Assembly (NCBI GenBank): GCA_964397435.1
Contig: CAYNHU010000003.1
Coordinates: 29,731-91,970 of the forward strand
Source: an uncultured Candidatus Saccharibacteria bacterium
GTDB lineage: Bacteria > Patescibacteriota > Minisyncoccia > Phycocordibacterales > UBA9973
Direction of reading: 5' to 3'
Length of the DNA: 62,240 nucleotides
Of the stretch, positions 1 to 62,240 are shown piece by piece. Numbering within the stretch: position 1 is the stretch's first letter; the number at the start of each line of letters is the position of its first letter. The position numbers and the translations under genes are program-made. Below the pieces are notes generated by a model. That model had not been told where the DNA came from. It saw nothing but the letters and a program-made list of their open reading frames with translations, and did no database searches.

Positions 1-978
1 CGTATACCCCATTTCATTGTCGTACCAGCCCATCACTTTGACCAAGTTGCCGTCTACGACGCGAGTCATTGCGAGGTCAGCGATTGATGCATGTGATTCT
101 CCGAGAATATCACTTGAGACGAGTGGGTCTTTGGTAACTGCAAATACGTTTGACCAGCGTGGATCAAGTGCTGCTTTGGTGAGAATCTGGTTTACTTCCT
201 CAGCCGTCGTTGTTCGTTTTGCGAGGAATGTAACGTCTACAATTGAGCCAGCTGGAACTGGAACGCGAATAGAAATACCGTCGAATTTACCTTCGAGACT
301 TGGATATGCTTTGGTAACTGCAATCGCTGCACCAGTTGAACTTGGAACAATGTTTTGCGCAGCAGCGCGACCTTCACGAAGATCTTTTTTACTTGGGCCG
401 TCAACGAGCGCCTGAGATGCTGTATAGCCATGCACGGTATTCAAAATTGCTTTTTCGATACCAAGTGCTTCATCGAGAATACCGATGAGTGGTGATGCTG
501 CATTTGTTGTACATGATGCGTTTGAAGTAATGTCGCATGTGCCGAATTTGTTTTCGTTGACTGACATGAGAATAGTTGCACCCGGCACAGTACCAGCTTC
601 GTCTTTTGCTGGAGCACTGATAACAACTTTTTTAGCGCCACAATCAAGATGGAACTTTGCTTTTTCAAATGAAGTAAATAAACCAGTTGATTCAACAACC
701 ACATCAACACCGAGTTCTTTCCATGGGAGTTTTGTCGTATCTTTTTCTGAGATAAATTTTACAGGAACTTCATCAATCAAAAGTCCTTGTTCGTTGTGGC
801 TAATTTCGTATTCCCATTTTTTGTATACAGTATCGTATTGCAAAAGATATGCGAGTGACTCAAGTGATCCGAGGTCATTTACCGCAACAATTTCAATTTC
901 TGGTCGTTCCCATGCGATTTTGAGAAATGCACGACCGATACGGCCAAAGCCGTTAATAGCTACTTTGATCTTCTTCAT
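1..978 (-). CDS. gap: glyceraldehyde-3-phosphate dehydrogenase (type I); C-terminus cut by window edge
   Basis: Hand translation of the minus strand from ATG (cat at 976-978) gives MKKIKVAINGFGRIGR (Rossmann), then TSNASCTTN (catalytic Cys box, about 500-540), then VMGWYDNEMGYT at position 1. It is missing from the ORF track only because no stop lies inside the window. Plus-strand ORFs 17..415 and 485..1000 are its shadows. Confidence 0.9.
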   Translation of the reverse strand, partial: MKKIKVAINGFGRIGRAFLKIAWERPEIEIVAVNDLGSLESLAYLLQYDTVYKKWEYEISHNEQGLLIDEVPVKFISEKDTTKLPWKELGVDVVVESTGLFTSFEKAKFHLDCGAKKVVISAPAKDEAGTVPGATILMSVNENKFGTCDITSNASCTTNAASPLIGILDEALGIEKAILNTVHGYTASQALVDGPSKKDLREGRAAAQNIVPSSTGAAIAVTKAYPSLEGKFDGISIRVPVPAGSIVDVTFLAKRTTTAEEVNQILTKAALDPRWSNVFAVTKDPLVSSDILGESHASIADLAMTRVVDGNLVKVMGWYDNEMGYT

Positions 979-996
979 ACGTTCTATTATACCTTT

Positions 997-1767
997 TTAG
1001 CGCACAACGACAACATCGCCGCTGTATTTTGCCATGCGTCGAGCAAGCGTTACCTCAGAAAGTGTGTATGTTCCGTACAATGGATCAGCTATAGTGAAAA
1101 AAAGTTCACCATACTGTGAGTAAAAACCAGTTATGACAGCAACATGGTTACGAAAAAATCGAATTGGTTTGCCTTCAAGTGTTGTGTACACCAACGACCC
1201 ACCAATATATGAATCAGGAACGTGCCAGAAAATAACTGGGTTGCCTTGTTTGAGTTCAGTGAGTACTTCACGTGGCGTGTATCCTGAATATGCTTCACTT
1301 TGTGGTCGATACTGTTGCGCAACGCGAGCAATTGGCCCGTTGTTAACACCCCAACCAGTTGCACCACGCATACCGCGGATTTCACTTGAAAATAATCCGT
1401 TCACATTGCCAACAAAACCAATGTTCGGATCACCCCATACCATTGTTTTGCTTTCGAGATAGCTCTTGTATGGTTCACTTACGCCAATTTGCTCAAGCAA
1501 TGCATCTTGTGTGACTGCAATTCCATAATGCGCGAGTGACATTTGCAAACTAGCCGCTTCACATGAGAGTTTGTAGATCTGTTTGTAGTGTGGCAATGGT
1601 AGTGTCACTTCACCAGTGAGTGTTGCTTGTGCGCGAGGGATGAATTTATTTGTTTTTGTCAGGAGTCTGAGTGTATGTGACGTGCTGATTGCACGTTCAA
1701 AAAAGCTCGTCGGCTGTCCGAGTGCTACCTGTGAGGCAATGTAAAAGCCAATGACCGACGAAAGCAT
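997..1767 (-). CDS. C39-like cysteine peptidase (YvpB/Peptidase_C39_2-like), membrane-anchored or secreted
   Basis: 256-aa ORF with a hydrophobic N-terminus. Contains KLSCEAASLQMSLAHYG (Cys box) and a later NHVAVITG (His block). Confidence 0.6.
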   Translation of the reverse strand: MLSSVIGFYIASQVALGQPTSFFERAISTSHTLRLLTKTNKFIPRAQATLTGEVTLPLPHYKQIYKLSCEAASLQMSLAHYGIAVTQDALLEQIGVSEPYKSYLESKTMVWGDPNIGFVGNVNGLFSSEIRGMRGATGWGVNNGPIARVAQQYRPQSEAYSGYTPREVLTELKQGNPVIFWHVPDSYIGGSLVYTTLEGKPIRFFRNHVAVITGFYSQYGELFFTIADPLYGTYTLSEVTLARRMAKYSGDVVVVR

Positions 1768-1774
1768 AAGGTCG

Positions 1775-3193
1775 TTATTTCAAAAGATCTTCTAATACAC
1801 TTTTTGCTAATGCGGGATTCGCAGCACCTTTTGTTTCGCGCATAATCATACCAACGAGTGCCATGAGTGCAGCTGCTTTACCATTACGATAGTCTGTAGC
1901 GATTTTTTCATTTGCATCAATGATTGTCTGTGCAATTGCTTTGAGTTCTTCAGGGTTTTGCTTTTGAATCAAGCCGCGTTCTTCAGCGATGAGTTTTGGT
2001 GAGCGATCTTCGATTTTCAAAATAGGAAGCATGTCTTTTGCTGCGCGTGATGAAATAGAACCATCAGCAATCATACTAACGAGCTCAGCAAGTTGATGCG
2101 CATGTGGAAATTCAAACGTAGGATCTTTTTTGCGAAGACCAATCAAATCTGATGTAATGTAGTTTGATGCAATCTTGAGTTTTTCCTTGTCGCCACCAAG
2201 TTCAACAGCAACGTCTTCGAAATACATTGCGAGATCAAAGTCAGCGATGTAACTTTCAATATCCTCTGCTTTGATACCAAACGTTTCGCCATAGCGAAGA
2301 CGCTTCTGTGCAGGAAGTTCAGGGAGAGACGCTTTAATCTCTGGAATATTGAACGCGTCAGCGAGTGTAAGTTTCGGAAGATCTGGATCTGGGAAATAGC
2401 GGTAGTCTTCGGCATGTTCTTTGCGGCGTTGTGAGACAGTACGCTGCTTTGTTTCGTCCCAGCCACGAGTTTCCTTCACAATTTCGTGAATTTTACCTGC
2501 TTCAATCAACTCAATCATACGTTTCTGTTCGTAGAGTGCTGCACGTTCTGCTGCTTTGAATGAGTTAATGTTTTTTACTTCAACAGGCACACCAAACTTT
2601 CCTTCTTCGGTTGAAACTGAAATGTTAACTTCAACACGCATCTGACCTTTATCCATGTTTGCATCAGACGCATTGAGATAACGAAGAATGAGTTGGAGTT
2701 CACTTGCAAATGCACCAATAGTTTCAATATCGTGAATAACTGGTTCGGTCACTAATTCCATGAGTGGGACACCGGCACGGTTAAAATCAACGAGTGAGTA
2801 GTCGCCTTTTTCGTGATCTGAGGTTGCAGTATCTTCTTCGAGGTGAATACGAGTGAGTTTTACGCCCGCGAGTTCACCACCAGCAACGATTGGATACTTG
2901 TACTGACTGATTTGGTACGCTTTTGGAATATCAGGGTAGAAATAGTTCTTGCGATCAAATTCTGTAAAGTCAGCAATCTGTCCACCAAGCGCAGCACCTA
3001 CTTGGATAACTTTTTTGACAGCTTCTTTGTTAATCACAGGAAGTGTTCCTGGGTGTGCCATACAAACAGGACACACGTTTGTGTTTGGACGTGCTTCATC
3101 TGGGTCGTTTTTGCAACCACAAAACATTTTTGACGCGGTTTTAAGTTCGGCGTGAATTTCAAGGCCGATAGTCGTGTAGTACTGCTTTGACAT
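1775..3193 (-). CDS. gatB: aspartyl/glutamyl-tRNA amidotransferase subunit B
   Basis: Motifs YYTTIGLEIHAELKT and CPVCMAHPGTLPV, plus a C-terminal GatB/YqeY helical domain. ATG at 3193 (MSKQYY) is preferred over the track start at 3208, which is TTG. Confidence 0.93.
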   Translation of the reverse strand: MSKQYYTTIGLEIHAELKTASKMFCGCKNDPDEARPNTNVCPVCMAHPGTLPVINKEAVKKVIQVGAALGGQIADFTEFDRKNYFYPDIPKAYQISQYKYPIVAGGELAGVKLTRIHLEEDTATSDHEKGDYSLVDFNRAGVPLMELVTEPVIHDIETIGAFASELQLILRYLNASDANMDKGQMRVEVNISVSTEEGKFGVPVEVKNINSFKAAERAALYEQKRMIELIEAGKIHEIVKETRGWDETKQRTVSQRRKEHAEDYRYFPDPDLPKLTLADAFNIPEIKASLPELPAQKRLRYGETFGIKAEDIESYIADFDLAMYFEDVAVELGGDKEKLKIASNYITSDLIGLRKKDPTFEFPHAHQLAELVSMIADGSISSRAAKDMLPILKIEDRSPKLIAEERGLIQKQNPEELKAIAQTIIDANEKIATDYRNGKAAALMALVGMIMRETKGAANPALAKSVLEDLLK

Positions 3194-3276
3194 TGCCACA
3201 GTATACAAAACAAAGGCTGTTCCTCATACTTGACGGTATATCTAAAAATGGTATTTTATAAAAAACTCCTACTACA

Positions 3277-3753
3277 ATGCAAAACTCACATGTTACCACT
3301 CAACCGGAAGTTATTACCTTGCCTGCAACGACTGCACTCTTTCGTACCATTCTCAGCAACTTGTTGTTTGAGTATGCTCAAACACATGAAATGACGTACG
3401 CTAGTATTGCTGATATTTTTCACAAAGTCGCAGGTGTTTCTGTTGATACTGCGGGAAGAATTTTGAACCGTGTACCAGACATACGTCCTGATACGCTCGA
3501 AAAAGTTATTCCCGGAATTGGTAAACTTACAGCAGAACCATTTCTGACTAGAATACTGTGCCAGATGATTAAAAACGAAATCAAACATGTGGTGTTTCCT
3601 CGACCACAAGAAGATCTGACTGACCATCAAATGCGTATTCTCGATTGGTTTGTTGAAAATTCATCTGATTCCCCTCGAGTGATGGAGAACCACAAAACAT
3701 ACACCATGAAATACGGTAGCCGTATTTGTACTAAAAAACGCATTGATGCATAA
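3277..3753 (+). CDS. hypothetical protein, possible helix-turn-helix
   Basis: 158-aa ORF. MTYASIADIFHKVAGVSVDTAGRILNRV looks HTH-like. No family recognised. Confidence 0.55.
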   Translation: MQNSHVTTQPEVITLPATTALFRTILSNLLFEYAQTHEMTYASIADIFHKVAGVSVDTAGRILNRVPDIRPDTLEKVIPGIGKLTAEPFLTRILCQMIKNEIKHVVFPRPQEDLTDHQMRILDWFVENSSDSPRVMENHKTYTMKYGSRICTKKRIDA

Positions 3754-3800
3754 CACCAATGCGCAAAACATAGACTTGATTCGAGATTTTCTCGGTCAGG

Positions 3801-4787
3801 CTATTTTTTTAGGAGTGCACGAAGCTCAGCTGCGAATGCTTTGATTGAATCGTTGTCGTAAAGCGAGATAGTCAAAACTTTCTTGCCTGTTTTTTCAAAA
3901 TCTTTTACTTTTTTTGCAACAATTTTTGGATCATCAATGACATCAGTTTTTGTGAGGAGAATAACTTCATCTTTTTCATCAAGACCGTTACCGTACGATG
4001 CAAGTTCTTTGCGAATTTCTTTGTAAACTTTCATCATGCCATTTTTCTCGTTGAGTTCATTTTCAAATGACACAAGATGGAGCAACTGTTTGGTGCGCTT
4101 GATGTGTTTTAAAAATCGAATACCGAGTCCACGACCTTCACTCGCGCCTTCAATCAATCCAGGAATATCTGCAATGATGTGTCCGTAGAAATCACCGAGA
4201 TTCGGATCGAGTGTTGTAAACGCGTAGTCGCCAACTTTTGCAGACGCGTTAGTGATGTTATTGAGCAAACTTGATTTACCAGCGTTTGGCAATCCAATCA
4301 GTCCAATATCAGCAAACAATTCAAGTTCAATATGAAATGCTGCCGCTTCGCCCGGTTTACCGTAAGTAAATTTAGTTGGTGTAGTATGTTCTGAACTTTT
4401 GAAAAATTCATTACCCATACCACCACGACCACCTTTCAACAAAGTGACGCGCTGTCCTTCTTTTTCGAGTGAAAAACGCTCACCGGTGTCGAGGTTGGTA
4501 ATGACAGTACCAATAGGAAAATCCAAAACGAGATCTTTACCATCACGTCCGTGCATGCTTTTACCTTCGCCAGGAAAACCATGTTCCGCAGAATAGTGTT
4601 TCTTTTGAGTGTATTTATTGAGCGTATGCATATTGCGAACAGCCTGAGCGATAATTTTACCACCCTTACCGCCGTCGCCACCCGCAGGACCTCCTTTTGG
4701 AATAAATTTTTCCTTGCGCCAACGAACAACGCCGTCACCGCCTTTCCCCGCTTCTGCTGTTATTTTTACTTCATCTATAAATGCCAT
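3801..4787 (-). CDS. obg: GTPase Obg/CgtA
   Basis: Glycine-rich Obg fold (GKGGDGVVRWRKEKF, GGDGGKGG), P-loop GLPNAGKSS and G4 motif TKTD. Confidence 0.93.
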   Translation of the reverse strand: MAFIDEVKITAEAGKGGDGVVRWRKEKFIPKGGPAGGDGGKGGKIIAQAVRNMHTLNKYTQKKHYSAEHGFPGEGKSMHGRDGKDLVLDFPIGTVITNLDTGERFSLEKEGQRVTLLKGGRGGMGNEFFKSSEHTTPTKFTYGKPGEAAAFHIELELFADIGLIGLPNAGKSSLLNNITNASAKVGDYAFTTLDPNLGDFYGHIIADIPGLIEGASEGRGLGIRFLKHIKRTKQLLHLVSFENELNEKNGMMKVYKEIRKELASYGNGLDEKDEVILLTKTDVIDDPKIVAKKVKDFEKTGKKVLTISLYDNDSIKAFAAELRALLKK

Positions 4788-4792
4788 ATATG

Positions 4793-5212
4793 TTACGCGG
4801 CCAATCCTTGCTGTGATGCAAGCAATGCGCCTTGTTCAGTTAGTAGTTCCTTAAATGTTTCTTTTATCGCTTTAACATCGAGTTTCAGACGATAGCTTTC
4901 ATGACCCTCACGATTACCGTATGAAAGTGTCGCGACTTCTTTGCCGTAGACTCGATTGATATCGTTCATTTTTCGAGCAGCTTTGTCGTAATGGAAAAAG
5001 AGAAATGGTTTCTTTTCAGTATCATGCAACTCTTCGTGAAGCTGGAGCCAGTATGCGTACAGCTTGAGTTTTTCTTGATACCCCGGTATTTCCTCAAGAA
5101 AACGAACTGGCTGTTTCATTGCTCGAACAGACTCACGGTCTTCGAGTAAACGTTCAGCATTTTCCATCGTCAGAAGTTTTAAAGATCGTGTAATCTTGGG
5201 TACTCCTTCCAT
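4793..5212 (-). CDS. hypothetical protein
   Basis: 139-aa ORF packed between the MYG1-like gene and obg on the same strand. No motif recognised. Confidence 0.55.
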   Translation of the reverse strand: MEGVPKITRSLKLLTMENAERLLEDRESVRAMKQPVRFLEEIPGYQEKLKLYAYWLQLHEELHDTEKKPFLFFHYDKAARKMNDINRVYGKEVATLSYGNREGHESYRLKLDVKAIKETFKELLTEQGALLASQQGLAA

Positions 5213-5222
5213 ATCTTGTACT

Positions 5223-6119
5223 TTAAGCTTGAATGGCTAATTTAGCAAGTGCCAAGATGCCTTCCTTTGATCGAGCAACAGCGAGCCAACGACCATTGTG
5301 ACAAAACTGTGCATCAGAAACTCCAGTTACTTGTGCCAACTGTTCGTTCATTAATCCTGCCCATGCTTTAGGTAAATCCTTGCGGCGCTCGAATGAGTGC
5401 GCTTTTGCTGAGACTCCAACGAGTCTCCATGTGCCATCAGTGTTTGGTAATACCATAAAAAGCGGTTCTGGATATTTCATGAGCACATCTTCGGCTGGAA
5501 CACTCTGATCAAATACGATAACTCGCTTGTCAGAACTTGCTTGGTAGACTTCTTCAACGATAGCTTCAGCTTCGGCGCTTGCTTGTGCTCGAATAATAGT
5601 TCGTTCGAGTACTTTTTCTGCGAGCGCAACCAAATCAAGGAAAATACTATCAAGCAATGCGTCGTCTTCTTTCCATGTTGTTCGAAATGCATAAAAAAGA
5701 TTTTGTACGGTAAATGGTGTAACATCAGGAATAATTTCAGTCGAAACTTCTTTACCATTATCTTCAAGGTCAATTGGCTGGAATAATTTCTGATCAATCT
5801 TTTGTGTTAATGCTGGATTACCGGTCAGCATGTCGCCGTATGTTTTCCAGACAAGACCACATGATGCGTACGGTATACCATTTGAACGTTCACCAGCGCC
5901 GCCTTTTTGATGGTGATCAAATCGGCGCTTTTCTGGATCATAGATACCGCCAACATCAAACACAAAATCTCCGACAGCGATAACTTCAGGATTGCGAGTT
6001 CGAACCACTGTCCATGTTGAGCCTTCTTGCTTTGCAACGAGAGCCAAAATAGCGCAGGCAAAAATATCGTCCGCGTGGAATCGAGCATTATGGGTAACAA
6101 AAGTATAGTGTTGTGACAT
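5223..6119 (-). CDS. MYG1/UPF0160 family metal-dependent hydrolase
   Basis: Motifs THNARFHADDIFACAIL and RRFDHHQKGG are characteristic of the MYG1 (DHH-like) family. Confidence 0.75.
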   Translation of the reverse strand: MSQHYTFVTHNARFHADDIFACAILALVAKQEGSTWTVVRTRNPEVIAVGDFVFDVGGIYDPEKRRFDHHQKGGAGERSNGIPYASCGLVWKTYGDMLTGNPALTQKIDQKLFQPIDLEDNGKEVSTEIIPDVTPFTVQNLFYAFRTTWKEDDALLDSIFLDLVALAEKVLERTIIRAQASAEAEAIVEEVYQASSDKRVIVFDQSVPAEDVLMKYPEPLFMVLPNTDGTWRLVGVSAKAHSFERRKDLPKAWAGLMNEQLAQVTGVSDAQFCHNGRWLAVARSKEGILALAKLAIQA

Positions 6120-6128
6120 GCCTGTATA

Positions 6129-6722
6129 TTACTCCTCTGACTCCAAATACTCAACAACGAACGCTACAATACGTTCAACGAGCAAGAACGCAATGATTCC
6201 GAGTGCGATGTAGAGCGCAACTTTACGCAAATCGTGTGAAAACGCGAATGCGGTCGCACTAAAGAAATACCCGATTGAAAACATAACCGTAATCCACACT
6301 ACAGATGAAACTGCTTCAGCGGTTAAATACGTTCGCAATTTTGAACCAGTATAGCCGGCAAAAATAATAGTGAAATGGTTCAGCCCGTAAATAAATTTTG
6401 AGAAAAAGAGTGACCAGAATGGTTTACGCGTAAAGTGTGGAAACACAACAAGCACGCGCTTCTCGATAAAATCAAACAATTTGTTTTTTGGAATATATTT
6501 TTTAAGAAACGCGCCAATTCCATACCCAAAAAATGTTTTGGTTGTTGCGCCAATAACTGCGAGTGGGATAGCAACATGTGCTGGTAAGATATGTGTATGC
6601 GCCAAAATTCCAAGCACAATCAACACCAACTCCCCTTCGAGTAAAATCGACAAAATCACCAGTCCATATACCGCAAACTGGTGATCCGCAATCAGGCGTG
6701 TAATTGGTTCAATTAACAGCAT
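6129..6722 (-). CDS. DedA/SNARE-associated family membrane protein
   Basis: Multi-TM ORF with a DedA-like core (TTKTFFGYGIGAFLKK, FFSKFIYGLNHFTIIFAG). ATG at 6722 (MLLIEP) is preferred; the track start at 6788 overlaps the upstream gene. Confidence 0.65.
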   Translation of the reverse strand: MLLIEPITRLIADHQFAVYGLVILSILLEGELVLIVLGILAHTHILPAHVAIPLAVIGATTKTFFGYGIGAFLKKYIPKNKLFDFIEKRVLVVFPHFTRKPFWSLFFSKFIYGLNHFTIIFAGYTGSKLRTYLTAEAVSSVVWITVMFSIGYFFSATAFAFSHDLRKVALYIALGIIAFLLVERIVAFVVEYLESEE

Positions 6723-6727
6723 AATGC

Positions 6728-7066
6728 TTAATCGTTCAATGTCTGTCCCGCAAGCCAGTTGATGACTGAGACAACAATTGAGCCCCAAAATGCTGCAGTA
6801 AATCCAGACACACTAAATCCTGCAACAACATATGCCACACCCCAGAAAAAGAGCGCGTTAAGTACCAATGAAAAGATACCGAGGGTCAAAATATTGATCG
6901 GCAATGTCAAAATACTAATGATCGGTTTAACAATCGTATTGATGAACGCCAAGATAGCTGCGACAACAATCGCAGTGAGAAATGTATTTACGTGAATGCC
7001 AGGAATAACATACTGAGAAGCAATCACTGAGAGTGTCAAAATGAGCCAGTGTAAAAGTACTCGCAT
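6728..7066 (-). CDS. small 4-TM membrane protein, Phage_holin_4_2/DUF360-like
   Basis: 112 aa. VIPGIHVNTFLTAIVVAAILAFINTIVKPII and LPINILTLGIFSLVLNALFFW match the DUF360 pattern. Confidence 0.65.
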   Translation of the reverse strand: MRVLLHWLILTLSVIASQYVIPGIHVNTFLTAIVVAAILAFINTIVKPIISILTLPINILTLGIFSLVLNALFFWGVAYVVAGFSVSGFTAAFWGSIVVSVINWLAGQTLND

Positions 7067-7079
7067 AGAAATAAACTAA

Positions 7080-7535
7080 TTATGCAAATAATGAGTCGAC
7101 AACTTGTTTAACGACCACACCATCAGCTTTACCAGCGAGTTCTTTCATAAGCAAACCAGTAAGTTTTCCTGCGCCTGATTTGTCGGTTACACCGAGTTCA
7201 GCTTTTTTCGCTTCAGCGATTGGACGAACTTCATCTGCAGACATGAGCTGCGGAAGATACTTTTCGAGAAGTGCAAGCTGCTCACGGTCTTCGTCAGCGA
7301 GATCAGTACGACCTGCTGCTTCAAACTGAGCAATCGCATCTTTGCGCTGTTTTGCTGTGCGAGTGATAACCTTGAGAGCTTCTTCGTCAGACAAAAGTTC
7401 CTGCGGTGTTCGACTTGTCGCAACGAGTTCATTAGTAAAAGCAGTCATAAGACCGCGGATAACAGTGAGGCGAACAGCATCTTTTGCCATCATTGCCTCT
7501 TTGAGTTCTGCTTTGATTTGTTCTTGTAGGGTCAT
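7080..7535 (-). CDS. yqeY: GatB/YqeY domain-containing protein
   Basis: MTLQEQIKAELKEAMMAKDAVRLTVIRGL is a typical YqeY N-terminus. ATG at 7535 is preferred over the track start at 7580. Confidence 0.8.
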   Translation of the reverse strand: MTLQEQIKAELKEAMMAKDAVRLTVIRGLMTAFTNELVATSRTPQELLSDEEALKVITRTAKQRKDAIAQFEAAGRTDLADEDREQLALLEKYLPQLMSADEVRPIAEAKKAELGVTDKSGAGKLTGLLMKELAGKADGVVVKQVVDSLFA

Positions 7536-7558
7536 GTGTAAGAGTATACCAAAAAATA

Positions 7559-7567
7559 TGGTACAAT
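7559..7567 (+). promoter_or_regulatory. extended -10 box TGgTACAAT, 7 nt upstream of the exonuclease ATG (leaderless-type promoter)
   Basis: The sequence tggtacaat is followed by tcatctc and then ATG at 7575. No purine-rich SD lies between them. Confidence 0.45.
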
Positions 7568-7574
7568 TCATCTC

Positions 7575-8288
7575 ATGCACAATCTTATCTTTCTAGATAC
7601 CGAAACAACCGGCATTGAAGCAACTGACTATCTCTGTCAGATTGCCTACAAAACAAAAGACGAAACAGTATGTGAATTATTCAAACCGCCACTTCGTATT
7701 CCTCCAGAAGCGAGTGCCGTGACACATATCACCAATAAAATGGTTGCTGACAAGCCAGCGTTTAAAGATTCAGCACTTTACGGAACTATTAAAACACTTT
7801 TGGAAGCACCAGAAGCTGTACTCATTGCGCACAATGCTCTCTTTGATATTCAAATGATTGCAAAAGAAGGTATTGTTCCAACAAACTACATCGACACACT
7901 CAAAATCGCTCGCTATCTCGACAAGGACGGCAAGTTTTCAATGTACAAATTACAGTATTTGCGCTACGCGCTTGATATTGAAATAGAAGCACCAGCACAC
8001 GATGCACTCGGTGATGTATTAGTGCTTGAAAAAGTATTTGATCGCATGCTCCAAGCAATGATTAAAGAAACCGGAAGTCATGATGCTGCAATTGCTCGCA
8101 TGATTGAAATTTCAGGACAGCCGATGATGATGGGGACCTTTAATTTTGGAAAATACAACGGACAGAAAGTTGTAGACGTCGCCAAAACAGATGCAGGTTA
8201 CCTCGAATGGCTCCTTGTACAAAAACTTCAAAAAGAAAGTGGCGAAGAAGATTGGATCTACACACTCAAGCATTACCTAAAAAAATAA
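7575..8288 (+). CDS. DEDDh 3'-5' exonuclease (ExoX/DnaQ-like) with a DUF3820-like C-terminal domain
   Basis: Exo motifs FLDTETTG, HNALFDIQMI and HDALGDVLV. The C-terminus FNFGKYNGQKVVDVAKTDAGYLEWLL resembles the ExoX C-terminal domain. Confidence 0.8.
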   Translation: MHNLIFLDTETTGIEATDYLCQIAYKTKDETVCELFKPPLRIPPEASAVTHITNKMVADKPAFKDSALYGTIKTLLEAPEAVLIAHNALFDIQMIAKEGIVPTNYIDTLKIARYLDKDGKFSMYKLQYLRYALDIEIEAPAHDALGDVLVLEKVFDRMLQAMIKETGSHDAAIARMIEISGQPMMMGTFNFGKYNGQKVVDVAKTDAGYLEWLLVQKLQKESGEEDWIYTLKHYLKK

Positions 8289-8468
8289 TGTTTGACTTCT
8301 AGGTCTTTTATGACCCCGAAGTAAAGCCCACTATGTTGACGACTGCGTTTAGATGAAGTAATTCATTTATCTGGGGACGATAATAAAAATAGTGACATGA
8401 ACTAGTGATAATTTATTCTAATTCGATAATAAGATTATTGATTTCGGACTTACCCCTTATAAAAATCC

Positions 8469-8500
8469 CAAACCTAAGTAGGTTTGAGATTTTTATTTTA
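8469..8500 (+). terminator. intrinsic terminator not attached to any ORF
   Basis: Stem caaacct / aggtttg with loop aagt, followed by atttttatttta. It lies about 180 nt after the exonuclease stop. Confidence 0.6.
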
Positions 8501-8518
8501 TCTATCTAATGGTAGTAT

Positions 8519-8524
8519 TATAAT
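8519..8524 (+). promoter_or_regulatory. -10 box TATAAT, 5 nt upstream of the rmuC ATG
   Basis: The sequence reads tattataattacct then ATG at 8530. No SD. Confidence 0.45.
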
Positions 8525-8529
8525 TACCT

Positions 8530-9576
8530 ATGCAAACAGCACTCATTGCTCTCATTTCGGTCGCACTTGGACTTATACTCGGCTATTTTTTGCTACGCAA
8601 AAAAGAAACGCCAAAAGCTGACGATAACTCGCTCCAACTTTTACTCCAGCAAATCAACGAGCTGTCTCGCACTGTCGACGCAAAACTTGGCGAATCACAC
8701 AAGCAAGTAAACGAATCTATTCGCTACCAATCATCAGAATCAAACCGCCTCATCCGTGAAATTACTGAGGAACTCACTCGCGTCTCAGAAGGACAAAAAC
8801 AAGTGATGTCATTTACTGATCAGCTTCGTGATTTGCAAGACATTCTCAAAAATCCAAAGCAACGCGGTATTTTGGGTGAATATTATCTCGAAACATTGCT
8901 CAAAAATGTACTTCCACCAGGAAGCTACCAAATGCAGTTTCCATTTCCAAACGGTGAAATTGTAGATGCCGCGGTGTTTGTTAAAGACAAAATTATTCCA
9001 ATCGACTCAAAATTCTCACTCGAAAACTACAACCGTATTTCTGAGACACGCGATCCTGCCGAAAAAGAACGCTACGAAAAAGTATTTTTGAACGACCTCA
9101 AAAACCGTATTATCGAAACATCAAAGTACATCCAACCAGAAAACGGCACGATGGAATTTGCATTTATGTTTATTCCACATGAAGCAATTTACTATGATTT
9201 GATCATCAACAAAATTGGCGCAATCACCGAAGACACAGAAAATCTCGTACAGCGTGCCGCAAGTAAATACAAAGTTATCATTGTTTCTCCAACATCATTC
9301 CTCGCCTATCTCCAGACCGTGTTGCAGGGTTTGAAAGCGCTCCAGATTGAAGAATCAGCAAAAGACATCATCAAGCGTGTTGGTGAATTGAGTACACACC
9401 TTCAGAAATATGAGGATTACCACACAAAACTTGGTAATGCACTTTCAACAACAGTTAACCAATACAATCTCGGAACTAAGGAGCTCAAAAAGGTAGACAA
9501 AGACGTGCTCCGTATTACGGGCACGTCTCCTGAGCTCAAACTTATTGATGTTGCTAAACCAGAACTCGAAGATTAA
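8530..9576 (+). CDS. rmuC: DNA recombination protein RmuC
   Basis: N-terminal TM and coiled coil, followed by the RmuC nuclease-like core (MEFAFMFIPHEAIYYDL, IIVSPTSFLAYL). Confidence 0.85.
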   Translation: MQTALIALISVALGLILGYFLLRKKETPKADDNSLQLLLQQINELSRTVDAKLGESHKQVNESIRYQSSESNRLIREITEELTRVSEGQKQVMSFTDQLRDLQDILKNPKQRGILGEYYLETLLKNVLPPGSYQMQFPFPNGEIVDAAVFVKDKIIPIDSKFSLENYNRISETRDPAEKERYEKVFLNDLKNRIIETSKYIQPENGTMEFAFMFIPHEAIYYDLIINKIGAITEDTENLVQRAASKYKVIIVSPTSFLAYLQTVLQGLKALQIEESAKDIIKRVGELSTHLQKYEDYHTKLGNALSTTVNQYNLGTKELKKVDKDVLRITGTSPELKLIDVAKPELED

Positions 9577-10343
9577 TTCTCGAGAAATTCAGGTTTCAAA
9601 ATACCGTTCAATTCTCCCAGTGGAATTGGTACTTCGATGATACCAGCTGCGTATGGTGCGATTGCGTACTGCTGGAAGATGATAATGAGATCACTGCCAC
9701 TAAACGCGAAAGCTTTAAAGTTTGAAGCATCTGGGCCAGCACTTTCGGCAAGCCATTCTGTGTTGATGACGTCTTTGTAGTTCTCAAGTGCGAGCGCGTG
9801 TTTTTTAACAAGTCCACTGAATGTATCCACTGCAGCAGTATTCACAAAAAGATCTGCCGCCTGAATTTGTTTACCTGTTCGGTCATACGTAAATGTTTCT
9901 GCTGTTGTACCGCCGTGTGCCCCACCAGTATATGTGTATGTATCAATACGATGTGTCAAAAAGTGAGTGTTACCGTATGCGCGGTATTCAGTCACAAACG
10001 CATACTGACGATCTTTGTTTGGGCCAAATATTTCAAGCTGTTCAGCTGTAAATTTCGCTGGATCATTTTCCTTGCGGAATTCATCAAGTTTCGCAGCGAG
10101 CAATCCTTTGATATAGTCTGCACCAATAATGTTAATCGGATATTGTGTTTTGATTTCAAATGCAGGATTTGAGGTATCTTCAACAACTTCTGTTTTAATA
10201 GTTGTCGCATCAAAATTTATAAGCGTAGTTTCAGTACCTGCACTTGGGTGCTCTGGTGTGAAATTTTCTTTGAGAAAGACCGTTACTCCTGCCAAGATGA
10301 CAAGAACCGCAAAGAGAATGATTTTTGCATAGTTTTTATTCAT
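9573..10343 (-). CDS. DUF3298/DUF4163 (RsiV/PdaC-like) domain protein, membrane-anchored
   Basis: TM at the N-terminus. Motifs YTYTGGAHGGT and LIIIFQQYAIAPYAAGIIEVPIP. ATG at 10343 (MNKNYAKIILFAV) is preferred. Confidence 0.7.
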   Translation of the reverse strand: MNKNYAKIILFAVLVILAGVTVFLKENFTPEHPSAGTETTLINFDATTIKTEVVEDTSNPAFEIKTQYPINIIGADYIKGLLAAKLDEFRKENDPAKFTAEQLEIFGPNKDRQYAFVTEYRAYGNTHFLTHRIDTYTYTGGAHGGTTAETFTYDRTGKQIQAADLFVNTAAVDTFSGLVKKHALALENYKDVINTEWLAESAGPDASNFKAFAFSGSDLIIIFQQYAIAPYAAGIIEVPIPLGELNGILKPEFLEN

Positions 10344-10384
10344 ACCGTAAGTATACTCCGAAGCGATATCATTCGTCCAATAGC

Positions 10385-10419
10385 GAATCCCCACGACGGC
10401 TACGCCGTCGTGGGGATTC
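10385..10419 (-). terminator. perfect GC-rich hairpin downstream of dnaK
   Basis: The sequence is gaatccccacgacgg cta ccgtcgtggggattc, a 15-bp perfect stem with a 5-nt loop (ctacg) between the arms. The T-run is better on the plus side (tttcttta), so termination on the minus strand is less certain. Confidence 0.5.
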
Positions 10420-10437
10420 TTTCTTTATATCTAGAAA

Positions 10438-12339
10438 CTATTCACTTTTAGGTGATTCATTGGTCTCTGCGTCGCGAATCTTTTCATCCTTTATCTCAGC
10501 ATTCTGAGCTTCTGGAGTAGGATTTGTGCCTGCCTGACCAGCTTTGTTCATTGCTTCGCCAATCTTTGAGATTGAAGCAGAGAGTTCCTGACTTGCTTTG
10601 GTGATTGCTTCGAGATCTGCGCCGTCTTTGATACCCTTGAGTGCAGTGATCTTGCCTTCGATTTCAGTTTTGACATCAGCTGGCACTTTGTCGCCGTACT
10701 CTTTGAGTTCTTTTTCAGCTGAGAAGATCATCATTTCAGCAGTATTTTTGACTTCGACTGCTTCTTTCTTTTTCTTGTCTTCTTCTGCGTGAAGTTCAGC
10801 ATCTTTCTGCATCTTTTCGATATCTTCTTTTGAAAGACCAGATGAAGCTTCGATGCGGATTGTCTGAGTTTTTCCTGAAGCTTTGTCCATCGCCTTCACG
10901 TTGAGAATTCCGTTTGCATCAACATCAAATGTCACTTCAACCTGTGGCATGCCTCGTGGTGCTGGTGGAATACCGTCGAGAATGAATCGGCCGAGAGATT
11001 TGTTGTCAGCGGCCATTGGTCGTTCACCTTGCGTGATATGAATTTCTACACTTGTCTGATTATCAGCTGCTGTTGAGAACACCTGAGATTTTGATGAAGG
11101 AATTGTTGTGTTTTTCTCAATGAGTTTTGTCGCCACGCCACCGAGTGTTTCGATACCGAGTGAGAGTGGGATAACATCAAGGAGGAGCACATCGCGAACA
11201 TCACCTTTGAGCACGCCGCCTTGTACAGCTGCACCGAGGGCAACTACTTCGTCAGGATTAACGCCCATATGTGGATCTTTGCCGAAGTATGCCTTCACTG
11301 CATTTTGAAGCGCTGGCATGCGAGTCTGTCCACCAACCAAGATAACTTCGTTGATTTCATTGATTTTGAATGGTGAAGCTTCAAGCGCACGTTTTGTAAT
11401 CATCATTGCGCGATCGATGAATTCCTGTGTAAGACCTTCGAGTTCAGCTCGAGTCATCGTGCGGACCAAGTGAAGTGGGCCAGCTTCGCCAGAAGTAATA
11501 AACGGAACGTTGATTTCAGTCTGAACAGCTGTAGAAAGTTCAATCTTTGCTTTTTCAGCAGCATCATCGAGACGCTGACGAGCAAGCGCATCTTTGCGGA
11601 GGTCAATACCATTTTCTTTCTGGAAACCATCAGCCAACCAGTTAATGATTTTCTGATCAATATCCTTACCGCCCAAGTGTGCGTCACCATCTGTAGACTT
11701 CACTTCGATGACATCATCGCCGACTTCGAGGATTGAGATATCAAATGTACCTCCACCGAAGTCGAAGACTGCAATCTTTTCATTTTTGTTTTTGTTGAAT
11801 CCGTATGCAAGCGCGGCTGCAGTTGGTTCGTTAATGATACGCTTCACGTCCAAGCCTGCGATTTTACCCGCATCTTTTGTTGCCTGTCGCTGTGCATCGT
11901 TGAAGTACGCTGGAACTGTAATAACTGCTTCTGTGATTGGTTCGCCAAGACGAGCTTCAGCATCAGCCTTCATTTTACCGAGAATCATCGCTGAAACTTC
12001 TTCCGGACGATACCACTTGTCGCCCATTTTTACTTCAACGCCGCCGTTTGCAGATTTCTGCATGTCGAACGGAACAGTTTTGACGTCTTTCTGAACATCA
12101 GCTTCTTCAAAGTTGTGACCGATGAAGCGCTTGATCTGATAGACAGTATTTTTTGGATTAGTTACACTCTGACGTTTTGCAACGACACCAACGAGACGTT
12201 CGCCAGTCTTTGACTCAGCGACGATCGAAGGAGTTGTGCGCATACCTTCCGCATTTTCCAATATTTTTGGCTGGCCACCTTCGATGATAGCGAAAGCCGA
12301 GTTTGTTGTACCGAGGTCGATACCAAGAATTTTTGACAT
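10438..12339 (-). CDS. dnaK: molecular chaperone DnaK (Hsp70)
   Basis: Motifs [27 protein letters not shown] and [11 protein letters not shown]. Confidence 0.97.
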
Positions 12340-12653
12340 ATGGTTTTTATGAATTAATTAGCTAATAATTTTTTAGAGACAAAATCTAAATTATAATTTT
12401 TTGTATAGTCTGCAAGATCTTTTTCTAAATCTTCAATATTTGGTCTAGAATTTAAAATATTTTTCTTTTCATCTTTTGTTGGAATTGTCCACAATCAATA
12501 TTGATGATCTCTTTTTTCTATAATAAAAGTTTGAGTTTCTCCGCTCTTTGTATTTTTTTATATATATACTCTACATTTTCATTCATATTTATTATTTACA
12601 TTTTTTTCGCGACCACTAAATCTATGTTGAATATTATATTCATCCATGATAGT

Positions 12654-13196
12654 ATGTCAAGCATGAAGAAAAATAACGACTTTTCAAAGAAAATCCTCAA
12701 GGTTTTGTCTGAAAAACCCGCTATTTCCGTGCCCGAACTGACTGAGAAGGTGGAAACTGATCCTAGTAATAAAAAACTCTCCTACGCCATCACACGCTCT
12801 CTGAAGGGTCTTCGAGAGGCCGGCTACGTCGAGCAATTACCGGGAGCCCAAAGCGAATACGCCCGATTGACCAAGGAAGGCAAGAAAAAGGCTCACAGCC
12901 TCAAATTGGAAGCTACAACTACCCTGCCAAGCCCAGTTTGGGATGGTTTCTGGCGTATCATTATCCTTGATCTCCCTGAAGATCGCAAAGCCGAACGCGA
13001 ATCACTCCGCTACCTCCTCAAAAAAGCCGGATTCGTCTGTCTCAAAAATTCTGTCTGGATTTCAATGTATCCATTTGAGCACTTGTTTAAGAACATCAAA
13101 AAAGATCTTGGTCTCACCACTGAGTTCATTATTTTCGTCACGAACACTATCGACGAAGAAACTGAAATTGAATTTTTGAAAACATTTCAGCAGTAA
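12654..13196 (+). CDS. winged-helix transcriptional regulator with a PaaX-C/Cas2-fold C-terminal domain
   Basis: KKILKVLSEKPAISVPELTEKV and GLREAGYVEQL look like a wHTH. WDGFWRIIILDLPEDRKAERESLRYLLKKAGFVCLKNSVWISMYPF is PaaX C-domain-like. ATG at 12654 or 12663 is preferred; the first 51 codons of the track ORF run through AT-rich spacer. Confidence 0.65.
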   Translation: MSSMKKNNDFSKKILKVLSEKPAISVPELTEKVETDPSNKKLSYAITRSLKGLREAGYVEQLPGAQSEYARLTKEGKKKAHSLKLEATTTLPSPVWDGFWRIIILDLPEDRKAERESLRYLLKKAGFVCLKNSVWISMYPFEHLFKNIKKDLGLTTEFIIFVTNTIDEETEIEFLKTFQQ

Positions 13197-13236
13197 GCGT
13201 TAGTTTTAAGAACGGTATTTTTTGCCAAAAATAAAA

Positions 13237-13260
13237 GCCGGGATGTCCCGGCGTTTTATT
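13237..13260. terminator. bidirectional intrinsic terminator
   Basis: Stem gccggg / cccggc with loop atgt. It is flanked by aaaataaaa upstream and gttttatt downstream, so it has a U-run in both orientations. Confidence 0.7.
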
Positions 13261-13330
13261 ATTTCTTTGGAGTCTTAGCTTTCTTTGGCTTCTTTACCTC
13301 CTTGCGGCGGCTGTCGTTTCCTTTTGCCAT
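13259..13330 (-). CDS. candidate 23-aa highly basic micro-protein (MAKGNDSRRKEVKKPKKAKTPKK)
   Basis: Found by hand; it is below the ORF-track length cutoff. ATG at 13330 and TAA at 13259-13261, which abuts the bidirectional terminator. Confidence 0.3.
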   Translation of the reverse strand: MAKGNDSRRKEVKKPKKAKTPKK

Positions 13331-13404
13331 GATTTTATTTTTTATACTAGTAACGTGTATACATTGTACACTGTTTTTATTTTTGTGGAAAGATTTTTGT
13401 GTGA

Positions 13405-13671
13405 TTAGTTGCCTTCGAGTTTGTCTACGCGGGCGGTTAGTCTATCGAATGCATGCCACGGTACGAAACGATCATTGATCTGATCGATTTTGTTTTCAAT
13501 ATCATCAAAACGTTCATTAACGTGAGCTTCTAGGGCTTTAAATCTAGCATCAACGACTTCGAATCTCGCATCTACAGCTTCAAATCGGGCGTCTACCCGT
13601 TCGAAACCATGAGCAACCATGCTCACCAAATCTTCAAGTGTTATTTTGTTTGCGCGCTTTTCTTGAGACAT
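13405..13671 (-). CDS. small coiled-coil protein with a VDARFEx heptad repeat
   Basis: Sequence reads MSQEKRANKITLEDLVSMVAHGFERVDARFEAVDARFEVVDARFKALEAHVNERFDDIENKIDQINDRF. The track start at 13686 is GTG; ATG at 13671 is preferred. Confidence 0.65.
   Translation of the reverse strand: MSQEKRANKITLEDLVSMVAHGFERVDARFEAVDARFEVVDARFKALEAHVNERFDDIENKIDQINDRFVPWHAFDRLTARVDKLEGN
13541..13603. repeat. three degenerate 21-nt tandem repeats (coding)
   Basis: The units aaatctagcatcaacgacttc, gaatctcgcatctacagcttc and aaatcgggcgtctacccgttc encode the VDARFEx heptads on the minus strand. Confidence 0.6.
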
Positions 13672-13716
13672 ATGTATAGTATACACCTGCGATATGAAGA
13701 AAAGATAAAGAAAAAG

Positions 13717-14325
13717 CTATTTTTTAATCCAGATATTCACACGTGCAGGGCGAATGAGGCGATCCTTTGCTTTGTAGCCTTTTTGGATGATTTTTACGAT
13801 TTTGTTTTCGAGAGCAACGTCTTCAGTTTCTGTATTTTGCATTGGTTCGTGCAGTGTTGGGTCAAAGAGATCGCCTTCTTGGACTGGAATTTCTTCGATA
13901 CCGTTGTCGTTGAGCACTTTCAAAAGCTGCTGGTGAATATATTCAACACCCATGCGCCAGTTTTTGTCGACTTTCTCCCATGTTTCTTTGTTTGCAAATG
14001 CCATGTCGTACGCGTCCAAAACTGGAAGCAAGTCTTCCATGATTTTCTCACGGACGTAACCGCCAAGCTGTGCACTGCGAGCCATTTCATCCTTTTTATA
14101 ATTCTGAAAATCCGCACGTTCTCGCTGGAGCTGTGTGAGGTAGTCTAGTTTCTGTGCGTTAGCCTCTTTGAGGTCTTTGCGAAGTTTTTTGAGAGTCGCT
14201 TTGAGGTCTTCTTCGCCATCGGCGTTGAAAACAAACTCAACGACATCATCTTCATCTTCGGTTTCTGGTGCTCCTTCAAAAGAGGCTTCTGGTTGTTGAT
14301 TTTGTTTGATTTCTTCGTCTGACAT
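13717..14325 (-). CDS. grpE: nucleotide exchange factor GrpE
   Basis: Acidic N-terminus, a long helix (LRERADFQNYKKD) and the C-terminal GrpE beta domain (GYKAKDRLIRPARV). Confidence 0.9.
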   Translation of the reverse strand: MSDEEIKQNQQPEASFEGAPETEDEDDVVEFVFNADGEEDLKATLKKLRKDLKEANAQKLDYLTQLQRERADFQNYKKDEMARSAQLGGYVREKIMEDLLPVLDAYDMAFANKETWEKVDKNWRMGVEYIHQQLLKVLNDNGIEEIPVQEGDLFDPTLHEPMQNTETEDVALENKIVKIIQKGYKAKDRLIRPARVNIWIKK

Positions 14326-14365
14326 ATGTAGATATTATACTCGGCTCGAGTTATTTTTCAATCAG

Positions 14366-15610
14366 TTACGCCGCTATACCTGCAACATACCCCGTTGTCC
14401 AACAAAGCTGGAGTGAGTAGCCGCCTGACGGACGATTGATGTGAAGTAAATCACCTGTGACGTACATGTTTGAGAGAACTTTTGAACGCATGGTTCGAGT
14501 GTCGATTTCTTCGAGACTCACACCACCATCGGCAACCACAGCGCGATCAAACCCCATGAGACCACTCACAGTTAGTGGCAACGCTTTGAGTAGGTGCACA
14601 ATTCGTTTACGATCTTCCTTGCTTACACTATGCACTTTTGTTTCAAAATTAACTTCAGGCAGCAATGATTGAATCGCGTGTGACGTTCCTTCAGGAGTGA
14701 TTTCTTTAAAAATGTTTTTGAGCATTTTATTTTTGTTTGCATCAAATACAGCGAGGATTTGTTTCTCAAGTGAACCGTGATCGGTATCTGGATATGCGTC
14801 GATTTCAGTGTACACAGGGCCTTCTTGCAGCAAGTCCGCCACTTCAGTTGCGCTATTTAAAATAAGTGGGCCTGAGAGTCCAAAGTGTGTAAACAAAACT
14901 TTCCCTTTTTTAGAAATTTTGCGCTTGCCGTTGAGGAAAAAACTAATTTTCATAAATGACAATGAAATACCTGCAAGTGAGGTAACCCAATCTTCATCAA
15001 CAGCGAGCGGTACGATTGTTGGCGTTGGCTTTTTGACAGTGTGGCCGAGTTGCGCGAGCCAGCGGAAACCATCACCAGTTGAACCTGTTTCTGGGTGTGA
15101 TTGCCCTCCTGTTGCGATGATATACGCATTGGCGCGGTACGAACCATTGTCAGTCACAACTTCAGTGATAGCGCCATCTTTGTGTGTGATTTTTTTGACA
15201 GTCGTATTTGTTTTGATGGTTACTTTTTTAGCATCCAGACCTCGTTTGAGAATATTGAATACATCACTCGCCTTTTCTGTTTTTGGAAATACGCGATTAC
15301 GTGCCTGTGTTACAAGCGGCAAACCGCGAGACTCAAAAAAAGTAAATGTATCCTGCGCAGAAAATTGAGAGAATGGTGAATGCAAAAATGGTTCTGCTTT
15401 GCCGTAGATTTTGAGAAATTCACGCACGTTAAATTGCGCGTTGGTAATGTTACAACGTCCACCACCAGTAATCTTGAGTTTCTCACCGAGATGTTTGTTT
15501 TTCTCGAGAATGAGAACACACTTACCTGCCTCAGCAGCAACAAGCGCTGCCATCATACCTGAGGCACCGCCGCCGACTACTAAAACATCATATGCGTGTT
15601 GTTGTTCCAT
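14366..15610 (-). CDS. HI0933/BaiN-like NAD(P)/FAD-dependent oxidoreductase
   Basis: Motifs YDVLVVGGGASGMMAAL, KLKITGGGRCNITN and C-terminal GGYSLQLCWTTG. Confidence 0.8.
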   Translation of the reverse strand: MEQQHAYDVLVVGGGASGMMAALVAAEAGKCVLILEKNKHLGEKLKITGGGRCNITNAQFNVREFLKIYGKAEPFLHSPFSQFSAQDTFTFFESRGLPLVTQARNRVFPKTEKASDVFNILKRGLDAKKVTIKTNTTVKKITHKDGAITEVVTDNGSYRANAYIIATGGQSHPETGSTGDGFRWLAQLGHTVKKPTPTIVPLAVDEDWVTSLAGISLSFMKISFFLNGKRKISKKGKVLFTHFGLSGPLILNSATEVADLLQEGPVYTEIDAYPDTDHGSLEKQILAVFDANKNKMLKNIFKEITPEGTSHAIQSLLPEVNFETKVHSVSKEDRKRIVHLLKALPLTVSGLMGFDRAVVADGGVSLEEIDTRTMRSKVLSNMYVTGDLLHINRPSGGYSLQLCWTTGYVAGIAA

Positions 15611-15618
15611 TGCTGTGA

Positions 15619-15627
15619 ACTATACCA
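15619..15627 (-). promoter_or_regulatory. extended -10 TGgTATAGT, 8 nt upstream of the oxidoreductase ATG
   Basis: The minus strand reads tggtatagt tcacagca ATG(15610). Confidence 0.4.
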
Positions 15628-15634
15628 TATCTCT

Positions 15635-15659
15635 AAAACAAAAACTCCCCGAAGGGAGC
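15635..15659 (-). terminator. intrinsic terminator after rpsI
   Basis: The minus strand reads gctccc ttcg gggag followed by tttttgtttt. Confidence 0.7.
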
Positions 15660-15681
15660 TCTTGTGTGAAAATTCTTGGAA

Positions 15682-16080
15682 TTAACGCTTTGACCACTGT
15701 GGTGATTTGCGGGCCTTTTTGAGACCGAACTTTCGGCGTTCCTTCGCGCGAGGATCTCGCTTGAGGTAGCCTTCTTTTTTGACAACTGAACGAAATGTTT
15801 CGTCGAGTTCAACGAGAGCTCGAGCGAGACCGTGACGAACAGCTTCTGCTTGTGAGTGAATACCACCGCCGATAACTTTAACTGTGATTTCAAAATCCTT
15901 TTCAGGTTTTGCTGCAGTCATTGCATCGTAGATGATTTTAATCAATTCACGTGTTGGGAAATATTCCTTTGCATCCTTGCCATTCACAACAATAGTGTTC
16001 TTTGCGGCTGGAGTGATGCGTACACGAGCGGTTGCTGTCTTGCGTCGTCCTGTTGTTTCGATGTATTTCTTTTTTTCCAT
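15682..16080 (-). CDS. rpsI: 30S ribosomal protein S9
   Basis: GRRKTATARVRI near the N-terminus; the C-terminus ends in KKARKSPQWSKR. Confidence 0.95.
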   Translation of the reverse strand: MEKKKYIETTGRRKTATARVRITPAAKNTIVVNGKDAKEYFPTRELIKIIYDAMTAAKPEKDFEITVKVIGGGIHSQAEAVRHGLARALVELDETFRSVVKKEGYLKRDPRAKERRKFGLKKARKSPQWSKR

Positions 16081-16081
16081 A

Positions 16082-16426
16082 CTATTCAGAAACAGTTAAA
16101 TTCTTCATAAGCTTTGGACGAAGCTTGTTTGCAGGGAGCATGCCGTACACAGCAAGCTTGAAGAGTTCACCGTAACCCTTGCGAGTTGCAAGTGTACTCA
16201 TCTTTTCTTTTGTCAAACCGCCTCGGTAACCTGAGAATCGTGAGTAGGTTTTTGTATCAAGTTTTACAAGAGAAATTTTCGCTTGTGCAACGTTGATAAG
16301 GTGCACCTTGTTTTCTGACACTGTGTGTCGTTCGAATGTAGCTTTGTCCTTGCCCATCAAGAGTTTTGCGACAGCACTAGCTGTTCGGCCGAGTGTCTTT
16401 CCTTTTGCGTCGATTGTGTGGATCAT
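16082..16426 (-). CDS. rplM: 50S ribosomal protein L13 (short form)
   Basis: Motifs IDAKGKTLGRTASAVAKLLMGK and YGMLPANKL. ATG at 16426 is preferred; the track start at 16438 is TTG and overlaps rplQ. Confidence 0.9.
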   Translation of the reverse strand: MIHTIDAKGKTLGRTASAVAKLLMGKDKATFERHTVSENKVHLINVAQAKISLVKLDTKTYSRFSGYRGGLTKEKMSTLATRKGYGELFKLAVYGMLPANKLRPKLMKNLTVSE

Positions 16427-16430
16427 ATGA

Positions 16431-16784
16431 TTATACAAAAGCGATTATTGCCATAGGTGCGCCGTCCGACTTACGTGCAGGTAATTTGACGATACGTGTG
16501 TAACCACCCGTGCGTGAACTAAAACGTTCAGCGAGTGGGCCCATGAGTTTCTGAACATCATTATCGTGGTTCATGAGCTTTGCGTTCAAAAGACGTCGAT
16601 TGTGAGCACCACCAGCTTTCGCCTGAGTGATCATTTTTTCAACGTATGGACGCAATTCCTTTGCCTTGGCTTCTGTAGTAGTGATGCTCTCTTTCTTGAT
16701 AAGAGAAAGAGCGAGACCCTTCAAGAGCGCGCGGCGCTGGTTCTTGTTTCTTCCGAATTTTCGTACGTTATTGTGGTGTCTCAT
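16431..16784 (-). CDS. rplQ: 50S ribosomal protein L17
   Basis: MRHHNNVRKFGRNKNQRRALLKGLA and GGYTRIVKL. Confidence 0.95.
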   Translation of the reverse strand: MRHHNNVRKFGRNKNQRRALLKGLALSLIKKESITTTEAKAKELRPYVEKMITQAKAGGAHNRRLLNAKLMNHDNDVQKLMGPLAERFSSRTGGYTRIVKLPARKSDGAPMAIIAFV

Positions 16785-16798
16785 ACTTAAAATCTAAA

Positions 16799-17776
16799 TT
16801 ATTTAAGCGCCAATCCGTACTCGTCGAGTGTACGCTTAATTTCTTCTATACCCTTTTCTCCCAAACCGTCGATCTCGAGGAGATCTTCTTCCTTTTTGCG
16901 TGCAATACCCCCAAGTGTTCGGATATTTGCTGCATTAAGCGCATTAAGGGTTCGGGTTGAAAGGTTCAATGTGTCGATACGTGTCTTCATCACGTCTGTT
17001 ACGTCTTCTTTGACTGAAACTGATTCTTTTACTGTATCAAGCGTTGCAACATCTACTACTGGAGCTTCTGAACGAACGAGATCAACTTTAAAGTCAAAAA
17101 TAGCCTGGAGCTGGAGGATCATGATTTCGATAGAACGTTCAAGAGCCTGGCGTGGTGTGAGTGTACCGTCAGTTTCGATGATGATGCGGAGGCGGTTGTA
17201 GTTTGTCTTGTCACCGTAACGCATGTTTTCTACTTCGTAGGCAACACGGCGGATTGGAGCAAAAATAGCATCAACAGCAATTGTGCCGATGTCTACTTTA
17301 CCTTTCTGGTGTATGTCACGTGGAACAAAACCGAGACCTTTTTCGATAGTAATTTCTACTTCGAATTTTGAACTCTTGTCTGTTAATTCACAGATGTACT
17401 GTTCTGGATTCAAAACTTCAACCTGACCAGTGACTTTGATATCTGCTGCAGTAACCTGCTTTACGCCTTTAGCTGAGATAGTCACAACCTGTGCTTCATC
17501 AGTCAAAAGCTTGAAGCGTACTTTCTTCAAGTTCAAAAGGATAAGAACGACATCTTCTTTGATGCCTTCTACTGTTGAAAATTCGTGTGCTACACCGTCA
17601 ATTTTGACAGATGTAATAGCCGCACCTGGGAGAGATGACAAAATAATGCGGCGGAGACTGTTGCCGAGTGTATGACCGTAACCTGGGTAGAGATTATCAA
17701 TCTCGTAGGTTCCCTTGCGATCATCTTCACTGACGATGCGAGGCTTTGAAGGCAAAATGATGTTATAGTCTGACAT
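16799..17776 (-). CDS. rpoA: DNA-directed RNA polymerase subunit alpha
   Basis: Alpha NTD (PGYGHTLGNSLRRILLSS-like) and alpha CTD (LNLSTRTLNALNAANIRTLG). Confidence 0.96.
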   Translation of the reverse strand: MSDYNIILPSKPRIVSEDDRKGTYEIDNLYPGYGHTLGNSLRRIILSSLPGAAITSVKIDGVAHEFSTVEGIKEDVVLILLNLKKVRFKLLTDEAQVVTISAKGVKQVTAADIKVTGQVEVLNPEQYICELTDKSSKFEVEITIEKGLGFVPRDIHQKGKVDIGTIAVDAIFAPIRRVAYEVENMRYGDKTNYNRLRIIIETDGTLTPRQALERSIEIMILQLQAIFDFKVDLVRSEAPVVDVATLDTVKESVSVKEDVTDVMKTRIDTLNLSTRTLNALNAANIRTLGGIARKKEEDLLEIDGLGEKGIEEIKRTLDEYGLALK

Positions 17777-17833
17777 ATATAATTTGAGCTATATTTTTTT
17801 GCTTCGTTCTGAGACCAATCAGAACGTTTAACA

Positions 17834-18436
17834 TTAACGACTATAAAATTCGAGCACTGAACTGATGTTCAAAAATCCTTCGGTGTTCTTTGGTTTGCCG
17901 GTAACTTTACCTTCAATACTGCTTTCATCAAGAGTAACCCAATCTGGTTGCTTGTATGTCTTCAAACGTTCTGCGAGATTTGCAAAAAGTGCTGATGTTT
18001 TACTTCCAGCGCGTGGAGTAATAACATCTCCGATTTTTGTTCGGAATGATGGGACAGTTGTGCGTACACCGTTTACTGTGAAGTGGCCGTGTGAGACCAT
18101 CTGACGTGCGAGACGGCGTGTGTGAGCGAGGCCGAGGCGGTACACAACGTTATCCAAACGACTTTCAAGAAGTTCGAAGAGGTGTTCCTGAGTTGAACCC
18201 TTTTTCGCTGTTGCTTCTTTAACGTAGTTTGAGAGCTGACGTTCTGTAATGCCGTAACTGAAGCGGATCTTCTGTTTTTCAATAAGCTGCTGACCGAATT
18301 CAGAAAGAGCTTTAGGGCGCTTTGATGACGCCTTTGCTTTGCGCTGTGATGATGCGACGAATTTAGGAGTCTGGCATTTTTCAAAAACACCAGCACCGAG
18401 ACGACGACCAATTTTATACTTAGGTTTCTTTAACAT
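17834..18436 (-). CDS. rpsD: 30S ribosomal protein S4
   Basis: RLDNVVYRLGLAHTRRLARQMVSHGHFTVNG (S4 domain). Confidence 0.95.
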   Translation of the reverse strand: MLKKPKYKIGRRLGAGVFEKCQTPKFVASSQRKAKASSKRPKALSEFGQQLIEKQKIRFSYGITERQLSNYVKEATAKKGSTQEHLFELLESRLDNVVYRLGLAHTRRLARQMVSHGHFTVNGVRTTVPSFRTKIGDVITPRAGSKTSALFANLAERLKTYKQPDWVTLDESSIEGKVTGKPKNTEGFLNISSVLEFYSR

Positions 18437-18441
18437 AACGA

Positions 18442-18870
18442 TTATACGCGACGAGGCTTCTTAGGCTTAGGACCATTGTGTGGAACAGGAGTTTCGTCTT
18501 TGATACCAGTGATTTCCATACCGTGTGCCATGAATGAACGAACGACTGGTTCGCGTCCTGATCCAACACCACGGATAACAACATCTGCTTCTTTGACGCC
18601 AAGTGCTGCTGCTTTTTCACCGATAACATCGCCAACTTTTGAAGCTGCGAATGGAGTGCCTTTCTTTGCACCCTTGAAACCGAGCGCACCGGCTGAAGAC
18701 CAAAAGAGCGTGCCGCCTTCCTTGTCAGAGAAAACAACTTTCGTATTGTTGAATGTTGCTTCAATGTGAAGTGTACCTGCGACAACTTTCTTTTTTGGCG
18801 CGCGTGAAGTAGTACTACCTGAAGTAGTTTTACCAGCGCTCTTTGGAGTTGTAGTTTTTGTCTTTGCCAT
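18442..18870 (-). CDS. rpsK: 30S ribosomal protein S11
   Basis: Motifs GTLHIEATFNNT, GFKGAKKGTPFAA and DETPVPHNG. Confidence 0.95.
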   Translation of the reverse strand: MAKTKTTTPKSAGKTTSGSTTSRAPKKKVVAGTLHIEATFNNTKVVFSDKEGGTLFWSSAGALGFKGAKKGTPFAASKVGDVIGEKAAALGVKEADVVIRGVGSGREPVVRSFMAHGMEITGIKDETPVPHNGPKPKKPRRV

Positions 18871-18890
18871 TGGTAATTCTTAATAATTAA

Positions 18891-19271
18891 TTATGTCTTA
18901 GATTCCTTTCGGCGACCTGATGACATTGTCTTACGAACGTTTCCACGAACTGTTCGTGAGTTTGTTTTTGTGCGCTGACCGCGAACTGGGAGTTTTCGCA
19001 TGTGGCGAACGCCGCGATATGCTTTGATATCCTTCAAACGCTTAATGTTTGCTGAAATTTCGCGTTTAAGGTTACCTTCAATCTTGAACTCTTCAATGAT
19101 CTTACGGATAGCATTCTCTTCGTCGATAGAGAGTGTGTCTGCTCGTCGACCGTGATCGATGCCTACCTGATCAAGCACTTTGCGAGCGCGAGCGAGCCCG
19201 ACGCCGTAGAGTACTGTGAGAGCGACTTCAAGTCGCTTTTCATTTGGGATGTTTATACCGAGTATTCTCAT
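18891..19271 (-). CDS. rpsM: 30S ribosomal protein S13
   Basis: MRILGINIPNEKRLEVALTVLYGVG and GQRTKTNSRT. Confidence 0.95.
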   Translation of the reverse strand: MRILGINIPNEKRLEVALTVLYGVGLARARKVLDQVGIDHGRRADTLSIDEENAIRKIIEEFKIEGNLKREISANIKRLKDIKAYRGVRHMRKLPVRGQRTKTNSRTVRGNVRKTMSSGRRKESKT

Positions 19272-19276
19272 AGGAT

Positions 19277-19387
19277 TTATTGCTTCTGCTTATGCTTTGG
19301 GTTATCGCAAATAACACGAAGGTGTCTCTTTCGGAGCACCAACTTGCATTTTTCACACATTTTTCGAACTCGTGATCGTACTTTCAT
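19277..19387 (-). CDS. rpmJ: 50S ribosomal protein L36
   Basis: Found by hand; too short for the ORF track. The sequence is [36 protein letters not shown], with ATG at 19387 and TAA at 19277-19279. It sits in the canonical position between infA and rpsM. Confidence 0.9.
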
Positions 19388-19518
19388 AATTTATCGCAAA
19401 AAGATAGAAAACCAAGGGCATTACCCTTAATTTTCTAGCTCAAATCATTATTTAATCTAACTGGTAAGCAGTGTACACTATTTCTAAAAAATATGCAAGT
19501 CCCCTCCTTGGGAAAACC

Positions 19519-19731
19519 TTAATTTCTACGGATAATACGACCCTTACCACCGTATGGGTCGAGTAAAACTTCAACTTTGTCTCCTACGAGAATCTTGATA
19601 CGGTGAAGGCGCATTTTACCTGAAAGGTACGCCAACAGTGGCGTTTCCCCTCCTAAATCTACTTTGAAAAGTGTGTTCGGAAGTGCTTCCGTAACGACAC
19701 CTAATTTTGTTTCGCCTTGATCTTTTGCCAT
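19519..19731 (-). CDS. infA: translation initiation factor IF-1
   Basis: 70-aa S1-like OB fold: GVVTEALPNTLFKVDL, GKMRLHRIKILVGD. Confidence 0.95.
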   Translation of the reverse strand: MAKDQGETKLGVVTEALPNTLFKVDLGGETPLLAYLSGKMRLHRIKILVGDKVEVLLDPYGGKGRIIRRN

Positions 19732-19774
19732 GTGGAGTAATTGTAGCAGGTAGTATAGTCGTGGTCAATCAATA

Positions 19775-21112
19775 CTATTCAGCTCGCTGTGGTTCATTGA
19801 CAACCACGTTGATTTTTTCTGCATCAGTCGGCAGTGTATTCATCCAAAATGGATGGAGTATGAGTTCAGCTTCATCAACCGAAGCGATTGTTTGCATACG
19901 AGTAGAGAAAACCATCCGCTGTGCACCAGCAAGAAGCTTTTTGACAGCCTGGATATCAACAGACCAAACTGCCATGAGATCACCTTTAACAGTGAACGAG
20001 ATTGTTTTTGGGAGTGTTTCTTTTGAAATGTCTGAAGTAATGTTGTATACCAACGCATCAGTACCACGGAATGTGACTTGTGATGGATCGACTGTTTCCT
20101 CAGGCGCGATTGCTTTCAAGAACGCAGCCTTGAGGTCAGTTTCTTTGATGAGAATTGCACGCTGTTTACCTCCGTAAGTCACCGTAACTGTCGCTGTCTG
20201 GCTTGGAGTATTTTTTACAGAATCATCCGCAATAAACGTCATGCTATTGGGAAGCAACACATATCCGTCAGGAATTTGTTTCGTTGTCTCTTCTTGAAGT
20301 TTATTTTTGAGATCAGTTTCGAGTCCCGTAACAGCAGTTTTGTATTCTTCATCAGTTAGATAAAATACAGCACCAGATGTACCTCCAGTAAACGCAGTTT
20401 TGCCGCGACCGTAGACAAGTTTTTCTTTTGCAGTGCCTTTAAATGCAACAACCGTGAAATCTGAAAGTGGGATGTTTCCCTCAGGGCCACCTTGGTCAGC
20501 AACAAGAGTTACAGTAACCTGTCCTGGCCCTGCTGCAGTTTTCTTTGGAATAGTAACACCTGTTGGGAGACGAAATACTTGACCTTTTGCATCGGCAAAA
20601 CGTGTTGTTGCTATGAGTTGTTGACTTGTTGTCTGGAAGTTATACAAAACAACAGTTCCACTCGCCTTCATTTTTGCAGTATCAGTTTGTGTTGCGGTAA
20701 CTTCTTTGGTTACAGTCTCGGGAAGTGTCATGACTTCATAATGGAGGGTTGCATTTTCGTCACTACTTGCGTTAAGTGAAAGATCAACTGAACCTGAAAC
20801 ATGTTTTGGAGTTACAGTAACAGTTGCACCACGAAACATGAATGAGAGTGCATACAAACCACCAGCAACAATAACAAGCGCTGCAACAATAACGGCAGTG
20901 ATGCGTCCCCAGCTTGGATGACGAGTTTTTGGGGTGTGTGGATGATGTGGTTCGTGTGTATATGTTTTTTCGACAACACTGTCTCGATTTTCAAGAATTG
21001 GACGCTGTCGTGTATGTACAGGTGCTGGTTCAGCAACATCAGCTGTCTGACGCTTAGCTTCACTACCTGGGCGTGAAAGTGGACGAATATCTCCTAAAAA
21101 ATTCTTTTTCAT
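19775..21112 (-). CDS. hypothetical bitopic membrane protein with a large Thr/Val-rich extracytoplasmic domain
   Basis: About 70 charged cytoplasmic residues, then one TM (ITAVIVAALVIVAGGLYALSF), then about 350 beta-rich residues. It lies 10 nt downstream of the actin-fold gene. A faint resemblance to baseplate-J-like annotations is unverified. Confidence 0.7.
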   Translation of the reverse strand: MKKNFLGDIRPLSRPGSEAKRQTADVAEPAPVHTRQRPILENRDSVVEKTYTHEPHHPHTPKTRHPSWGRITAVIVAALVIVAGGLYALSFMFRGATVTVTPKHVSGSVDLSLNASSDENATLHYEVMTLPETVTKEVTATQTDTAKMKASGTVVLYNFQTTSQQLIATTRFADAKGQVFRLPTGVTIPKKTAAGPGQVTVTLVADQGGPEGNIPLSDFTVVAFKGTAKEKLVYGRGKTAFTGGTSGAVFYLTDEEYKTAVTGLETDLKNKLQEETTKQIPDGYVLLPNSMTFIADDSVKNTPSQTATVTVTYGGKQRAILIKETDLKAAFLKAIAPEETVDPSQVTFRGTDALVYNITSDISKETLPKTISFTVKGDLMAVWSVDIQAVKKLLAGAQRMVFSTRMQTIASVDEAELILHPFWMNTLPTDAEKINVVVNEPQRAE

Positions 21113-21121
21113 ATAGTTCTA

Positions 21122-22309
21122 TTATAACTTAGTATCCATATATTTTGCGACCAAAAGTGCTGCAATTGCACCTCGAGGATGTGGATTTCGACTCTTTTGA
21201 GTAAAATTGTGCCATGGGACTTCAGCAAGTTCTACTACTGTAAACGCTTGAGCTGTCAGTGTGTGCTGAATTCGGGTTTCATTCAACAAGGTTGTTTTGA
21301 ATAATCCAGAAAATGGTAGTGGCTCAGTAAGAAGTGCGATGGTATGTGGTAATGAGTGGTGCTTTGCTATTTTTTCAAGAGAAACACCGAACTGATGTGA
21401 CCATTCTTGAATAAGCGGTTCAAGTACACGCTCAATCGACTTTGCAGCCGTACCATGCATTACTCCTGAGAGATACACTGAGAGTTCGCTGGTAGCATCA
21501 GCGAGTGAACATCCTTTTTTGTGTGCGTATGCGCGGTAGAGTGTATTTGTACCCCATGGAAATGAGATAGTTTCTGCGTACATATTGTCTTTTACAAGAA
21601 CAATATCAGTCACCTCGCCTCCAACATCAACAAACACAAACTCATTCATTGTGATAAACAAGTCACGAGTTACCATTGAGCCAGCGTGGGCAAATGTTCT
21701 GAAACGAACTTCTTTTCTATGAAAAACAGCACCTATCTGATCCTGCATTTTGGTAAGTAATTCACGAGGAGCAATACTCAATACCATACCAATTGAGAGT
21801 TCTTTAGCTTTTTTGCCGTAAAAATCAGGTGTTGCGTAACCATTGAGTTTTACATCGGTAATTTCTTTCTCAATAAGTATATCTTTGTCGGCACGAACGT
21901 ATTCACGACCAAATAATTCAACTTCTTTCTTTACTAAATCTTTGATGAGTTTCTCGGTTATGGTAAATGGTACATGTTTACTGATTTTAATAGAACGTAC
22001 CTGTGCTGCGTACCATGGAGATTCAAGGAAACAGATAATTTTGTCAGGACTACCGATTGATTCATGGACTAATCGGTTGCCTGCTTCACGCAGAGATTTC
22101 TGCATGTTCTTTATGAGCTGTTCAGTTGAGAGAGATTTAGTTATGGGAATCGGAACAACTGCTCCATGAGTAATTTCAGGAATCGCACGTTTACTGGTGA
22201 TATCAAAAATAACGTGTGCTCCGATAATAGCACTGCTGCCCACATGGAAAATAACAGCGCGCTTAGTTTGTGGAGATGAACGAAAGAGTCGCATGTATAT
22301 AGTATACAT
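21122..22309 (-). CDS. divergent actin-fold (ASKHA; FtsA/PilM-like) protein
   Basis: Phosphate-1-like AVIFHVGSSAIIGAHV and phosphate-2-like FVFVDVGGEVTDIVLV. The start is ATG at 22309 or 22294. The track start at 22627 runs through the alaS terminator and into alaS, so it is rejected. Confidence 0.65.
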   Translation of the reverse strand: MYTIYMRLFRSSPQTKRAVIFHVGSSAIIGAHVIFDITSKRAIPEITHGAVVPIPITKSLSTEQLIKNMQKSLREAGNRLVHESIGSPDKIICFLESPWYAAQVRSIKISKHVPFTITEKLIKDLVKKEVELFGREYVRADKDILIEKEITDVKLNGYATPDFYGKKAKELSIGMVLSIAPRELLTKMQDQIGAVFHRKEVRFRTFAHAGSMVTRDLFITMNEFVFVDVGGEVTDIVLVKDNMYAETISFPWGTNTLYRAYAHKKGCSLADATSELSVYLSGVMHGTAAKSIERVLEPLIQEWSHQFGVSLEKIAKHHSLPHTIALLTEPLPFSGLFKTTLLNETRIQHTLTAQAFTVVELAEVPWHNFTQKSRNPHPRGAIAALLVAKYMDTKL

Positions 22310-22318
22310 CACAAGCAA

Positions 22319-22350
22319 ACAGCGCGGAAGCCTTCGGCTTCCGCGCTGTT
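22319..22350 (-). terminator. GC-rich hairpin after alaS
   Basis: The sequence aacagcgcggaagcc ttcg gcttccgcgctgtt forms a perfect stem with a UUCG loop. The minus-strand trailer is tttgcttg. Confidence 0.6.
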
Positions 22351-22367
22351 CACACCACGCACACAAA

Positions 22368-24125
22368 TTATTCCAAAACTGCTTTAATTCGTCGCACACC
22401 TTGTGATACGGCTTCTTCTTTTTGAATCTTAAAGTGCCCGAGTTCACTTGTGTTTTGCACATGCGGTCCACCGCAAAACTCTTTTGAGAAATGTGAACCG
22501 TCTTTTTCTTGAATAAAGTAGACAGAAACTGTATCTGGATATTTTGCACCGAATTCCATCTCTGCACCAAGGGCCTGCGCCTCAGTGAGTGGCATTTCTT
22601 TGCGAATAACATCAAGTTTTTCGGCAATTTTCTGATTTACAAGATTTTCTACCTGTACTTTTTCTTCATCAGTCATCTTTCGATCAAAGAGGAAGTCCAT
22701 ACGGAGGCGTTCTTCGGTAATATTTGAACCACGTTGCTTCACGGTGTCACCAAGCACTCGCTGAAGCGCAGCAAGTAACAAGTGGTGCGCTGTGTGCAAT
22801 TTAACTGTTTCTGGATTTGTGTTTGCAAGACCGCCTTTGAATGTTCCTGCACTCTGAGTGCGTGATTGTTCTTGATGTTCTTTGAGTTTCTGATCAAATG
22901 CTTCACGATCAATAGCTGTACCGCGCTCACGAGCCAATTCTTCGGTTAATTCAATAGGAAAACCGTATGTTGTAAACAATGTGAACGGATCAGTGCCTTT
23001 TTCGAACTGGCGAAGACCATCTTTGAGCATGCTTCGGAATTTGCGTTCTTCAGCAGCAACAACTGCTTTTGTATTAGTTTCTTGGGCTGCGAGTTCTGGG
23101 TATGCGTCTTGGTATTTTGCAATCGTTTTTGAAACGAGAATACTGAGTGATTCTTCAGGAAGACCGAGCATATCAGCAAAACGGATAGTTCGGCGCATCA
23201 AGCGACGCAAAATGTACCCACGATCTTTGTTTGAAGGTTTGACACCATCAGTAATCAAAAACACACTTGTTCGCACGTGATCAGCGATAACGCGAGCGGC
23301 TTTCTGATTATCTATTTTCTGATGTGTTTTGATGTAATCCATTACATCAGCGAACAAATCGGTATCGTAAATATTTGAAGCACCTTGTACCACAGTTGTC
23401 ACACGTTCAAGACCGGCACCAGTATCTACGTTGCGTGTAGGAAGTTCACCTGCAACCGCACCATTTTCCTGACGATACATCATGAATACATCATTCCAAA
23501 TTTCAACAACCTTTTGAGCATCTTCTGCTGCTTCAAATTGTTCTTGTGTCATATCGCCAAGTGTGCCTGTGAGATCGTAGAACATTTCAGTCGATGGGCC
23601 CGCTGGAGAATTTGGTCCAGCACTCCACCAGTTTGATTTTGAACTCTTGAAATAGATTCGGTGTTCTGGGACACCAAGTTTTTTCCAAATCTCAACAGCT
23701 TCAGTATCTCGAGGGACAGCATCACTACCACCAAAAACCGTCACATAGAGACGTGCAGGGTCGAGCCCGAGTCCTTCTTCAGGAGATGTTAAGAATGTCC
23801 AACTCCAGGTAATTGCATCTTCTTTGAAATAGTCACCAAGTGACCAGTTACCAAGCATTTCAAAAAATGTAAGGTGTGTCGCGTCACCAACTTCATCAAG
23901 GTCTACTGTACGAACGCATTTCTGTGAGTTTGCGAGTCGAGTTCCCTGTGGATGTTTTTCACCCATAAGATACGGCATAAGCGGCTGCATACCAGCGATA
24001 TTGAAGAGTGTTGCATTCGCACCGTTACCTGTATCAGATGTAACCAACGAAGCCGATGGCAAAATAACATGGCCTCGGTTCTTAAAAAATGCCAAAAAAC
24101 GGCTACGAATTTCTTGTGACTGCAT
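22368..24125 (-). CDS. alaS: alanine--tRNA ligase, compact form (585 aa; no C-Ala domain)
   Basis: Motifs FFKNRGHVILPSASL, GNWSLGDYFK, editing-site HTAHHLLLAAL and CGGPHV. The ORF ends shortly after the editing domain. Confidence 0.92.
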   Translation of the reverse strand: MQSQEIRSRFLAFFKNRGHVILPSASLVTSDTGNGANATLFNIAGMQPLMPYLMGEKHPQGTRLANSQKCVRTVDLDEVGDATHLTFFEMLGNWSLGDYFKEDAITWSWTFLTSPEEGLGLDPARLYVTVFGGSDAVPRDTEAVEIWKKLGVPEHRIYFKSSKSNWWSAGPNSPAGPSTEMFYDLTGTLGDMTQEQFEAAEDAQKVVEIWNDVFMMYRQENGAVAGELPTRNVDTGAGLERVTTVVQGASNIYDTDLFADVMDYIKTHQKIDNQKAARVIADHVRTSVFLITDGVKPSNKDRGYILRRLMRRTIRFADMLGLPEESLSILVSKTIAKYQDAYPELAAQETNTKAVVAAEERKFRSMLKDGLRQFEKGTDPFTLFTTYGFPIELTEELARERGTAIDREAFDQKLKEHQEQSRTQSAGTFKGGLANTNPETVKLHTAHHLLLAALQRVLGDTVKQRGSNITEERLRMDFLFDRKMTDEEKVQVENLVNQKIAEKLDVIRKEMPLTEAQALGAEMEFGAKYPDTVSVYFIQEKDGSHFSKEFCGGPHVQNTSELGHFKIQKEEAVSQGVRRIKAVLE

Positions 24126-24160
24126 ATAGGGCGGAGTATATCAAAAAGTACTATAAAAAA

Positions 24161-24661
24161 CTATTCCTGTGGTTTATCAATAACGTCTTCGCCAATCCAT
24201 GCAATATCGATACGTTTAATGCGCTGTTCAACAAACCAGAGAACTACGAATACAAACAACGTAAGAATAGTTGCGAGTACTGCGAGGTCAAATGCTCCGT
24301 AACCAACAGCAAGACCGATACCTGCAGCAACCCAGAGACTTGTAGCTGACGTGAGTCCAAACAAATGATTTTTATCACGCCAAATCATCAAACCAGTTCC
24401 CAAGAAACCAATACCTGAAACAACGGCGGCAGTGATAACACTCGGATTATAACTAGCAATATTGAAATAGACATCAACAGTCGTATCTGCAACAAGCACA
24501 AACAGCGCTGCACCCATTGATACAAGTGCGTACGTGCGCATGCCGGCAGTTTTGTGAGCAATAATTCGTTCAACTCCAATAATCAAGCCGCAGAGCATTG
24601 CAACAAAAAGCTTCACAAGGTATTCATTAAACGCAGGGCTAAGTACAAAAATATTTTCCAT
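24161..24661 (-). CDS. MgtC/SapB family membrane protein
   Basis: The sequence reads LFVAMLCGLIIGVERIIAHKTAGMRTYALVSMGAALF. Confidence 0.75.
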   Translation of the reverse strand: MENIFVLSPAFNEYLVKLFVAMLCGLIIGVERIIAHKTAGMRTYALVSMGAALFVLVADTTVDVYFNIASYNPSVITAAVVSGIGFLGTGLMIWRDKNHLFGLTSATSLWVAAGIGLAVGYGAFDLAVLATILTLFVFVVLWFVEQRIKRIDIAWIGEDVIDKPQE

Positions 24662-24676
24662 AATGAATCTATTCTA

Positions 24677-25753
24677 TCACGCAATAATACCTCCTCCAAG
24701 ACATGCGGTCGCAGAATAGACGACCAATGACTGACCCGATGATGCAGTCATATCAGGTTCTTGGAATGTAATCTCTGCTGTTGTGTCGGTCATGGCGGTA
24801 ATAGTACATTTTACAAGTGGTGCACGATAGCGAGTACGCACAAACAACACGTCTCCAACTGCACGTGGACGAATCCAGTTAGTTCGTTCAATCATGCAAA
24901 CATATTTTGATGTTCGAAGTGCCGACTCCTCAGGTTTTTCTGAAACAGTAATCGTATTTTTCGCACTATCTTTACTTACAACATAAAAAACCTTACCAAT
25001 CACAGCTTTGTTAGTGATAGTAAAACCATGACGTTCTCCAAGAGTAAAAAATACTGATCCAGGATGCGTTCCTATTTCTGTACCGTCTTCGAGGAGCACT
25101 GGGCCAGCAACAGGTTTAATGTATTCTTTGAGAAAATCTTTCATATCAATAGCACCGAGCATGCAGATCCCCTGACTGTCTTTTTTAATTGCTGTTGGTA
25201 GACTGTATTTTTGAGCAAGATTGCGGACTTCTTTTTTCTTGAGATGTCCAACTGGAAATAGAATGTGTTTAAGGTCGTCCTGTGTTAGTGTCCACAAGAA
25301 ATACGTCTGATCTTTTTCTCCGTCTTTTGAAACTGCGAGGTCATAGAGACCATCAGCTCCTTTAGTTACTTGCGCATAGTGTCCTGTTGCAACAAAGTCA
25401 GCACCTTCTTTGAGTGCCCATGCTTTAAATGCGCCAAATTTAATTTCACGATTACACATAACGTCAGGGTTTGGTGTTCTACCCTTTTTGTATTCATCAA
25501 TCATGTAATCAGCAACGTAGCGCTTGTATTCCTGTTCTAAATCAAGCTCACGAAATGGAATACCGAGGTGTGCTGCGACACGCATTGCGTCGCGGCGTTC
25601 GTCTCTCCAGGTGCAGGCGATGAAATCCGGCTGCCAGGTACGAATAAAAACGCCCACTACATGGTATCCATGTGATTGGAGTAGTGCGGCAGAAACAGAT
25701 GAGTCTACCCCACCTGACAAACCGACGTACACTGTTTTTTTGCGAGACGCCAT
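24677..25753 (-). CDS. mnmA: tRNA 2-thiouridine(34) synthase MnmA
   Basis: PP-loop VYVGLSGGVDSSVSA, NPDVMCN and GHYA. Confidence 0.93.
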   Translation of the reverse strand: MASRKKTVYVGLSGGVDSSVSAALLQSHGYHVVGVFIRTWQPDFIACTWRDERRDAMRVAAHLGIPFRELDLEQEYKRYVADYMIDEYKKGRTPNPDVMCNREIKFGAFKAWALKEGADFVATGHYAQVTKGADGLYDLAVSKDGEKDQTYFLWTLTQDDLKHILFPVGHLKKKEVRNLAQKYSLPTAIKKDSQGICMLGAIDMKDFLKEYIKPVAGPVLLEDGTEIGTHPGSVFFTLGERHGFTITNKAVIGKVFYVVSKDSAKNTITVSEKPEESALRTSKYVCMIERTNWIRPRAVGDVLFVRTRYRAPLVKCTITAMTDTTAEITFQEPDMTASSGQSLVVYSATACLGGGIIA

Positions 25754-25762
25754 GTAGTGAGA

Positions 25763-26311
25763 TTACAATGACATGAGCTTTTTGTACAGAGCGAGCGTTG
25801 CTTGAACATCAGCGAGAGCTTCGTGCTGCGCGCTTTGTTCAATTTCAAAGTAATCGCACAAAGCGCGCAGCGATAAATGATCCACTTCTTTATTTCCATG
25901 CAAAAGCGCATACGCCATCGAAATAGTATCGAGTTTGTGATAGTGCATGCGATTTAAAATGCCTGTTTTTTGAAACGCTTTTTCTAAAAAACCAGCATCA
26001 AAAGCAACGTTGTGTCCAACCATTACTGCACCTTCGGTTTTTTCGCCGATGCGATGCATTACTTCTTCGAGCGGAAGTGCATCACCCCACGCACTCGGAT
26101 CGTAGTGGTTGATTTTTAACGAAAGTGGATCAGCATCACCAATTCGTTCAGGTTTAATACGGTATTCAAACTGATCTAAAACTTCATATGACGCACTATC
26201 AGCTGGATTAGTGATTCGAACGATAATTCCTGCCACTTCAATAATCTCATGCCGCTCAGCATTAAGTCCTGTTGTTTCAGTATCAATAAAAGCAAAAGTA
26301 GTTGGTTTCAT
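25763..26311 (-). CDS. DEDDh 3'-5' exonuclease (DnaQ/epsilon-like)
   Basis: Exo motifs FIDTETTGL, GHNVAFDAGFL and HEALADVQAT. Confidence 0.8.
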   Translation of the reverse strand: MKPTTFAFIDTETTGLNAERHEIIEVAGIIVRITNPADSASYEVLDQFEYRIKPERIGDADPLSLKINHYDPSAWGDALPLEEVMHRIGEKTEGAVMVGHNVAFDAGFLEKAFQKTGILNRMHYHKLDTISMAYALLHGNKEVDHLSLRALCDYFEIEQSAQHEALADVQATLALYKKLMSL

Positions 26312-26317
26312 ACAGTA

Positions 26318-27316
26318 TTAGCGCACGAGATATCGTGCAATGTTACGTTTATGCTCTTCGAATGTTTTAGCGTAATGCACTACTCCTGTTCGATCGTGAA
26401 GATAAAACAAATAGTCAGTTTTGGCTGGTCGTAATACTGCAACGATTGATGATTTACTTGGACTACCGATCGGCCCTGGAGTTAATCCAGAACGTGTATA
26501 GGTATTATATAGTGAATCCGTTTTAATCAATTCAGGAGTGAGTTCACCTTGCGTAATATTGTATTCATACAAAAATGGCGCATCAACTTGCAATCGCATT
26601 CCTTTTTTAATTCGATTCGACAAAATACCGGCAATGATTGCTCGGTCGTTATCACCGGCAGCTTCACGTTCAACAAGTGACGCAAACGTAATAACATCAT
26701 GCTCAGTCATACCGCTCGCATTAATTTCAGGTCGAAGCGGGCTCACTACACGCTCGTACGCATTCCGAAGGAGGGCAATAACTTCATCAGTATCAGCTGC
26801 AGGATAAATAAAGTACGTATCAGGAAAGAGGAAACCTTCTTCGTTTTCAGTTTTCTGTAAAAAATCTTCTTTTGAAAAATATGGCAAATCTTTTGCGAAT
26901 CGATCAGCCATCTGTCGTCGATTAATACCTTCATAAAGAATTACTTTGACCGGCTCAACGTTAAAGTCTCCGGTTGCGAGATATTCTGCAACTGTCCAAA
27001 ATGAAACTGGCTTATCAAAATAATAATCTCCCGTTTGGAGTTGTGTATCTTTACCAAATACCTTGACCGCAACTTTGAGTAGTAAACTCGAACGAACAAG
27101 ATGTAATGTTTCAGCACGATCAGTTACTGAACCGAGTGTATCGCCTTGGCGAATTTTCAAAAACGTTTTCGTTGGGAAATTATTAGGAGCTGAAGATAAA
27201 TACAACACAAGTGCACATGCAATGCCAACAGCGAGAAAAACCAAGAGCGTTCCGATGCGAGAACGCTTTGGCATGTCTTGTAATTCGATTGGAATATGTT
27301 CTTGAAGTTCGTCCAT
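26318..27316 (-). CDS. mltG: endolytic murein transglycosylase MltG (YceG-like)
   Basis: N-terminal TM, ASLVEREAAGDNDR and YNTYTRSGLTPGPIGSP. Confidence 0.88.
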   Translation of the reverse strand: MDELQEHIPIELQDMPKRSRIGTLLVFLAVGIACALVLYLSSAPNNFPTKTFLKIRQGDTLGSVTDRAETLHLVRSSLLLKVAVKVFGKDTQLQTGDYYFDKPVSFWTVAEYLATGDFNVEPVKVILYEGINRRQMADRFAKDLPYFSKEDFLQKTENEEGFLFPDTYFIYPAADTDEVIALLRNAYERVVSPLRPEINASGMTEHDVITFASLVEREAAGDNDRAIIAGILSNRIKKGMRLQVDAPFLYEYNITQGELTPELIKTDSLYNTYTRSGLTPGPIGSPSKSSIVAVLRPAKTDYLFYLHDRTGVVHYAKTFEEHKRNIARYLVR

Positions 27317-27319
27317 AAG

Positions 27320-28621
27320 TTAGAAAGGCAAGTTCGCAGGAGGTTTTGCAGTCTTGGAATCAACACGTTTGAATGATGGAGATTCAGAAACCAAACCTGG
27401 GAAGTGGAAGATTGTCGCAAGTTCTTCGGTATTTAGGACAAATACATTCGGTGGGTTTGATGGGAAAAACCATTTAAGTGGTGGCGGGAAATCAAACGAG
27501 TACAAAAGTGGTGGATAGAAACATGTGCGAAGTTTGTAGTATGTAAGCATACGCCCCTTCAATTTCTCGAGAAGTTTACCCGTTGGGTCGCCCCATGTTG
27601 AGTCGTATTGTGTTGAGTTTACACGAGTGAATTCATTAGTCTCATGTTTTGAATACTGACGCCACATCAAACGTGATGCTCGACGTGTATTATTAAATGT
27701 ATGCACATCAACGATACGTTTATCAGCCAAACACACTTGTCGAATCAATACATCAAACGCGAGTTTGTTTTGCTTTTCTTTTACTGCTTTAACAAGATCC
27801 TTGTAGTATTCGGGCACACGGGCATCGAACGCAAACGTTGCTTTGTTGTTATCGTTTGATTGGGCACGTTTAAACGGAGCAAGAAAACGTTCAAGTTCTT
27901 CTTGTGAAGCATCACGGAATCCAACTTTGTGTCCGTGGTGCGCCTCACTGACATATGTCTTTTCTGATTGTCGAACGATAATCTGAATCCACACTTGTTC
28001 GCCACGTTCCAAGTTACCCAAAAATTCAATAACTGAAGTAATCGGATCAATTTTATCTTCTTCTTTGAGACCTGCTTTATCGAGACCATAATCTTTGTAA
28101 GTACGGATCGGATATGCATCATGATTTTTAAGCTTAAACTCGCAACCCCACAAATACCAATTACCGTCATTTCTGTAACGAGGAATGCGGAGCGTGTAGT
28201 CTTCTGCTTCAATAATACGAACTTGCGGATACTGAGCATAAAGCTGTGTCTCAACCATTTTCTTGAGGCGTGATGGTACACGAATGAAAAACTTCACTTT
28301 ACCATCAATACCAACGAGCTCGAGTGAGTACCAAAAGTGCACCGCGCCTTGCCAGTATGTCTCCCAAACACCTTTGAAACTCATGTGATAGAGCGCATTC
28401 GCCAAAAACAATTCCATCGCAAGTGGTGTTTTTTGCATTTCACGAGGAATAGTAACTTCAAGCAGTGTCCATTCGATACCACCAATGAATCGTTCACTCA
28501 CAAAGTGATGCCACAAGAAAAATGCGAGCCAACCCAAAAGAAGTGGAGCCCAAATAATCGCAGTTTTCCAAATGAATGCGATTATGACAGAAAGAACTGC
28601 AATGACGATTGAGCCAAACAT
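27320..28621 (-). CDS. hypothetical membrane protein (2 N-terminal TM helices plus a large soluble domain)
   Basis: 433-aa ORF reading MFGSIVIAVLSVIIAFIW, APLLLGWLAFFLW, then LLEVTIPREMQKTPLAMELFL. No family recognised. Confidence 0.75.
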   Translation of the reverse strand: MFGSIVIAVLSVIIAFIWKTAIIWAPLLLGWLAFFLWHHFVSERFIGGIEWTLLEVTIPREMQKTPLAMELFLANALYHMSFKGVWETYWQGAVHFWYSLELVGIDGKVKFFIRVPSRLKKMVETQLYAQYPQVRIIEAEDYTLRIPRYRNDGNWYLWGCEFKLKNHDAYPIRTYKDYGLDKAGLKEEDKIDPITSVIEFLGNLERGEQVWIQIIVRQSEKTYVSEAHHGHKVGFRDASQEELERFLAPFKRAQSNDNNKATFAFDARVPEYYKDLVKAVKEKQNKLAFDVLIRQVCLADKRIVDVHTFNNTRRASRLMWRQYSKHETNEFTRVNSTQYDSTWGDPTGKLLEKLKGRMLTYYKLRTCFYPPLLYSFDFPPPLKWFFPSNPPNVFVLNTEELATIFHFPGLVSESPSFKRVDSKTAKPPANLPF

Positions 28622-28633
28622 AAGTACAGTATA

Positions 28634-29110
28634 CTATAGATTAGATTTGAAATGAACAGGTATCGTCTTGTATGTGTGCTGCAATCCAGGCAAGGCGTTC
28701 TCAATAACGATTGTTCCCTGTTCTCCAAGATACGCAGCTGACGTTGTGAGTGTTGTTTCGAAATAATACGGCTTACCATTTTGCACATTTTGTGCGCGAA
28801 GTCTAAATGTGCCCATAATCAATCCGTTACTGTTCAATACAGTCACGTTACCGAGCACATCACCCACTGGTTCCCAATCGCAACCGTTCGCATATCCATA
28901 GAGTTTATGAGGAAACGTGATTGTATCGTCCGCACCGAGATCATATATATTTAATCCACACTCTAGCTTCAGAATTGTTCTAAAATTTCCAAATCCAAAT
29001 GGTCGTTGTTCAGTAAAAAAACCAACAGCGAGTAATCCGACCATAATGGCGATAAAGACGAGTATGATAAATCCGATAATTCCTCGATTTGTTTGCATGT
29101 GTGTAGACAT
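28634..29110 (-). CDS. hypothetical membrane-anchored protein, possibly Gmad2-like Ig-fold ectodomain
   Basis: 158 aa with one TM (IIGFIILVFIAIMVGLLAVGFF), then a beta-rich domain. The domain guess is weak. Confidence 0.65.
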   Translation of the reverse strand: MSTHMQTNRGIIGFIILVFIAIMVGLLAVGFFTEQRPFGFGNFRTILKLECGLNIYDLGADDTITFPHKLYGYANGCDWEPVGDVLGNVTVLNSNGLIMGTFRLRAQNVQNGKPYYFETTLTTSAAYLGEQGTIVIENALPGLQHTYKTIPVHFKSNL

Positions 29111-29144
29111 CTAACCAAAGTATACCAATCAACAAACCTTATAC

Positions 29145-29172
29145 GCAAACAAAAACACCCCGTATGGAGTGT
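29145..29172 (-). terminator. intrinsic terminator after the HARE-HTH gene
   Basis: Stem acacccc / ggagtgt with one mismatch and loop gtat. The minus-strand trailer is tttttgtttg. Confidence 0.5.
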
Positions 29173-29193
29173 TTTTGTGGATTACTCGAGAAG

Positions 29194-30222
29194 CTATGCT
29201 GCTGAGTAAAGTCCCTGTTTGTTTTTCTTGAAGTATTTTGGATTCTGGAGGTTTACAAGAATAGTATTTTTCTTGAGGTAACGTTCCTTCATAACGCGAT
29301 CAACAACATCGTCTTTTGAGAGAGGTCCTTCTTTTTTGAGAATTTCTGCGATAACGTCTCGAACAACACCTGCTTTGTATCCCCATTCAGCGAGCGCGTA
29401 GATGCCGCGGCCGACGAGGATGAAACGCTTGTCTTTAATGAGTTCATTGTGACATGTCGCTGTGTGAGTCTTTTTGCCGAATGTAGCTTCGATTGCCTTT
29501 GCAACTTCACGGAAGTGCATTGGAGAACCGTGCTTGCGCATAACGAGGTATGCGTAATCTTTCACACCGCGAGTTTTAACATTCTGACTGTCAGCTTTAC
29601 CCCATTCACCGAGTGGATTGCGAGAAAGTTTCTTTGACATACCAAGCCAACGCTTAGCAATTTCTTCGTTTTTGTATTCAATATTGATTTCTTTTAAGTG
29701 TTCGAGGAAGCGTCCAATCAATTCACTTTCTTGAACGAGTTCATCGTCTGAGAGACCTTCGTAGAGTTTCTTGAGAGAACCGTGAACTGTTTCAGCGAGC
29801 GCACCGTCAGTAGACCAGCGTGATTTGAAGTGATCATCTTCTTTGTGCTTCATGAAAGCATCTGAGAGAACGAGATAGAAGTGTAAGTGGTTCTGAGTAA
29901 CTGGATCTTTTGCAATCATTGGAAGCAACTCTTCTTCTGCAATCAATGCACCAAGTTCGCGAACAACAGCTTTAAGTTCTTCAAATGTTTCGAGTTCTGC
30001 TTTGTATTCTTCTGATTTGCGAATAGTGTTAAGTGCAGTTGCTTCAATCTGACGAACGCGTTCACGAGTAATGTTATACGCGTCACCGATAGCCTCGAGT
30101 GTCTTTCGTTCAGGGTTTTCACCGAGACCGAAACGAGAAAGGATCACATCATATGATCGATCCTGAAGCGGAGACAAGATACGCTTCGTGACCTGCTTGG
30201 GTTTAAATGTAATTTTTGGCAT
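29194..30222 (-). CDS. sigma-70 region-4-like plus HARE-HTH domain protein
   Basis: LEAIGDAYNITRERVRQIEATALNTIRK is region-4-like. The C-terminal MHFREVAKAIEATFGKK, FILVGRGIYALAEWGY is HARE-HTH-like (RNAP delta N-domain). Confidence 0.65.
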   Translation of the reverse strand: MPKITFKPKQVTKRILSPLQDRSYDVILSRFGLGENPERKTLEAIGDAYNITRERVRQIEATALNTIRKSEEYKAELETFEELKAVVRELGALIAEEELLPMIAKDPVTQNHLHFYLVLSDAFMKHKEDDHFKSRWSTDGALAETVHGSLKKLYEGLSDDELVQESELIGRFLEHLKEINIEYKNEEIAKRWLGMSKKLSRNPLGEWGKADSQNVKTRGVKDYAYLVMRKHGSPMHFREVAKAIEATFGKKTHTATCHNELIKDKRFILVGRGIYALAEWGYKAGVVRDVIAEILKKEGPLSKDDVVDRVMKERYLKKNTILVNLQNPKYFKKNKQGLYSAA

Positions 30223-30311
30223 TTGTGTTGTTACGACGTTATCGTTACTAATGTTTACTAAAATCAGTTTACCATACTATAGAATTAAGTCAAATCCCCA
30301 CCCGCGAGCCT

Positions 30312-32099
30312 TTATTTATCTGAAGATTTTGACTTGTTTCGAGCCTGTTCAGTGAGTAATTTTTTACGCAAACGAACTGACTGTGGTGTAATTTCGAGGT
30401 ATTCGTCGTCCTGCATAATTTCAAGGCCACGTTCAATACTAATTTTAAATGGTGGGTTAAGGTAGATTGTTTCATCTGTACCTGACGCACGCATGTTAGT
30501 AAGCTGTTTACCTTTTGTTGGGTTCACTGCCATTTCTTCACCTTTAGTGACGTTACCAACAACCTGACCTTCATAAATATCATCACCGTGTTCGATATAA
30601 AGCAAACCACGCTGCTGAAGATTACCAAGTGAGAATGTAAGCGCCTTACCAGCAGCCATTGATGTCATTGAGCCAACCTCGCGTTTCTTGATTTCACCGG
30701 CGTATGCTTTGAAACCAATAAAGCGTGATGAAAGAATACCTTCGCCTTTTGTGTCAACAATGAACTGGTTACGGTAGCCGAGCAAACCACGAGTTGGAAT
30801 TTCAAAGACAACGCGAACGATGCCATCTTTTTCAACTATATTTTGCATCAAACCACGTCGTTTTGTAAGTTTTTCGATAACAGCACTACTTGTTGCACTT
30901 GGAACGTCAACGGTAACTTCTTCGTACGGTTCAAGTTTTTCGCCGTTTTCTTCTTTGATGATTACCTGTGGCTGCGATACCTGAAGTTCGTATCCTTCAC
31001 GGCGCATGTTTTCGAGCAATACTGCAATGTGCAATTCACCACGGCCATAAACCAAGAAGAATGCATCACTTTCAAAATCAACACGGAGTCCGACGTTGAT
31101 TTCAAGTTCACGTTCAAGACGTTCACGAATTTGTCGAGATGTAACAAACTTACCTTCGCGTCCAGCAAATGGAGAGTCGTTAACCAAGAAGTTAAGTGAA
31201 ATAGTTGGTTCATCAATTGCGATCGCTGGCAATGCAGGAACATCAGCTTGTGTTACGATTGTTTCTCCGATGAACACGTCAGGAATACCTGCAACAATTG
31301 CAATATCACCAGCACCTGCTTCGGTTACTTCTTCACGAGTTGTGCCTTTGAAGGTAAACAATTTTGTAATACGAGTTGTACGAGGAGTACCATCTGCTTT
31401 TTTCACAACGATACTCTCGCCTGTTTTTACAGAACCAGTATAGATACGCGCAATCGCCAAACGGCCGAGGAATGTATCATATCCGAGATTGAAAACCTGC
31501 GCCTGAAATGGCTGATCTGCTTTTGTTGAAGCAACAGGAACTTGTTCGAGCACCACATCAAGAAGTGGAGTAAGATCTCTTGCTTCATCAGTGAGGCTGC
31601 GTTTTGCGACACCATCACGTCCAATAGCGTAGACAGTAGTAAAGTCAATTTGAGAATCGTTTGCACCAAGTTCCAAAAAGAGTTCGAGTACTTCTTCGTG
31701 TACACGGTTAGGATCAGCTGCTGGTTTGTCGATTTTGTTAATCACGAGAATTGGCTTCAAACCAAGTTCCAATGATTTTTTGAGCACGAAACGTGTCTGC
31801 GGCATTGGGCCTTCTTGCGCATCAACGAGCAACAAAACTGAGTCGATAGCACGAAGTACGCGCTCAACTTCTGAGCCGAAGTCCGCGTGTCCTGGTGTGT
31901 CTACGATATTAATCTTTGTACCTTTGTAGTTAACAGAGGTATTTTTTGAATAGATAGTAATACCACGCTCTTGCTCGATTGAGTTTGAGTCCATAGTAAT
32001 ACCTTCTTCGACCATGCCACACTGCTGCATGAGTTTGTCAGTCAGTGTTGTTTTTCCGTGGTCCACGTGTGCGATAATCGCAATATTTCTGATTTCCAT
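30312..32099 (-). CDS. typA: translational GTPase TypA/BipA
   Basis: Motifs [25 protein letters not shown] and NKID. Confidence 0.95.
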
Positions 32100-32212
32100 G
32101 AGTAATTAATTAACTTAGTGCAAACAAAAAATGCGCACGTATGCGTCATTAAAGTTCTAGATATATAGTATCACATTTTTCAATAAAAAGCAATACTCGC
32201 GACGTACGAAAT

Positions 32213-32240
32213 TTGACTTTTCACAAAAATGTATTATTAT
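32213..32240 (+). promoter_or_regulatory. sigma70-like promoter (TTGACT, 16 nt, TATTAT)
   Basis: ttgact at 32213-32218 and tattat at 32235-32240, about 40 nt upstream of the ATG at 32281. Confidence 0.4.
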
Positions 32241-32280
32241 TTGAGCAATTATTTTACATAACCACTAACACCTTTTTATT

Positions 32281-32565
32281 ATGAAACAAACTGAAACAAC
32301 CAGCCACGCTCGTCAGGTATCATTCTGGGAAAACGCAGAGATACTCTTTTCATTCCTTCTATTTTTAGTAACCCCCGACATCATTCTGAGCTTGTTTACA
32401 CTTGTGCATCAGAATGGATGGTGGGATATGATTACTGGTTTTTTAAAAAGCAAAAAGACCAGCACTGTAAAAAACAACCTGGGCATGATGAGTGCTCTGA
32501 TAAACAACAACCGCGACACAAAAAACGCTGGCAACGTTCGATACTACTTCAAACTTTTACGGTAG
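32281..32565 (+). CDS. hypothetical small membrane protein, or 5' part of a frameshifted gene
   Basis: 94-aa ORF with one TM (ILFSFLLFLVTPDIILSLFTLV). It overlaps the next ORF by 148 nt in a different frame. Confidence 0.4.
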   Translation: MKQTETTSHARQVSFWENAEILFSFLLFLVTPDIILSLFTLVHQNGWWDMITGFLKSKKTSTVKNNLGMMSALINNNRDTKNAGNVRYYFKLLR

Positions 32566-32963
32566 CACCCGAACCACAGTGGACAACAGCACTAACAATC
32601 GTAAATACTCCAACAGAGTTTTATATACCCACAGTTGGAAGTACTGAAATTGCACGAGCAATTGCAGAACGAGACTTTGTGTTAAAAGTAGCAACAGTTC
32701 CGTTGATACAACTTACCCGTTTTGATATTCAGGATCGTATTGTTGTACCCTGTAGGCCTCACATGACTCAGGCGCTTCAGTTTATTAATGAACTATACTT
32801 ACGTGATGACAAACAGTTGCAAAACTTGCTTATAGAACAGGTAAAAACACTGGTGGTAAATATTACAACCGAACACCCTGGCGACACTACTGCACCAGAA
32901 CGGTTTAAAACACTAATACTGGAGCAGGCACCAAATGTAGCAGAAGCTATACGTTGGGAGTAA
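32418..32963 (+). CDS. hypothetical protein, or 3' part of a frameshifted gene
   Basis: 181-aa ORF. The first 50 or so codons are K/Q/H-rich and look non-native. From about 32570 the translation looks protein-like (TEFYIPTVGSTEIARAIAERDFVLKVATVPL). Confidence 0.5.
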   Translation: MVGYDYWFFKKQKDQHCKKQPGHDECSDKQQPRHKKRWQRSILLQTFTVAPEPQWTTALTIVNTPTEFYIPTVGSTEIARAIAERDFVLKVATVPLIQLTRFDIQDRIVVPCRPHMTQALQFINELYLRDDKQLQNLLIEQVKTLVVNITTEHPGDTTAPERFKTLILEQAPNVAEAIRWE

Positions 32964-32984
32964 CAACTTAACTGCTAAATAACA

Positions 32985-33022
32985 AAGTGCTGGAAACGCT
33001 TCGCGTTTCCAGCACTTTTTCT
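32985..33022 (+). terminator. intrinsic terminator
   Basis: Stem agtgctggaaacgc / gcgtttccagcact with loop ttc, followed by ttttctttg. Confidence 0.8.
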
Positions 33023-33067
33023 TTGTCTTTTTTACAGTCTGTGTTTTTAGTTTTTTGTCGTACTCTC

Positions 33068-34189
33068 TTACTTGAAAAACAACCGAGCAATATCGTGATA
33101 TGTAACGAGTAGCATCAAACCAATCAGCAAGAAAAATCCAACTGTATTTAATATCGCAGTAATATTTGCAGGGATTGGTTTTCGAATAATGGCTTCGATA
33201 CCAACAAATACAAGTCGTCCACCATCAAGTGCTGGAAATGGTACGAGATTGATAACCGCGAGTGAAAGTGAAATGAGTGCTGCAAAAAGTACAACATAAT
33301 CAATACCAAGTGTTGCCGCTGTACCAACCATACTCACCATGCCGACAGGACCAGAAACAGCATCTAGGCTGACCTTACGTGTAATTAAACCAGTGATGCC
33401 TTTTACTGTCTCTTTAGTGAGTGCAATACTTGAAGAAAGTCCTTGATCAAGTGACTGAATCAATCCCAATTTTACATGACCACGAAGTGAAGGTGTAACT
33501 CCAATCATAAAATACCCCGACTGCGCATTTTTTTCTGGAGTGACTGTGTGTTTTTCTTGGATACCGTTGCGAACAACTTCGAGAGTAATTGGCTTACCTT
33601 CACTTGCACGAACAAAAGCAGTTAAACCTTGCGGTGTGTGTGAAGCAAGTTTTGTATCAGTTGTAGAGATTGTTGCACCAACAACAAGATCGCCTGATTT
33701 GAGTAATGCCTTGTCTGCTGGAGTTCCTGGTGCAACTGATTCCAAAATTAATTGTGTATTTGATAAATATTCCGCTGAAATAGTTTCATCAAAAATAACA
33801 TTGGTTCCTTTGAAATAGAGACCACTCACGAGTAACCATCCAACAAGGAAATTCATCACAACACCTGCTACAAGAACTGCTGCTTGTGTGTAGCGAGGTT
33901 TACTTACAAAACTCTGCTGTTTTTCAAGCGGAGTGAGTTCTTCTACGTGCGCATCTTCTCCGAAGATTTTTACAAAACCACCAAACGGTAACCAGTTAAG
34001 TGTGAACAATGTTCCCTTCCACATGAACAGCGCTTTCGCACGTGGTGGATAACCGAGACCAAATTCGTCAACACGAATACCAGCCTTTTTGGCAACCCAA
34101 AAGTGCCCAAATTCATGAGCAATAACGAGTAACGATAAAATACCAACGAAGAGAAGTATAGAAACAATAACAAAGAGGATTCCTGACAT
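33068..34189 (-). CDS. rseP: RIP metalloprotease RseP (site-2 protease, M50)
   Basis: HEFGHFWVAKKAG (HExxH), a central PDZ-like region and NLVPFPALDGG. Confidence 0.9.
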   Translation of the reverse strand: MSGILFVIVSILLFVGILSLLVIAHEFGHFWVAKKAGIRVDEFGLGYPPRAKALFMWKGTLFTLNWLPFGGFVKIFGEDAHVEELTPLEKQQSFVSKPRYTQAAVLVAGVVMNFLVGWLLVSGLYFKGTNVIFDETISAEYLSNTQLILESVAPGTPADKALLKSGDLVVGATISTTDTKLASHTPQGLTAFVRASEGKPITLEVVRNGIQEKHTVTPEKNAQSGYFMIGVTPSLRGHVKLGLIQSLDQGLSSSIALTKETVKGITGLITRKVSLDAVSGPVGMVSMVGTAATLGIDYVVLFAALISLSLAVINLVPFPALDGGRLVFVGIEAIIRKPIPANITAILNTVGFFLLIGLMLLVTYHDIARLFFK

Positions 34190-34194
34190 ACGGA

Positions 34195-34734
34195 TTAATT
34201 CATTACGTCAATTTCCTTTTTACTAAAGATTGCTTCCAAGTTTGCGTTTACTTCATCAACAATTTTCTGGAGTTCTTCTTTTGCGCGGAATGCGTCATCT
34301 TCTGGGAGTTCTACTGCTTTGAGTTCATCAATGGTGTTTTCGCGAACCTTACGAACAGAAATGCGTGCATCTTCGAGTTTGTCTTTTAAAACTTTGACGA
34401 GCTTCTGACGATTTTCAGTAGTGAGCATTGGGAAAATAACACGAAGACCTTGGTCATCAGTTGCGACAGAAAGGCCAATGTTTGCAGCCTGTACTGCTTT
34501 TTCGATTTCTTTGACGTGTGATTTGTCCCATGGAACAACACGGAGTGTTTTAGGATCTTCAACAGAAATAGACGCAACGTTTTTGATTGGCTGATACATG
34601 CCATATGTTTCGATAGAAATACTATCAAGCACAAGCGGAGTTGCGCGACCTGTGTGAAGACCTGCGTATTCGTTACGAAGCCATTCTTCAACCTTTTTAA
34701 ATTCTTCTTTTGTAGATGTAAAATTGTATGCCAT
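34195..34734 (-). CDS. frr: ribosome recycling factor
   Basis: 179 aa with GRATPLVLDSI and SVRKVRENTIDELK. Confidence 0.93.
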   Translation of the reverse strand: MAYNFTSTKEEFKKVEEWLRNEYAGLHTGRATPLVLDSISIETYGMYQPIKNVASISVEDPKTLRVVPWDKSHVKEIEKAVQAANIGLSVATDDQGLRVIFPMLTTENRQKLVKVLKDKLEDARISVRKVRENTIDELKAVELPEDDAFRAKEELQKIVDEVNANLEAIFSKKEIDVMN

Positions 34735-34743
34735 ATGCGAAGC

Positions 34744-34752
34744 AGTATAGCA
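34744..34752 (-). promoter_or_regulatory. extended -10 TGcTATACT, 9 nt upstream of the frr ATG
   Basis: The minus strand reads tgctatact gcttcgcat ATG(34734). Confidence 0.4.
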
Positions 34753-34803
34753 TAGATTTGTAGAGATTTTAATATGCCCTACTAGGAACCTGATGTTCGT
34801 GTG

Positions 34804-35487
34804 TTACAGCGCAATCGCCATGTGTTCCAAAATCATTTTGACTGAGGCGCCTCGAGTATCAAGATATGTGCGCATGGTAAGCGCATCATTGAAAAATTGT
34901 TTTTTAGTGATGAGGTTTTTGGGATCTTTGTGGAGCACTTCGAGAAGCGCAACGATAAACTGAGACGCGTGGAGTCGCAACAAACCTGAATCATCTTCAT
35001 CTTCGTGCTGCTTAATAAAATCAGCGACAAATGAAAGACGTTGATCAAACGAAGCTTTGATGAATTGATCTGCTTCTTTGATGTATTCGTGATGCATCTC
35101 CTGAAGCTTCACATACTGTGCGCGTGAACGAACAGTCGGCAAAAGTGATGTCATTTCTGGCATCAGTAAAAAAAAGTGTGTTTGTGCTCGTGGTTCTTCA
35201 AATGTTTTAAGCAATGACTGCTGCGCTTCTGGTGTAACTGAAATTGCGCTTACAATAAAATATTGTGCTGAGCCGTCATGTGAGGTTTCGTTATGAGCAC
35301 GACGAATACCAGCGGCATCTTCGACGCCGAGTGTACTGTAGGTAAATACTTGAATATGCGCATCGTCAGTCTCACGTGTTTCTTTGAGAAATGAAGCGAG
35401 CTCTGTTGGTGTTGCTTGTGTCGCACCTTCGAGAAGATACAAGTGGTGCAACGAGTCTTGGGTACCAAAATATTCAGCAAATGACAT
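34804..35487 (-). CDS. holB: DNA polymerase III delta-prime-like clamp-loader subunit (short)
   Basis: HLYLLEGA and QQSLLKTFEEPRAQTHFFLLMPEMTSLLPTVRSRAQ. Confidence 0.7.
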   Translation of the reverse strand: MSFAEYFGTQDSLHHLYLLEGATQATPTELASFLKETRETDDAHIQVFTYSTLGVEDAAGIRRAHNETSHDGSAQYFIVSAISVTPEAQQSLLKTFEEPRAQTHFFLLMPEMTSLLPTVRSRAQYVKLQEMHHEYIKEADQFIKASFDQRLSFVADFIKQHEDEDDSGLLRLHASQFIVALLEVLHKDPKNLITKKQFFNDALTMRTYLDTRGASVKMILEHMAIAL

Positions 35488-35512
35488 ATGCGTCTATGAT
35501 ACCCTACTCTCG

Positions 35513-36367
35513 CTATCTTGGAAACTCGGTAATGAGTTCGTTTCCGTAATAAAAACTTCCAGCGATTCCGCCAAAACTATAAACTACGCCGTTGATAGTG
35601 ATCGGTGCGCCACCTACTTGTGGTTGTGCTTTAGGAATTGATTTTTGAAAACCAAGATTGAAAAGTGTTGCAATAATTTCTGGTCGATTATCAATCGAGA
35701 AACCAGCTCGAGTCCACTGCGTCATATACTGTTTAAGTAAAATACCGGTGTACAAATATGAGTAGTAGTGGTTATGCTGATCAGAAAAACGAGCAACTCG
35801 CATTTCATCTGTTGGTGTTGTTTCGTAATCGAGCACATGTTCGTATGCTGGACCGAGATAAAATGGAGAAAACGGATCAACCAAATATTGCTCTATCTTT
35901 TCTGCAGTATCTTCTTTGACACCTGTGACACCGAGTGAAAATTGTGTCTGTGTACCAAGTACTCGAAGTGGTTGAAATACGCTTTTGAATACATCACGTT
36001 CAGAAGTAAACAGTCGGAGTTGTTCACTGACGATGATTGATACTATGAGTCGAGGAGAAACACCAGCGACAATTGCAGCTTGGGTGATTTGGTCTTTGTC
36101 TTTGCGAATTGCTTCAGCGAGAGCAGTCCATTCGTCACTTGTGGTCCAAGCACTGAGCGACGCCGTAGGCGTCGCTCCTTGTTCGCTCACCGTCTGTTGT
36201 TCCCCACGATCTTTCCATGATTCCCAAAAATCATTTTGTGTATCTATCAATCCAGCATCTTTAGTCCAACCTAACTTCATTGCGATAAACACACCAGAAA
36301 AAGCCACGCCAATAAGTGCAAACAAACCAATCATTATGAAAATGACAGAGGTTAGAAACTTTTTCAT
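35513..36367 (-). CDS. hypothetical membrane-anchored protein
   Basis: 284 aa with an N-terminal TM (FLTSVIFIMIGLFALIGVAFSGVFIAM). No family recognised. Confidence 0.7.
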   Translation of the reverse strand: MKKFLTSVIFIMIGLFALIGVAFSGVFIAMKLGWTKDAGLIDTQNDFWESWKDRGEQQTVSEQGATPTASLSAWTTSDEWTALAEAIRKDKDQITQAAIVAGVSPRLIVSIIVSEQLRLFTSERDVFKSVFQPLRVLGTQTQFSLGVTGVKEDTAEKIEQYLVDPFSPFYLGPAYEHVLDYETTPTDEMRVARFSDQHNHYYSYLYTGILLKQYMTQWTRAGFSIDNRPEIIATLFNLGFQKSIPKAQPQVGGAPITINGVVYSFGGIAGSFYYGNELITEFPR

Positions 36368-36372
36368 GAAAA

Positions 36373-37386
36373 TTAACGCTTAGAGAGAATTGCTTTTTTG
36401 TACGTATCCAAATGTTCGAGCGCAACACCAGTGCCTTTTACAACACAGTACAGTGAATCATCAGCGAGTACGGCTTTTACACCAGTCTTTCGAAACACAA
36501 GGTCAGGAAAATTACGAAGCTGTGATGTTCCTCCTGTCATGATAATTCCTTGATCAATAATGTCAGACGCCAACTCTGGTGGTGTGTCTTGAAGCACATC
36601 TTTGATCGCCTTAATGATTTGTTTGAGCTCTTTGTCGATTGCTTTAACAATTTCATTTGTCGTGACTTGCGCGGTACGTGGCAATCCCGTCATGTAGTCA
36701 CGACCTTTTATGACAATTGAAAGTTCTTCATCAAGTGGAATAGCAGCACCAATAGTGATTTTTACTTGCTCGGCTGTTTTGTCTCCGATAGCAAGATTGA
36801 ATGTTTTCTTGATGTAGTCAGCGATTGCTTGATCAATTTTATTACCTGCGCATTTTACTGAAGTCGAAGCAACGATACCTCCGAGTGAAATCACCGCAAC
36901 ATCAGTTGTTCCGCCACCAATATCAACGATCATATGTCCACGTGATTCATGAATTGGAATACCGGCACCAATAGCTGCAAGAATTGGTTCTTTAACCACA
37001 TATGCATTTTTTGCGCCAGCTTTAATTGTCGCCTCAACCACTGCGCGTCGTTCTGTCGAAGTAATTCCAGCAGGAACTGAGACCATAACATCTGGTTTCA
37101 TTACATTCCATTTACCAAGTGCCTTTGCAATATAGTAACGAAGCATTGCCTCAGTTACGCGATAGTCAGCAATCACACCATCTTTCATGGGACGATACGC
37201 AATAATACTTTCTGGTGTCTTACCAATCATCTCTTTAGCTTCAGCACCGATTGCGAGAATTTTGTTATCAATTTCAGAAACAGCAACAACTGATGGCTCA
37301 TTAAGCACAATACCCTTGCCAGGAACAAACACGAGCGTGTTTGCGGTGCCGAGGTCAATACCAAGTTTTGAGCCAAAAATTCCCAT
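36373..37386 (-). CDS. mreB: rod-shape-determining actin homolog MreB
   Basis: Motifs GIDLGTANTLVF, IVDIGGGTTDVAV and IMTGGTSQLRN. Confidence 0.95.
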   Translation of the reverse strand: MGIFGSKLGIDLGTANTLVFVPGKGIVLNEPSVVAVSEIDNKILAIGAEAKEMIGKTPESIIAYRPMKDGVIADYRVTEAMLRYYIAKALGKWNVMKPDVMVSVPAGITSTERRAVVEATIKAGAKNAYVVKEPILAAIGAGIPIHESRGHMIVDIGGGTTDVAVISLGGIVASTSVKCAGNKIDQAIADYIKKTFNLAIGDKTAEQVKITIGAAIPLDEELSIVIKGRDYMTGLPRTAQVTTNEIVKAIDKELKQIIKAIKDVLQDTPPELASDIIDQGIIMTGGTSQLRNFPDLVFRKTGVKAVLADDSLYCVVKGTGVALEHLDTYKKAILSKR

Positions 37387-37396
37387 AGGTAGCTAG

Positions 37397-37405
37397 AATA
37401 TACCA
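37397..37405 (-). promoter_or_regulatory. extended -10 TGgTATATT, 10 nt upstream of the mreB ATG
   Basis: The minus strand reads tggtatatt ctagctacct ATG(37386). Confidence 0.4.
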
Positions 37406-37414
37406 TAATTACAG

Positions 37415-37445
37415 AATAAAAAAATACCCGTGCTATTTTGGGTAT
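37415..37445 (-). terminator. hairpin terminator flanked by A- and T-runs
   Basis: The sequence reads aaaaaaa taccc gtgctatttt gggta ttttttt. It lies downstream of the 37462..38592 gene. Confidence 0.55.
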
Positions 37446-37461
37446 TTTTTTATTCAATACT

Positions 37462-38592
37462 CTAGAAACGCTGATAGTCGATTGGGTCACCTCCTGGATT
37501 TGCAGGATTACCAATTGGATACCCTTTTTGCTGCGGCTGCTGATTAGGTTGACCAAATGGTGGTGTAACATCTTGCGGATTTGTCTTTTTAACAGGCTGT
37601 GGAATGGGTTGCTGCTGTTTCTGTTGTGGGTTCGGATTAATAACTTGCTTGGTAGAAACAGTCCCGATAGTAACAACGTTTGTGTATCCTTTTTTATTTG
37701 GGAAATTTTCATCAATCATTGAATACGAACCGGTTCCAGAAGCCACCTGATTTTTATCGCGAAACATTCCGTATGAATAAACACCTGTGTCAGTAAGCAT
37801 CAAATCATCTACGAGTGGATTTCCGTTTGCATCTTTAAGATTAAGTGCAAAAATTAAAAAATCACGCAACGTAATTTTCTCCGTGCAGTTTAAAACAAAT
37901 TGCTTACCATCTTTTGTTGCGCAAATTGCACGAAATTCAAATTTAGCTTGATTAGTTGAATTAAGACGTTCAACACCATCCCAAATCGCTGGCAATTGCT
38001 GGAAAAGCGAGCCGTGCTCGTTTTTTGCACGAGAAGTTAATTGATCAAATGCGTTTTTATCATACGCACCTGTTTGCGGATCTTTTGCAAAACGATACAT
38101 TTCGATACTACCGCTTGGGGTAATGTACACGCAACCAGATTTTGATATTTCAGTATTAATCTGAACTCCGTCTTGAACTGTAATGCCTTCAATCTTTCCG
38201 GCAGTTGTTGATTCATATGCCCCAGCAAACGCAATGATTGTTTCAACACCATTTTTTTGAGTCTCAGCATTTATCTTTGAATAATCAATTTCTGGAGTAA
38301 AAAGATTTGGATTCTTATCTTTTGTAAAAAAATCAGCTTTGGTTGTTTTGTCAAAATAAAACAACGACGCAACAGGTCGTTCTTTGCCATTCTCCTTAAG
38401 CATTACAATCTCACGATCAAAACCAGCTGAGAGATTTCCATCATGTCGATATTCTAAAGCATTTACATTAATTGAACATTTTTCATTTCGTAAGGTACTC
38501 GTTGTTTGAGCAGGAAGCTCTTGCGAAGAAATTGCAAGGGTTGCAAACGAGACAACACCAGCCCGCATAAGGTTTTTGAATGGGTTTTCCAT
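37462..38592 (-). CDS. hypothetical secreted protein with a Pro/Gln-rich C-terminal tail
   Basis: Signal-like N-terminus (AGVVSFATLAISSQELPAQ). The tail reads NPNPQQKQQQPIPQP, GQPNQQPQQKGYPIGNPANPGG. A DUF2233-like guess is not supportable by eye. Confidence 0.7.
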   Translation of the reverse strand: MENPFKNLMRAGVVSFATLAISSQELPAQTTSTLRNEKCSINVNALEYRHDGNLSAGFDREIVMLKENGKERPVASLFYFDKTTKADFFTKDKNPNLFTPEIDYSKINAETQKNGVETIIAFAGAYESTTAGKIEGITVQDGVQINTEISKSGCVYITPSGSIEMYRFAKDPQTGAYDKNAFDQLTSRAKNEHGSLFQQLPAIWDGVERLNSTNQAKFEFRAICATKDGKQFVLNCTEKITLRDFLIFALNLKDANGNPLVDDLMLTDTGVYSYGMFRDKNQVASGTGSYSMIDENFPNKKGYTNVVTIGTVSTKQVINPNPQQKQQQPIPQPVKKTNPQDVTPPFGQPNQQPQQKGYPIGNPANPGGDPIDYQRF

Positions 38593-38672
38593 ATCGAAAT
38601 AATAAAACTTATTGAAAGATAAGTCAAAAAAGAGTTTTTCTCAATTCCCAGCACCTATGGTAATCTCTGTAT

Positions 38673-40568
38673 ATGTACCTCGTGAGCGTACTGCCATTAT
38701 CCAAAAAAGCCCGGACCGACAACCTCTCATATTTTTATGGGAGCGATATTCCCCTTGGTACAATTATTGAAGTGCCATTTCGAGGCAAACCGATGCGAGC
38801 AATGGTACTTGAAACTCGTTCTGTTGAAGATGTTAAAAGCGCCATTAAAGGAGCTTCATTTCAAATCAAAAAAGTTACTAAAGTCCTTCCACAATGTTTT
38901 CCAAAAGAACTTTTCAATCCCCTCCAATCACTCGCTCAGTTTTACCTCACACCGCTATCAAAAATGATTGATGATGTTGTGCCTGAAGCAATCATTGAAC
39001 ATCTTGGTTCAGTGACGTTTAATCAGACAAATGAAAACACACCGCTTCCAGCATTGTTTGTTGCAGACACCGAAGAACGCATAGGTTGGTACAAAACTCG
39101 TATTCGAGAATTGTTTGCGCAGAAAAAATCAATGTATATAAGCGCGCCAACCGAACGCGAAGCGGAAACATTGTTTGGCGCGCTTACTAAGGGTATAGAA
39201 GAACACGCAATACTTATCACGAGTGGCTTACCAAAGAAAAAATTTGAAGCTGCATTGAAAAAAATACTTACCTCAGAACATCCACTTTGTATTTTTGGAA
39301 CACCATCATATGCAACTGTTCCTCGAATTGATCTTGATACGATTGTGCTCGAGCATGAAAGTTCACAAAACTATCGCCGTGTCGTTGCGCCATTTACTGA
39401 CATGCGTTTGTATATTGAACTCTATGCAAAAGCGCGAAAGTGTTCACTTATTTTTGCAGACACGATTGCTCGCGTTGAAACATATCAGCGTTTTATTCAA
39501 AGTGAACTGACTGAAATCAGACCAATTATGTTTCATCCAGAGCTTCCTACTCGCGAGATGATTATCGCGCGTGAACCTCGTGTACCACGGACAACATTTG
39601 CGATGTTTGGAGAAAAAATGGAAGCTGAGATTGCGCGCGCGGGCGAAGCCCGCGCGCGCACCTTCCTCTTCGCACTCCGAAACGGACTCGCAAGCATGAC
39701 CGCATGTCGTGACTGTGGCGAAGTATTGGTCTGTGAATATTGCGACGCACCACTTGCACTCTACAAAACTGGTGACAAACGTGTCTTTATCTGTAATGCA
39801 TGTAAACGCCACACACCAACAGACAGCTCATGTAAACGTTGCGGAAGTTGGAATCTTCATCCGTATGGTATTGGTGTTGAAAGTGTCTACGAAGAATGTC
39901 TTGCAAAATTCCCTGACAGACCATGTTTCAGGCTTGATCGTGGGAGCGTCAAAAACGACAAAGAAGCACGCGCTGTCATGGAAGCATTTGAAACATCTGA
40001 AAATGGTATCTTAATCGGAACAGAACTCGCGCTCCATTATTTCACACAAAAAATTCCGCTCGTTGGTATCGTATCACTCGACTCTCTCTTTTATATTCCA
40101 AGTTTTCGAGTTTCCGAACGCATTGTTGATTTAGTCACAAATATTCGTGATCGAGTTGAAAAAATATTCATGATTCAAACCGTCTATCCTGATGATCAAT
40201 TACTTACGATTACTTCAAAACCACGTCTCACCAGTTGGTATGCTCGTGAACTAGAAGAGCGAAAAGAATTTAATTACCCTCCATATACAACACTCATCAA
40301 AGTTGTTGGCTTTTTCCCTCGGAATTCAATCATGCAGGCAAAAGAAAGTCTCGCTACTGAACTTACCGAATGGAATCCTGATATCTTTACCGGCAACGCT
40401 CCAGATGATAAACGCTTTGCAAAACTAGTAGCTCTTATCCGGCTCCCCAAAAAAGAATGGTGGTTTCCAGAGCTTGGCAAAGGAACCTACCCTGAAAAAC
40501 TCGAGCTTGTGCTGCGTTCGTTGCAAGATAAGTACGCTATTCTCGTAAATCCTGAAGATATCCTCTAA
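38673..40568 (+). CDS. priA: primosomal protein N' (PriA)-like with degenerate helicase motifs
   Basis: PriA-type N-terminal domain (GTIIEVPFRGKPMRAMVLE). Cys-rich Zn module (CRDCGEVLVCEYCDAPL, CNACKRH, CKRCGS). The Walker A, DEEH, SAT and GRAGR positions are substituted (see findings). Confidence 0.8.
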   Translation: MYLVSVLPLSKKARTDNLSYFYGSDIPLGTIIEVPFRGKPMRAMVLETRSVEDVKSAIKGASFQIKKVTKVLPQCFPKELFNPLQSLAQFYLTPLSKMIDDVVPEAIIEHLGSVTFNQTNENTPLPALFVADTEERIGWYKTRIRELFAQKKSMYISAPTEREAETLFGALTKGIEEHAILITSGLPKKKFEAALKKILTSEHPLCIFGTPSYATVPRIDLDTIVLEHESSQNYRRVVAPFTDMRLYIELYAKARKCSLIFADTIARVETYQRFIQSELTEIRPIMFHPELPTREMIIAREPRVPRTTFAMFGEKMEAEIARAGEARARTFLFALRNGLASMTACRDCGEVLVCEYCDAPLALYKTGDKRVFICNACKRHTPTDSSCKRCGSWNLHPYGIGVESVYEECLAKFPDRPCFRLDRGSVKNDKEARAVMEAFETSENGILIGTELALHYFTQKIPLVGIVSLDSLFYIPSFRVSERIVDLVTNIRDRVEKIFMIQTVYPDDQLLTITSKPRLTSWYARELEERKEFNYPPYTTLIKVVGFFPRNSIMQAKESLATELTEWNPDIFTGNAPDDKRFAKLVALIRLPKKEWWFPELGKGTYPEKLELVLRSLQDKYAILVNPEDIL

Positions 40569-40574
40569 AAACTC

Positions 40575-40602
40575 TTGCTTTTTCCTATAAGTGTGCTAAG
40601 AT
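40575..40602 (+). promoter_or_regulatory. promoter TTGCTT, 16 nt, TGcTAAGAT; the -10 ends 9 nt before the rpsU ATG
   Basis: ttgctt at 40575-40580, tg at 40594-95 and taagat at 40597-40602. ATG is at 40612 with no SD. Confidence 0.5.
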
Positions 40603-40611
40603 ACTCGCCAT

Positions 40612-40872
40612 ATGGCTAAAACCGTTATCGAAGTAAAAAAGAACAGTAACGAAAACAACGCGTCACTTTTGCGCCGTTTTTCTCGTAAAGTAATGGATGC
40701 AGGTATCATCCATGCAGTTAAAGGTAAGCGTTACAGTGAACGCGAAACATCAAAACTTTCTTTGAAAGTTGTTGCGCTTCGCCGCATCTCACGCCGCAAG
40801 GAAGTTGAGAAGTTGAAAAAGCTCGGCAAAATGAAGGAACGCGAACACCGCGGCTCATCTACTCAGAAATAA
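40612..40872 (+). CDS. rpsU: 30S ribosomal protein S21
   Basis: 86 aa and basic. VKKNSNENNASLLRRFSRKVMDAGIIHAVKGKRYSE parallels the S21 core (ALRRFKR, G, YEKP). Confidence 0.75.
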   Translation: MAKTVIEVKKNSNENNASLLRRFSRKVMDAGIIHAVKGKRYSERETSKLSLKVVALRRISRRKEVEKLKKLGKMKEREHRGSSTQK

Positions 40873-40874
40873 TT

Positions 40875-41279
40875 ATGAAGATGGCGGACGAAACAACATC
40901 TGTCATTAACAAGACAAAAGGCAAGCTTCCAAGCTTGCCTTTTGTCGAGATGAAAAATAAAATTCTCGGTTCTTCATACGAACTCTCTATTTCATTTGTC
41001 ACAAAAAAAGAATCTCAAATTCTCAACAACTCATACCGAAACAAAGATTACCCAACAAACATTCTCAGTTTTGAATTAACAAAAAAATCCGGTGAACTAA
41101 TCATTCAATCATCAATCGTGAAGCGTGATGCAAAAAATTTTGACATGGATTATAAAAATTTTCTCGGTTTCCTACTTATCCACGGAATGCTGCATTTGAA
41201 AGGAATGCAACATGGTAGTACAATGGAGAGACAAGAGGTTCGCTTCAAAAAAATCTTTGGCATCACTGAACTCAAGTAA
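40875..41279 (+). CDS. ybeY: rRNA maturation endoribonuclease YbeY
   Basis: LLIHGMLHLKGMQHG matches the HGxLHLxGxxH zinc motif. Confidence 0.88.
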   Translation: MKMADETTSVINKTKGKLPSLPFVEMKNKILGSSYELSISFVTKKESQILNNSYRNKDYPTNILSFELTKKSGELIIQSSIVKRDAKNFDMDYKNFLGFLLIHGMLHLKGMQHGSTMERQEVRFKKIFGITELK

Positions 41280-41312
41280 TGGTGTTGAAGCGAGGCTTCT
41301 CGTAATTCACCT

Positions 41313-42479
41313 ATGCGTAAAATAACTGTTGGTATAGATATTGGAACACACACGACACGCGTCGTGGTTTCTGAGCACACCAAAGACGCACTTCTCCCTA
41401 TCATCATTGGAACTGGCACTGTCGAATCAAAAGGCATGCGCCACGGCTACATCGTTAATTCAAACGAGGTTGTTAAATCTATCCGCCGCGCACTCTACGA
41501 AGCAGAAAAAACAAGTGGCGTTAAAATTAAACAAGTAGTTGCTTCAATTGGCGGTATCAGTTTGAAATCAGACATCACACTTGGCTCAGCAATTATTTCT
41601 AAAGCTGACGGAGAAATCACTGAACTTGATATTGATAAAGCAGTCAAAGAAAGTGAACAAGCACTTCCACTCGCCAATCGCCGCATCATCTATTCAAATA
41701 TTTTGTCATGCAAGCTCGATGGCAAAGAAGTACTCGGTCGCCCAGAAGGCATGAAAGGTATCAAACTCGAAACACGAGTTTTGTATGTAACGGCACTTGA
41801 ACAGCACCTTGATGATCTTGAAGCGGTACTCCTTGAAGCTGGTGTTGAAGTTATCGATATTATTCCATCACCAGTTGCGGCAGCTGCAATCGCACTTACT
41901 GAGCGTCAAAAAACAGTAGGCGTTGCATTGGTAAATATCGGTGCCGAAACTGTCTCACTTGCTGTATACGAAAACAATACACTGATCGGCCTTCATGTAT
42001 TTTCAATTGGCTCGACAGATATCACAAACGACATCGCACTCGGACTCAAAATTCCACTCGAAGAAGCAGAGAGTATTAAAATTGGTACAACGATGAGTAG
42101 TAACTACTCAAAACGTAAGCTCGACGAAATTATCGAGGCTCGACTTGGAGACATCTTTGAACTTATTGAAAGCTATTTGAAGAAAATTAAACGCAGTGGC
42201 CTCTTGCCTGCTGGTATTATCATGACTGGTGGTGGTGTTGGATTACCACTCATTGAAGAAATGGCGCGCTCAGTACTCAAACTTCCTACAAAAATCGGAT
42301 CAGGAGAAATGGTCACTATCGCTAAAGGCAAACTCCGAGACTCATCATGGTTCGTATCATACGGTCTCGCACTCACATCTCGACACACTGGCGGCATGTT
42401 TAATGACTCATCATTTGGGGGAATGGTCAAAACAATCAAAGAAGGTTTACAAAGTTTCTTCAAACAATTTTTGCCATAA
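41313..42479 (+). CDS. ftsA: cell division protein FtsA
   Basis: VGIDIGTHTTRVVV and SIGSTDITNDIA. It lies directly upstream of ftsZ. Confidence 0.9.
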   Translation: MRKITVGIDIGTHTTRVVVSEHTKDALLPIIIGTGTVESKGMRHGYIVNSNEVVKSIRRALYEAEKTSGVKIKQVVASIGGISLKSDITLGSAIISKADGEITELDIDKAVKESEQALPLANRRIIYSNILSCKLDGKEVLGRPEGMKGIKLETRVLYVTALEQHLDDLEAVLLEAGVEVIDIIPSPVAAAAIALTERQKTVGVALVNIGAETVSLAVYENNTLIGLHVFSIGSTDITNDIALGLKIPLEEAESIKIGTTMSSNYSKRKLDEIIEARLGDIFELIESYLKKIKRSGLLPAGIIMTGGGVGLPLIEEMARSVLKLPTKIGSGEMVTIAKGKLRDSSWFVSYGLALTSRHTGGMFNDSSFGGMVKTIKEGLQSFFKQFLP

Positions 42480-42608
42480 TTATTGTAAATTAGGTAACAA
42501 TTGCATATTTTGTCAACAATTACACTCCTCATTCCCTTTTTAAAGAGATGTGCTATGATACTGAAAGTTATCAGATATTTCAGCACATCCGTGCTCGTGT
42601 AAACCCAT

Positions 42609-43799
42609 ATGGCAAAAATTAACCCAGACATCGAAACAATCGCGCGTATCAAGGTCATCGGCGTTGGTGGCTCAGGCAAAAATGCTTTGAACCACATGAT
42701 TTCATCAAAAGTTCGCAATGTTGAATTCATTGCAATGAACACTGATACGCAAGATCTTCATAATTCTCTTGCGGAGAAAAAAATTCACCTCGGTAAAAAT
42801 CTTACCAAGGGTCTTGGCGCAGGAATGAATCCAGAAGTTGGTAAGCGCGCAGCAGAAGAAACAAAAGCTGAAGTACAAGACGCAATCAAAGGTGCAGACA
42901 TGGTCTTTATCGCTTGTGGTATGGGTGGCGGTACAGGAACAGGTGCAGCTCCGATTGTTGCACGCGCATCAAAAGAACAAGGAATCCTCACTGTTGCTGT
43001 GGTTACAAAACCATTCTTCTTTGAAGGAAACCAGCGCATGCGTATTGCTGAAGCCGGTCTCGCTGAACTCTCAAAGGAAGTTGACGCAATCATCGTTATT
43101 CCAAACGATCGTCTCCTCTCAATCTCAGGCAAAGATACGTCTCTCAAAGATGCATTCGCACTTTGTGATAATGTACTCCGCGACGCTGTTGAAGGTATCT
43201 CTGATCTCATCACAACTCCAGGTATCATTAACGTAGACTTCGCTGATATCCGCGCAATCATGGCTGATGCTGGAACTGCGCTCATGGGTATTGGTTCTGC
43301 ATCTGGTGAAAATCGCGCTGTCGCTGCTGCTACTGAAGCAATCAACTCACCTCTCCTTGATATTTCAATCAACGGTGCTCGTGGCGTACTCTTTGCAATC
43401 TCAGGTTCTGACGATCTCACTATGCATGAAATTCAGGAAGCTGCGAAAGTTATCACTGAAGCAATCGACAAAGACGCAAAAGTTATCTTCGGTACTATTC
43501 ACGACGAACGTCTCAAAAAAGGTGAAGTTAAAGTAACCGTTATCGCAACAGGCTTTGTTGGTGAAATACCAAAAAAGACACTCTTTCAGGAGCGCGAAAC
43601 ATTCCCAGTAAAAGAAACACCTGCTGCAAAACCACAGCCAATTATTGAAGAAAAGAAAGAAATCAATAACTCACTTCCAAACGAATACATCAAAAAACCA
43701 GCAACAGAAACAATCGTCATCGAAGATGACTCATTCCTCGATGATGCTGGAGAAGACTGGAGTGCAGTTCCTGCATTTCTCCGCCGACCGAAGAAGTAA
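42609..43799 (+). CDS. ftsZ: cell division protein FtsZ
   Basis: IKVIGVGGSGKNALNHM, the tubulin signature GMGGGTGTGAAPIVA, and a C-terminal peptide PAFLRRPKK. Confidence 0.97.
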   Translation: MAKINPDIETIARIKVIGVGGSGKNALNHMISSKVRNVEFIAMNTDTQDLHNSLAEKKIHLGKNLTKGLGAGMNPEVGKRAAEETKAEVQDAIKGADMVFIACGMGGGTGTGAAPIVARASKEQGILTVAVVTKPFFFEGNQRMRIAEAGLAELSKEVDAIIVIPNDRLLSISGKDTSLKDAFALCDNVLRDAVEGISDLITTPGIINVDFADIRAIMADAGTALMGIGSASGENRAVAAATEAINSPLLDISINGARGVLFAISGSDDLTMHEIQEAAKVITEAIDKDAKVIFGTIHDERLKKGEVKVTVIATGFVGEIPKKTLFQERETFPVKETPAAKPQPIIEEKKEINNSLPNEYIKKPATETIVIEDDSFLDDAGEDWSAVPAFLRRPKK

Positions 43800-43813
43800 G
43801 ATAAAGCTACTAC

Positions 43814-43840
43814 AAGCCACCGCAAGGTGGCTTTTGTTTT
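43814..43840 (+). terminator. intrinsic terminator after ftsZ
   Basis: Stem aagccacc / ggtggctt with loop gcaa, followed by ttgtttt. Confidence 0.8.
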
Positions 43841-43904
43841 GATATAAAAAAGAAGCTGCCTTAAAATAGACAGCTTCATTTGAAATAATACCTACATAAC
43901 GGCA

Positions 43905-44618
43905 TTACCTATAAAAATTTAATTTAGCACCTTTCATTTTTGAACCAAACAAAACCCGTTCAGCATTGGTAAACTTTGCACCAAATGAGCAACCATTTTC
44001 GCTCAAGAACCGGTCTAGCTCCGAAAGATATGAATTACCCACACCTCTGATTTCCAAAAAATTTTCTTTGGTTAAAGTCGGTATCTCGTGACCAAATTTC
44101 ACACCAGCTTGTCTTAACGCCCACTGAAGTTTTTGGGAAATATTTGGTATGTTCTCTACGGGTAAAAAGAAAAAAGCCGGATACTCGCTCCAAACTTTTA
44201 ACGCTGGTTGGTCGGATTGTATTGTAACAACCGCTTCTCCCATTTGCATGTTCAGCTTACCTGAAAAACTTTTAGGGTTAAATGTTAGGTAAATAGTAAT
44301 TTTGGCATCTAGGTCTGAAAATACACCCTGGTTGCCACACAAACAAGCAGTAAACGGTGTGTCACTGGCAATTAAACCTTCGGAGCAATCAAACATTTTT
44401 GACAATTCTTCATTTGTTACCGCTAAACTGCCAATACTTTTTTCTCCATCGGAAAAAGTAACAACAAGAGTTCCGTCAAATTTACGTACAGAATCATCTT
44501 GTTCAAAGACGCTCGAACAAGGAATATTTGTACTGAAAAACAGGCGTTTAAATCCAACGTGTGTTAGCGCAACTGCGTCAATTACACCCTGAAAAGGATG
44601 TTCAAAGTTTAGTTCCAT
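43905..44618 (-). CDS. hypothetical protein with an RpoA-alphaCTD-like helix-hairpin-helix C-terminus
   Basis: ATG at 44618 (MELNFEHP) is preferred over the track start. The C-terminus NISQKLQWALRQAGVKFGHEIPTLTKENFLEIRGVGNSYLSELDRFLSENG resembles an alpha-CTD/HhH domain. Confidence 0.6.
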   Translation of the reverse strand: MELNFEHPFQGVIDAVALTHVGFKRLFFSTNIPCSSVFEQDDSVRKFDGTLVVTFSDGEKSIGSLAVTNEELSKMFDCSEGLIASDTPFTACLCGNQGVFSDLDAKITIYLTFNPKSFSGKLNMQMGEAVVTIQSDQPALKVWSEYPAFFFLPVENIPNISQKLQWALRQAGVKFGHEIPTLTKENFLEIRGVGNSYLSELDRFLSENGCSFGAKFTNAERVLFGSKMKGAKLNFYR

Positions 44619-44786
44619 ACAATAGTTTTTAGTTATATAAAAAATTTCGAGTTTGGTAACACTTAAAGAAGCTGCGACCAAATCCCAAAATTCTTTACTT
44701 TTTCAATGTATATTAGGTATATTATACTATATTTACTGTCAAATGTCAATTAATACAGAGCCTTATTTTTTAAAGATTGTCGGCGA

Positions 44787-44816
44787 TTGTTACTTACTGT
44801 ACGACCATGCTACAAT
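44787..44816 (+). promoter_or_regulatory. promoter TTGTTA, 18 nt, TGcTACAAT; the -10 ends 7 nt before the trxB ATG
   Basis: tgctacaat at 44808-44816, then actcctc, then ATG at 44824. Confidence 0.45.
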
Positions 44817-44823
44817 ACTCCTC

Positions 44824-45747
44824 ATGCACGACCTAATCATTATTGGTGGTGGACCAGCAGCGTGTGCTGCCGCTGTCTACGCCTCACGAAAACGCTTAAA
44901 GACTATGATGCTCGCCTACGAATTCGGCGGCCAATCAACTGTATCTGAAGATATTCAGAACTGGATTGGTACTCCGCATATCTCAGGTGCAGATCTCGCT
45001 AAATCTCTCAAAAACCACGTCTTTGAATACAAGGCGGATATTCTTGAAGTTAAGGAAGGTCAAAACGTTTCTAAGATCGAAAAAACAGATACTGGTTTCA
45101 AGGTAACCACTGATGCGAATCAGAGTTTTGAAAGTCGCGCGGTGCTTGTCACCAGTGGCTCAGGGCGACGCAAACTCGAAATTCCTGGCGCAGCGGAATA
45201 TGAAAATAAAGGTCTTACCTACTGTGCGTCATGTGATGGTCCAATGTTTGCCGACCAGGATGTCATCGTTGTTGGTGGTGGAAATTCAGCGTTTGAATCA
45301 GCAGCACAATTGCTCGCCTACTGTAAATCAGTCACACTTGTGAACCGCAGTGAAAAATTCCGCGCAGATGAAATCACAGTAAATAAACTTTCACAAAATC
45401 CTAAACTCCGTCTCGTAACAAACGTAGAAATGAAGGCGGTGACTGGAGAGCGTTTTGCAACTGGTATGGATATTGTGCACACAAAAACTGGTGAGGCTGA
45501 ACACATCGCAGCAACTGGCATATTTGTTGAAATTGGACAGATTCCTAATACAGACTTTGTAAAAGGTTTCCTTGAACTCGACGGTGCACACAAAATCGTT
45601 GTTGATCCTATGACACAACAAACATCAGTCTATGGCGTATGGGCAGCCGGTGATGTCACAAACGGCCTCTATCACCAGAACAATATTGCCGCTGGAGACG
45701 CAGTAAAAGCATTGGAGGATCTCTACATCCACCTTACATCACGCTAA
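44824..45747 (+). CDS. trxB: thioredoxin-disulfide reductase
   Basis: Motifs DLIIIGGGPAACAAAVYA, redox CASC (YCASCDGPMF) and VVGGGNSAFESA. The internal ATG at 44824 is preferred over the track start at 44653. Confidence 0.9.
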   Translation: MHDLIIIGGGPAACAAAVYASRKRLKTMMLAYEFGGQSTVSEDIQNWIGTPHISGADLAKSLKNHVFEYKADILEVKEGQNVSKIEKTDTGFKVTTDANQSFESRAVLVTSGSGRRKLEIPGAAEYENKGLTYCASCDGPMFADQDVIVVGGGNSAFESAAQLLAYCKSVTLVNRSEKFRADEITVNKLSQNPKLRLVTNVEMKAVTGERFATGMDIVHTKTGEAEHIAATGIFVEIGQIPNTDFVKGFLELDGAHKIVVDPMTQQTSVYGVWAAGDVTNGLYHQNNIAAGDAVKALEDLYIHLTSR

Positions 45748-45760
45748 AATAGCCTAAATA

Positions 45761-46516
45761 TTAGTCTCGAGTATCGAACAGCTCCTCTAACACAGCGAGC
45801 TGTTCTTTTGAGTTAGCACCAAGCGCTTCGATTGGCTTGATAGCAACAGTTTCAATCGGTGCACCTTCAGCAAATGCAGCCTTGATAAGATCAGTGAGAT
45901 AATACTCGCCTTGTGCATTTTCTTTTGAGAGTGTTTTGATTTTATTGAAGAGCCATGTGCGATCAAAAACAATGTAGCATGGATTTACTTCGCGAATTTC
46001 TTTTTCAGCATCTGATGCATCTTTGAATTCAACAGTGCGAAGGATAGTACCATCAGCATCTCGAACAACACGACTGTAATTCTGGAAACCAGCACGCCAT
46101 GCATCAAAATCATCTACTGTAGTTGTGGCCATAGTGATAATTGGCTTTTTTTCTTGGTGAGTATCGAGCAAATGTTTGATGGTTTCCCCTTTCAAAAATG
46201 GCTGGTCAGCATACAACACAACAACAGAGTCCGCGTGTGGCAAAATAGCAGTTTCAGTGAGCGCAACTGCATGACCAGTACCAAGCTGTTCTGTTTGGAG
46301 CACATATCGGCGATCTTGGCCGAGGTGTGAGCGTACGTCTTCGTGTTTGTGACCAACAACGACAATAGGCTCTACAGACGGAAAAAGCGCCTCGAGTGAG
46401 TCGATGATGTAATCTACGAATGGTCGACCGCGAAGCGGAGTAAGTGCTTTAGGAACGTCAGATTCCATCCGCTTGCCTTTACCAGCGGCTAAAATAATAA
46501 ACTCTGTAGTGCTCAT
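45761..46516 (-). CDS. sugar-phosphate nucleotidyltransferase (GlmU N-terminal-domain-like; no acetyltransferase domain)
   Basis: Motifs FIILAAGKGKRMESDVPKALTPL, LGTGHAV and YADQP. Confidence 0.75.
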   Translation of the reverse strand: MSTTEFIILAAGKGKRMESDVPKALTPLRGRPFVDYIIDSLEALFPSVEPIVVVGHKHEDVRSHLGQDRRYVLQTEQLGTGHAVALTETAILPHADSVVVLYADQPFLKGETIKHLLDTHQEKKPIITMATTTVDDFDAWRAGFQNYSRVVRDADGTILRTVEFKDASDAEKEIREVNPCYIVFDRTWLFNKIKTLSKENAQGEYYLTDLIKAAFAEGAPIETVAIKPIEALGANSKEQLAVLEELFDTRD

Positions 46517-46520
46517 AAGG

Positions 46521-46592
46521 TGATCCCACGGAGAGTCGAACTCCGGTTAACGGATTGAAAACCCGCTGTCCTAACCACTAGACGATGGGACC
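46521..46592 (-). tRNA. tRNA-Glu (anticodon UUC)
   Basis: The minus strand reads GGTCCCA TC GTCT AGTGGTTA GGAC A GCGGG TTTTCAA TCCGT TAAC CGGAG TTCGACT CTCCG TGGGATC A. The cloverleaf folds, and the anticodon loop TT-TTC-AA gives UUC. The 3' end is followed by CC then T, so CCA is not fully encoded. Confidence 0.9.
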
Positions 46593-46677
46593 ATGTGAAC
46601 GTGGAATACTATACCAGAATTCGTAGATTTTCTCAAGTATCCGTGGTATTATTCCACAGTTCCAATAAACACCCTAC

Positions 46678-46764
46678 GGAGGAGTGGCTGAGTGGTTGAA
46701 GGCACCGCACTCGAAATGCGGCATGGGAGAAATCCCATCGAGAGTTCAAATCTCTCCTCCTCCG
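46678..46764 (+). tRNA. tRNA-Ser (anticodon CGA)
   Basis: Acceptor stem GGAGGAG / CTCCTCC. Anticodon arm CCGCA CTCGAAA TGCGG. Long variable arm CATGGGAGAAATCCCATC. T-arm GAGAG TTCAAAT CTCTC. Confidence 0.9.
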
Positions 46765-46772
46765 CACCCCTA

Positions 46773-47915
46773 CTAAAGCTCTTGTACTTTGCGTGCAATA
46801 GCGTCCACAATCGTTGCATCGAACATTGTCGGTACGATTTTTTGTGGTGTGAGATCTGTTACCGTTGCTGCGAGCACTTCTGCGATTGCGACAAACATAG
46901 GGAGTGTAAATTGCTGCAAATTACCATCAAGTGCACCTTTCCATACACCTGGAAATACGAGCGAGTTGTTAACTTGGTTAGGATAGTCGCTTCGTCCTGT
47001 TGCAACAACGAACGCACCCGCTTGAAGCGCATCTTCGGGCATGATTTCAGGAGTAGGATTTGCAAGTGCAAAAATAATAGATTGCGGCGTCATCGTTCTC
47101 ACCATTTCTTGTGTCACAACACCTGGTTTAGAAAGACCGATGAATACATCTGCGCCAACCAATGCATCACGCAACTCTCCTTCTGAAACAAGTGCGGTAC
47201 TTGCAGCGAGGAGTGATTGTTTCTCTTTGGTTAAGTCTATACGTCCTTTGTGGATGATTCCTTTACTATCGCACAAAACAAGGTTTGTGAGACCGTATGC
47301 AAGCAATAAACGTGCAGTAGCGACACCAGCGGCACCAACACCGCTCAATACAATTTTGACGCTTTTGCCCTTACCTACGAGCTTGAGTGCATTGATGAGT
47401 CCAGCAAGTGTAACTGTCGCTGCTCCCCACTGATCATCGTGCATCACTGGAATAGAGAGTTCCGCACGGAGCCGCTCCTCAATTTCAAAACATTGTGGAG
47501 CGGCGATGTCTTCGAGATTGATACCACCGAACACTGGTGCGATTGCTTTTACAGCAGCAATAATACCTTCGGTATTATGCACATCAAGACAAATTGGAAA
47601 TGCATCAACTCCAGCGAATTCTTTGAGAATAGCGGCTTTGCCTTCCATGACAGGAATTGCTGCAAGCGGGCCAAGGTTACCCAAACCCAAAATAGCAGAA
47701 CCGTCACTAACAATGGCAACAGTGTTTCGTTTGAGTGTGTATTCTCTGGCACGAGCTGGATCACGTGCAATTTCTGTTGAAACAGCTGCAACACCCGGAC
47801 TGTATGCGAGTGAAAGTATTTCTTTGGATGTTAGTGCGACCTTGCTTTTGGTCTCAAGTTTTCCTCGAAGTGTTCGATGCAACTCAAGTGATTTGTTATA
47901 GAGATCTGATTCCAT
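46773..47915 (-). CDS. maeB: NAD(P)-dependent malic enzyme (short, 380 aa)
   Basis: Motifs LAYSPGVAAV, FGGINLEDI and VLSGVGAAGVA. Confidence 0.88.
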   Translation of the reverse strand: MESDLYNKSLELHRTLRGKLETKSKVALTSKEILSLAYSPGVAAVSTEIARDPARAREYTLKRNTVAIVSDGSAILGLGNLGPLAAIPVMEGKAAILKEFAGVDAFPICLDVHNTEGIIAAVKAIAPVFGGINLEDIAAPQCFEIEERLRAELSIPVMHDDQWGAATVTLAGLINALKLVGKGKSVKIVLSGVGAAGVATARLLLAYGLTNLVLCDSKGIIHKGRIDLTKEKQSLLAASTALVSEGELRDALVGADVFIGLSKPGVVTQEMVRTMTPQSIIFALANPTPEIMPEDALQAGAFVVATGRSDYPNQVNNSLVFPGVWKGALDGNLQQFTLPMFVAIAEVLAATVTDLTPQKIVPTMFDATIVDAIARKVQEL

Positions 47916-47978
47916 ATCTATCCAGTATATAGACGTTCGCTGGTTGGTTCAAGGAACGACCACATTTGAACACACTTT

Positions 47979-49451
47979 ATGCATGGTACACTAGGACACG
48001 TGAAAGATACGATCATTATCTACTGGGCTCGCCGTGATTTACGACTTCGAGATAATCGCGCATTAAGCCAAGCCGTTCGCGAAAGTACAAGTCGATCACT
48101 TTCATTCATACCTCTGTTTTGTATTGAACCATACATGACTGATGGTGATCCGAACTACCAATTTGGATATCCTTCACGATATTTTCTCGCACAGGCACTT
48201 CCCTTGTTCACCGAACAATTCAAAGATTTTCTCGTAGTACATGAGCGACCTGCACATTTCTTAAAAACACTCGCACGAACACACGCCATCGAACTCTACG
48301 TAAACGAAGACATTCATCCTGATTTCTACACCCAACTTCGCAAAATCCGTGATGCTGGCGTTTCAGTTAAACTATTCCGCGACCAACTCACGATCGACAA
48401 AGAAACAAAAACTGGTGCCGGAGATTATTATTCTGTTTTCACACCATTCAAAAAAGCAGTCTGGCTTTCATTTGTTCAAGAAAAAGAAGAGCGCGTGCCA
48501 CGTCTCGACGCGATCACGTATTACCCACTCAACAACATCTCAAAACATCGTGTAGAACACACAAACGCAGACACACTCCTCAAACTATTTTCAACAAAAG
48601 AATCAATTATTGTTGCCGGACAGACAATCGATATCAGCAAGCTCGGTTTGCCACAGCGTTCAACTGAAACCTGGTATTTCAGCGAGCATGAGGCGCTCAC
48701 TCGTTTTGATCGATACATCAAGCACCACATGAGTGCATATACGACTGAGCGAGACATGCTTGCTGATGATGCAACATCACGTATGTCACTTGGATTAGCG
48801 TGGGGGCTTATTTCTACTCGAACATTAGTTGCAAAAATACAGCGTCATTTTGACAATTCATTTGAAAATCTTTTTTCGTCAGCAAAAGAACACCAAGGTG
48901 CACTCAGCTTTATTTCTGAACTCATCTGGCGAGAATTTTACAAGTATCTCTATTACCACAACCCAAAATTAACAGACGAATCATTTCAGAAAAAATATGA
49001 CTCGATTACTTGGGCAAAACCGCATGAAGCACATGAACGTTTCAAACTCTGGATTGAAGGTAAAACAGGATACCCGATTGTCGATGCAGCAATGATGCAG
49101 CTCGCCACAACAGGCTGGATGCACAACCGAGCACGAATGATTGTGGCTTCTATTTTGACTAAAAATTTGGGCGTTGATTGGCGCTTCGGTCAGGAATATT
49201 TCCGTGCCATGCTTGTTGACCTTGATGAAGCATCAAACTGTGGTGGCTGGCAATGGGGTGCGAGTGTTGGAGCTGACCCAAAACCGATTCGCATTTTTAA
49301 TCCATATTTGCAAGCAAAAAACTACGATCCTGAAAACCGTTACCAAACACGTTGGCTCTCTGCTGAATACCAACAGAATCCACCCAAAGTAATCATCGAG
49401 CATGAACAGGCGCGGCAAGAAGCGCTCAAGCGATACGGATTACGCGCATAA
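47979..49451 (+). CDS. phrB: deoxyribodipyrimidine photolyase / cryptochrome family
   Basis: Motifs IIYWARRDLRLRDNRAL, GWMHNRARMIVASIL and DLDEASNCGGWQW. The real start may be the in-frame GTG at 48000, which lies 7 nt after an extended -10 TGgTACACT (47984-47992). Confidence 0.9.
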   Translation: MHGTLGHVKDTIIIYWARRDLRLRDNRALSQAVRESTSRSLSFIPLFCIEPYMTDGDPNYQFGYPSRYFLAQALPLFTEQFKDFLVVHERPAHFLKTLARTHAIELYVNEDIHPDFYTQLRKIRDAGVSVKLFRDQLTIDKETKTGAGDYYSVFTPFKKAVWLSFVQEKEERVPRLDAITYYPLNNISKHRVEHTNADTLLKLFSTKESIIVAGQTIDISKLGLPQRSTETWYFSEHEALTRFDRYIKHHMSAYTTERDMLADDATSRMSLGLAWGLISTRTLVAKIQRHFDNSFENLFSSAKEHQGALSFISELIWREFYKYLYYHNPKLTDESFQKKYDSITWAKPHEAHERFKLWIEGKTGYPIVDAAMMQLATTGWMHNRARMIVASILTKNLGVDWRFGQEYFRAMLVDLDEASNCGGWQWGASVGADPKPIRIFNPYLQAKNYDPENRYQTRWLSAEYQQNPPKVIIEHEQARQEALKRYGLRA

Positions 49452-49520
49452 AAAATTGCGCAAACCCTTTCAGGAGTGCGCGAAATTAAAACATATATTC
49501 AAACTTCACAACTAAAGTGA

Positions 49521-50084
49521 CTAATTAAGTATCACTTTAGAAGTAGCGTCATCAAAATCATCAGTGGTTACACGGCCATCAAAAAACTGCCTAAAAACAG
49601 ACTGTATTTCTTGTGCGAGTAAAATAAAGAATCCAGTATCAAGATCATAAGTTGTTTCAGGGCGAAAAATGTAGAGATCTTTCGGCAAAACAGCACCAGG
49701 GACATGATTATAGAATTGAAACTTGTGTTTATGCTGATTTACAAATGTGTTTTTGAAATATTCTTCGTAGAACAGAAAATCACTTTCAAAAACAGTAATA
49801 ACTACAGTATCCGGAATAACTTCAGAATCATCACCTAACTCCTCACTCAATCTTTCAATAAAATAATCGATTGATTGTGCACGCTGGTCTTCAAGTGTGC
49901 CGGGCTCTCTGGAAAAATCCGCAAAGTTAATCCAAAGTACGGGCTTTTCTCCGAATTTTTGAATCACGTTATATGGAATGTAGTTGAGGTATTCTTCGCA
50001 GGGATCGATCCCCCAGAAATCCTCTATTTCGTTTTGATTAAGTGTCGTTGTTACAACGATTCTCTTGGAACGCTTAGCAGCCAT
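49521..50084 (-). CDS. hypothetical protein
   Basis: 187-aa acidic ORF with no motif recognised. Confidence 0.6.
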   Translation of the reverse strand: MAAKRSKRIVVTTTLNQNEIEDFWGIDPCEEYLNYIPYNVIQKFGEKPVLWINFADFSREPGTLEDQRAQSIDYFIERLSEELGDDSEVIPDTVVITVFESDFLFYEEYFKNTFVNQHKHKFQFYNHVPGAVLPKDLYIFRPETTYDLDTGFFILLAQEIQSVFRQFFDGRVTTDDFDDATSKVILN

Positions 50085-50176
50085 GGTAATGTATTTGTAA
50101 AAATACTACTACATATACCTGAACAATGCAAAAACTTGAAAAAAGTCTGATTCTATTGTATCTTTATGAAGTATTT

Positions 50177-50249
50177 GCGCGGTTAGCTCAGTTGGTAGAG
50201 CGACCCCTTGACGTGGGGTAGGCCAGGGGTTCGAATCCCTTACCGCGCA
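50177..50249 (+). tRNA. tRNA-Val (anticodon GAC)
   Basis: The sequence reads GCGCGGT TA GCTC AGTTGGTA GAGC G ACCCC TTGACGT GGGGT AGGCC AGGGG TTCGAAT CCCTT ACCGCGC A, followed by CC then T. Confidence 0.9.
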
Positions 50250-50257
50250 CCTTATAT

Positions 50258-50815
50258 ATGGCAAAAATCACACTCTTTGGTCTCGCCGGCACTGGAAAAT
50301 CATCGACAGCAAAATTAGTTGCTGACGCTTTGCAGTACGAATATCTTTCAACCGGAAACATGTTTCGTAATATGGCAAAAGAAGCTGGGTACGACAACTT
50401 GAATCAGTTTGAAGAAGAAGTCTGCCAGAAAGATCCTGAGTTCGACAAAAAGCTTGATGCTAAGACAGAGACATACGGAAAAACACACGATAATTTTTTC
50501 TTTGAATCTCGTTTGGCATGGTACTTTATCCCCGACTCTTTTAAAATCATGCTTGTCTGTCCAGGTGAAGCGCGTTTTGAACGTATTGCTCACCGTGAAA
50601 ACAAAACTATTGAACAAGCAAAAGCTGAAACACTCCACCGAGAAGAATCAATCTACACTCGATTCAAAAACTACTACAATATCTCGGACATTAATGATCC
50701 GTCACACTACGATTTAATTATCGACACCAATGCCAATAATCTCGAACAGGTTGTAGCACTTATTCTCCGTGAACTCGCTGAACGCGGTATCACACAAACT
50801 ACTCAACAAAAATAG
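50258..50815 (+). CDS. P-loop NMP kinase, cytidylate-kinase-2-like
   Basis: MAKITLFGLAGTGKSSTAKLVA (Walker A), then an archaeal-type Cmk-like layout. Confidence 0.55.
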   Translation: MAKITLFGLAGTGKSSTAKLVADALQYEYLSTGNMFRNMAKEAGYDNLNQFEEEVCQKDPEFDKKLDAKTETYGKTHDNFFFESRLAWYFIPDSFKIMLVCPGEARFERIAHRENKTIEQAKAETLHREESIYTRFKNYYNISDINDPSHYDLIIDTNANNLEQVVALILRELAERGITQTTQQK

Positions 50816-51824
50816 GTTCTGGTTCGATGGCTACGCCGAATTTCTCAAGAACGTTTCGCTGGATTCGCGCAACGAGTGTTCGAAGTTCGTGACTTGTCGC
50901 AGTGCCTTTATTAACGATAACCATGGCATTGCCTGGATAGCACATGAGTGTGCCAAAATCTTTGCCTCGATATCCAAGTGTTTCAAGCATCCAACCTGCA
51001 CCGACTTTAACAGTTGCTTCATCTACTGGAAATATAACTGCGTTATCGAACTCCGCTTTGAGTTTGTTTCCTTGCTCAACTGGTATAAATGGATTTTTAA
51101 AAAATGAACCTACTGAAGCAATTTCTTGTGGATCAGGAAGTTTGTTTTTTCGTATTGCAATAATTACCTGTCGGATTTGTGCGAGTGTTGGCTCGTGAAT
51201 ATCATGCGCTTCAAAGTATGCTGTTACTCCAGGATACTGTGGTACTCGTGCTGGTTGTTTAGAGAGAATAAAATCAACTGAAACAATGATGTATCTACCC
51301 TTTTCTTCATTTTTGAAAATACTGTCTCGATAACCAAACTTACATTCTCTGTTCGCAAGCACAACAAAACGCTGCTTTTTACGATCAAATGCTTCAACGG
51401 TCACAATGGTGTCTTTGACTTCCTGTCCGTACGCACCGACATTTTGAACTGGCGTACCACCAACAAAGCCTGGAATAGCACTGAGTGCTTCCATACCAGA
51501 GAGATTCATTGCAACAGTGCGATCAACAACACTATCCCATACTTCACCTGCACCACACTGAATTACCACAGTATGATTATCTTCTGCGATAACTTCAAAC
51601 CCTGGAATAGCAATCATAAGTACTAACGCCTGCATATAGGGCTGAGTAAAAATCGTATTTGAACCTCCTCCGATCACTACCACAGGAACACCCTGTTTGG
51701 ATGCAAACAAAAGTGCGGGCTGGATATCATTTTTATCAGTAATCTCTGCAAAATACGCCGCCTGCGCCTGCATACGAAAGGTTGAGAGCTTGGTAAGATC
51801 TTTGTTTTCCTCGATTTGTAACAT
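50799..51824 (-). CDS. murB: UDP-N-acetylenolpyruvoylglucosamine reductase
   Basis: FAD-binding PCMH region (VVVIGGGSNTIF), a GSFFKNP-type motif and the MurB C-terminal domain. Confidence 0.9.
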   Translation of the reverse strand: MLQIEENKDLTKLSTFRMQAQAAYFAEITDKNDIQPALLFASKQGVPVVVIGGGSNTIFTQPYMQALVLMIAIPGFEVIAEDNHTVVIQCGAGEVWDSVVDRTVAMNLSGMEALSAIPGFVGGTPVQNVGAYGQEVKDTIVTVEAFDRKKQRFVVLANRECKFGYRDSIFKNEEKGRYIIVSVDFILSKQPARVPQYPGVTAYFEAHDIHEPTLAQIRQVIIAIRKNKLPDPQEIASVGSFFKNPFIPVEQGNKLKAEFDNAVIFPVDEATVKVGAGWMLETLGYRGKDFGTLMCYPGNAMVIVNKGTATSHELRTLVARIQRNVLEKFGVAIEPEPIFVE

Positions 51825-51831
51825 ATTGCAA

Positions 51832-51851
51832 TTATATCATATATGATATAA
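51832..51851. promoter_or_regulatory. perfect 20-bp palindrome (TTATATCATATATGATATAA) in the murB/murA divergent spacer; candidate operator overlapping both -10 boxes
   Basis: I checked it base by base: positions 51832-51841 are the reverse complement of 51842-51851. The minus-strand TATAAT (51831-36) lies 6 nt from the murB ATG. The plus-strand TATAAA (51847-52) lies 9 nt from the murA ATG. Confidence 0.55.
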
Positions 51852-51861
51852 AATACCAATT

Positions 51862-53388
51862 ATGGCTCAACACCAACCAAGTGAACAAGAGAAGGTCGGA
51901 TTCTTCATTAAACGCCTCCGCGAACAGCGCGGCATGACGCAAGCAGAATTTGCTAAAGCACTCAACACCTCACAGAGTGCTGTTGCGCGTATCGAAAGTG
52001 GCGGTCAAAATCTGACTGTTGATCAACTTGCAAAAATCGGCGATGTTCTTGACCGTAAAATACTTTCCCTTTCAGATGATTCAGTCGATTTCCAAATCGA
52101 AGGTGGTCACAAACTCTCAGGGACTATCGAAACAAACTTTTCAAAAAACGGTGCAGTCGCATTGATTCCTGCTGCACTTCTCAATAAAGCACCAACGATT
52201 CTGCATGGTATTCCTAAAATCGAAGAAGTATTTCGTCAGATTGAATTAATGAAATCAATCGGCGTCGATGTTCAATGGGTCAAAGAAAACACTCTTAAAA
52301 TCACTCCACCAAAATCATACAACCTCAAAACAATTAACGCTGAGGTCGCAAAGAAGATTCGCGTTTCATTGTATTTGTTTGGTGCACTCGGCAAGCAAGT
52401 TCCATCATTTTCACTTCCCCACTCAGGTGGTTGTAAAATGGGCAAACGTACAATCAAAGCACACGAAGCAGGGCTCCGTGATTTAGGACTTGCCATCAAA
52501 ACAACTGATGATGCGTACGTTGTCAGTCACACAAAACTCCATGGCGGAGAAGTCACCTTGTATGAATCAAGTGATATGGCAACAATCAATATTTTGTTGC
52601 TCGCTGCGCAGATTCCAGAAGAAACAACTATTTACTTTGCACAAGCAAACTACATGGTTCAAGATGTTTGTTTCTTCCTTGAGGCACTCGGTGTTTCAAT
52701 AGAAGGTATTGGATCAAGTACGCTCCGTGTACGCGGTCTCGCGACAATCAACAAACAACTTGAATACACCAACAGTGAAGATCCGATTGAATCAATGATG
52801 TGGATTGCTGCGGCAGTAATGACTAAATCAAAGCTCACTATCACACGCTGTCCAATTGAATTTCTCCGTCGTGAACTTATCACGCTTGGTGACATGGGAG
52901 TGAAGTATAAAACAAGTAAGACCTACACATCACACAACGGTAAAACAAAATTGGTTGATATCACCGTACAGCCATCAGTACTCAAAGCTCCAGATGAAAA
53001 AATCCACGCTGTTCCATATCCAGGTATCAACACTGACAACCTTCCATTTTTTGTTCCTCTTGCAACACAAGCAGCAGGAACAACCATGATTCACGATTGG
53101 ATGTGGGAAAACCGCGCAATCTATTTCACTGAACTTAATCGTTTGGGTGCAAACGTAACACTCGCCGATCCACACCGTGCATTCATTAACGGTCCATCAA
53201 AATTGAAAGCTGCTCAAGTTGTCTGCCCTCCAGCACTTCGTCCTGCAACAACTATTTTGATTGCAATGCTTGGCGCAGAAGGCACATCAACACTCCGAAA
53301 CGTCTACTCAATCAAACGTGGCTACGCCGAAATTGCGGAACGCCTTAATTCAATCGGTGCGCATATTAAAGTTTTGAAAGGAATGTAA
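51862..53388 (+). CDS. murA: XRE-family HTH domain fused to UDP-N-acetylglucosamine 1-carboxyvinyltransferase
   Basis: Residues about 12-68, FFIKRLREQRGMTQAEFAKALNTSQSAVARIESGGQNLTVDQLAKIG, form a Cro/C1-type HTH. From about residue 75 it is MurA-like (FQIEGGHKLSGTIETNFSKNGAVAL, active-site LPHSGGCKMGKR, FPTD-like INTDN, LRPATT, KRGY). It is one continuous 508-codon ORF. Confidence 0.85.
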   Translation: MAQHQPSEQEKVGFFIKRLREQRGMTQAEFAKALNTSQSAVARIESGGQNLTVDQLAKIGDVLDRKILSLSDDSVDFQIEGGHKLSGTIETNFSKNGAVALIPAALLNKAPTILHGIPKIEEVFRQIELMKSIGVDVQWVKENTLKITPPKSYNLKTINAEVAKKIRVSLYLFGALGKQVPSFSLPHSGGCKMGKRTIKAHEAGLRDLGLAIKTTDDAYVVSHTKLHGGEVTLYESSDMATINILLLAAQIPEETTIYFAQANYMVQDVCFFLEALGVSIEGIGSSTLRVRGLATINKQLEYTNSEDPIESMMWIAAAVMTKSKLTITRCPIEFLRRELITLGDMGVKYKTSKTYTSHNGKTKLVDITVQPSVLKAPDEKIHAVPYPGINTDNLPFFVPLATQAAGTTMIHDWMWENRAIYFTELNRLGANVTLADPHRAFINGPSKLKAAQVVCPPALRPATTILIAMLGAEGTSTLRNVYSIKRGYAEIAERLNSIGAHIKVLKGM

Positions 53389-53393
53389 GGAAC

Positions 53394-54590
53394 ATGAAAC
53401 GCGCAATAATTATTCTCGGTATCGAAACTTCATGTGATGACACAGGTATTGCATTACTCAAAGCAACACACGGAGCAAAAGATACAACATATACAACACT
53501 CGCAAACGAACTCAGTTCGCAAACAAAACTCCATGAACAATATGGTGGTGTGTTTCCTGCGATGGCAAAACGTGAACATGCGCGAAATATCATGCCATTG
53601 TTTGTGCAGGCGCTTACCAATGCGGGACTTTTACAAGCACGCAAAAAAACATACACACTTCCCTCTACTCTCTACAAAAAACTAACAAAAATACTCGAAC
53701 GCGAACCTGAAATACTCGAAGTGTTGGTTGCATTCGTCACTGCATATGAAATTCCTAAGATTGATATAATCGCAGTAACAAGTGGTCCGGGACTCGAACC
53801 GACATTGTGGGTTGGTATTAGTTTTGCAAAAGCACTGGGAGTGATATTTGATATACCAGTCATTCCAACAAATCACATGGAGGGACATATCGTATCAGTC
53901 GCCATTCCTGAAGGAACAACATTTACCGTCACACCAAAAACATTTCAATTTCCAATGCTTGCCCTCTTGGTTTCTGGTGGACACACTGAACTTGTGTTAG
54001 TGAAAAATATTGGGTCATACAAACTCATCGGACAAACTCGTGACGATGCAGCTGGTGAAGCATTTGATAAAGTGGCGCGCATGCTTGGCATTCCATATCC
54101 TGGTGGTCCTGAGATTTCTCGATTGGCACAACAAGCACGTGAGACACTCGCCTTTTCTGAGTTTTCGTTTCCTCGACCAATGATTCACTCGAGCGATTTT
54201 GATTTTTCATTTTCGGGACTCAAAACAGCTGTGCTCTACGCACTCCGCGATCTTCAAGGAGAGCTTTCTGATTCACGTAAAAAAGATGTATCGCGTGAAT
54301 TCGAAGATGCTGTTGTCGAAGTGCTTGTATACAAAACACTTCGCGCCGCGCAAAAATATAAAACAATGGCCATTATTGTTGGTGGCGGCGTATCCGCAAA
54401 CCGACTACTCCGTGCTGAGCTTACTCGTCGCGCACATGAAGTTAATCCAGATCGCACAATTCATTTCCCAACACCTGTGCTCTCACGAGACAACGCGCTC
54501 ATGATCGCACTTGCTGGTCATCTTAAATTCACTCGAACAAAAAAAATCCCCCGAACCATTGTGGCCGAGGGAGACTTACAGTTGGCATAA
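53394..54590 (+). CDS. tsaD: tRNA N6-adenosine threonylcarbamoyltransferase TsaD
   Basis: Motifs ILGIETSCDDTGIAL, NHMEGH, LLVSGGHTEL, DDAAGEAFDK and GGGVSAN. It carries about 40 extra residues between the AGL and IDIIAVTSGPG blocks. Confidence 0.92.
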   Translation: MKRAIIILGIETSCDDTGIALLKATHGAKDTTYTTLANELSSQTKLHEQYGGVFPAMAKREHARNIMPLFVQALTNAGLLQARKKTYTLPSTLYKKLTKILEREPEILEVLVAFVTAYEIPKIDIIAVTSGPGLEPTLWVGISFAKALGVIFDIPVIPTNHMEGHIVSVAIPEGTTFTVTPKTFQFPMLALLVSGGHTELVLVKNIGSYKLIGQTRDDAAGEAFDKVARMLGIPYPGGPEISRLAQQARETLAFSEFSFPRPMIHSSDFDFSFSGLKTAVLYALRDLQGELSDSRKKDVSREFEDAVVEVLVYKTLRAAQKYKTMAIIVGGGVSANRLLRAELTRRAHEVNPDRTIHFPTPVLSRDNALMIALAGHLKFTRTKKIPRTIVAEGDLQLA

Positions 54591-54594
54591 TATA

Positions 54595-54807
54595 TTAGGC
54601 AGTAACCATATCACTTTTTGCATACGTGAGGAAGTTCTGCTTCTTTTTAGAAACAACACCCCACACCGTTTTACCATCAAAACCTGGTAAAGAAAAAATG
54701 AGGGATTGTAGTTTGTTGTGCTGGTACACGTCCGGATCATGTTTCATATATACAGACCCAATCTGTTGATGTAATTCTATTGAACCATTAGAAGCAACCA
54801 GTATGTA
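54595..54807 (-). CDS. small ORF in frame with the preceding ORF across a TAG; either a 50-aa gene from ATG 54747 or a read-through/pseudogene extension
   Basis: Hand translation gives (TAG) YILVASNGSIELHQQIGSVY MKHDPDVYQHNKLQSLIFSLPGFDGKTVWGVVSKKKQNFLTYAKSDMVTA (TAA at 54595-97). It is below the track cutoff. Confidence 0.35.
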   Translation of the reverse strand, partial: YILVASNGSIELHQQIGSVYMKHDPDVYQHNKLQSLIFSLPGFDGKTVWGVVSKKKQNFLTYAKSDMVTA

Positions 54808-55131
54808 CTAGTTTGTAGTACATGCGTACATAATCACAAGGTTTTGTGGAATATGTTGACCCGGAAATGTATACAATCTGAAAAAATCACTGTACGGTGG
54901 AACTTTGATTTCATCGTAGTGCCACACCAACCATTCAGATGGAGTAAAACGTTCATTATGTTCGATGACATGTTTTTTAACATGATCAAATACTAAACTA
55001 AGCTTACCCCACGCTTCACGCTGTGTTCGTGGAGTAGTTCTTTTTCTGTACAAGACAGTAAAGAAAGCATGTATAAAATCTCTCAGGCCAACGTATCCAT
55101 ACGAGTGTGTTTTGTCAAAGATATTTTTCAT
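54808..55131 (-). CDS. hypothetical protein (orphan cassette, ORF B)
   Basis: 107-aa ORF. Its ATG overlaps the stop of ORF A as ATGA. No family recognised. Confidence 0.6.
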   Translation of the reverse strand: MKNIFDKTHSYGYVGLRDFIHAFFTVLYRKRTTPRTQREAWGKLSLVFDHVKKHVIEHNERFTPSEWLVWHYDEIKVPPYSDFFRLYTFPGQHIPQNLVIMYACTTN

Positions 55132-55592
55132 GATGACATGATTTTGTATGGTTCAGAAAATTCACCCCAAATATCTCGTCTGCAGGCACCGGGTTTGGAA
55201 AGTAGTAGCAGCGACTGATCATAATTTTTGTATATCGCAATTTCATCATAAACACTCAAAATTTTACGGTAGAGTGCAACAGCACCCCAGTCAGAAAAAA
55301 TAATGATGTGCCGCGTTGCAATTGCAAAATACAAATGAGGATACACATGATGTTGTTTCGGTGATGGAACAGACATAAAAACAGTTTCCATTGCCAAGTC
55401 TGAGTCGTGCTCAATTCGTATCGATGCATTATGCTCATTTGCTTGTAATTCAATTCCATCAAATGTAACAATAAGTGCCTCGCGTGCATCATTCAGGTTT
55501 GTAAATAACCTTAACTTAAAAAAAGTATCAATTAACTGCAAAACTCTCTCACTCCTTGTGATGATTGTTTTAGTTTGGTTAGCAATGCTCAT
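55128..55592 (-). CDS. hypothetical protein (orphan cassette, ORF A)
   Basis: 154-aa ORF on the opposite strand to both flanking housekeeping genes. No family recognised. Confidence 0.6.
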   Translation of the reverse strand: MSIANQTKTIITRSERVLQLIDTFFKLRLFTNLNDAREALIVTFDGIELQANEHNASIRIEHDSDLAMETVFMSVPSPKQHHVYPHLYFAIATRHIIIFSDWGAVALYRKILSVYDEIAIYKNYDQSLLLLSKPGACRRDIWGEFSEPYKIMSS

Positions 55593-55678
55593 AGTAATGA
55601 AGTTTTTATGATTTAAACATAAAAAAATCTTCAGGTCAATTTTTGCAGATTATAGCGTATATGATATAGTCAAAACGT

Positions 55679-58444
55679 ATGGAAAACTACCCAAACATCC
55701 CTGAAAAATTCTTGAAACCGTATGATCCGGGGAGTGTTGAATCTGCTATGTACAAGCGCTGGGAAGACAGCGGCTTTTTTAATCCTGACAACTGTGTAAA
55801 AGCAGGTGTAACTACTCCTGATGCAAAATCATTTACTATCATGATGCCTCCCCCAAACGTGACAGGCGTACTTCACATGGGACATGCAATGATGCTCACA
55901 CTCGAAGATGTCATGATTCGTTTCAAACGCATGCAGGGCTATAAAACACTCTGGCTTCCAGGAACTGATCACGCAGCTATCGCTACTCAGTCAAAAGTTG
56001 AAAAAGAAATTCAGAAAAAGGAGGGCAAATCACGTCACGACCTCGGCCGTGAAGAACTTTTGAAGCGCGTTCAGGAATTTGCACAAAACAGTCATGACAC
56101 TATCGTCTCACAAGTCAAAGTCATGGGCGCTTCGTGTGACTGGTCACGTGAAGCATTTACACTCGATGCAACTCGCAATCGTGCGGTAAACGCTATGTTT
56201 AAAAAAATGTACGATGATGGTTTGATCTATCGCGGTCATCGCATTGTGAACTGGGATCCAAAAGGACAGACAACTATTGCTGACGACGAAATTGTCTACG
56301 AGGAACGCAAAGCAAAACTCTACACATTTAAATACTCAAAAGATTTCCCTATCACAATCTCAACTACTCGTCCTGAAACAAAAGTTGGCGATACTGCAGT
56401 TGCGGTTCATCCAAATGATCCTCGCTACAAAGAATTCATCGGCAAAGAATATGATGCTGTCTTTTGTGGTGTTCCAATTCATGTAAAAATCATCGCTGAT
56501 GAATCTGTAGAGCAAGAATTTGGTACTGGTGCACTCGGTGTTACTCCGGCTCACAGTATGACTGACTGGGAAATTGCTGATCGTCACAACCTCCCTCGCC
56601 CACAAGTTATTAATGAATACGCAAAAATGACTGTCGGCGGAGAAAATCTCCTCGGCAAGAAAACAACTGAAGCCCGCGAAGTAGTCGTGGCATGGCTTCG
56701 CGATGAAGGTTTGCTCGAAAAAGAAGAAGAGGTAAACCAAAATATTTCTACTGCTGAACGAACGGGCGGTATCGTTGAACCACTTCCAAAACTCCAGTGG
56801 TTCGTTGACGTGAACAAAGAATTTGAATTACCTCACTCAAATCTGACAGGCATTTCAAGCGGCACAAAAACAACACTCAAACAAATCATGCGCACAACAG
56901 TTGAGAGTGGTCAGATCAAAATCATGCCTGACTACTTCAACAAGACGTACTTCCACTGGATCGACAACCTTCGTGACTGGTGTATCTCACGACAGATCTG
57001 GTACGGACATCGTGTGCCGGTATGGTACGACAAGGAAAATAATCTACATCTTCCAAAAAAGATTACTCTTTTGCTTGCTCGACATGGAGAAAGTGCGGCA
57101 AACCGCGATAACGTATTTGCAGGTGGTGGATTGGATAGCCCCCTTACTGAACGTGGTGAACAACAAGCAAAAGAACTTGGCGAAAACGTAAAAAATATAA
57201 CACTCGCTGGCATCATCTCTTCAGGAATGATCCGCGGAAAAGAAACTGCTCGCATTGCAGCAGAAACAATCGGTTTTGATACTGCAAAAATAATTGAAAT
57301 TCCTGAATTGCACGAAGTTGTTTCAGAACGTGATGGTAAACCAAAAACTGAAGAGTGGCCAACTCCCAGTTCATTGGTACGCGCAGGTCGCGGAGAAACA
57401 ACTGAACAAATAACTGAGCGCGCAGAAACTGTCATCAAAAAAATTGAAGCGCTTCCAGAAGGAACATACCTTGTTTGCGCGCACAATGCATTCAATTCAT
57501 GCTTACAGGCGCACATCATGGGACTCCGTGGTGAAAAAATCATTGACCACTGGGAAAAAATCGGAATCCGTGAAAATGGATCATATTTTGAAGTAACTCT
57601 CATGGTAAATCCAGAGGGTGATCTTAAACAAGACGAAGACACGCTCGACACATGGTTCTCTTCTGCACTCTGGACATTCTCAACACTTGGCTGGCCTGAC
57701 AAAACAAAAGACCTCGAGGTCTTTCATCCAACAGACGTGCTCGAAACAGGTTACGAAATCCTCTTCTTCTGGGTTGCTCGTATGATTCTCATGACAGGTT
57801 ACGGCCTCGGTGAAATTCCATTCCACACAGTCTATCTCCACGGTACTGTTCGTGACGGTCAGGGACGCAAAATGTCGAAGTCACTCGGCAACGGTATTGA
57901 TCCACTCGATATTGCTCAAAAATACGGCGCAGATGCTGGCCGTATGGCACTTGTTGTTGGAACTGCTGCAGGAACTGATTCAAAGATTTCTGAAGATAAA
58001 ATCAAGGGTTACAAAAACTTTGCAAACAAGTTGTGGAATATCACTCGCTTCATTCTCTCTTCAACAGAAAACGTAGCGCTCGATCCAGCATTTACAGCAT
58101 GGACAGAAACTGACGCAAAGATTCATGATGAATTCACTGCATTCAAAGCTGAAATCACTAAAGAATTCGAAGAATATAAGTTCCATCTTGTATCAGAAAA
58201 ACTTTATCAGTACGCATGGCACACGCTTGCTGATGTATTACTCGAAGAAAGTAAAAAAATATTTGCTGAAGGAAACGATGCAGCCAAAGCTTCGCGCGCG
58301 CAGTTACTCTTGCACACACTCTATGATCTCTTGAAACTGCTCCACCCACTCATGCCATTTGTCACCGAAGAAATCTGGAGTTCACTCCCTGAAAATGACG
58401 GTCGACTTTTAATGGTAACCAAGTGGCCATCACATGAATCCTAA
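55679..58444 (+). CDS. valS: valine--tRNA ligase carrying an internal histidine-phosphatase-like domain
   Basis: Contains PPPNVTGVLHMGHAM (HIGH, residue 66), the editing region, WCISRQIWYGHRVPVWY, an insert of about 195 aa with RHGES and AHN motifs, DTLDTWFSSALW, KMSKS (residues 731-735) and a C-terminal anticodon-binding/coiled region. Confidence 0.93.
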   Translation: MENYPNIPEKFLKPYDPGSVESAMYKRWEDSGFFNPDNCVKAGVTTPDAKSFTIMMPPPNVTGVLHMGHAMMLTLEDVMIRFKRMQGYKTLWLPGTDHAAIATQSKVEKEIQKKEGKSRHDLGREELLKRVQEFAQNSHDTIVSQVKVMGASCDWSREAFTLDATRNRAVNAMFKKMYDDGLIYRGHRIVNWDPKGQTTIADDEIVYEERKAKLYTFKYSKDFPITISTTRPETKVGDTAVAVHPNDPRYKEFIGKEYDAVFCGVPIHVKIIADESVEQEFGTGALGVTPAHSMTDWEIADRHNLPRPQVINEYAKMTVGGENLLGKKTTEAREVVVAWLRDEGLLEKEEEVNQNISTAERTGGIVEPLPKLQWFVDVNKEFELPHSNLTGISSGTKTTLKQIMRTTVESGQIKIMPDYFNKTYFHWIDNLRDWCISRQIWYGHRVPVWYDKENNLHLPKKITLLLARHGESAANRDNVFAGGGLDSPLTERGEQQAKELGENVKNITLAGIISSGMIRGKETARIAAETIGFDTAKIIEIPELHEVVSERDGKPKTEEWPTPSSLVRAGRGETTEQITERAETVIKKIEALPEGTYLVCAHNAFNSCLQAHIMGLRGEKIIDHWEKIGIRENGSYFEVTLMVNPEGDLKQDEDTLDTWFSSALWTFSTLGWPDKTKDLEVFHPTDVLETGYEILFFWVARMILMTGYGLGEIPFHTVYLHGTVRDGQGRKMSKSLGNGIDPLDIAQKYGADAGRMALVVGTAAGTDSKISEDKIKGYKNFANKLWNITRFILSSTENVALDPAFTAWTETDAKIHDEFTAFKAEITKEFEEYKFHLVSEKLYQYAWHTLADVLLEESKKIFAEGNDAAKASRAQLLLHTLYDLLKLLHPLMPFVTEEIWSSLPENDGRLLMVTKWPSHES

Positions 58445-59186
58445 TTTTGTACAGGATCCACTCACATTTATTATCGCGCTCGTTGGTGGGACACTTCCAT
58501 CGATTATTTGGTTGTGGTACTGGATCAAAGAAGACGATATTAAAAAGCCACCACTTGGATTGGTCGCGCTGACATTTATCACTGGTATGTTGATGGTTAT
58601 TCCTGTCGTACCACTCCAGAAATTAATGCAGGTGTACTTTGTTAAACAGCCTGAACTTGTTACCGCATGGGCACTGTGTGAGGAGTTACTCAAGTTCGCT
58701 GCGTTCGGTATTATTGCACTCGCCTCTCGATACTGCGAAGAACCAATTGATTATCCTGTGTACTGCATGACAGCAGCGCTTGGTTTCGCTGCATTTGAAA
58801 ACACGATGTATCTTGTCCGACCAGTCGGACTTCAAGACGCAACAGTCACACTGCTCACAACCAACCTTCGCTTTTTGGGATCAACATTACTCCACTCAGT
58901 TTCAACTGGTTTCATTGGTCTGATGATGGGACTCGCCTTTTTCCAAAACCGTTTTATCAAAATCGGCTCAGCAATTATCGGTATTATGCTCGCGGTTGGC
59001 TTGCACTCGGTATTTAACTTTTTTATAATGGAAAACAACGGAGACAATTTCTTGCAAGTATTCGGGGTTCTCTGGATAGTCTCTATTATCAGTATTCTAG
59101 TTTTTGAAAAGGTTCGACGTATGAGTCAGGCAATGTACGCACAAGAAGTGTACGTTCGGAACAAACGTGCGTTTAATCCTTCATAA
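58434..59186 (+). CDS. prsW: PrsW-family intramembrane metalloprotease
   Basis: Multi-TM ORF with CEELLKFAAF, GFAAFENTMY and STLLHS. Confidence 0.65.
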   Translation: MNPNFVQDPLTFIIALVGGTLPSIIWLWYWIKEDDIKKPPLGLVALTFITGMLMVIPVVPLQKLMQVYFVKQPELVTAWALCEELLKFAAFGIIALASRYCEEPIDYPVYCMTAALGFAAFENTMYLVRPVGLQDATVTLLTTNLRFLGSTLLHSVSTGFIGLMMGLAFFQNRFIKIGSAIIGIMLAVGLHSVFNFFIMENNGDNFLQVFGVLWIVSIISILVFEKVRRMSQAMYAQEVYVRNKRAFNPS

Positions 59187-59192
59187 TATTTT

Positions 59193-59696
59193 ATGGCAAA
59201 AAAACGATCGTTCTTTGAACGCCTCACAGGCAGCGTTAATCTCGAAGATGACTTCAACGATGAAGCTGACTTTGAAGCTGAAGCTCCTAAAAAACACCTT
59301 GCACATCACGGTAGCAAAGTCGCAGTAAACCAAGATGAAAAAGATACATGGCTCGAACAAGAAGAAGAGGGTCAGCTCACTGTCGACGTCTACCAAACAG
59401 CAAATGATGTGTATGTAGAAACAATGGTTGCTGGTGTCCGACCTGAAGACCTTCAGATTACCATCACTCGCGACATGATTACTGTTCGTGGCAAACGAGA
59501 ACAATCTCGTGTCGTAAATGATGAAGACTTCTTTACTCGAGAATTGTACTGGGGCGCATTCTCACGAACGATCTCCCTTCCTGCAGAAGTAGAAGCTGAT
59601 GAAGCTGAAGCAACTGAAAAACATGGCTTGCTCATCATCAAGCTTCCAAAAATCAACCGTGGTAAGCAAACCAACCTGAAGGTTAAATCAATTTAA
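59193..59696 (+). CDS. Hsp20/alpha-crystallin small heat-shock protein
   Basis: GQLTVDVYQTANDVYVETMVAGVRPEDLQITI and GAFSRTISLPAEVEADEAEATEKHGLLIIKLPK. Confidence 0.88.
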   Translation: MAKKRSFFERLTGSVNLEDDFNDEADFEAEAPKKHLAHHGSKVAVNQDEKDTWLEQEEEGQLTVDVYQTANDVYVETMVAGVRPEDLQITITRDMITVRGKREQSRVVNDEDFFTRELYWGAFSRTISLPAEVEADEAEATEKHGLLIIKLPKINRGKQTNLKVKSI

Positions 59697-59697
59697 A

Positions 59698-60924
59698 TTA
59701 AAATCCCATTGCTTGCGCAATACGTTCGAGGGCAACCACGAACGCAGCACGCCGTAGATCTGTTTTGAGGTCTACGGCTTTGTTGTAGATAGCCAAAGCC
59801 TGTGTATCGAGAATTGTTTTGAGTTTCGCGTTTACTTGTTCTTCGGTCCAGTGTTCGTTTTTCAAATTCTGCTCCCATTCAAATGTTGAAACTGTTACAC
59901 CACCTGCGTTCGCAAGAATATCTGGAACAACTGGAATGCCACGCTCAAGTAAAATCTCGTCAGCTTCAGGTGTAAGCGGACCGTTTGCAAGTTCAAGGAT
60001 GAACTTGGCCTGCACGCGTGATGCATTTGCGTCAGTAATCTGATTTTCCAAAGCAGCAGGAATGAGCACGTCACATGAAAGCTCGAGCAACTCAGCATTA
60101 GTGATCGTTCGTGAACCAGGAAAGCCAGCGAGCGTGCCTGTTTCTTTTTTGTACTGTTCGAGTGCAGCGATATCAAGTCCGTCTTCTTTGACGATAGCGT
60201 GCTTTGAATCAGATGTTGCGATTACTTTGTGTCCGTGTGCTGTAAAAATACGCGCAGCGTGACCACCAACGTTGCCGAAACCTTGAATAACGACTGTTGC
60301 TGATTCTGGAAGATTGTATTTCGCGCGAAGTACATCAAACACAAAAAATCCTCCCATACCAGTTGCTGCACCACGACCTTCTGAACCACCCTTATCAAGC
60401 GGCTTACCAGTAAATGTCGCACCAGTTGTATCGCCAGAAATTTGTGCAAACTCATCAGTCATCCATGCCATGATTTCAGGAGTTGTATTCACATCAGGAG
60501 CAGGAACGTCTTTGTGTGGACCAAGGATTGGCGACATGCCACGAACCCACCCACGAGAAAGTCGTTCGAGTTCACTCTTTGAAAGCTTTTTAGGATCAAC
60601 AGTAACACCACCCTTGCCGCCACCCATCGGGATATCTACAACGGCACACTTAAGTGACATCCAAAACGCCAATGCACGGACTTCGTTAATATCAGTATCC
60701 TGATGGTATCGAATACCTCCTTTGTATGGACCACGAGCGTTGTTATGTTCCACTCTATAACCCTCAAAAACAGCCGTAGAACCATCGTCCATGGTAACTG
60801 GGATAGATATCATAACTTCACGTTGTGGACGCGAAATTTGGCGTATAAACGCTTCTGGGAAGGTTGTAAGGCGTGTTGCTCGACTCAATTGCTCAAGAGC
60901 ATTTTCAAATGGATTATGTTGCAT
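59698..60924 (-). CDS. gdhA: Glu/Leu/Phe/Val-family glutamate dehydrogenase
   Basis: Motifs GPYKGGIRYH, PMGGGKGGVTVDPK and IQGFGNVGGHAA. Confidence 0.93.
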   Translation of the reverse strand: MQHNPFENALEQLSRATRLTTFPEAFIRQISRPQREVMISIPVTMDDGSTAVFEGYRVEHNNARGPYKGGIRYHQDTDINEVRALAFWMSLKCAVVDIPMGGGKGGVTVDPKKLSKSELERLSRGWVRGMSPILGPHKDVPAPDVNTTPEIMAWMTDEFAQISGDTTGATFTGKPLDKGGSEGRGAATGMGGFFVFDVLRAKYNLPESATVVIQGFGNVGGHAARIFTAHGHKVIATSDSKHAIVKEDGLDIAALEQYKKETGTLAGFPGSRTITNAELLELSCDVLIPAALENQITDANASRVQAKFILELANGPLTPEADEILLERGIPVVPDILANAGGVTVSTFEWEQNLKNEHWTEEQVNAKLKTILDTQALAIYNKAVDLKTDLRRAAFVVALERIAQAMGF

Positions 60925-60984
60925 ACGAATTAGTATACTCCTCTCGATAATCCAAACAAAAGATAGACAAGTACAAAAACTGTG

Positions 60985-61722
60985 TTATTTCCGTTCAATA
61001 TCAGCAACGATCGCCATGTGATCACTCACACGATCCACAAGCCGCACGTTACGCGCTTCGTATTCTGGTGTAGTAAACAGACCGTCAACCATAAGTTGTA
61101 GTTGTAAATGCTTCGCTCGATGCAGCGTCAGATCAAGACTTGTTGTGTAGTGAGCTGGAATGTTATCAGTATATCTCTCTGCAAGCATAGCAAACGACTC
61201 ACGTCCTCGTGGAGCATTCAAGTCTCCTGTGAATACAAACGGTTTTGACCGTTCAAGAATTTCAATCAGTGCCTCAAAATCACGTTTTTGATACTCAGTC
61301 GAATTACCTTCTGGTGTCCATGTGCCATGTGTTGTTGCAACACGAAACATCGCACCATCTACGGTAACATCTGCCATTACAACAGCGTTTTGCACATGCG
61401 TGTGGAGCGCATCTGGATTTGTCGCTTTTACTTTTTCCAACCGAGTTACCTGCTCAGCACTACCAACATAATATTCAATGCGTTCATTGGTTAGTGGCAC
61501 TTTCGAAAACAATGCGACGCACACAAGTCCAGTATTGTGCGTTACCAAATCGTACGCCATCGGTGCATAGATTGCCCGCATACCGAGCGCTGCTTCAAAT
61601 GTGGCGATGGTCGGTTCGAGAATTTCCTGCACACACACAACATCAGGATTTTCAGCTTGAACAAACGGAAGTACCCGATCGAGGTGTTTATCACCTTCGA
61701 TATTTACTGAGACGAGTTTCAT
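60985..61722 (-). CDS. endonuclease/exonuclease/phosphatase (EEP) family protein
   Basis: MKLVSVNIEG, DVVCVQEI, FTGDLN and a C-terminal SDHMAIV. Confidence 0.75.
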   Translation of the reverse strand: MKLVSVNIEGDKHLDRVLPFVQAENPDVVCVQEILEPTIATFEAALGMRAIYAPMAYDLVTHNTGLVCVALFSKVPLTNERIEYYVGSAEQVTRLEKVKATNPDALHTHVQNAVVMADVTVDGAMFRVATTHGTWTPEGNSTEYQKRDFEALIEILERSKPFVFTGDLNAPRGRESFAMLAERYTDNIPAHYTTSLDLTLHRAKHLQLQLMVDGLFTTPEYEARNVRLVDRVSDHMAIVADIERK

Positions 61723-62198
61723 TGAGTGAGAGCTGCTTCAATAGTCGCAGTAAGTGTTAGTGGAGAAACTGTTGGCGCGGCGCGTTTAATGACAGCTCCC
61801 TGTTTATCGATAATAAATTTCGTAAAATTCCATTTGATGCGATTACCCCAGAGTGACCAGCGAGCTTTTTTCAAGTACGCAAACACAGGATGTGTTGTCG
61901 GACCATTCATATCGCATTTTTCAGCAAGTAAAAAAGTAACGCCGAAATTAATTTTACAAACATTCACCATCGTTTCGTTTGTTTCAGATTCTTGATGTTT
62001 AAACTGATCAGACGGAAAACCAATCACCACGAGACCTTGATCCTTGTATTTCTGGTGGAGTGCTTCAAGTTCCGTAAACTGCCCCGCAAGCCCACAGCGA
62101 GTAGCAGTGTTTACGATGAGCACAACTTTGCCAGCGTACTCCTGCATGCTATGCTCGCGACCTTCAGTATCTTTAAAATGTAAATCGTAGAATTTCAT
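61719..62198 (-). CDS. gpx: glutathione peroxidase family protein
   Basis: Motifs VVLIVNTATRCGLAG, GFPSDQFKHQE and IKWNFTKFIID. Confidence 0.88.
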   Translation of the reverse strand: MKFYDLHFKDTEGREHSMQEYAGKVVLIVNTATRCGLAGQFTELEALHQKYKDQGLVVIGFPSDQFKHQESETNETMVNVCKINFGVTFLLAEKCDMNGPTTHPVFAYLKKARWSLWGNRIKWNFTKFIIDKQGAVIKRAAPTVSPLTLTATIEAALTQ

Positions 62199-62240
62199 AG
62201 TGAGTATAGTACTATTTTTAGAGCATTAAATCTATATCTC

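Follow-up and report, generated by a model that had tools for sequence, protein, structure and literature searches.

Peptidoglycan synthesis is entered through MurA, the enzyme of its first committed step and the target of fosfomycin. In the DNA analysed here (the window, a stretch of 62,240 nucleotides from an uncultured Candidatus Saccharibacteria bacterium, a small-genome organism of the Patescibacteria type), MurA carries an N-terminal helix-turn-helix (HTH) of the XRE type and its gene diverges from murB, which encodes the next step of the pathway, across a short spacer occupied largely by a palindrome. The question that this locus raises is whether a cell-wall enzyme regulates the transcription of its own gene. 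The reading that we favour, with a probability of roughly 0.78, is that HTH-MurA is an autorepressing enzyme-repressor and that the arms of its operator double as the extended -10 elements of two promoters of the leaderless type. Because the palindromic target of the head is kept in every relative examined, the enzyme very probably shuts off its own gene and murB.

An earlier note on this DNA had read the gene as one uninterrupted 508-codon frame joining an HTH to a MurA with the loop GGCKMGKR, and the open reading frame and the Pfam matches to HTH_3 and EPSP_synthase bear this out (Table 1). The head scores 52.2 bits with HTH_3 (6.2e-14, cut-off 23) and 41 bits with HTH_31 (cut-off 27), and EPSP_synthase covers residues 80-495 (2.1e-44). 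The NCBIfam subfamily model NF006873 (UDP-GlcNAc 1-carboxyvinyltransferase) is matched above its cut-off (325.2 bits, cut-off 297), whereas the equivalog TIGR01072 remains under its own (314.9, cut-off 392.7). Foldseek comparison of an AF2 model (mean pLDDT 88.7) gave a TM score of 0.92, normalised to the target, with the MurA enzymes of E. coli and E. cloacae (PDB codes 1uae and 1a2n), a match that identifies the two-domain inside-out alpha/beta barrel; the protein also aligns over its full length with solved MurAs (6q03, 1.6e-51). The active-site positions matched to solved MurA (K95/N96, R167, C191, R196, D392, R418, R460 and R486) are retained and are invariant in an alignment of 27 sequences that are 61-87% identical to the window protein (alignment A1); Cys191, encoded at 52432-52434, lies inside the GGCKMGKR loop. 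HTH-MurA is the sole MurA within the window.

The four helices predicted for the head (residues 8-22, 27-33, 38-45 and 53-63) form a compact helical bundle with a helix-turn-helix, the pLDDT by block being about 86-89 over the first three and about 67-77 over the fourth. The solved structures nearest to the head are controller proteins of the C.Esp1396I type and HipB. In and just beyond the recognition-helix segment, S37, Q38, S39, A40, A42, R43, E45, G47, Q49 and N50 are invariant in alignment A1. The linker that follows is predicted to be flexible, with pLDDT below 50 at residues 69-72. Judged from its sequence, the product would thus be bifunctional, a MurA with intact catalytic residues, and by inference activity, behind an N-terminal XRE-type HTH. 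HTH-MurA fits the definition of a bifunctional enzyme-repressor of the BirA/PutA/NadR kind, since a single chain joins a DNA-binding domain to a catalytic domain with all its residues and the predicted operator lies at murA and murB, which serve one pathway. One metatranscriptome contig falls in the region, covering 51887-52042 only.

Table 1. Features of the HTH-murA locus in window coordinates
Feature	Position	Strand	Basis or remark
murB (UDP-N-acetylmuramate dehydrogenase)	50799..51824	-	341 aa, NF000755 353 bits
murA promoter (predicted, no mapped TSS)	51826..51854	+	consensus scan, 9/12
murB promoter (predicted)	51831..51859	-	consensus scan, 10/12 with TG
18-bp operator core TATATCA-TATA-TGATATA (predicted, no binding data)	51833..51850	.	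inside perfect palindrome 51832-51851
HTH-MurA gene	51862..53388	+	single ORF, 508 codons plus stop
XRE/Cro-C1 HTH domain	51907..52062	+	aa 16-67, PF01381 HTH_3
Recognition-helix segment TSQSAVARIE	51967..51996	+	aa 36-45
Short flexible linker	52051..52083	+	aa 64-74, AF2 pLDDT dip
MurA catalytic body	52084..53385	+	aa 75-508, full-length alignment to solved MurAs
tsaD	53394..54590	+	PF00814 1.7e-76

The join between head and body is genuine. A chimera or frameshift at this point is ruled out by 1201 bp that do not differ between two separate assemblies, both from wastewater runs of a single study, and the PF01381 plus PF00275 architecture recurs in all of the best 120 protein clusters (61-87% identity), which are about 501-518 residues long with one of 579. 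Its occurrence in these clusters and in 80 species-level genomes excludes an assembly artefact. The 80 loci, one per species, were retained from at least 527 relatives, a figure that is not a count of fusions since of the two patterns used for the search GGCKMGxRT may also catch HTH-less MurAs.

The divergent orientation of murB at a distance of 37 bp was confirmed (spacer 51825-51861; murB identified by NF000755), as was the perfect 20-bp palindrome within that spacer: the arms TTATATCATA (51832-51841) and TATGATATAA (51842-51851) are fully complementary and adjoin without a gap. No other perfect palindrome in the 62 kb is as long; arms of at least 10 bp were nevertheless reached in 12 of 200 block shuffles, and taken alone the palindrome is only mildly unusual; its significance lies in its retention in other genomes and not in the statistics of the window. 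The predicted murA promoter has the -35 hexamer TTGCAA (51826-31), a 17-bp spacer and the -10 hexamer TAAAAT (51849-54), 7 nt before the ATG, with an extended -10, TGATATAAA (51844-52), as the alternative; its transcript is predicted to start at about 51859-51862. On the opposite strand, murB has TTGGTA (51859-54), a spacer of the same length and a TG-extended -10, TATAAT (51836-31), which places its predicted +1 at the A of the ATG (51824) and implies a leaderless transcript, the leaderless start being an inference. Downstream, tsaD starts 5 bp past the murA stop and, from this spacing, is probably co-transcribed with murA.

When relatives were searched for both the fusion and the palindrome, the core TATATCA-YATR-TGATATA was found (at two mismatches or fewer) upstream of HTH-murA in all 75 loci having upstream DNA, and it is nearly invariant while the proteins drop to 59% identity. 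In 532 kb of related loci, TATATCA-N4-TGATATA occurs in 51 exact copies against 0.0 expected from shuffles, or 74 against 0.35 when one mismatch is allowed. A position matrix built from 76 sites has its 14 arm positions conserved in 64-76 of them, a central Y-A-T-R and flanks at background; the T that would be the -7 position of a -10 hexamer is not conserved. The gap between core and ATG peaks at 8-12 nt on the murA side (42 of 75 loci) and is 8-10 nt on the murB side in 35 of 46. While murB is divergent from HTH-murA in about 46 of the 80 loci, and in three (L007, L020, L032) lies in tandem downstream of it, about 28 of the 75 have no divergent murB and still have the core, often with a co-directional gene upstream; the operator is kept beside a co-directional gene, a tRNA or a terminator in L011, L041, L062, L070-L072, L066, L074 and L077. 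Where 110-250 bp are inserted between operator and ATG (L010, L014, L043, L044, L063), a search of the insertions with Rfam returned flanking tRNAs only. Further sites elsewhere in the related loci at up to two mismatches number 12 against about 9 by chance and are not taken for a regulon. A second operator upstream of valS in the window (55649-55668, ATTATAGCGTATATGATATA, two mismatches) was rejected, being kept only in the closest relatives, L001 and L112.

The same palindrome stands in the promoters of toxin-antitoxin operons of the Gp49/HigB type, in which a Gp49 toxin gene (PF05973, 1.7e-18) precedes an HTH_3 antitoxin gene. The antitoxin HTH is the nearest stand-alone relative of the MurA head (45% identity over 58 residues, pairwise E 1e-16), and the recognition helix QS..AR.E.G.QN is common to both. 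The promoters of these operons read TTGACA, 1 nt, palindrome and -10, a geometry as at murA, and the palindrome is also found upstream of a stand-alone 74-residue HTH with an identical TSQSAVARMESGKQN segment. An unbiased search of metagenomes for the 18-mer gave 120 loci, 46 of them with a toxin-antitoxin gene or an HTH of the subfamily within 800 bp (45 with an HTH, including 14 that also have a Gp49 toxin, and one with the toxin only); every HTH match in the approximately 0.7 Mb of metagenome loci adjoins an 18-mer site. Across the loci examined the operator is strictly associated with this HTH subfamily. The 18-mer sequence alone is not diagnostic, since the other 74 exact matches are unrelated, being either low-complexity AT repeats or part of a longer CCCATTATATCA...TGATATAATGGG hairpin. 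The window locus does not meet the toxin-antitoxin criterion of an adjacent toxin gene, its neighbours being murB and tsaD; it does meet that of an antitoxin-homologous HTH with a palindrome at the promoter, 18-mer and geometry being identical. The head and its promoter-operator are homologous to those of the HigA-like antitoxins of Gp49-toxin modules, which hints at the source from which this module was derived. HigA-like antitoxins repress their own promoter (PMC5906591). They share with the MurA head an 18-bp palindrome placed between -35 and -10, whereas HTH-MurA has no toxin gene beside it and no N-terminal toxin-binding segment, its head being N-terminal and followed by a 434-residue enzyme.

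The site follows the head in controls and paralogues as well. In three control loci only (L201, L207 and L208, comprising two of the closest HTH-less MurAs and one fusion with a decayed HTH), no upstream site was found at up to three mismatches. Diverged paralogues have kept the HTH and lost the MurA active site, their recognition segment TSQSAVARIE is unchanged (that of the antitoxins is similar), and at most of the loci recovered the palindrome is present and they adjoin intact murA/murB, ddl or Mur-ligase genes, the palindrome lying between the pseudoenzyme gene and the intact murA-murB or Mur-ligase genes. Symmetric operator variants accompany changes at residue 37 of the head: TATAGCA..TGCTATA pairs with TTQS (L050, L053) and TATAACA..TGTTATA with TAQS (L068), while none of 70 Ser37 proteins at fusion loci has a symmetric change at position 5 of the half-site (Fisher test, about 1.5e-4, phylogeny not corrected for). 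The pairing is not upheld as a strict recognition code, since P0133 has Ser37 with A/G at this position, and in L073 and L079 Ala37 occurs with an asymmetric operator.

Other explanations of the palindrome must be weighed against these results. The earlier note had itself raised the alternative of two back-to-back -10 boxes, belonging to murA and murB and read by RNA polymerase alone, and part of this stands. Both arms fit the extended -10 pattern TGnTATAnn, each reading TGATATAnn, and are placed for leaderless transcripts, with the modal 8-nt gap to each ATG made up of 2 nt of the -10 and 6 nt to +1. Moreover, TGnTATAnT lies 6-9 nt before the ATG at other promoters, both at valS of L079, L024 and L185, where the extended -10 stands alone and the left arm is gone, and at the HTH-less murA of L207 (TGCTATACT, 6 nt before the ATG). 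Since both arms fit this pattern, part of their conservation is owed to polymerase. That they are merely -10 boxes, however, cannot explain a left arm retained in the approximately 28 loci where nothing is transcribed leftward, nor the fixed arm spacing, nor the same palindrome inside the -35/-10 spacer of toxin-antitoxin operons; in 71 of 76 sites A fills the n of TGn, a position without importance for polymerase, while the would-be -7 T varies, and the L207 promoter has no palindrome. TGATATA is also not a general promoter word of the genome, since the two strands of the window together have 9 copies of it where about 15 are expected. Polymerase alone is therefore very unlikely to account for the site. 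We also give little credit, though slightly more, to the idea that the operator belongs to a separate free XRE protein such as a HigA-like antitoxin and that the MurA head has another role or is a relic. The antitoxins and the stand-alone HTH do have nearly the same recognition helix and the same operator, but strong purifying selection acts on the fused head, as its invariant recognition helix attests, the site accompanies all 75 fusions and is missing from the three controls without a functional head, and the operator variants follow residue 37 of the fused head itself. No second HTH of the subfamily occurs in the 62-kb window, although whole genomes were not covered.

Some XRE proteins can activate transcription, and the -35 hexamers here are merely 4/6 matches, so that a protein bound to the palindrome might instead recruit polymerase to weak promoters. 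Repression and not activation is inferred from the position of the site, which at both promoters overlies the spacer and the TG/-10 elements in the classical arrangement for occlusion, and from the autorepression described for the homologous antitoxin systems (PMC5906591); activation remains conceivable but improbable. Weakest of all is the proposal that the HTH is a protein-protein module tethering MurA to the cell-wall machinery and that the palindrome is unrelated. The XRE-like head of RodZ binds MreB and provides a precedent for protein binding by such a fold, but the RodZ-type HTH_25 is not among the eight Pfam matches of HTH-MurA at E of 0.01 or below, the best being HTH_3 and HTH_31, and the co-occurrence of the operator, its sharing with antitoxins and the pseudoenzymes beside murA-murB would all be left unexplained.

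We thus retain autorepression by HTH-MurA. The earlier note had proposed that the fused head binds the palindrome and autoregulates murA and murB, and this model is now strongly supported by four independent comparative results, if by no experiment: the core in 75 of 75 loci, the palindrome of the toxin-antitoxin operons, its absence from the controls and the placement of the paralogues. Two HTH heads would occupy the two arms of TATATCA-N4-TGATATA, where one helical turn (11 bp) separates the centres of the half-sites; physical binding and dimeric stoichiometry are both inferences. MurA is usually described as a monomer, which leaves the source of dimerization in HTH-MurA unexplained. Each arm would also be the TG-extended -10 of one promoter, rightward for murA and leftward for murB, with transcription predicted to begin on either ATG or only a few bases away from it, so that an occupied operator should keep RNA polymerase off both. 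How strongly murA, with tsaD behind it, and murB are transcribed would then depend on how much of the first cell-wall enzyme is present, which is negative autoregulation. An extension of this model, which we hold only tentatively and consider somewhat doubtful, makes the protein a sensor and regulator in one: when UDP-GlcNAc/PEP, or UDP-MurNAc as the product of the pathway, is bound, the large opening and closing movement of the body would reposition the two tethered heads on the operator and let precursor supply gate murA/murB. Its duplicates would have become pseudo-MurA transcription factors in which the fold survives as a ligand sensor and which act on murA-murB, ddl, Mur-ligase and sugar-nucleotide genes. 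The retention of the MurA fold in paralogues without catalysis is only an indirect hint of ligand-modulated binding.

Enzymes with DNA-binding domains have several precedents. BirA, the biotin-protein ligase and bio repressor of E. coli, also has an N-terminal DNA-binding domain on a pathway enzyme and a single palindromic operator between divergent overlapping promoters (bioA and bioBFCD); it differs in its winged HTH, in not controlling its own gene and in the dependence of its binding on biotinyl-AMP, and is unrelated to HTH-MurA in sequence. PutA (proline utilization A) represses its own gene and the divergent putP through shared intergenic sites, as is proposed here, but has a ribbon-helix-helix head, a redox-driven membrane-binding switch and a catabolic rather than a cell-wall biosynthetic role. 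BzdR of Azoarcus (XRE HTH plus a shikimate-kinase-like domain) and NadR have a head of the same HTH superfamily on an enzyme-derived domain; NCBIfam PRK08154 matches HTH-MurA at residues 10-71 (3.8e-06). BzdR resembles the pseudo-MurA paralogues in the dead enzyme fold behind its head, whereas the window protein retains all catalytic residues. MurA itself is a recognized control point, and its known controls are ClpCP proteolysis via ReoM/PrkA (PMC7286690), inhibition by IreB (PMC12077105), activation by CwlM (PMC4946905) and the 'dormant' complexes with UDP-MurNAc (PDB codes 3swd, 3su9 and 8d84); all of them operate after translation and depend on separate proteins or ligands, and none acts via a DNA-binding domain on MurA. 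The remark of the earlier note that no enzyme-repressor fusion is described for MurA agrees with the literature searched, in which we found neither a description of HTH-MurA nor the exact 18-mer; the sole trace is a table giving HTH_3 as a 'promiscuous' partner of PF00275.

The protein and its nearly invariant 18-bp operator form a defined pair that lends itself to tests in vitro or in E. coli, with no need to culture the organisms. The series from a bifunctional enzyme to a pseudoenzyme regulator beside a separate enzyme is a natural one and is relevant to the origin of transcription factors from enzymes, and the shared operator links toxin-antitoxin modules with housekeeping regulation. Patescibacteria (CPR) are uncultured, have tiny genomes and are almost unknown with respect to gene regulation. 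If the proposal is correct, reading of its own promoter by MurA would balance the cell-wall pathway by a new and highly economical means, one that would be the rule and no mere oddity throughout much of this group. In the sensor form, precursor supply would directly gate murA and murB in organisms that possess very few regulators.

The HTH-murA gene of the window is, as the earlier note had read it, one uninterrupted frame in which an XRE-type head precedes MurA: Pfam places HTH_3 at residues 16-67 (6.2e-14) and EPSP_synthase at residues 80-495 (2.1e-44), and NCBIfam NF006873 (UDP-GlcNAc 1-carboxyvinyltransferase) passes its cut-off of 297 with 325 bits. With the stricter equivalog TIGR01072 the score was 315 bits, under the 393 required. 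The AlphaFold model (mean pLDDT 88.7) comprises a four-helix head, a linker predicted with low confidence at residues 64-74 (pLDDT <50 at 69-72) and, behind it, a MurA body whose superposition on the MurAs of E. coli and E. cloacae gives a TM of 0.92. Solved MurAs align with this body over the full length and their Lys/Asn, Arg, Cys-loop, Asp and Arg positions are retained, the Cys loop reading GGCKMGKR versus GGCAIGTR in solved MurA; the catalytic positions are unchanged throughout a 27-sequence alignment. Neither a second MurA nor a second HTH of the head's subfamily was found in the 62-kb window.

A chimeric join is contradicted by 1201 bp spanning the HTH/MurA boundary that are identical in two wastewater-run assemblies, both from one study, and by the presence of both Pfam domains in all of the best 120 protein clusters (61-87% identity, ∼501-518 residues, one of 579). 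A metatranscriptome contig spans 51887-52042. These clusters, the named ones annotated merely as MurA or 'HTH domain-containing protein', come from Patescibacteria, Paceibacterota, Zambryski-, Jorgensen- and Magasanikbacteria, and a scan of species-representative genomes gave at least 80 loci (59-85% identity). P0121, an HTH-MurA whose Cys loop is intact, is encoded on contig JAHFZZ010000002.1, where the fetched locus (L209) is 70% G+C; the fusion is therefore not limited to AT-rich Patescibacteria. A symmetric operator variant, ATCTCA-TATG-TGAGAT (ATCTCATATGTGAGAT), lies 12 nt ahead of its ATG.

Features of the window around the murA-murB spacer
Feature	Position	Strand	Remarks
tRNA-Val(GAC)	50177-50251		∼550 bp past murB 3' end
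murB	start 51824	leftward	341 aa; NF000755, 353 bits
Palindrome	51832-51851		perfect, 10+10
HTH-murA	51862-53388	+	single ORF, 508 codons
valS-upstream element ATTATAGCGTATATGATATA	55649-55668		2 mismatches to operator
ValRS	55679-58444		His_Phos_1 insertion

The divergent arrangement of murB, the 37 bp between the two ATGs and the perfect 20-bp palindrome in the spacer all stood up to analysis. Among the at least 80 loci listed, 75 have upstream DNA, and in every one of these TATATCA-N4-TGATATA precedes HTH-murA with at most two mismatches and mostly none. In 532 kb of related loci, 51 exact matches were observed versus 0.0 in shuffles, and 74 versus 0.35 at up to one mismatch. A matrix of 76 sites has 64-76 identical bases at each of the 14 arm positions, Y-A-T-R at the central four and a sharp loss of conservation at either edge; the MurB proteins of HTH-murA loci, unlike this near-constant operator, fall to 31-67% identity. 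HTH and palindrome go together, and the latter is conserved as a unit.

In ∼46 loci murB adjoins HTH-murA divergently, and in three it lies downstream in tandem. A cytidylate-kinase-like gene lies between tRNA-Val(GAC) and murB. On the other side, 5 bp separate the murA stop from the start of tsaD (53388-53394), suggesting a murA-tsaD operon. In L059 and L064 a gene of ∼191 residues (in L064 its sequence suggests a histidine phosphatase) separates HTH-murA from the palindrome, which lies ∼600 bp upstream and therefore heads a two-gene operon. Five other loci (L010, L014, L043, L044 and L063) carry hairpin-ended insertions of 110-250 bp between palindrome and ATG, precisely at the ancestral start codon and with zero Rfam matches; comparison of L010 with L035 reveals terminal inverted repeats CCCGTTAGAGAT / ATCTCTAACGGG and an ATGA duplication, a MITE-like pattern.

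The earlier note had allowed that the palindrome might be merely two back-to-back -10 boxes. The arms do double as promoter elements: consensus scans predict TTGGTA-17-TATAAT with an upstream TG for murB (10/12) and TTGCAA-17-TAAAAT for murA (9/12), and the gap from the core to the start codon peaks sharply at 8-10 nt for murB (35 of 46 loci) and 8-12 nt for murA (42 of 75). Since an 8-nt gap comprises the last 2 nt of TATAnn plus 6 nt, +1 would fall on the A of ATG; as inferred without mapped 5' ends, the transcripts of both genes would have little or no leader. 'Merely' cannot be upheld, however, as ∼28 loci keep both arms with an upstream neighbour other than murB; in many of them that neighbour, which may be a transporter gene (ABC or NRAMP type), a tRNA or a terminator hairpin, runs in the same direction. 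This excludes a palindrome that is nothing more than two promoters. Other promoters of these genomes (valS in L079, L024 and L185; the HTH-less murA of L207) have TGnTATAnT near the ATG, but 'n' varies in them and there is no left arm. In the operator this 'n' is A in 71 of 76 sites and the position corresponding to the most conserved T of a -10 hexamer is not conserved; a constraint besides RNA polymerase therefore acts on it. A candidate second operator upstream of valS persists in L001 and L112, the closest relatives; more distant ones have lost its left arm, and most likely it is no more than an extended -10 promoter. The ValRS itself carries a histidine-phosphatase domain (PF00300, 8.7e-28) at residues 464-621, within the class-I catalytic domain, an unusual insertion for this enzyme.

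The operator with an HTH of the same type recurs in toxin–antitoxin operons. A metagenome scan with the 18-bp core gave 120 loci, in 45 of which a profile derived from the MurA head found an HTH within ∼530 bp; the ∼0.7 Mb fetched showed no match to this profile away from the 18-mer. HTH-murA accounts for about 25 of the 45, and ∼20 are two-gene operons in which a Gp49/DUF891 (HigB-like) toxin gene (PF05973, 1.7e-18) precedes one for an XRE antitoxin of ∼100 residues. The HTH of this antitoxin has 45% identity to the MurA head and shares T-x-Q-S-x-[IV]-A-R-[MI]-E-x-G-x-Q-N with it. A stand-alone 74-residue HTH with the palindrome ∼60 bp upstream contains an identical segment, TSQSAVARMESGKQN. 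In the toxin–antitoxin operons TTGACA is followed after 1 nt by the palindrome, whose last TA begins the -10; TTGCAA, 1 nt, palindrome and TAAAAT in the window reproduce this geometry. Antitoxins of this HigA-like class repress their own promoters (PMC5906591). Another 74 loci consist of AT-rich repeats or of a longer hairpin that is unrelated, and the 18-mer alone is not diagnostic. That hairpin, CCCATTATATCATATATGATATAATGGG, includes the 18-mer in L096, L127, L130, L143, L151, L175, L179, L183 and L184, on contigs of 46-51% G+C with no related HTH nearby.

Head and site also vary together. Half-site position 5 is changed symmetrically in three fusion loci, to TATAGCA..TGCTATA in L050 and L053 (both TTQS) and TATAACA..TGTTATA in L068 (TAQS); all three substitute Ser37, the first recognition-helix residue, and such a change is seen with none of the 70 Ser37 proteins from fusion loci (Fisher ∼1.5e-4, phylogeny not corrected for). 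The rule is not strict, because the homolog P0133 has Ser37 yet A/G there. No site at up to three mismatches accompanies the nearest headless MurAs, P0122 and P0123 (53 and 52% identical to the MurA part) or P0125, a fusion with a decayed head and intact Cys loop.

An exhaustive representative search gave a derived family of six HTH-MurA-like pseudoenzymes at 29-39% identity (P0128, P0131, P0132, P0133, P0135 and P0200; L202-L206, L210 and L211) that retain TSQSA[VI]ARIE.G.QN with the recognition helix intact and lack the Cys loop and equivalents of the catalytic residues Arg91, Arg120, Arg371 and Arg397. Most adjoin intact murA-murB, ddl, Mur-ligase or sugar-nucleotide genes, with the palindrome. 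In the P0128 and P0133 lineages, murB and an intact stand-alone murA (PGGC.LG.RS) run leftward from it, and rightward HTH-pseudoMurA precedes ddl and/or a Mur ligase; in the P0131 lineage the leftward genes are murA and a Mur ligase and the rightward ones HTH-pseudoMurA and a Mur ligase, again with the palindrome between them. The P0132 lineage has it at the front of an operon of NUDIX, nucleotidyl-transferase and HTH-pseudoMurA genes, within which a second site occurs. The P0135 gene follows an alanine-racemase-like ORF, with no operator site in its 2.7-kb contig. Head and operator thus appear to control peptidoglycan-precursor genes after enzyme and regulator split, binding being inferred, which favours regulation as the function for which the head is selected and hints at a non-catalytic role for the MurA fold, as sensor or for oligomerization.

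We propose that two heads would occupy the two arms, with centres 11 bp apart, and occlude the TG/-10 elements of both promoters, so that repression of murA(-tsaD) and murB would scale with the quantity of MurA; binding, stoichiometry, the sign of regulation and any ligand effect are inferred. The ∼10-residue linker would hold two MurA bodies close together on the operator, making an influence of the open or closed state of MurA plausible though unproven; UDP-MurNAc-bound 'dormant' MurA complexes are well documented in PDB entries. HTH-MurA belongs functionally with the enzyme-repressors BirA and PutA; BirA likewise uses a single operator between divergent promoters, and BzdR likewise joins an XRE head to an enzyme-derived body. 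By descent, head and operator are kin to the HigA-like antitoxins of Gp49 modules; lacking a toxin partner, HTH-MurA is not an antitoxin. Known control of MurA is post-translational (ReoM/ClpCP, IreB, CwlM, UDP-MurNAc). Literature searches found no description of an HTH-MurA fusion, in keeping with the earlier note's impression; the sole trace is an EPSP-synthase paper giving HTH_3, without comment, as a frequent PF00275 partner. The architecture is therefore present in databases yet uninterpreted, and it matters to cell-wall regulation and to CPR biology.
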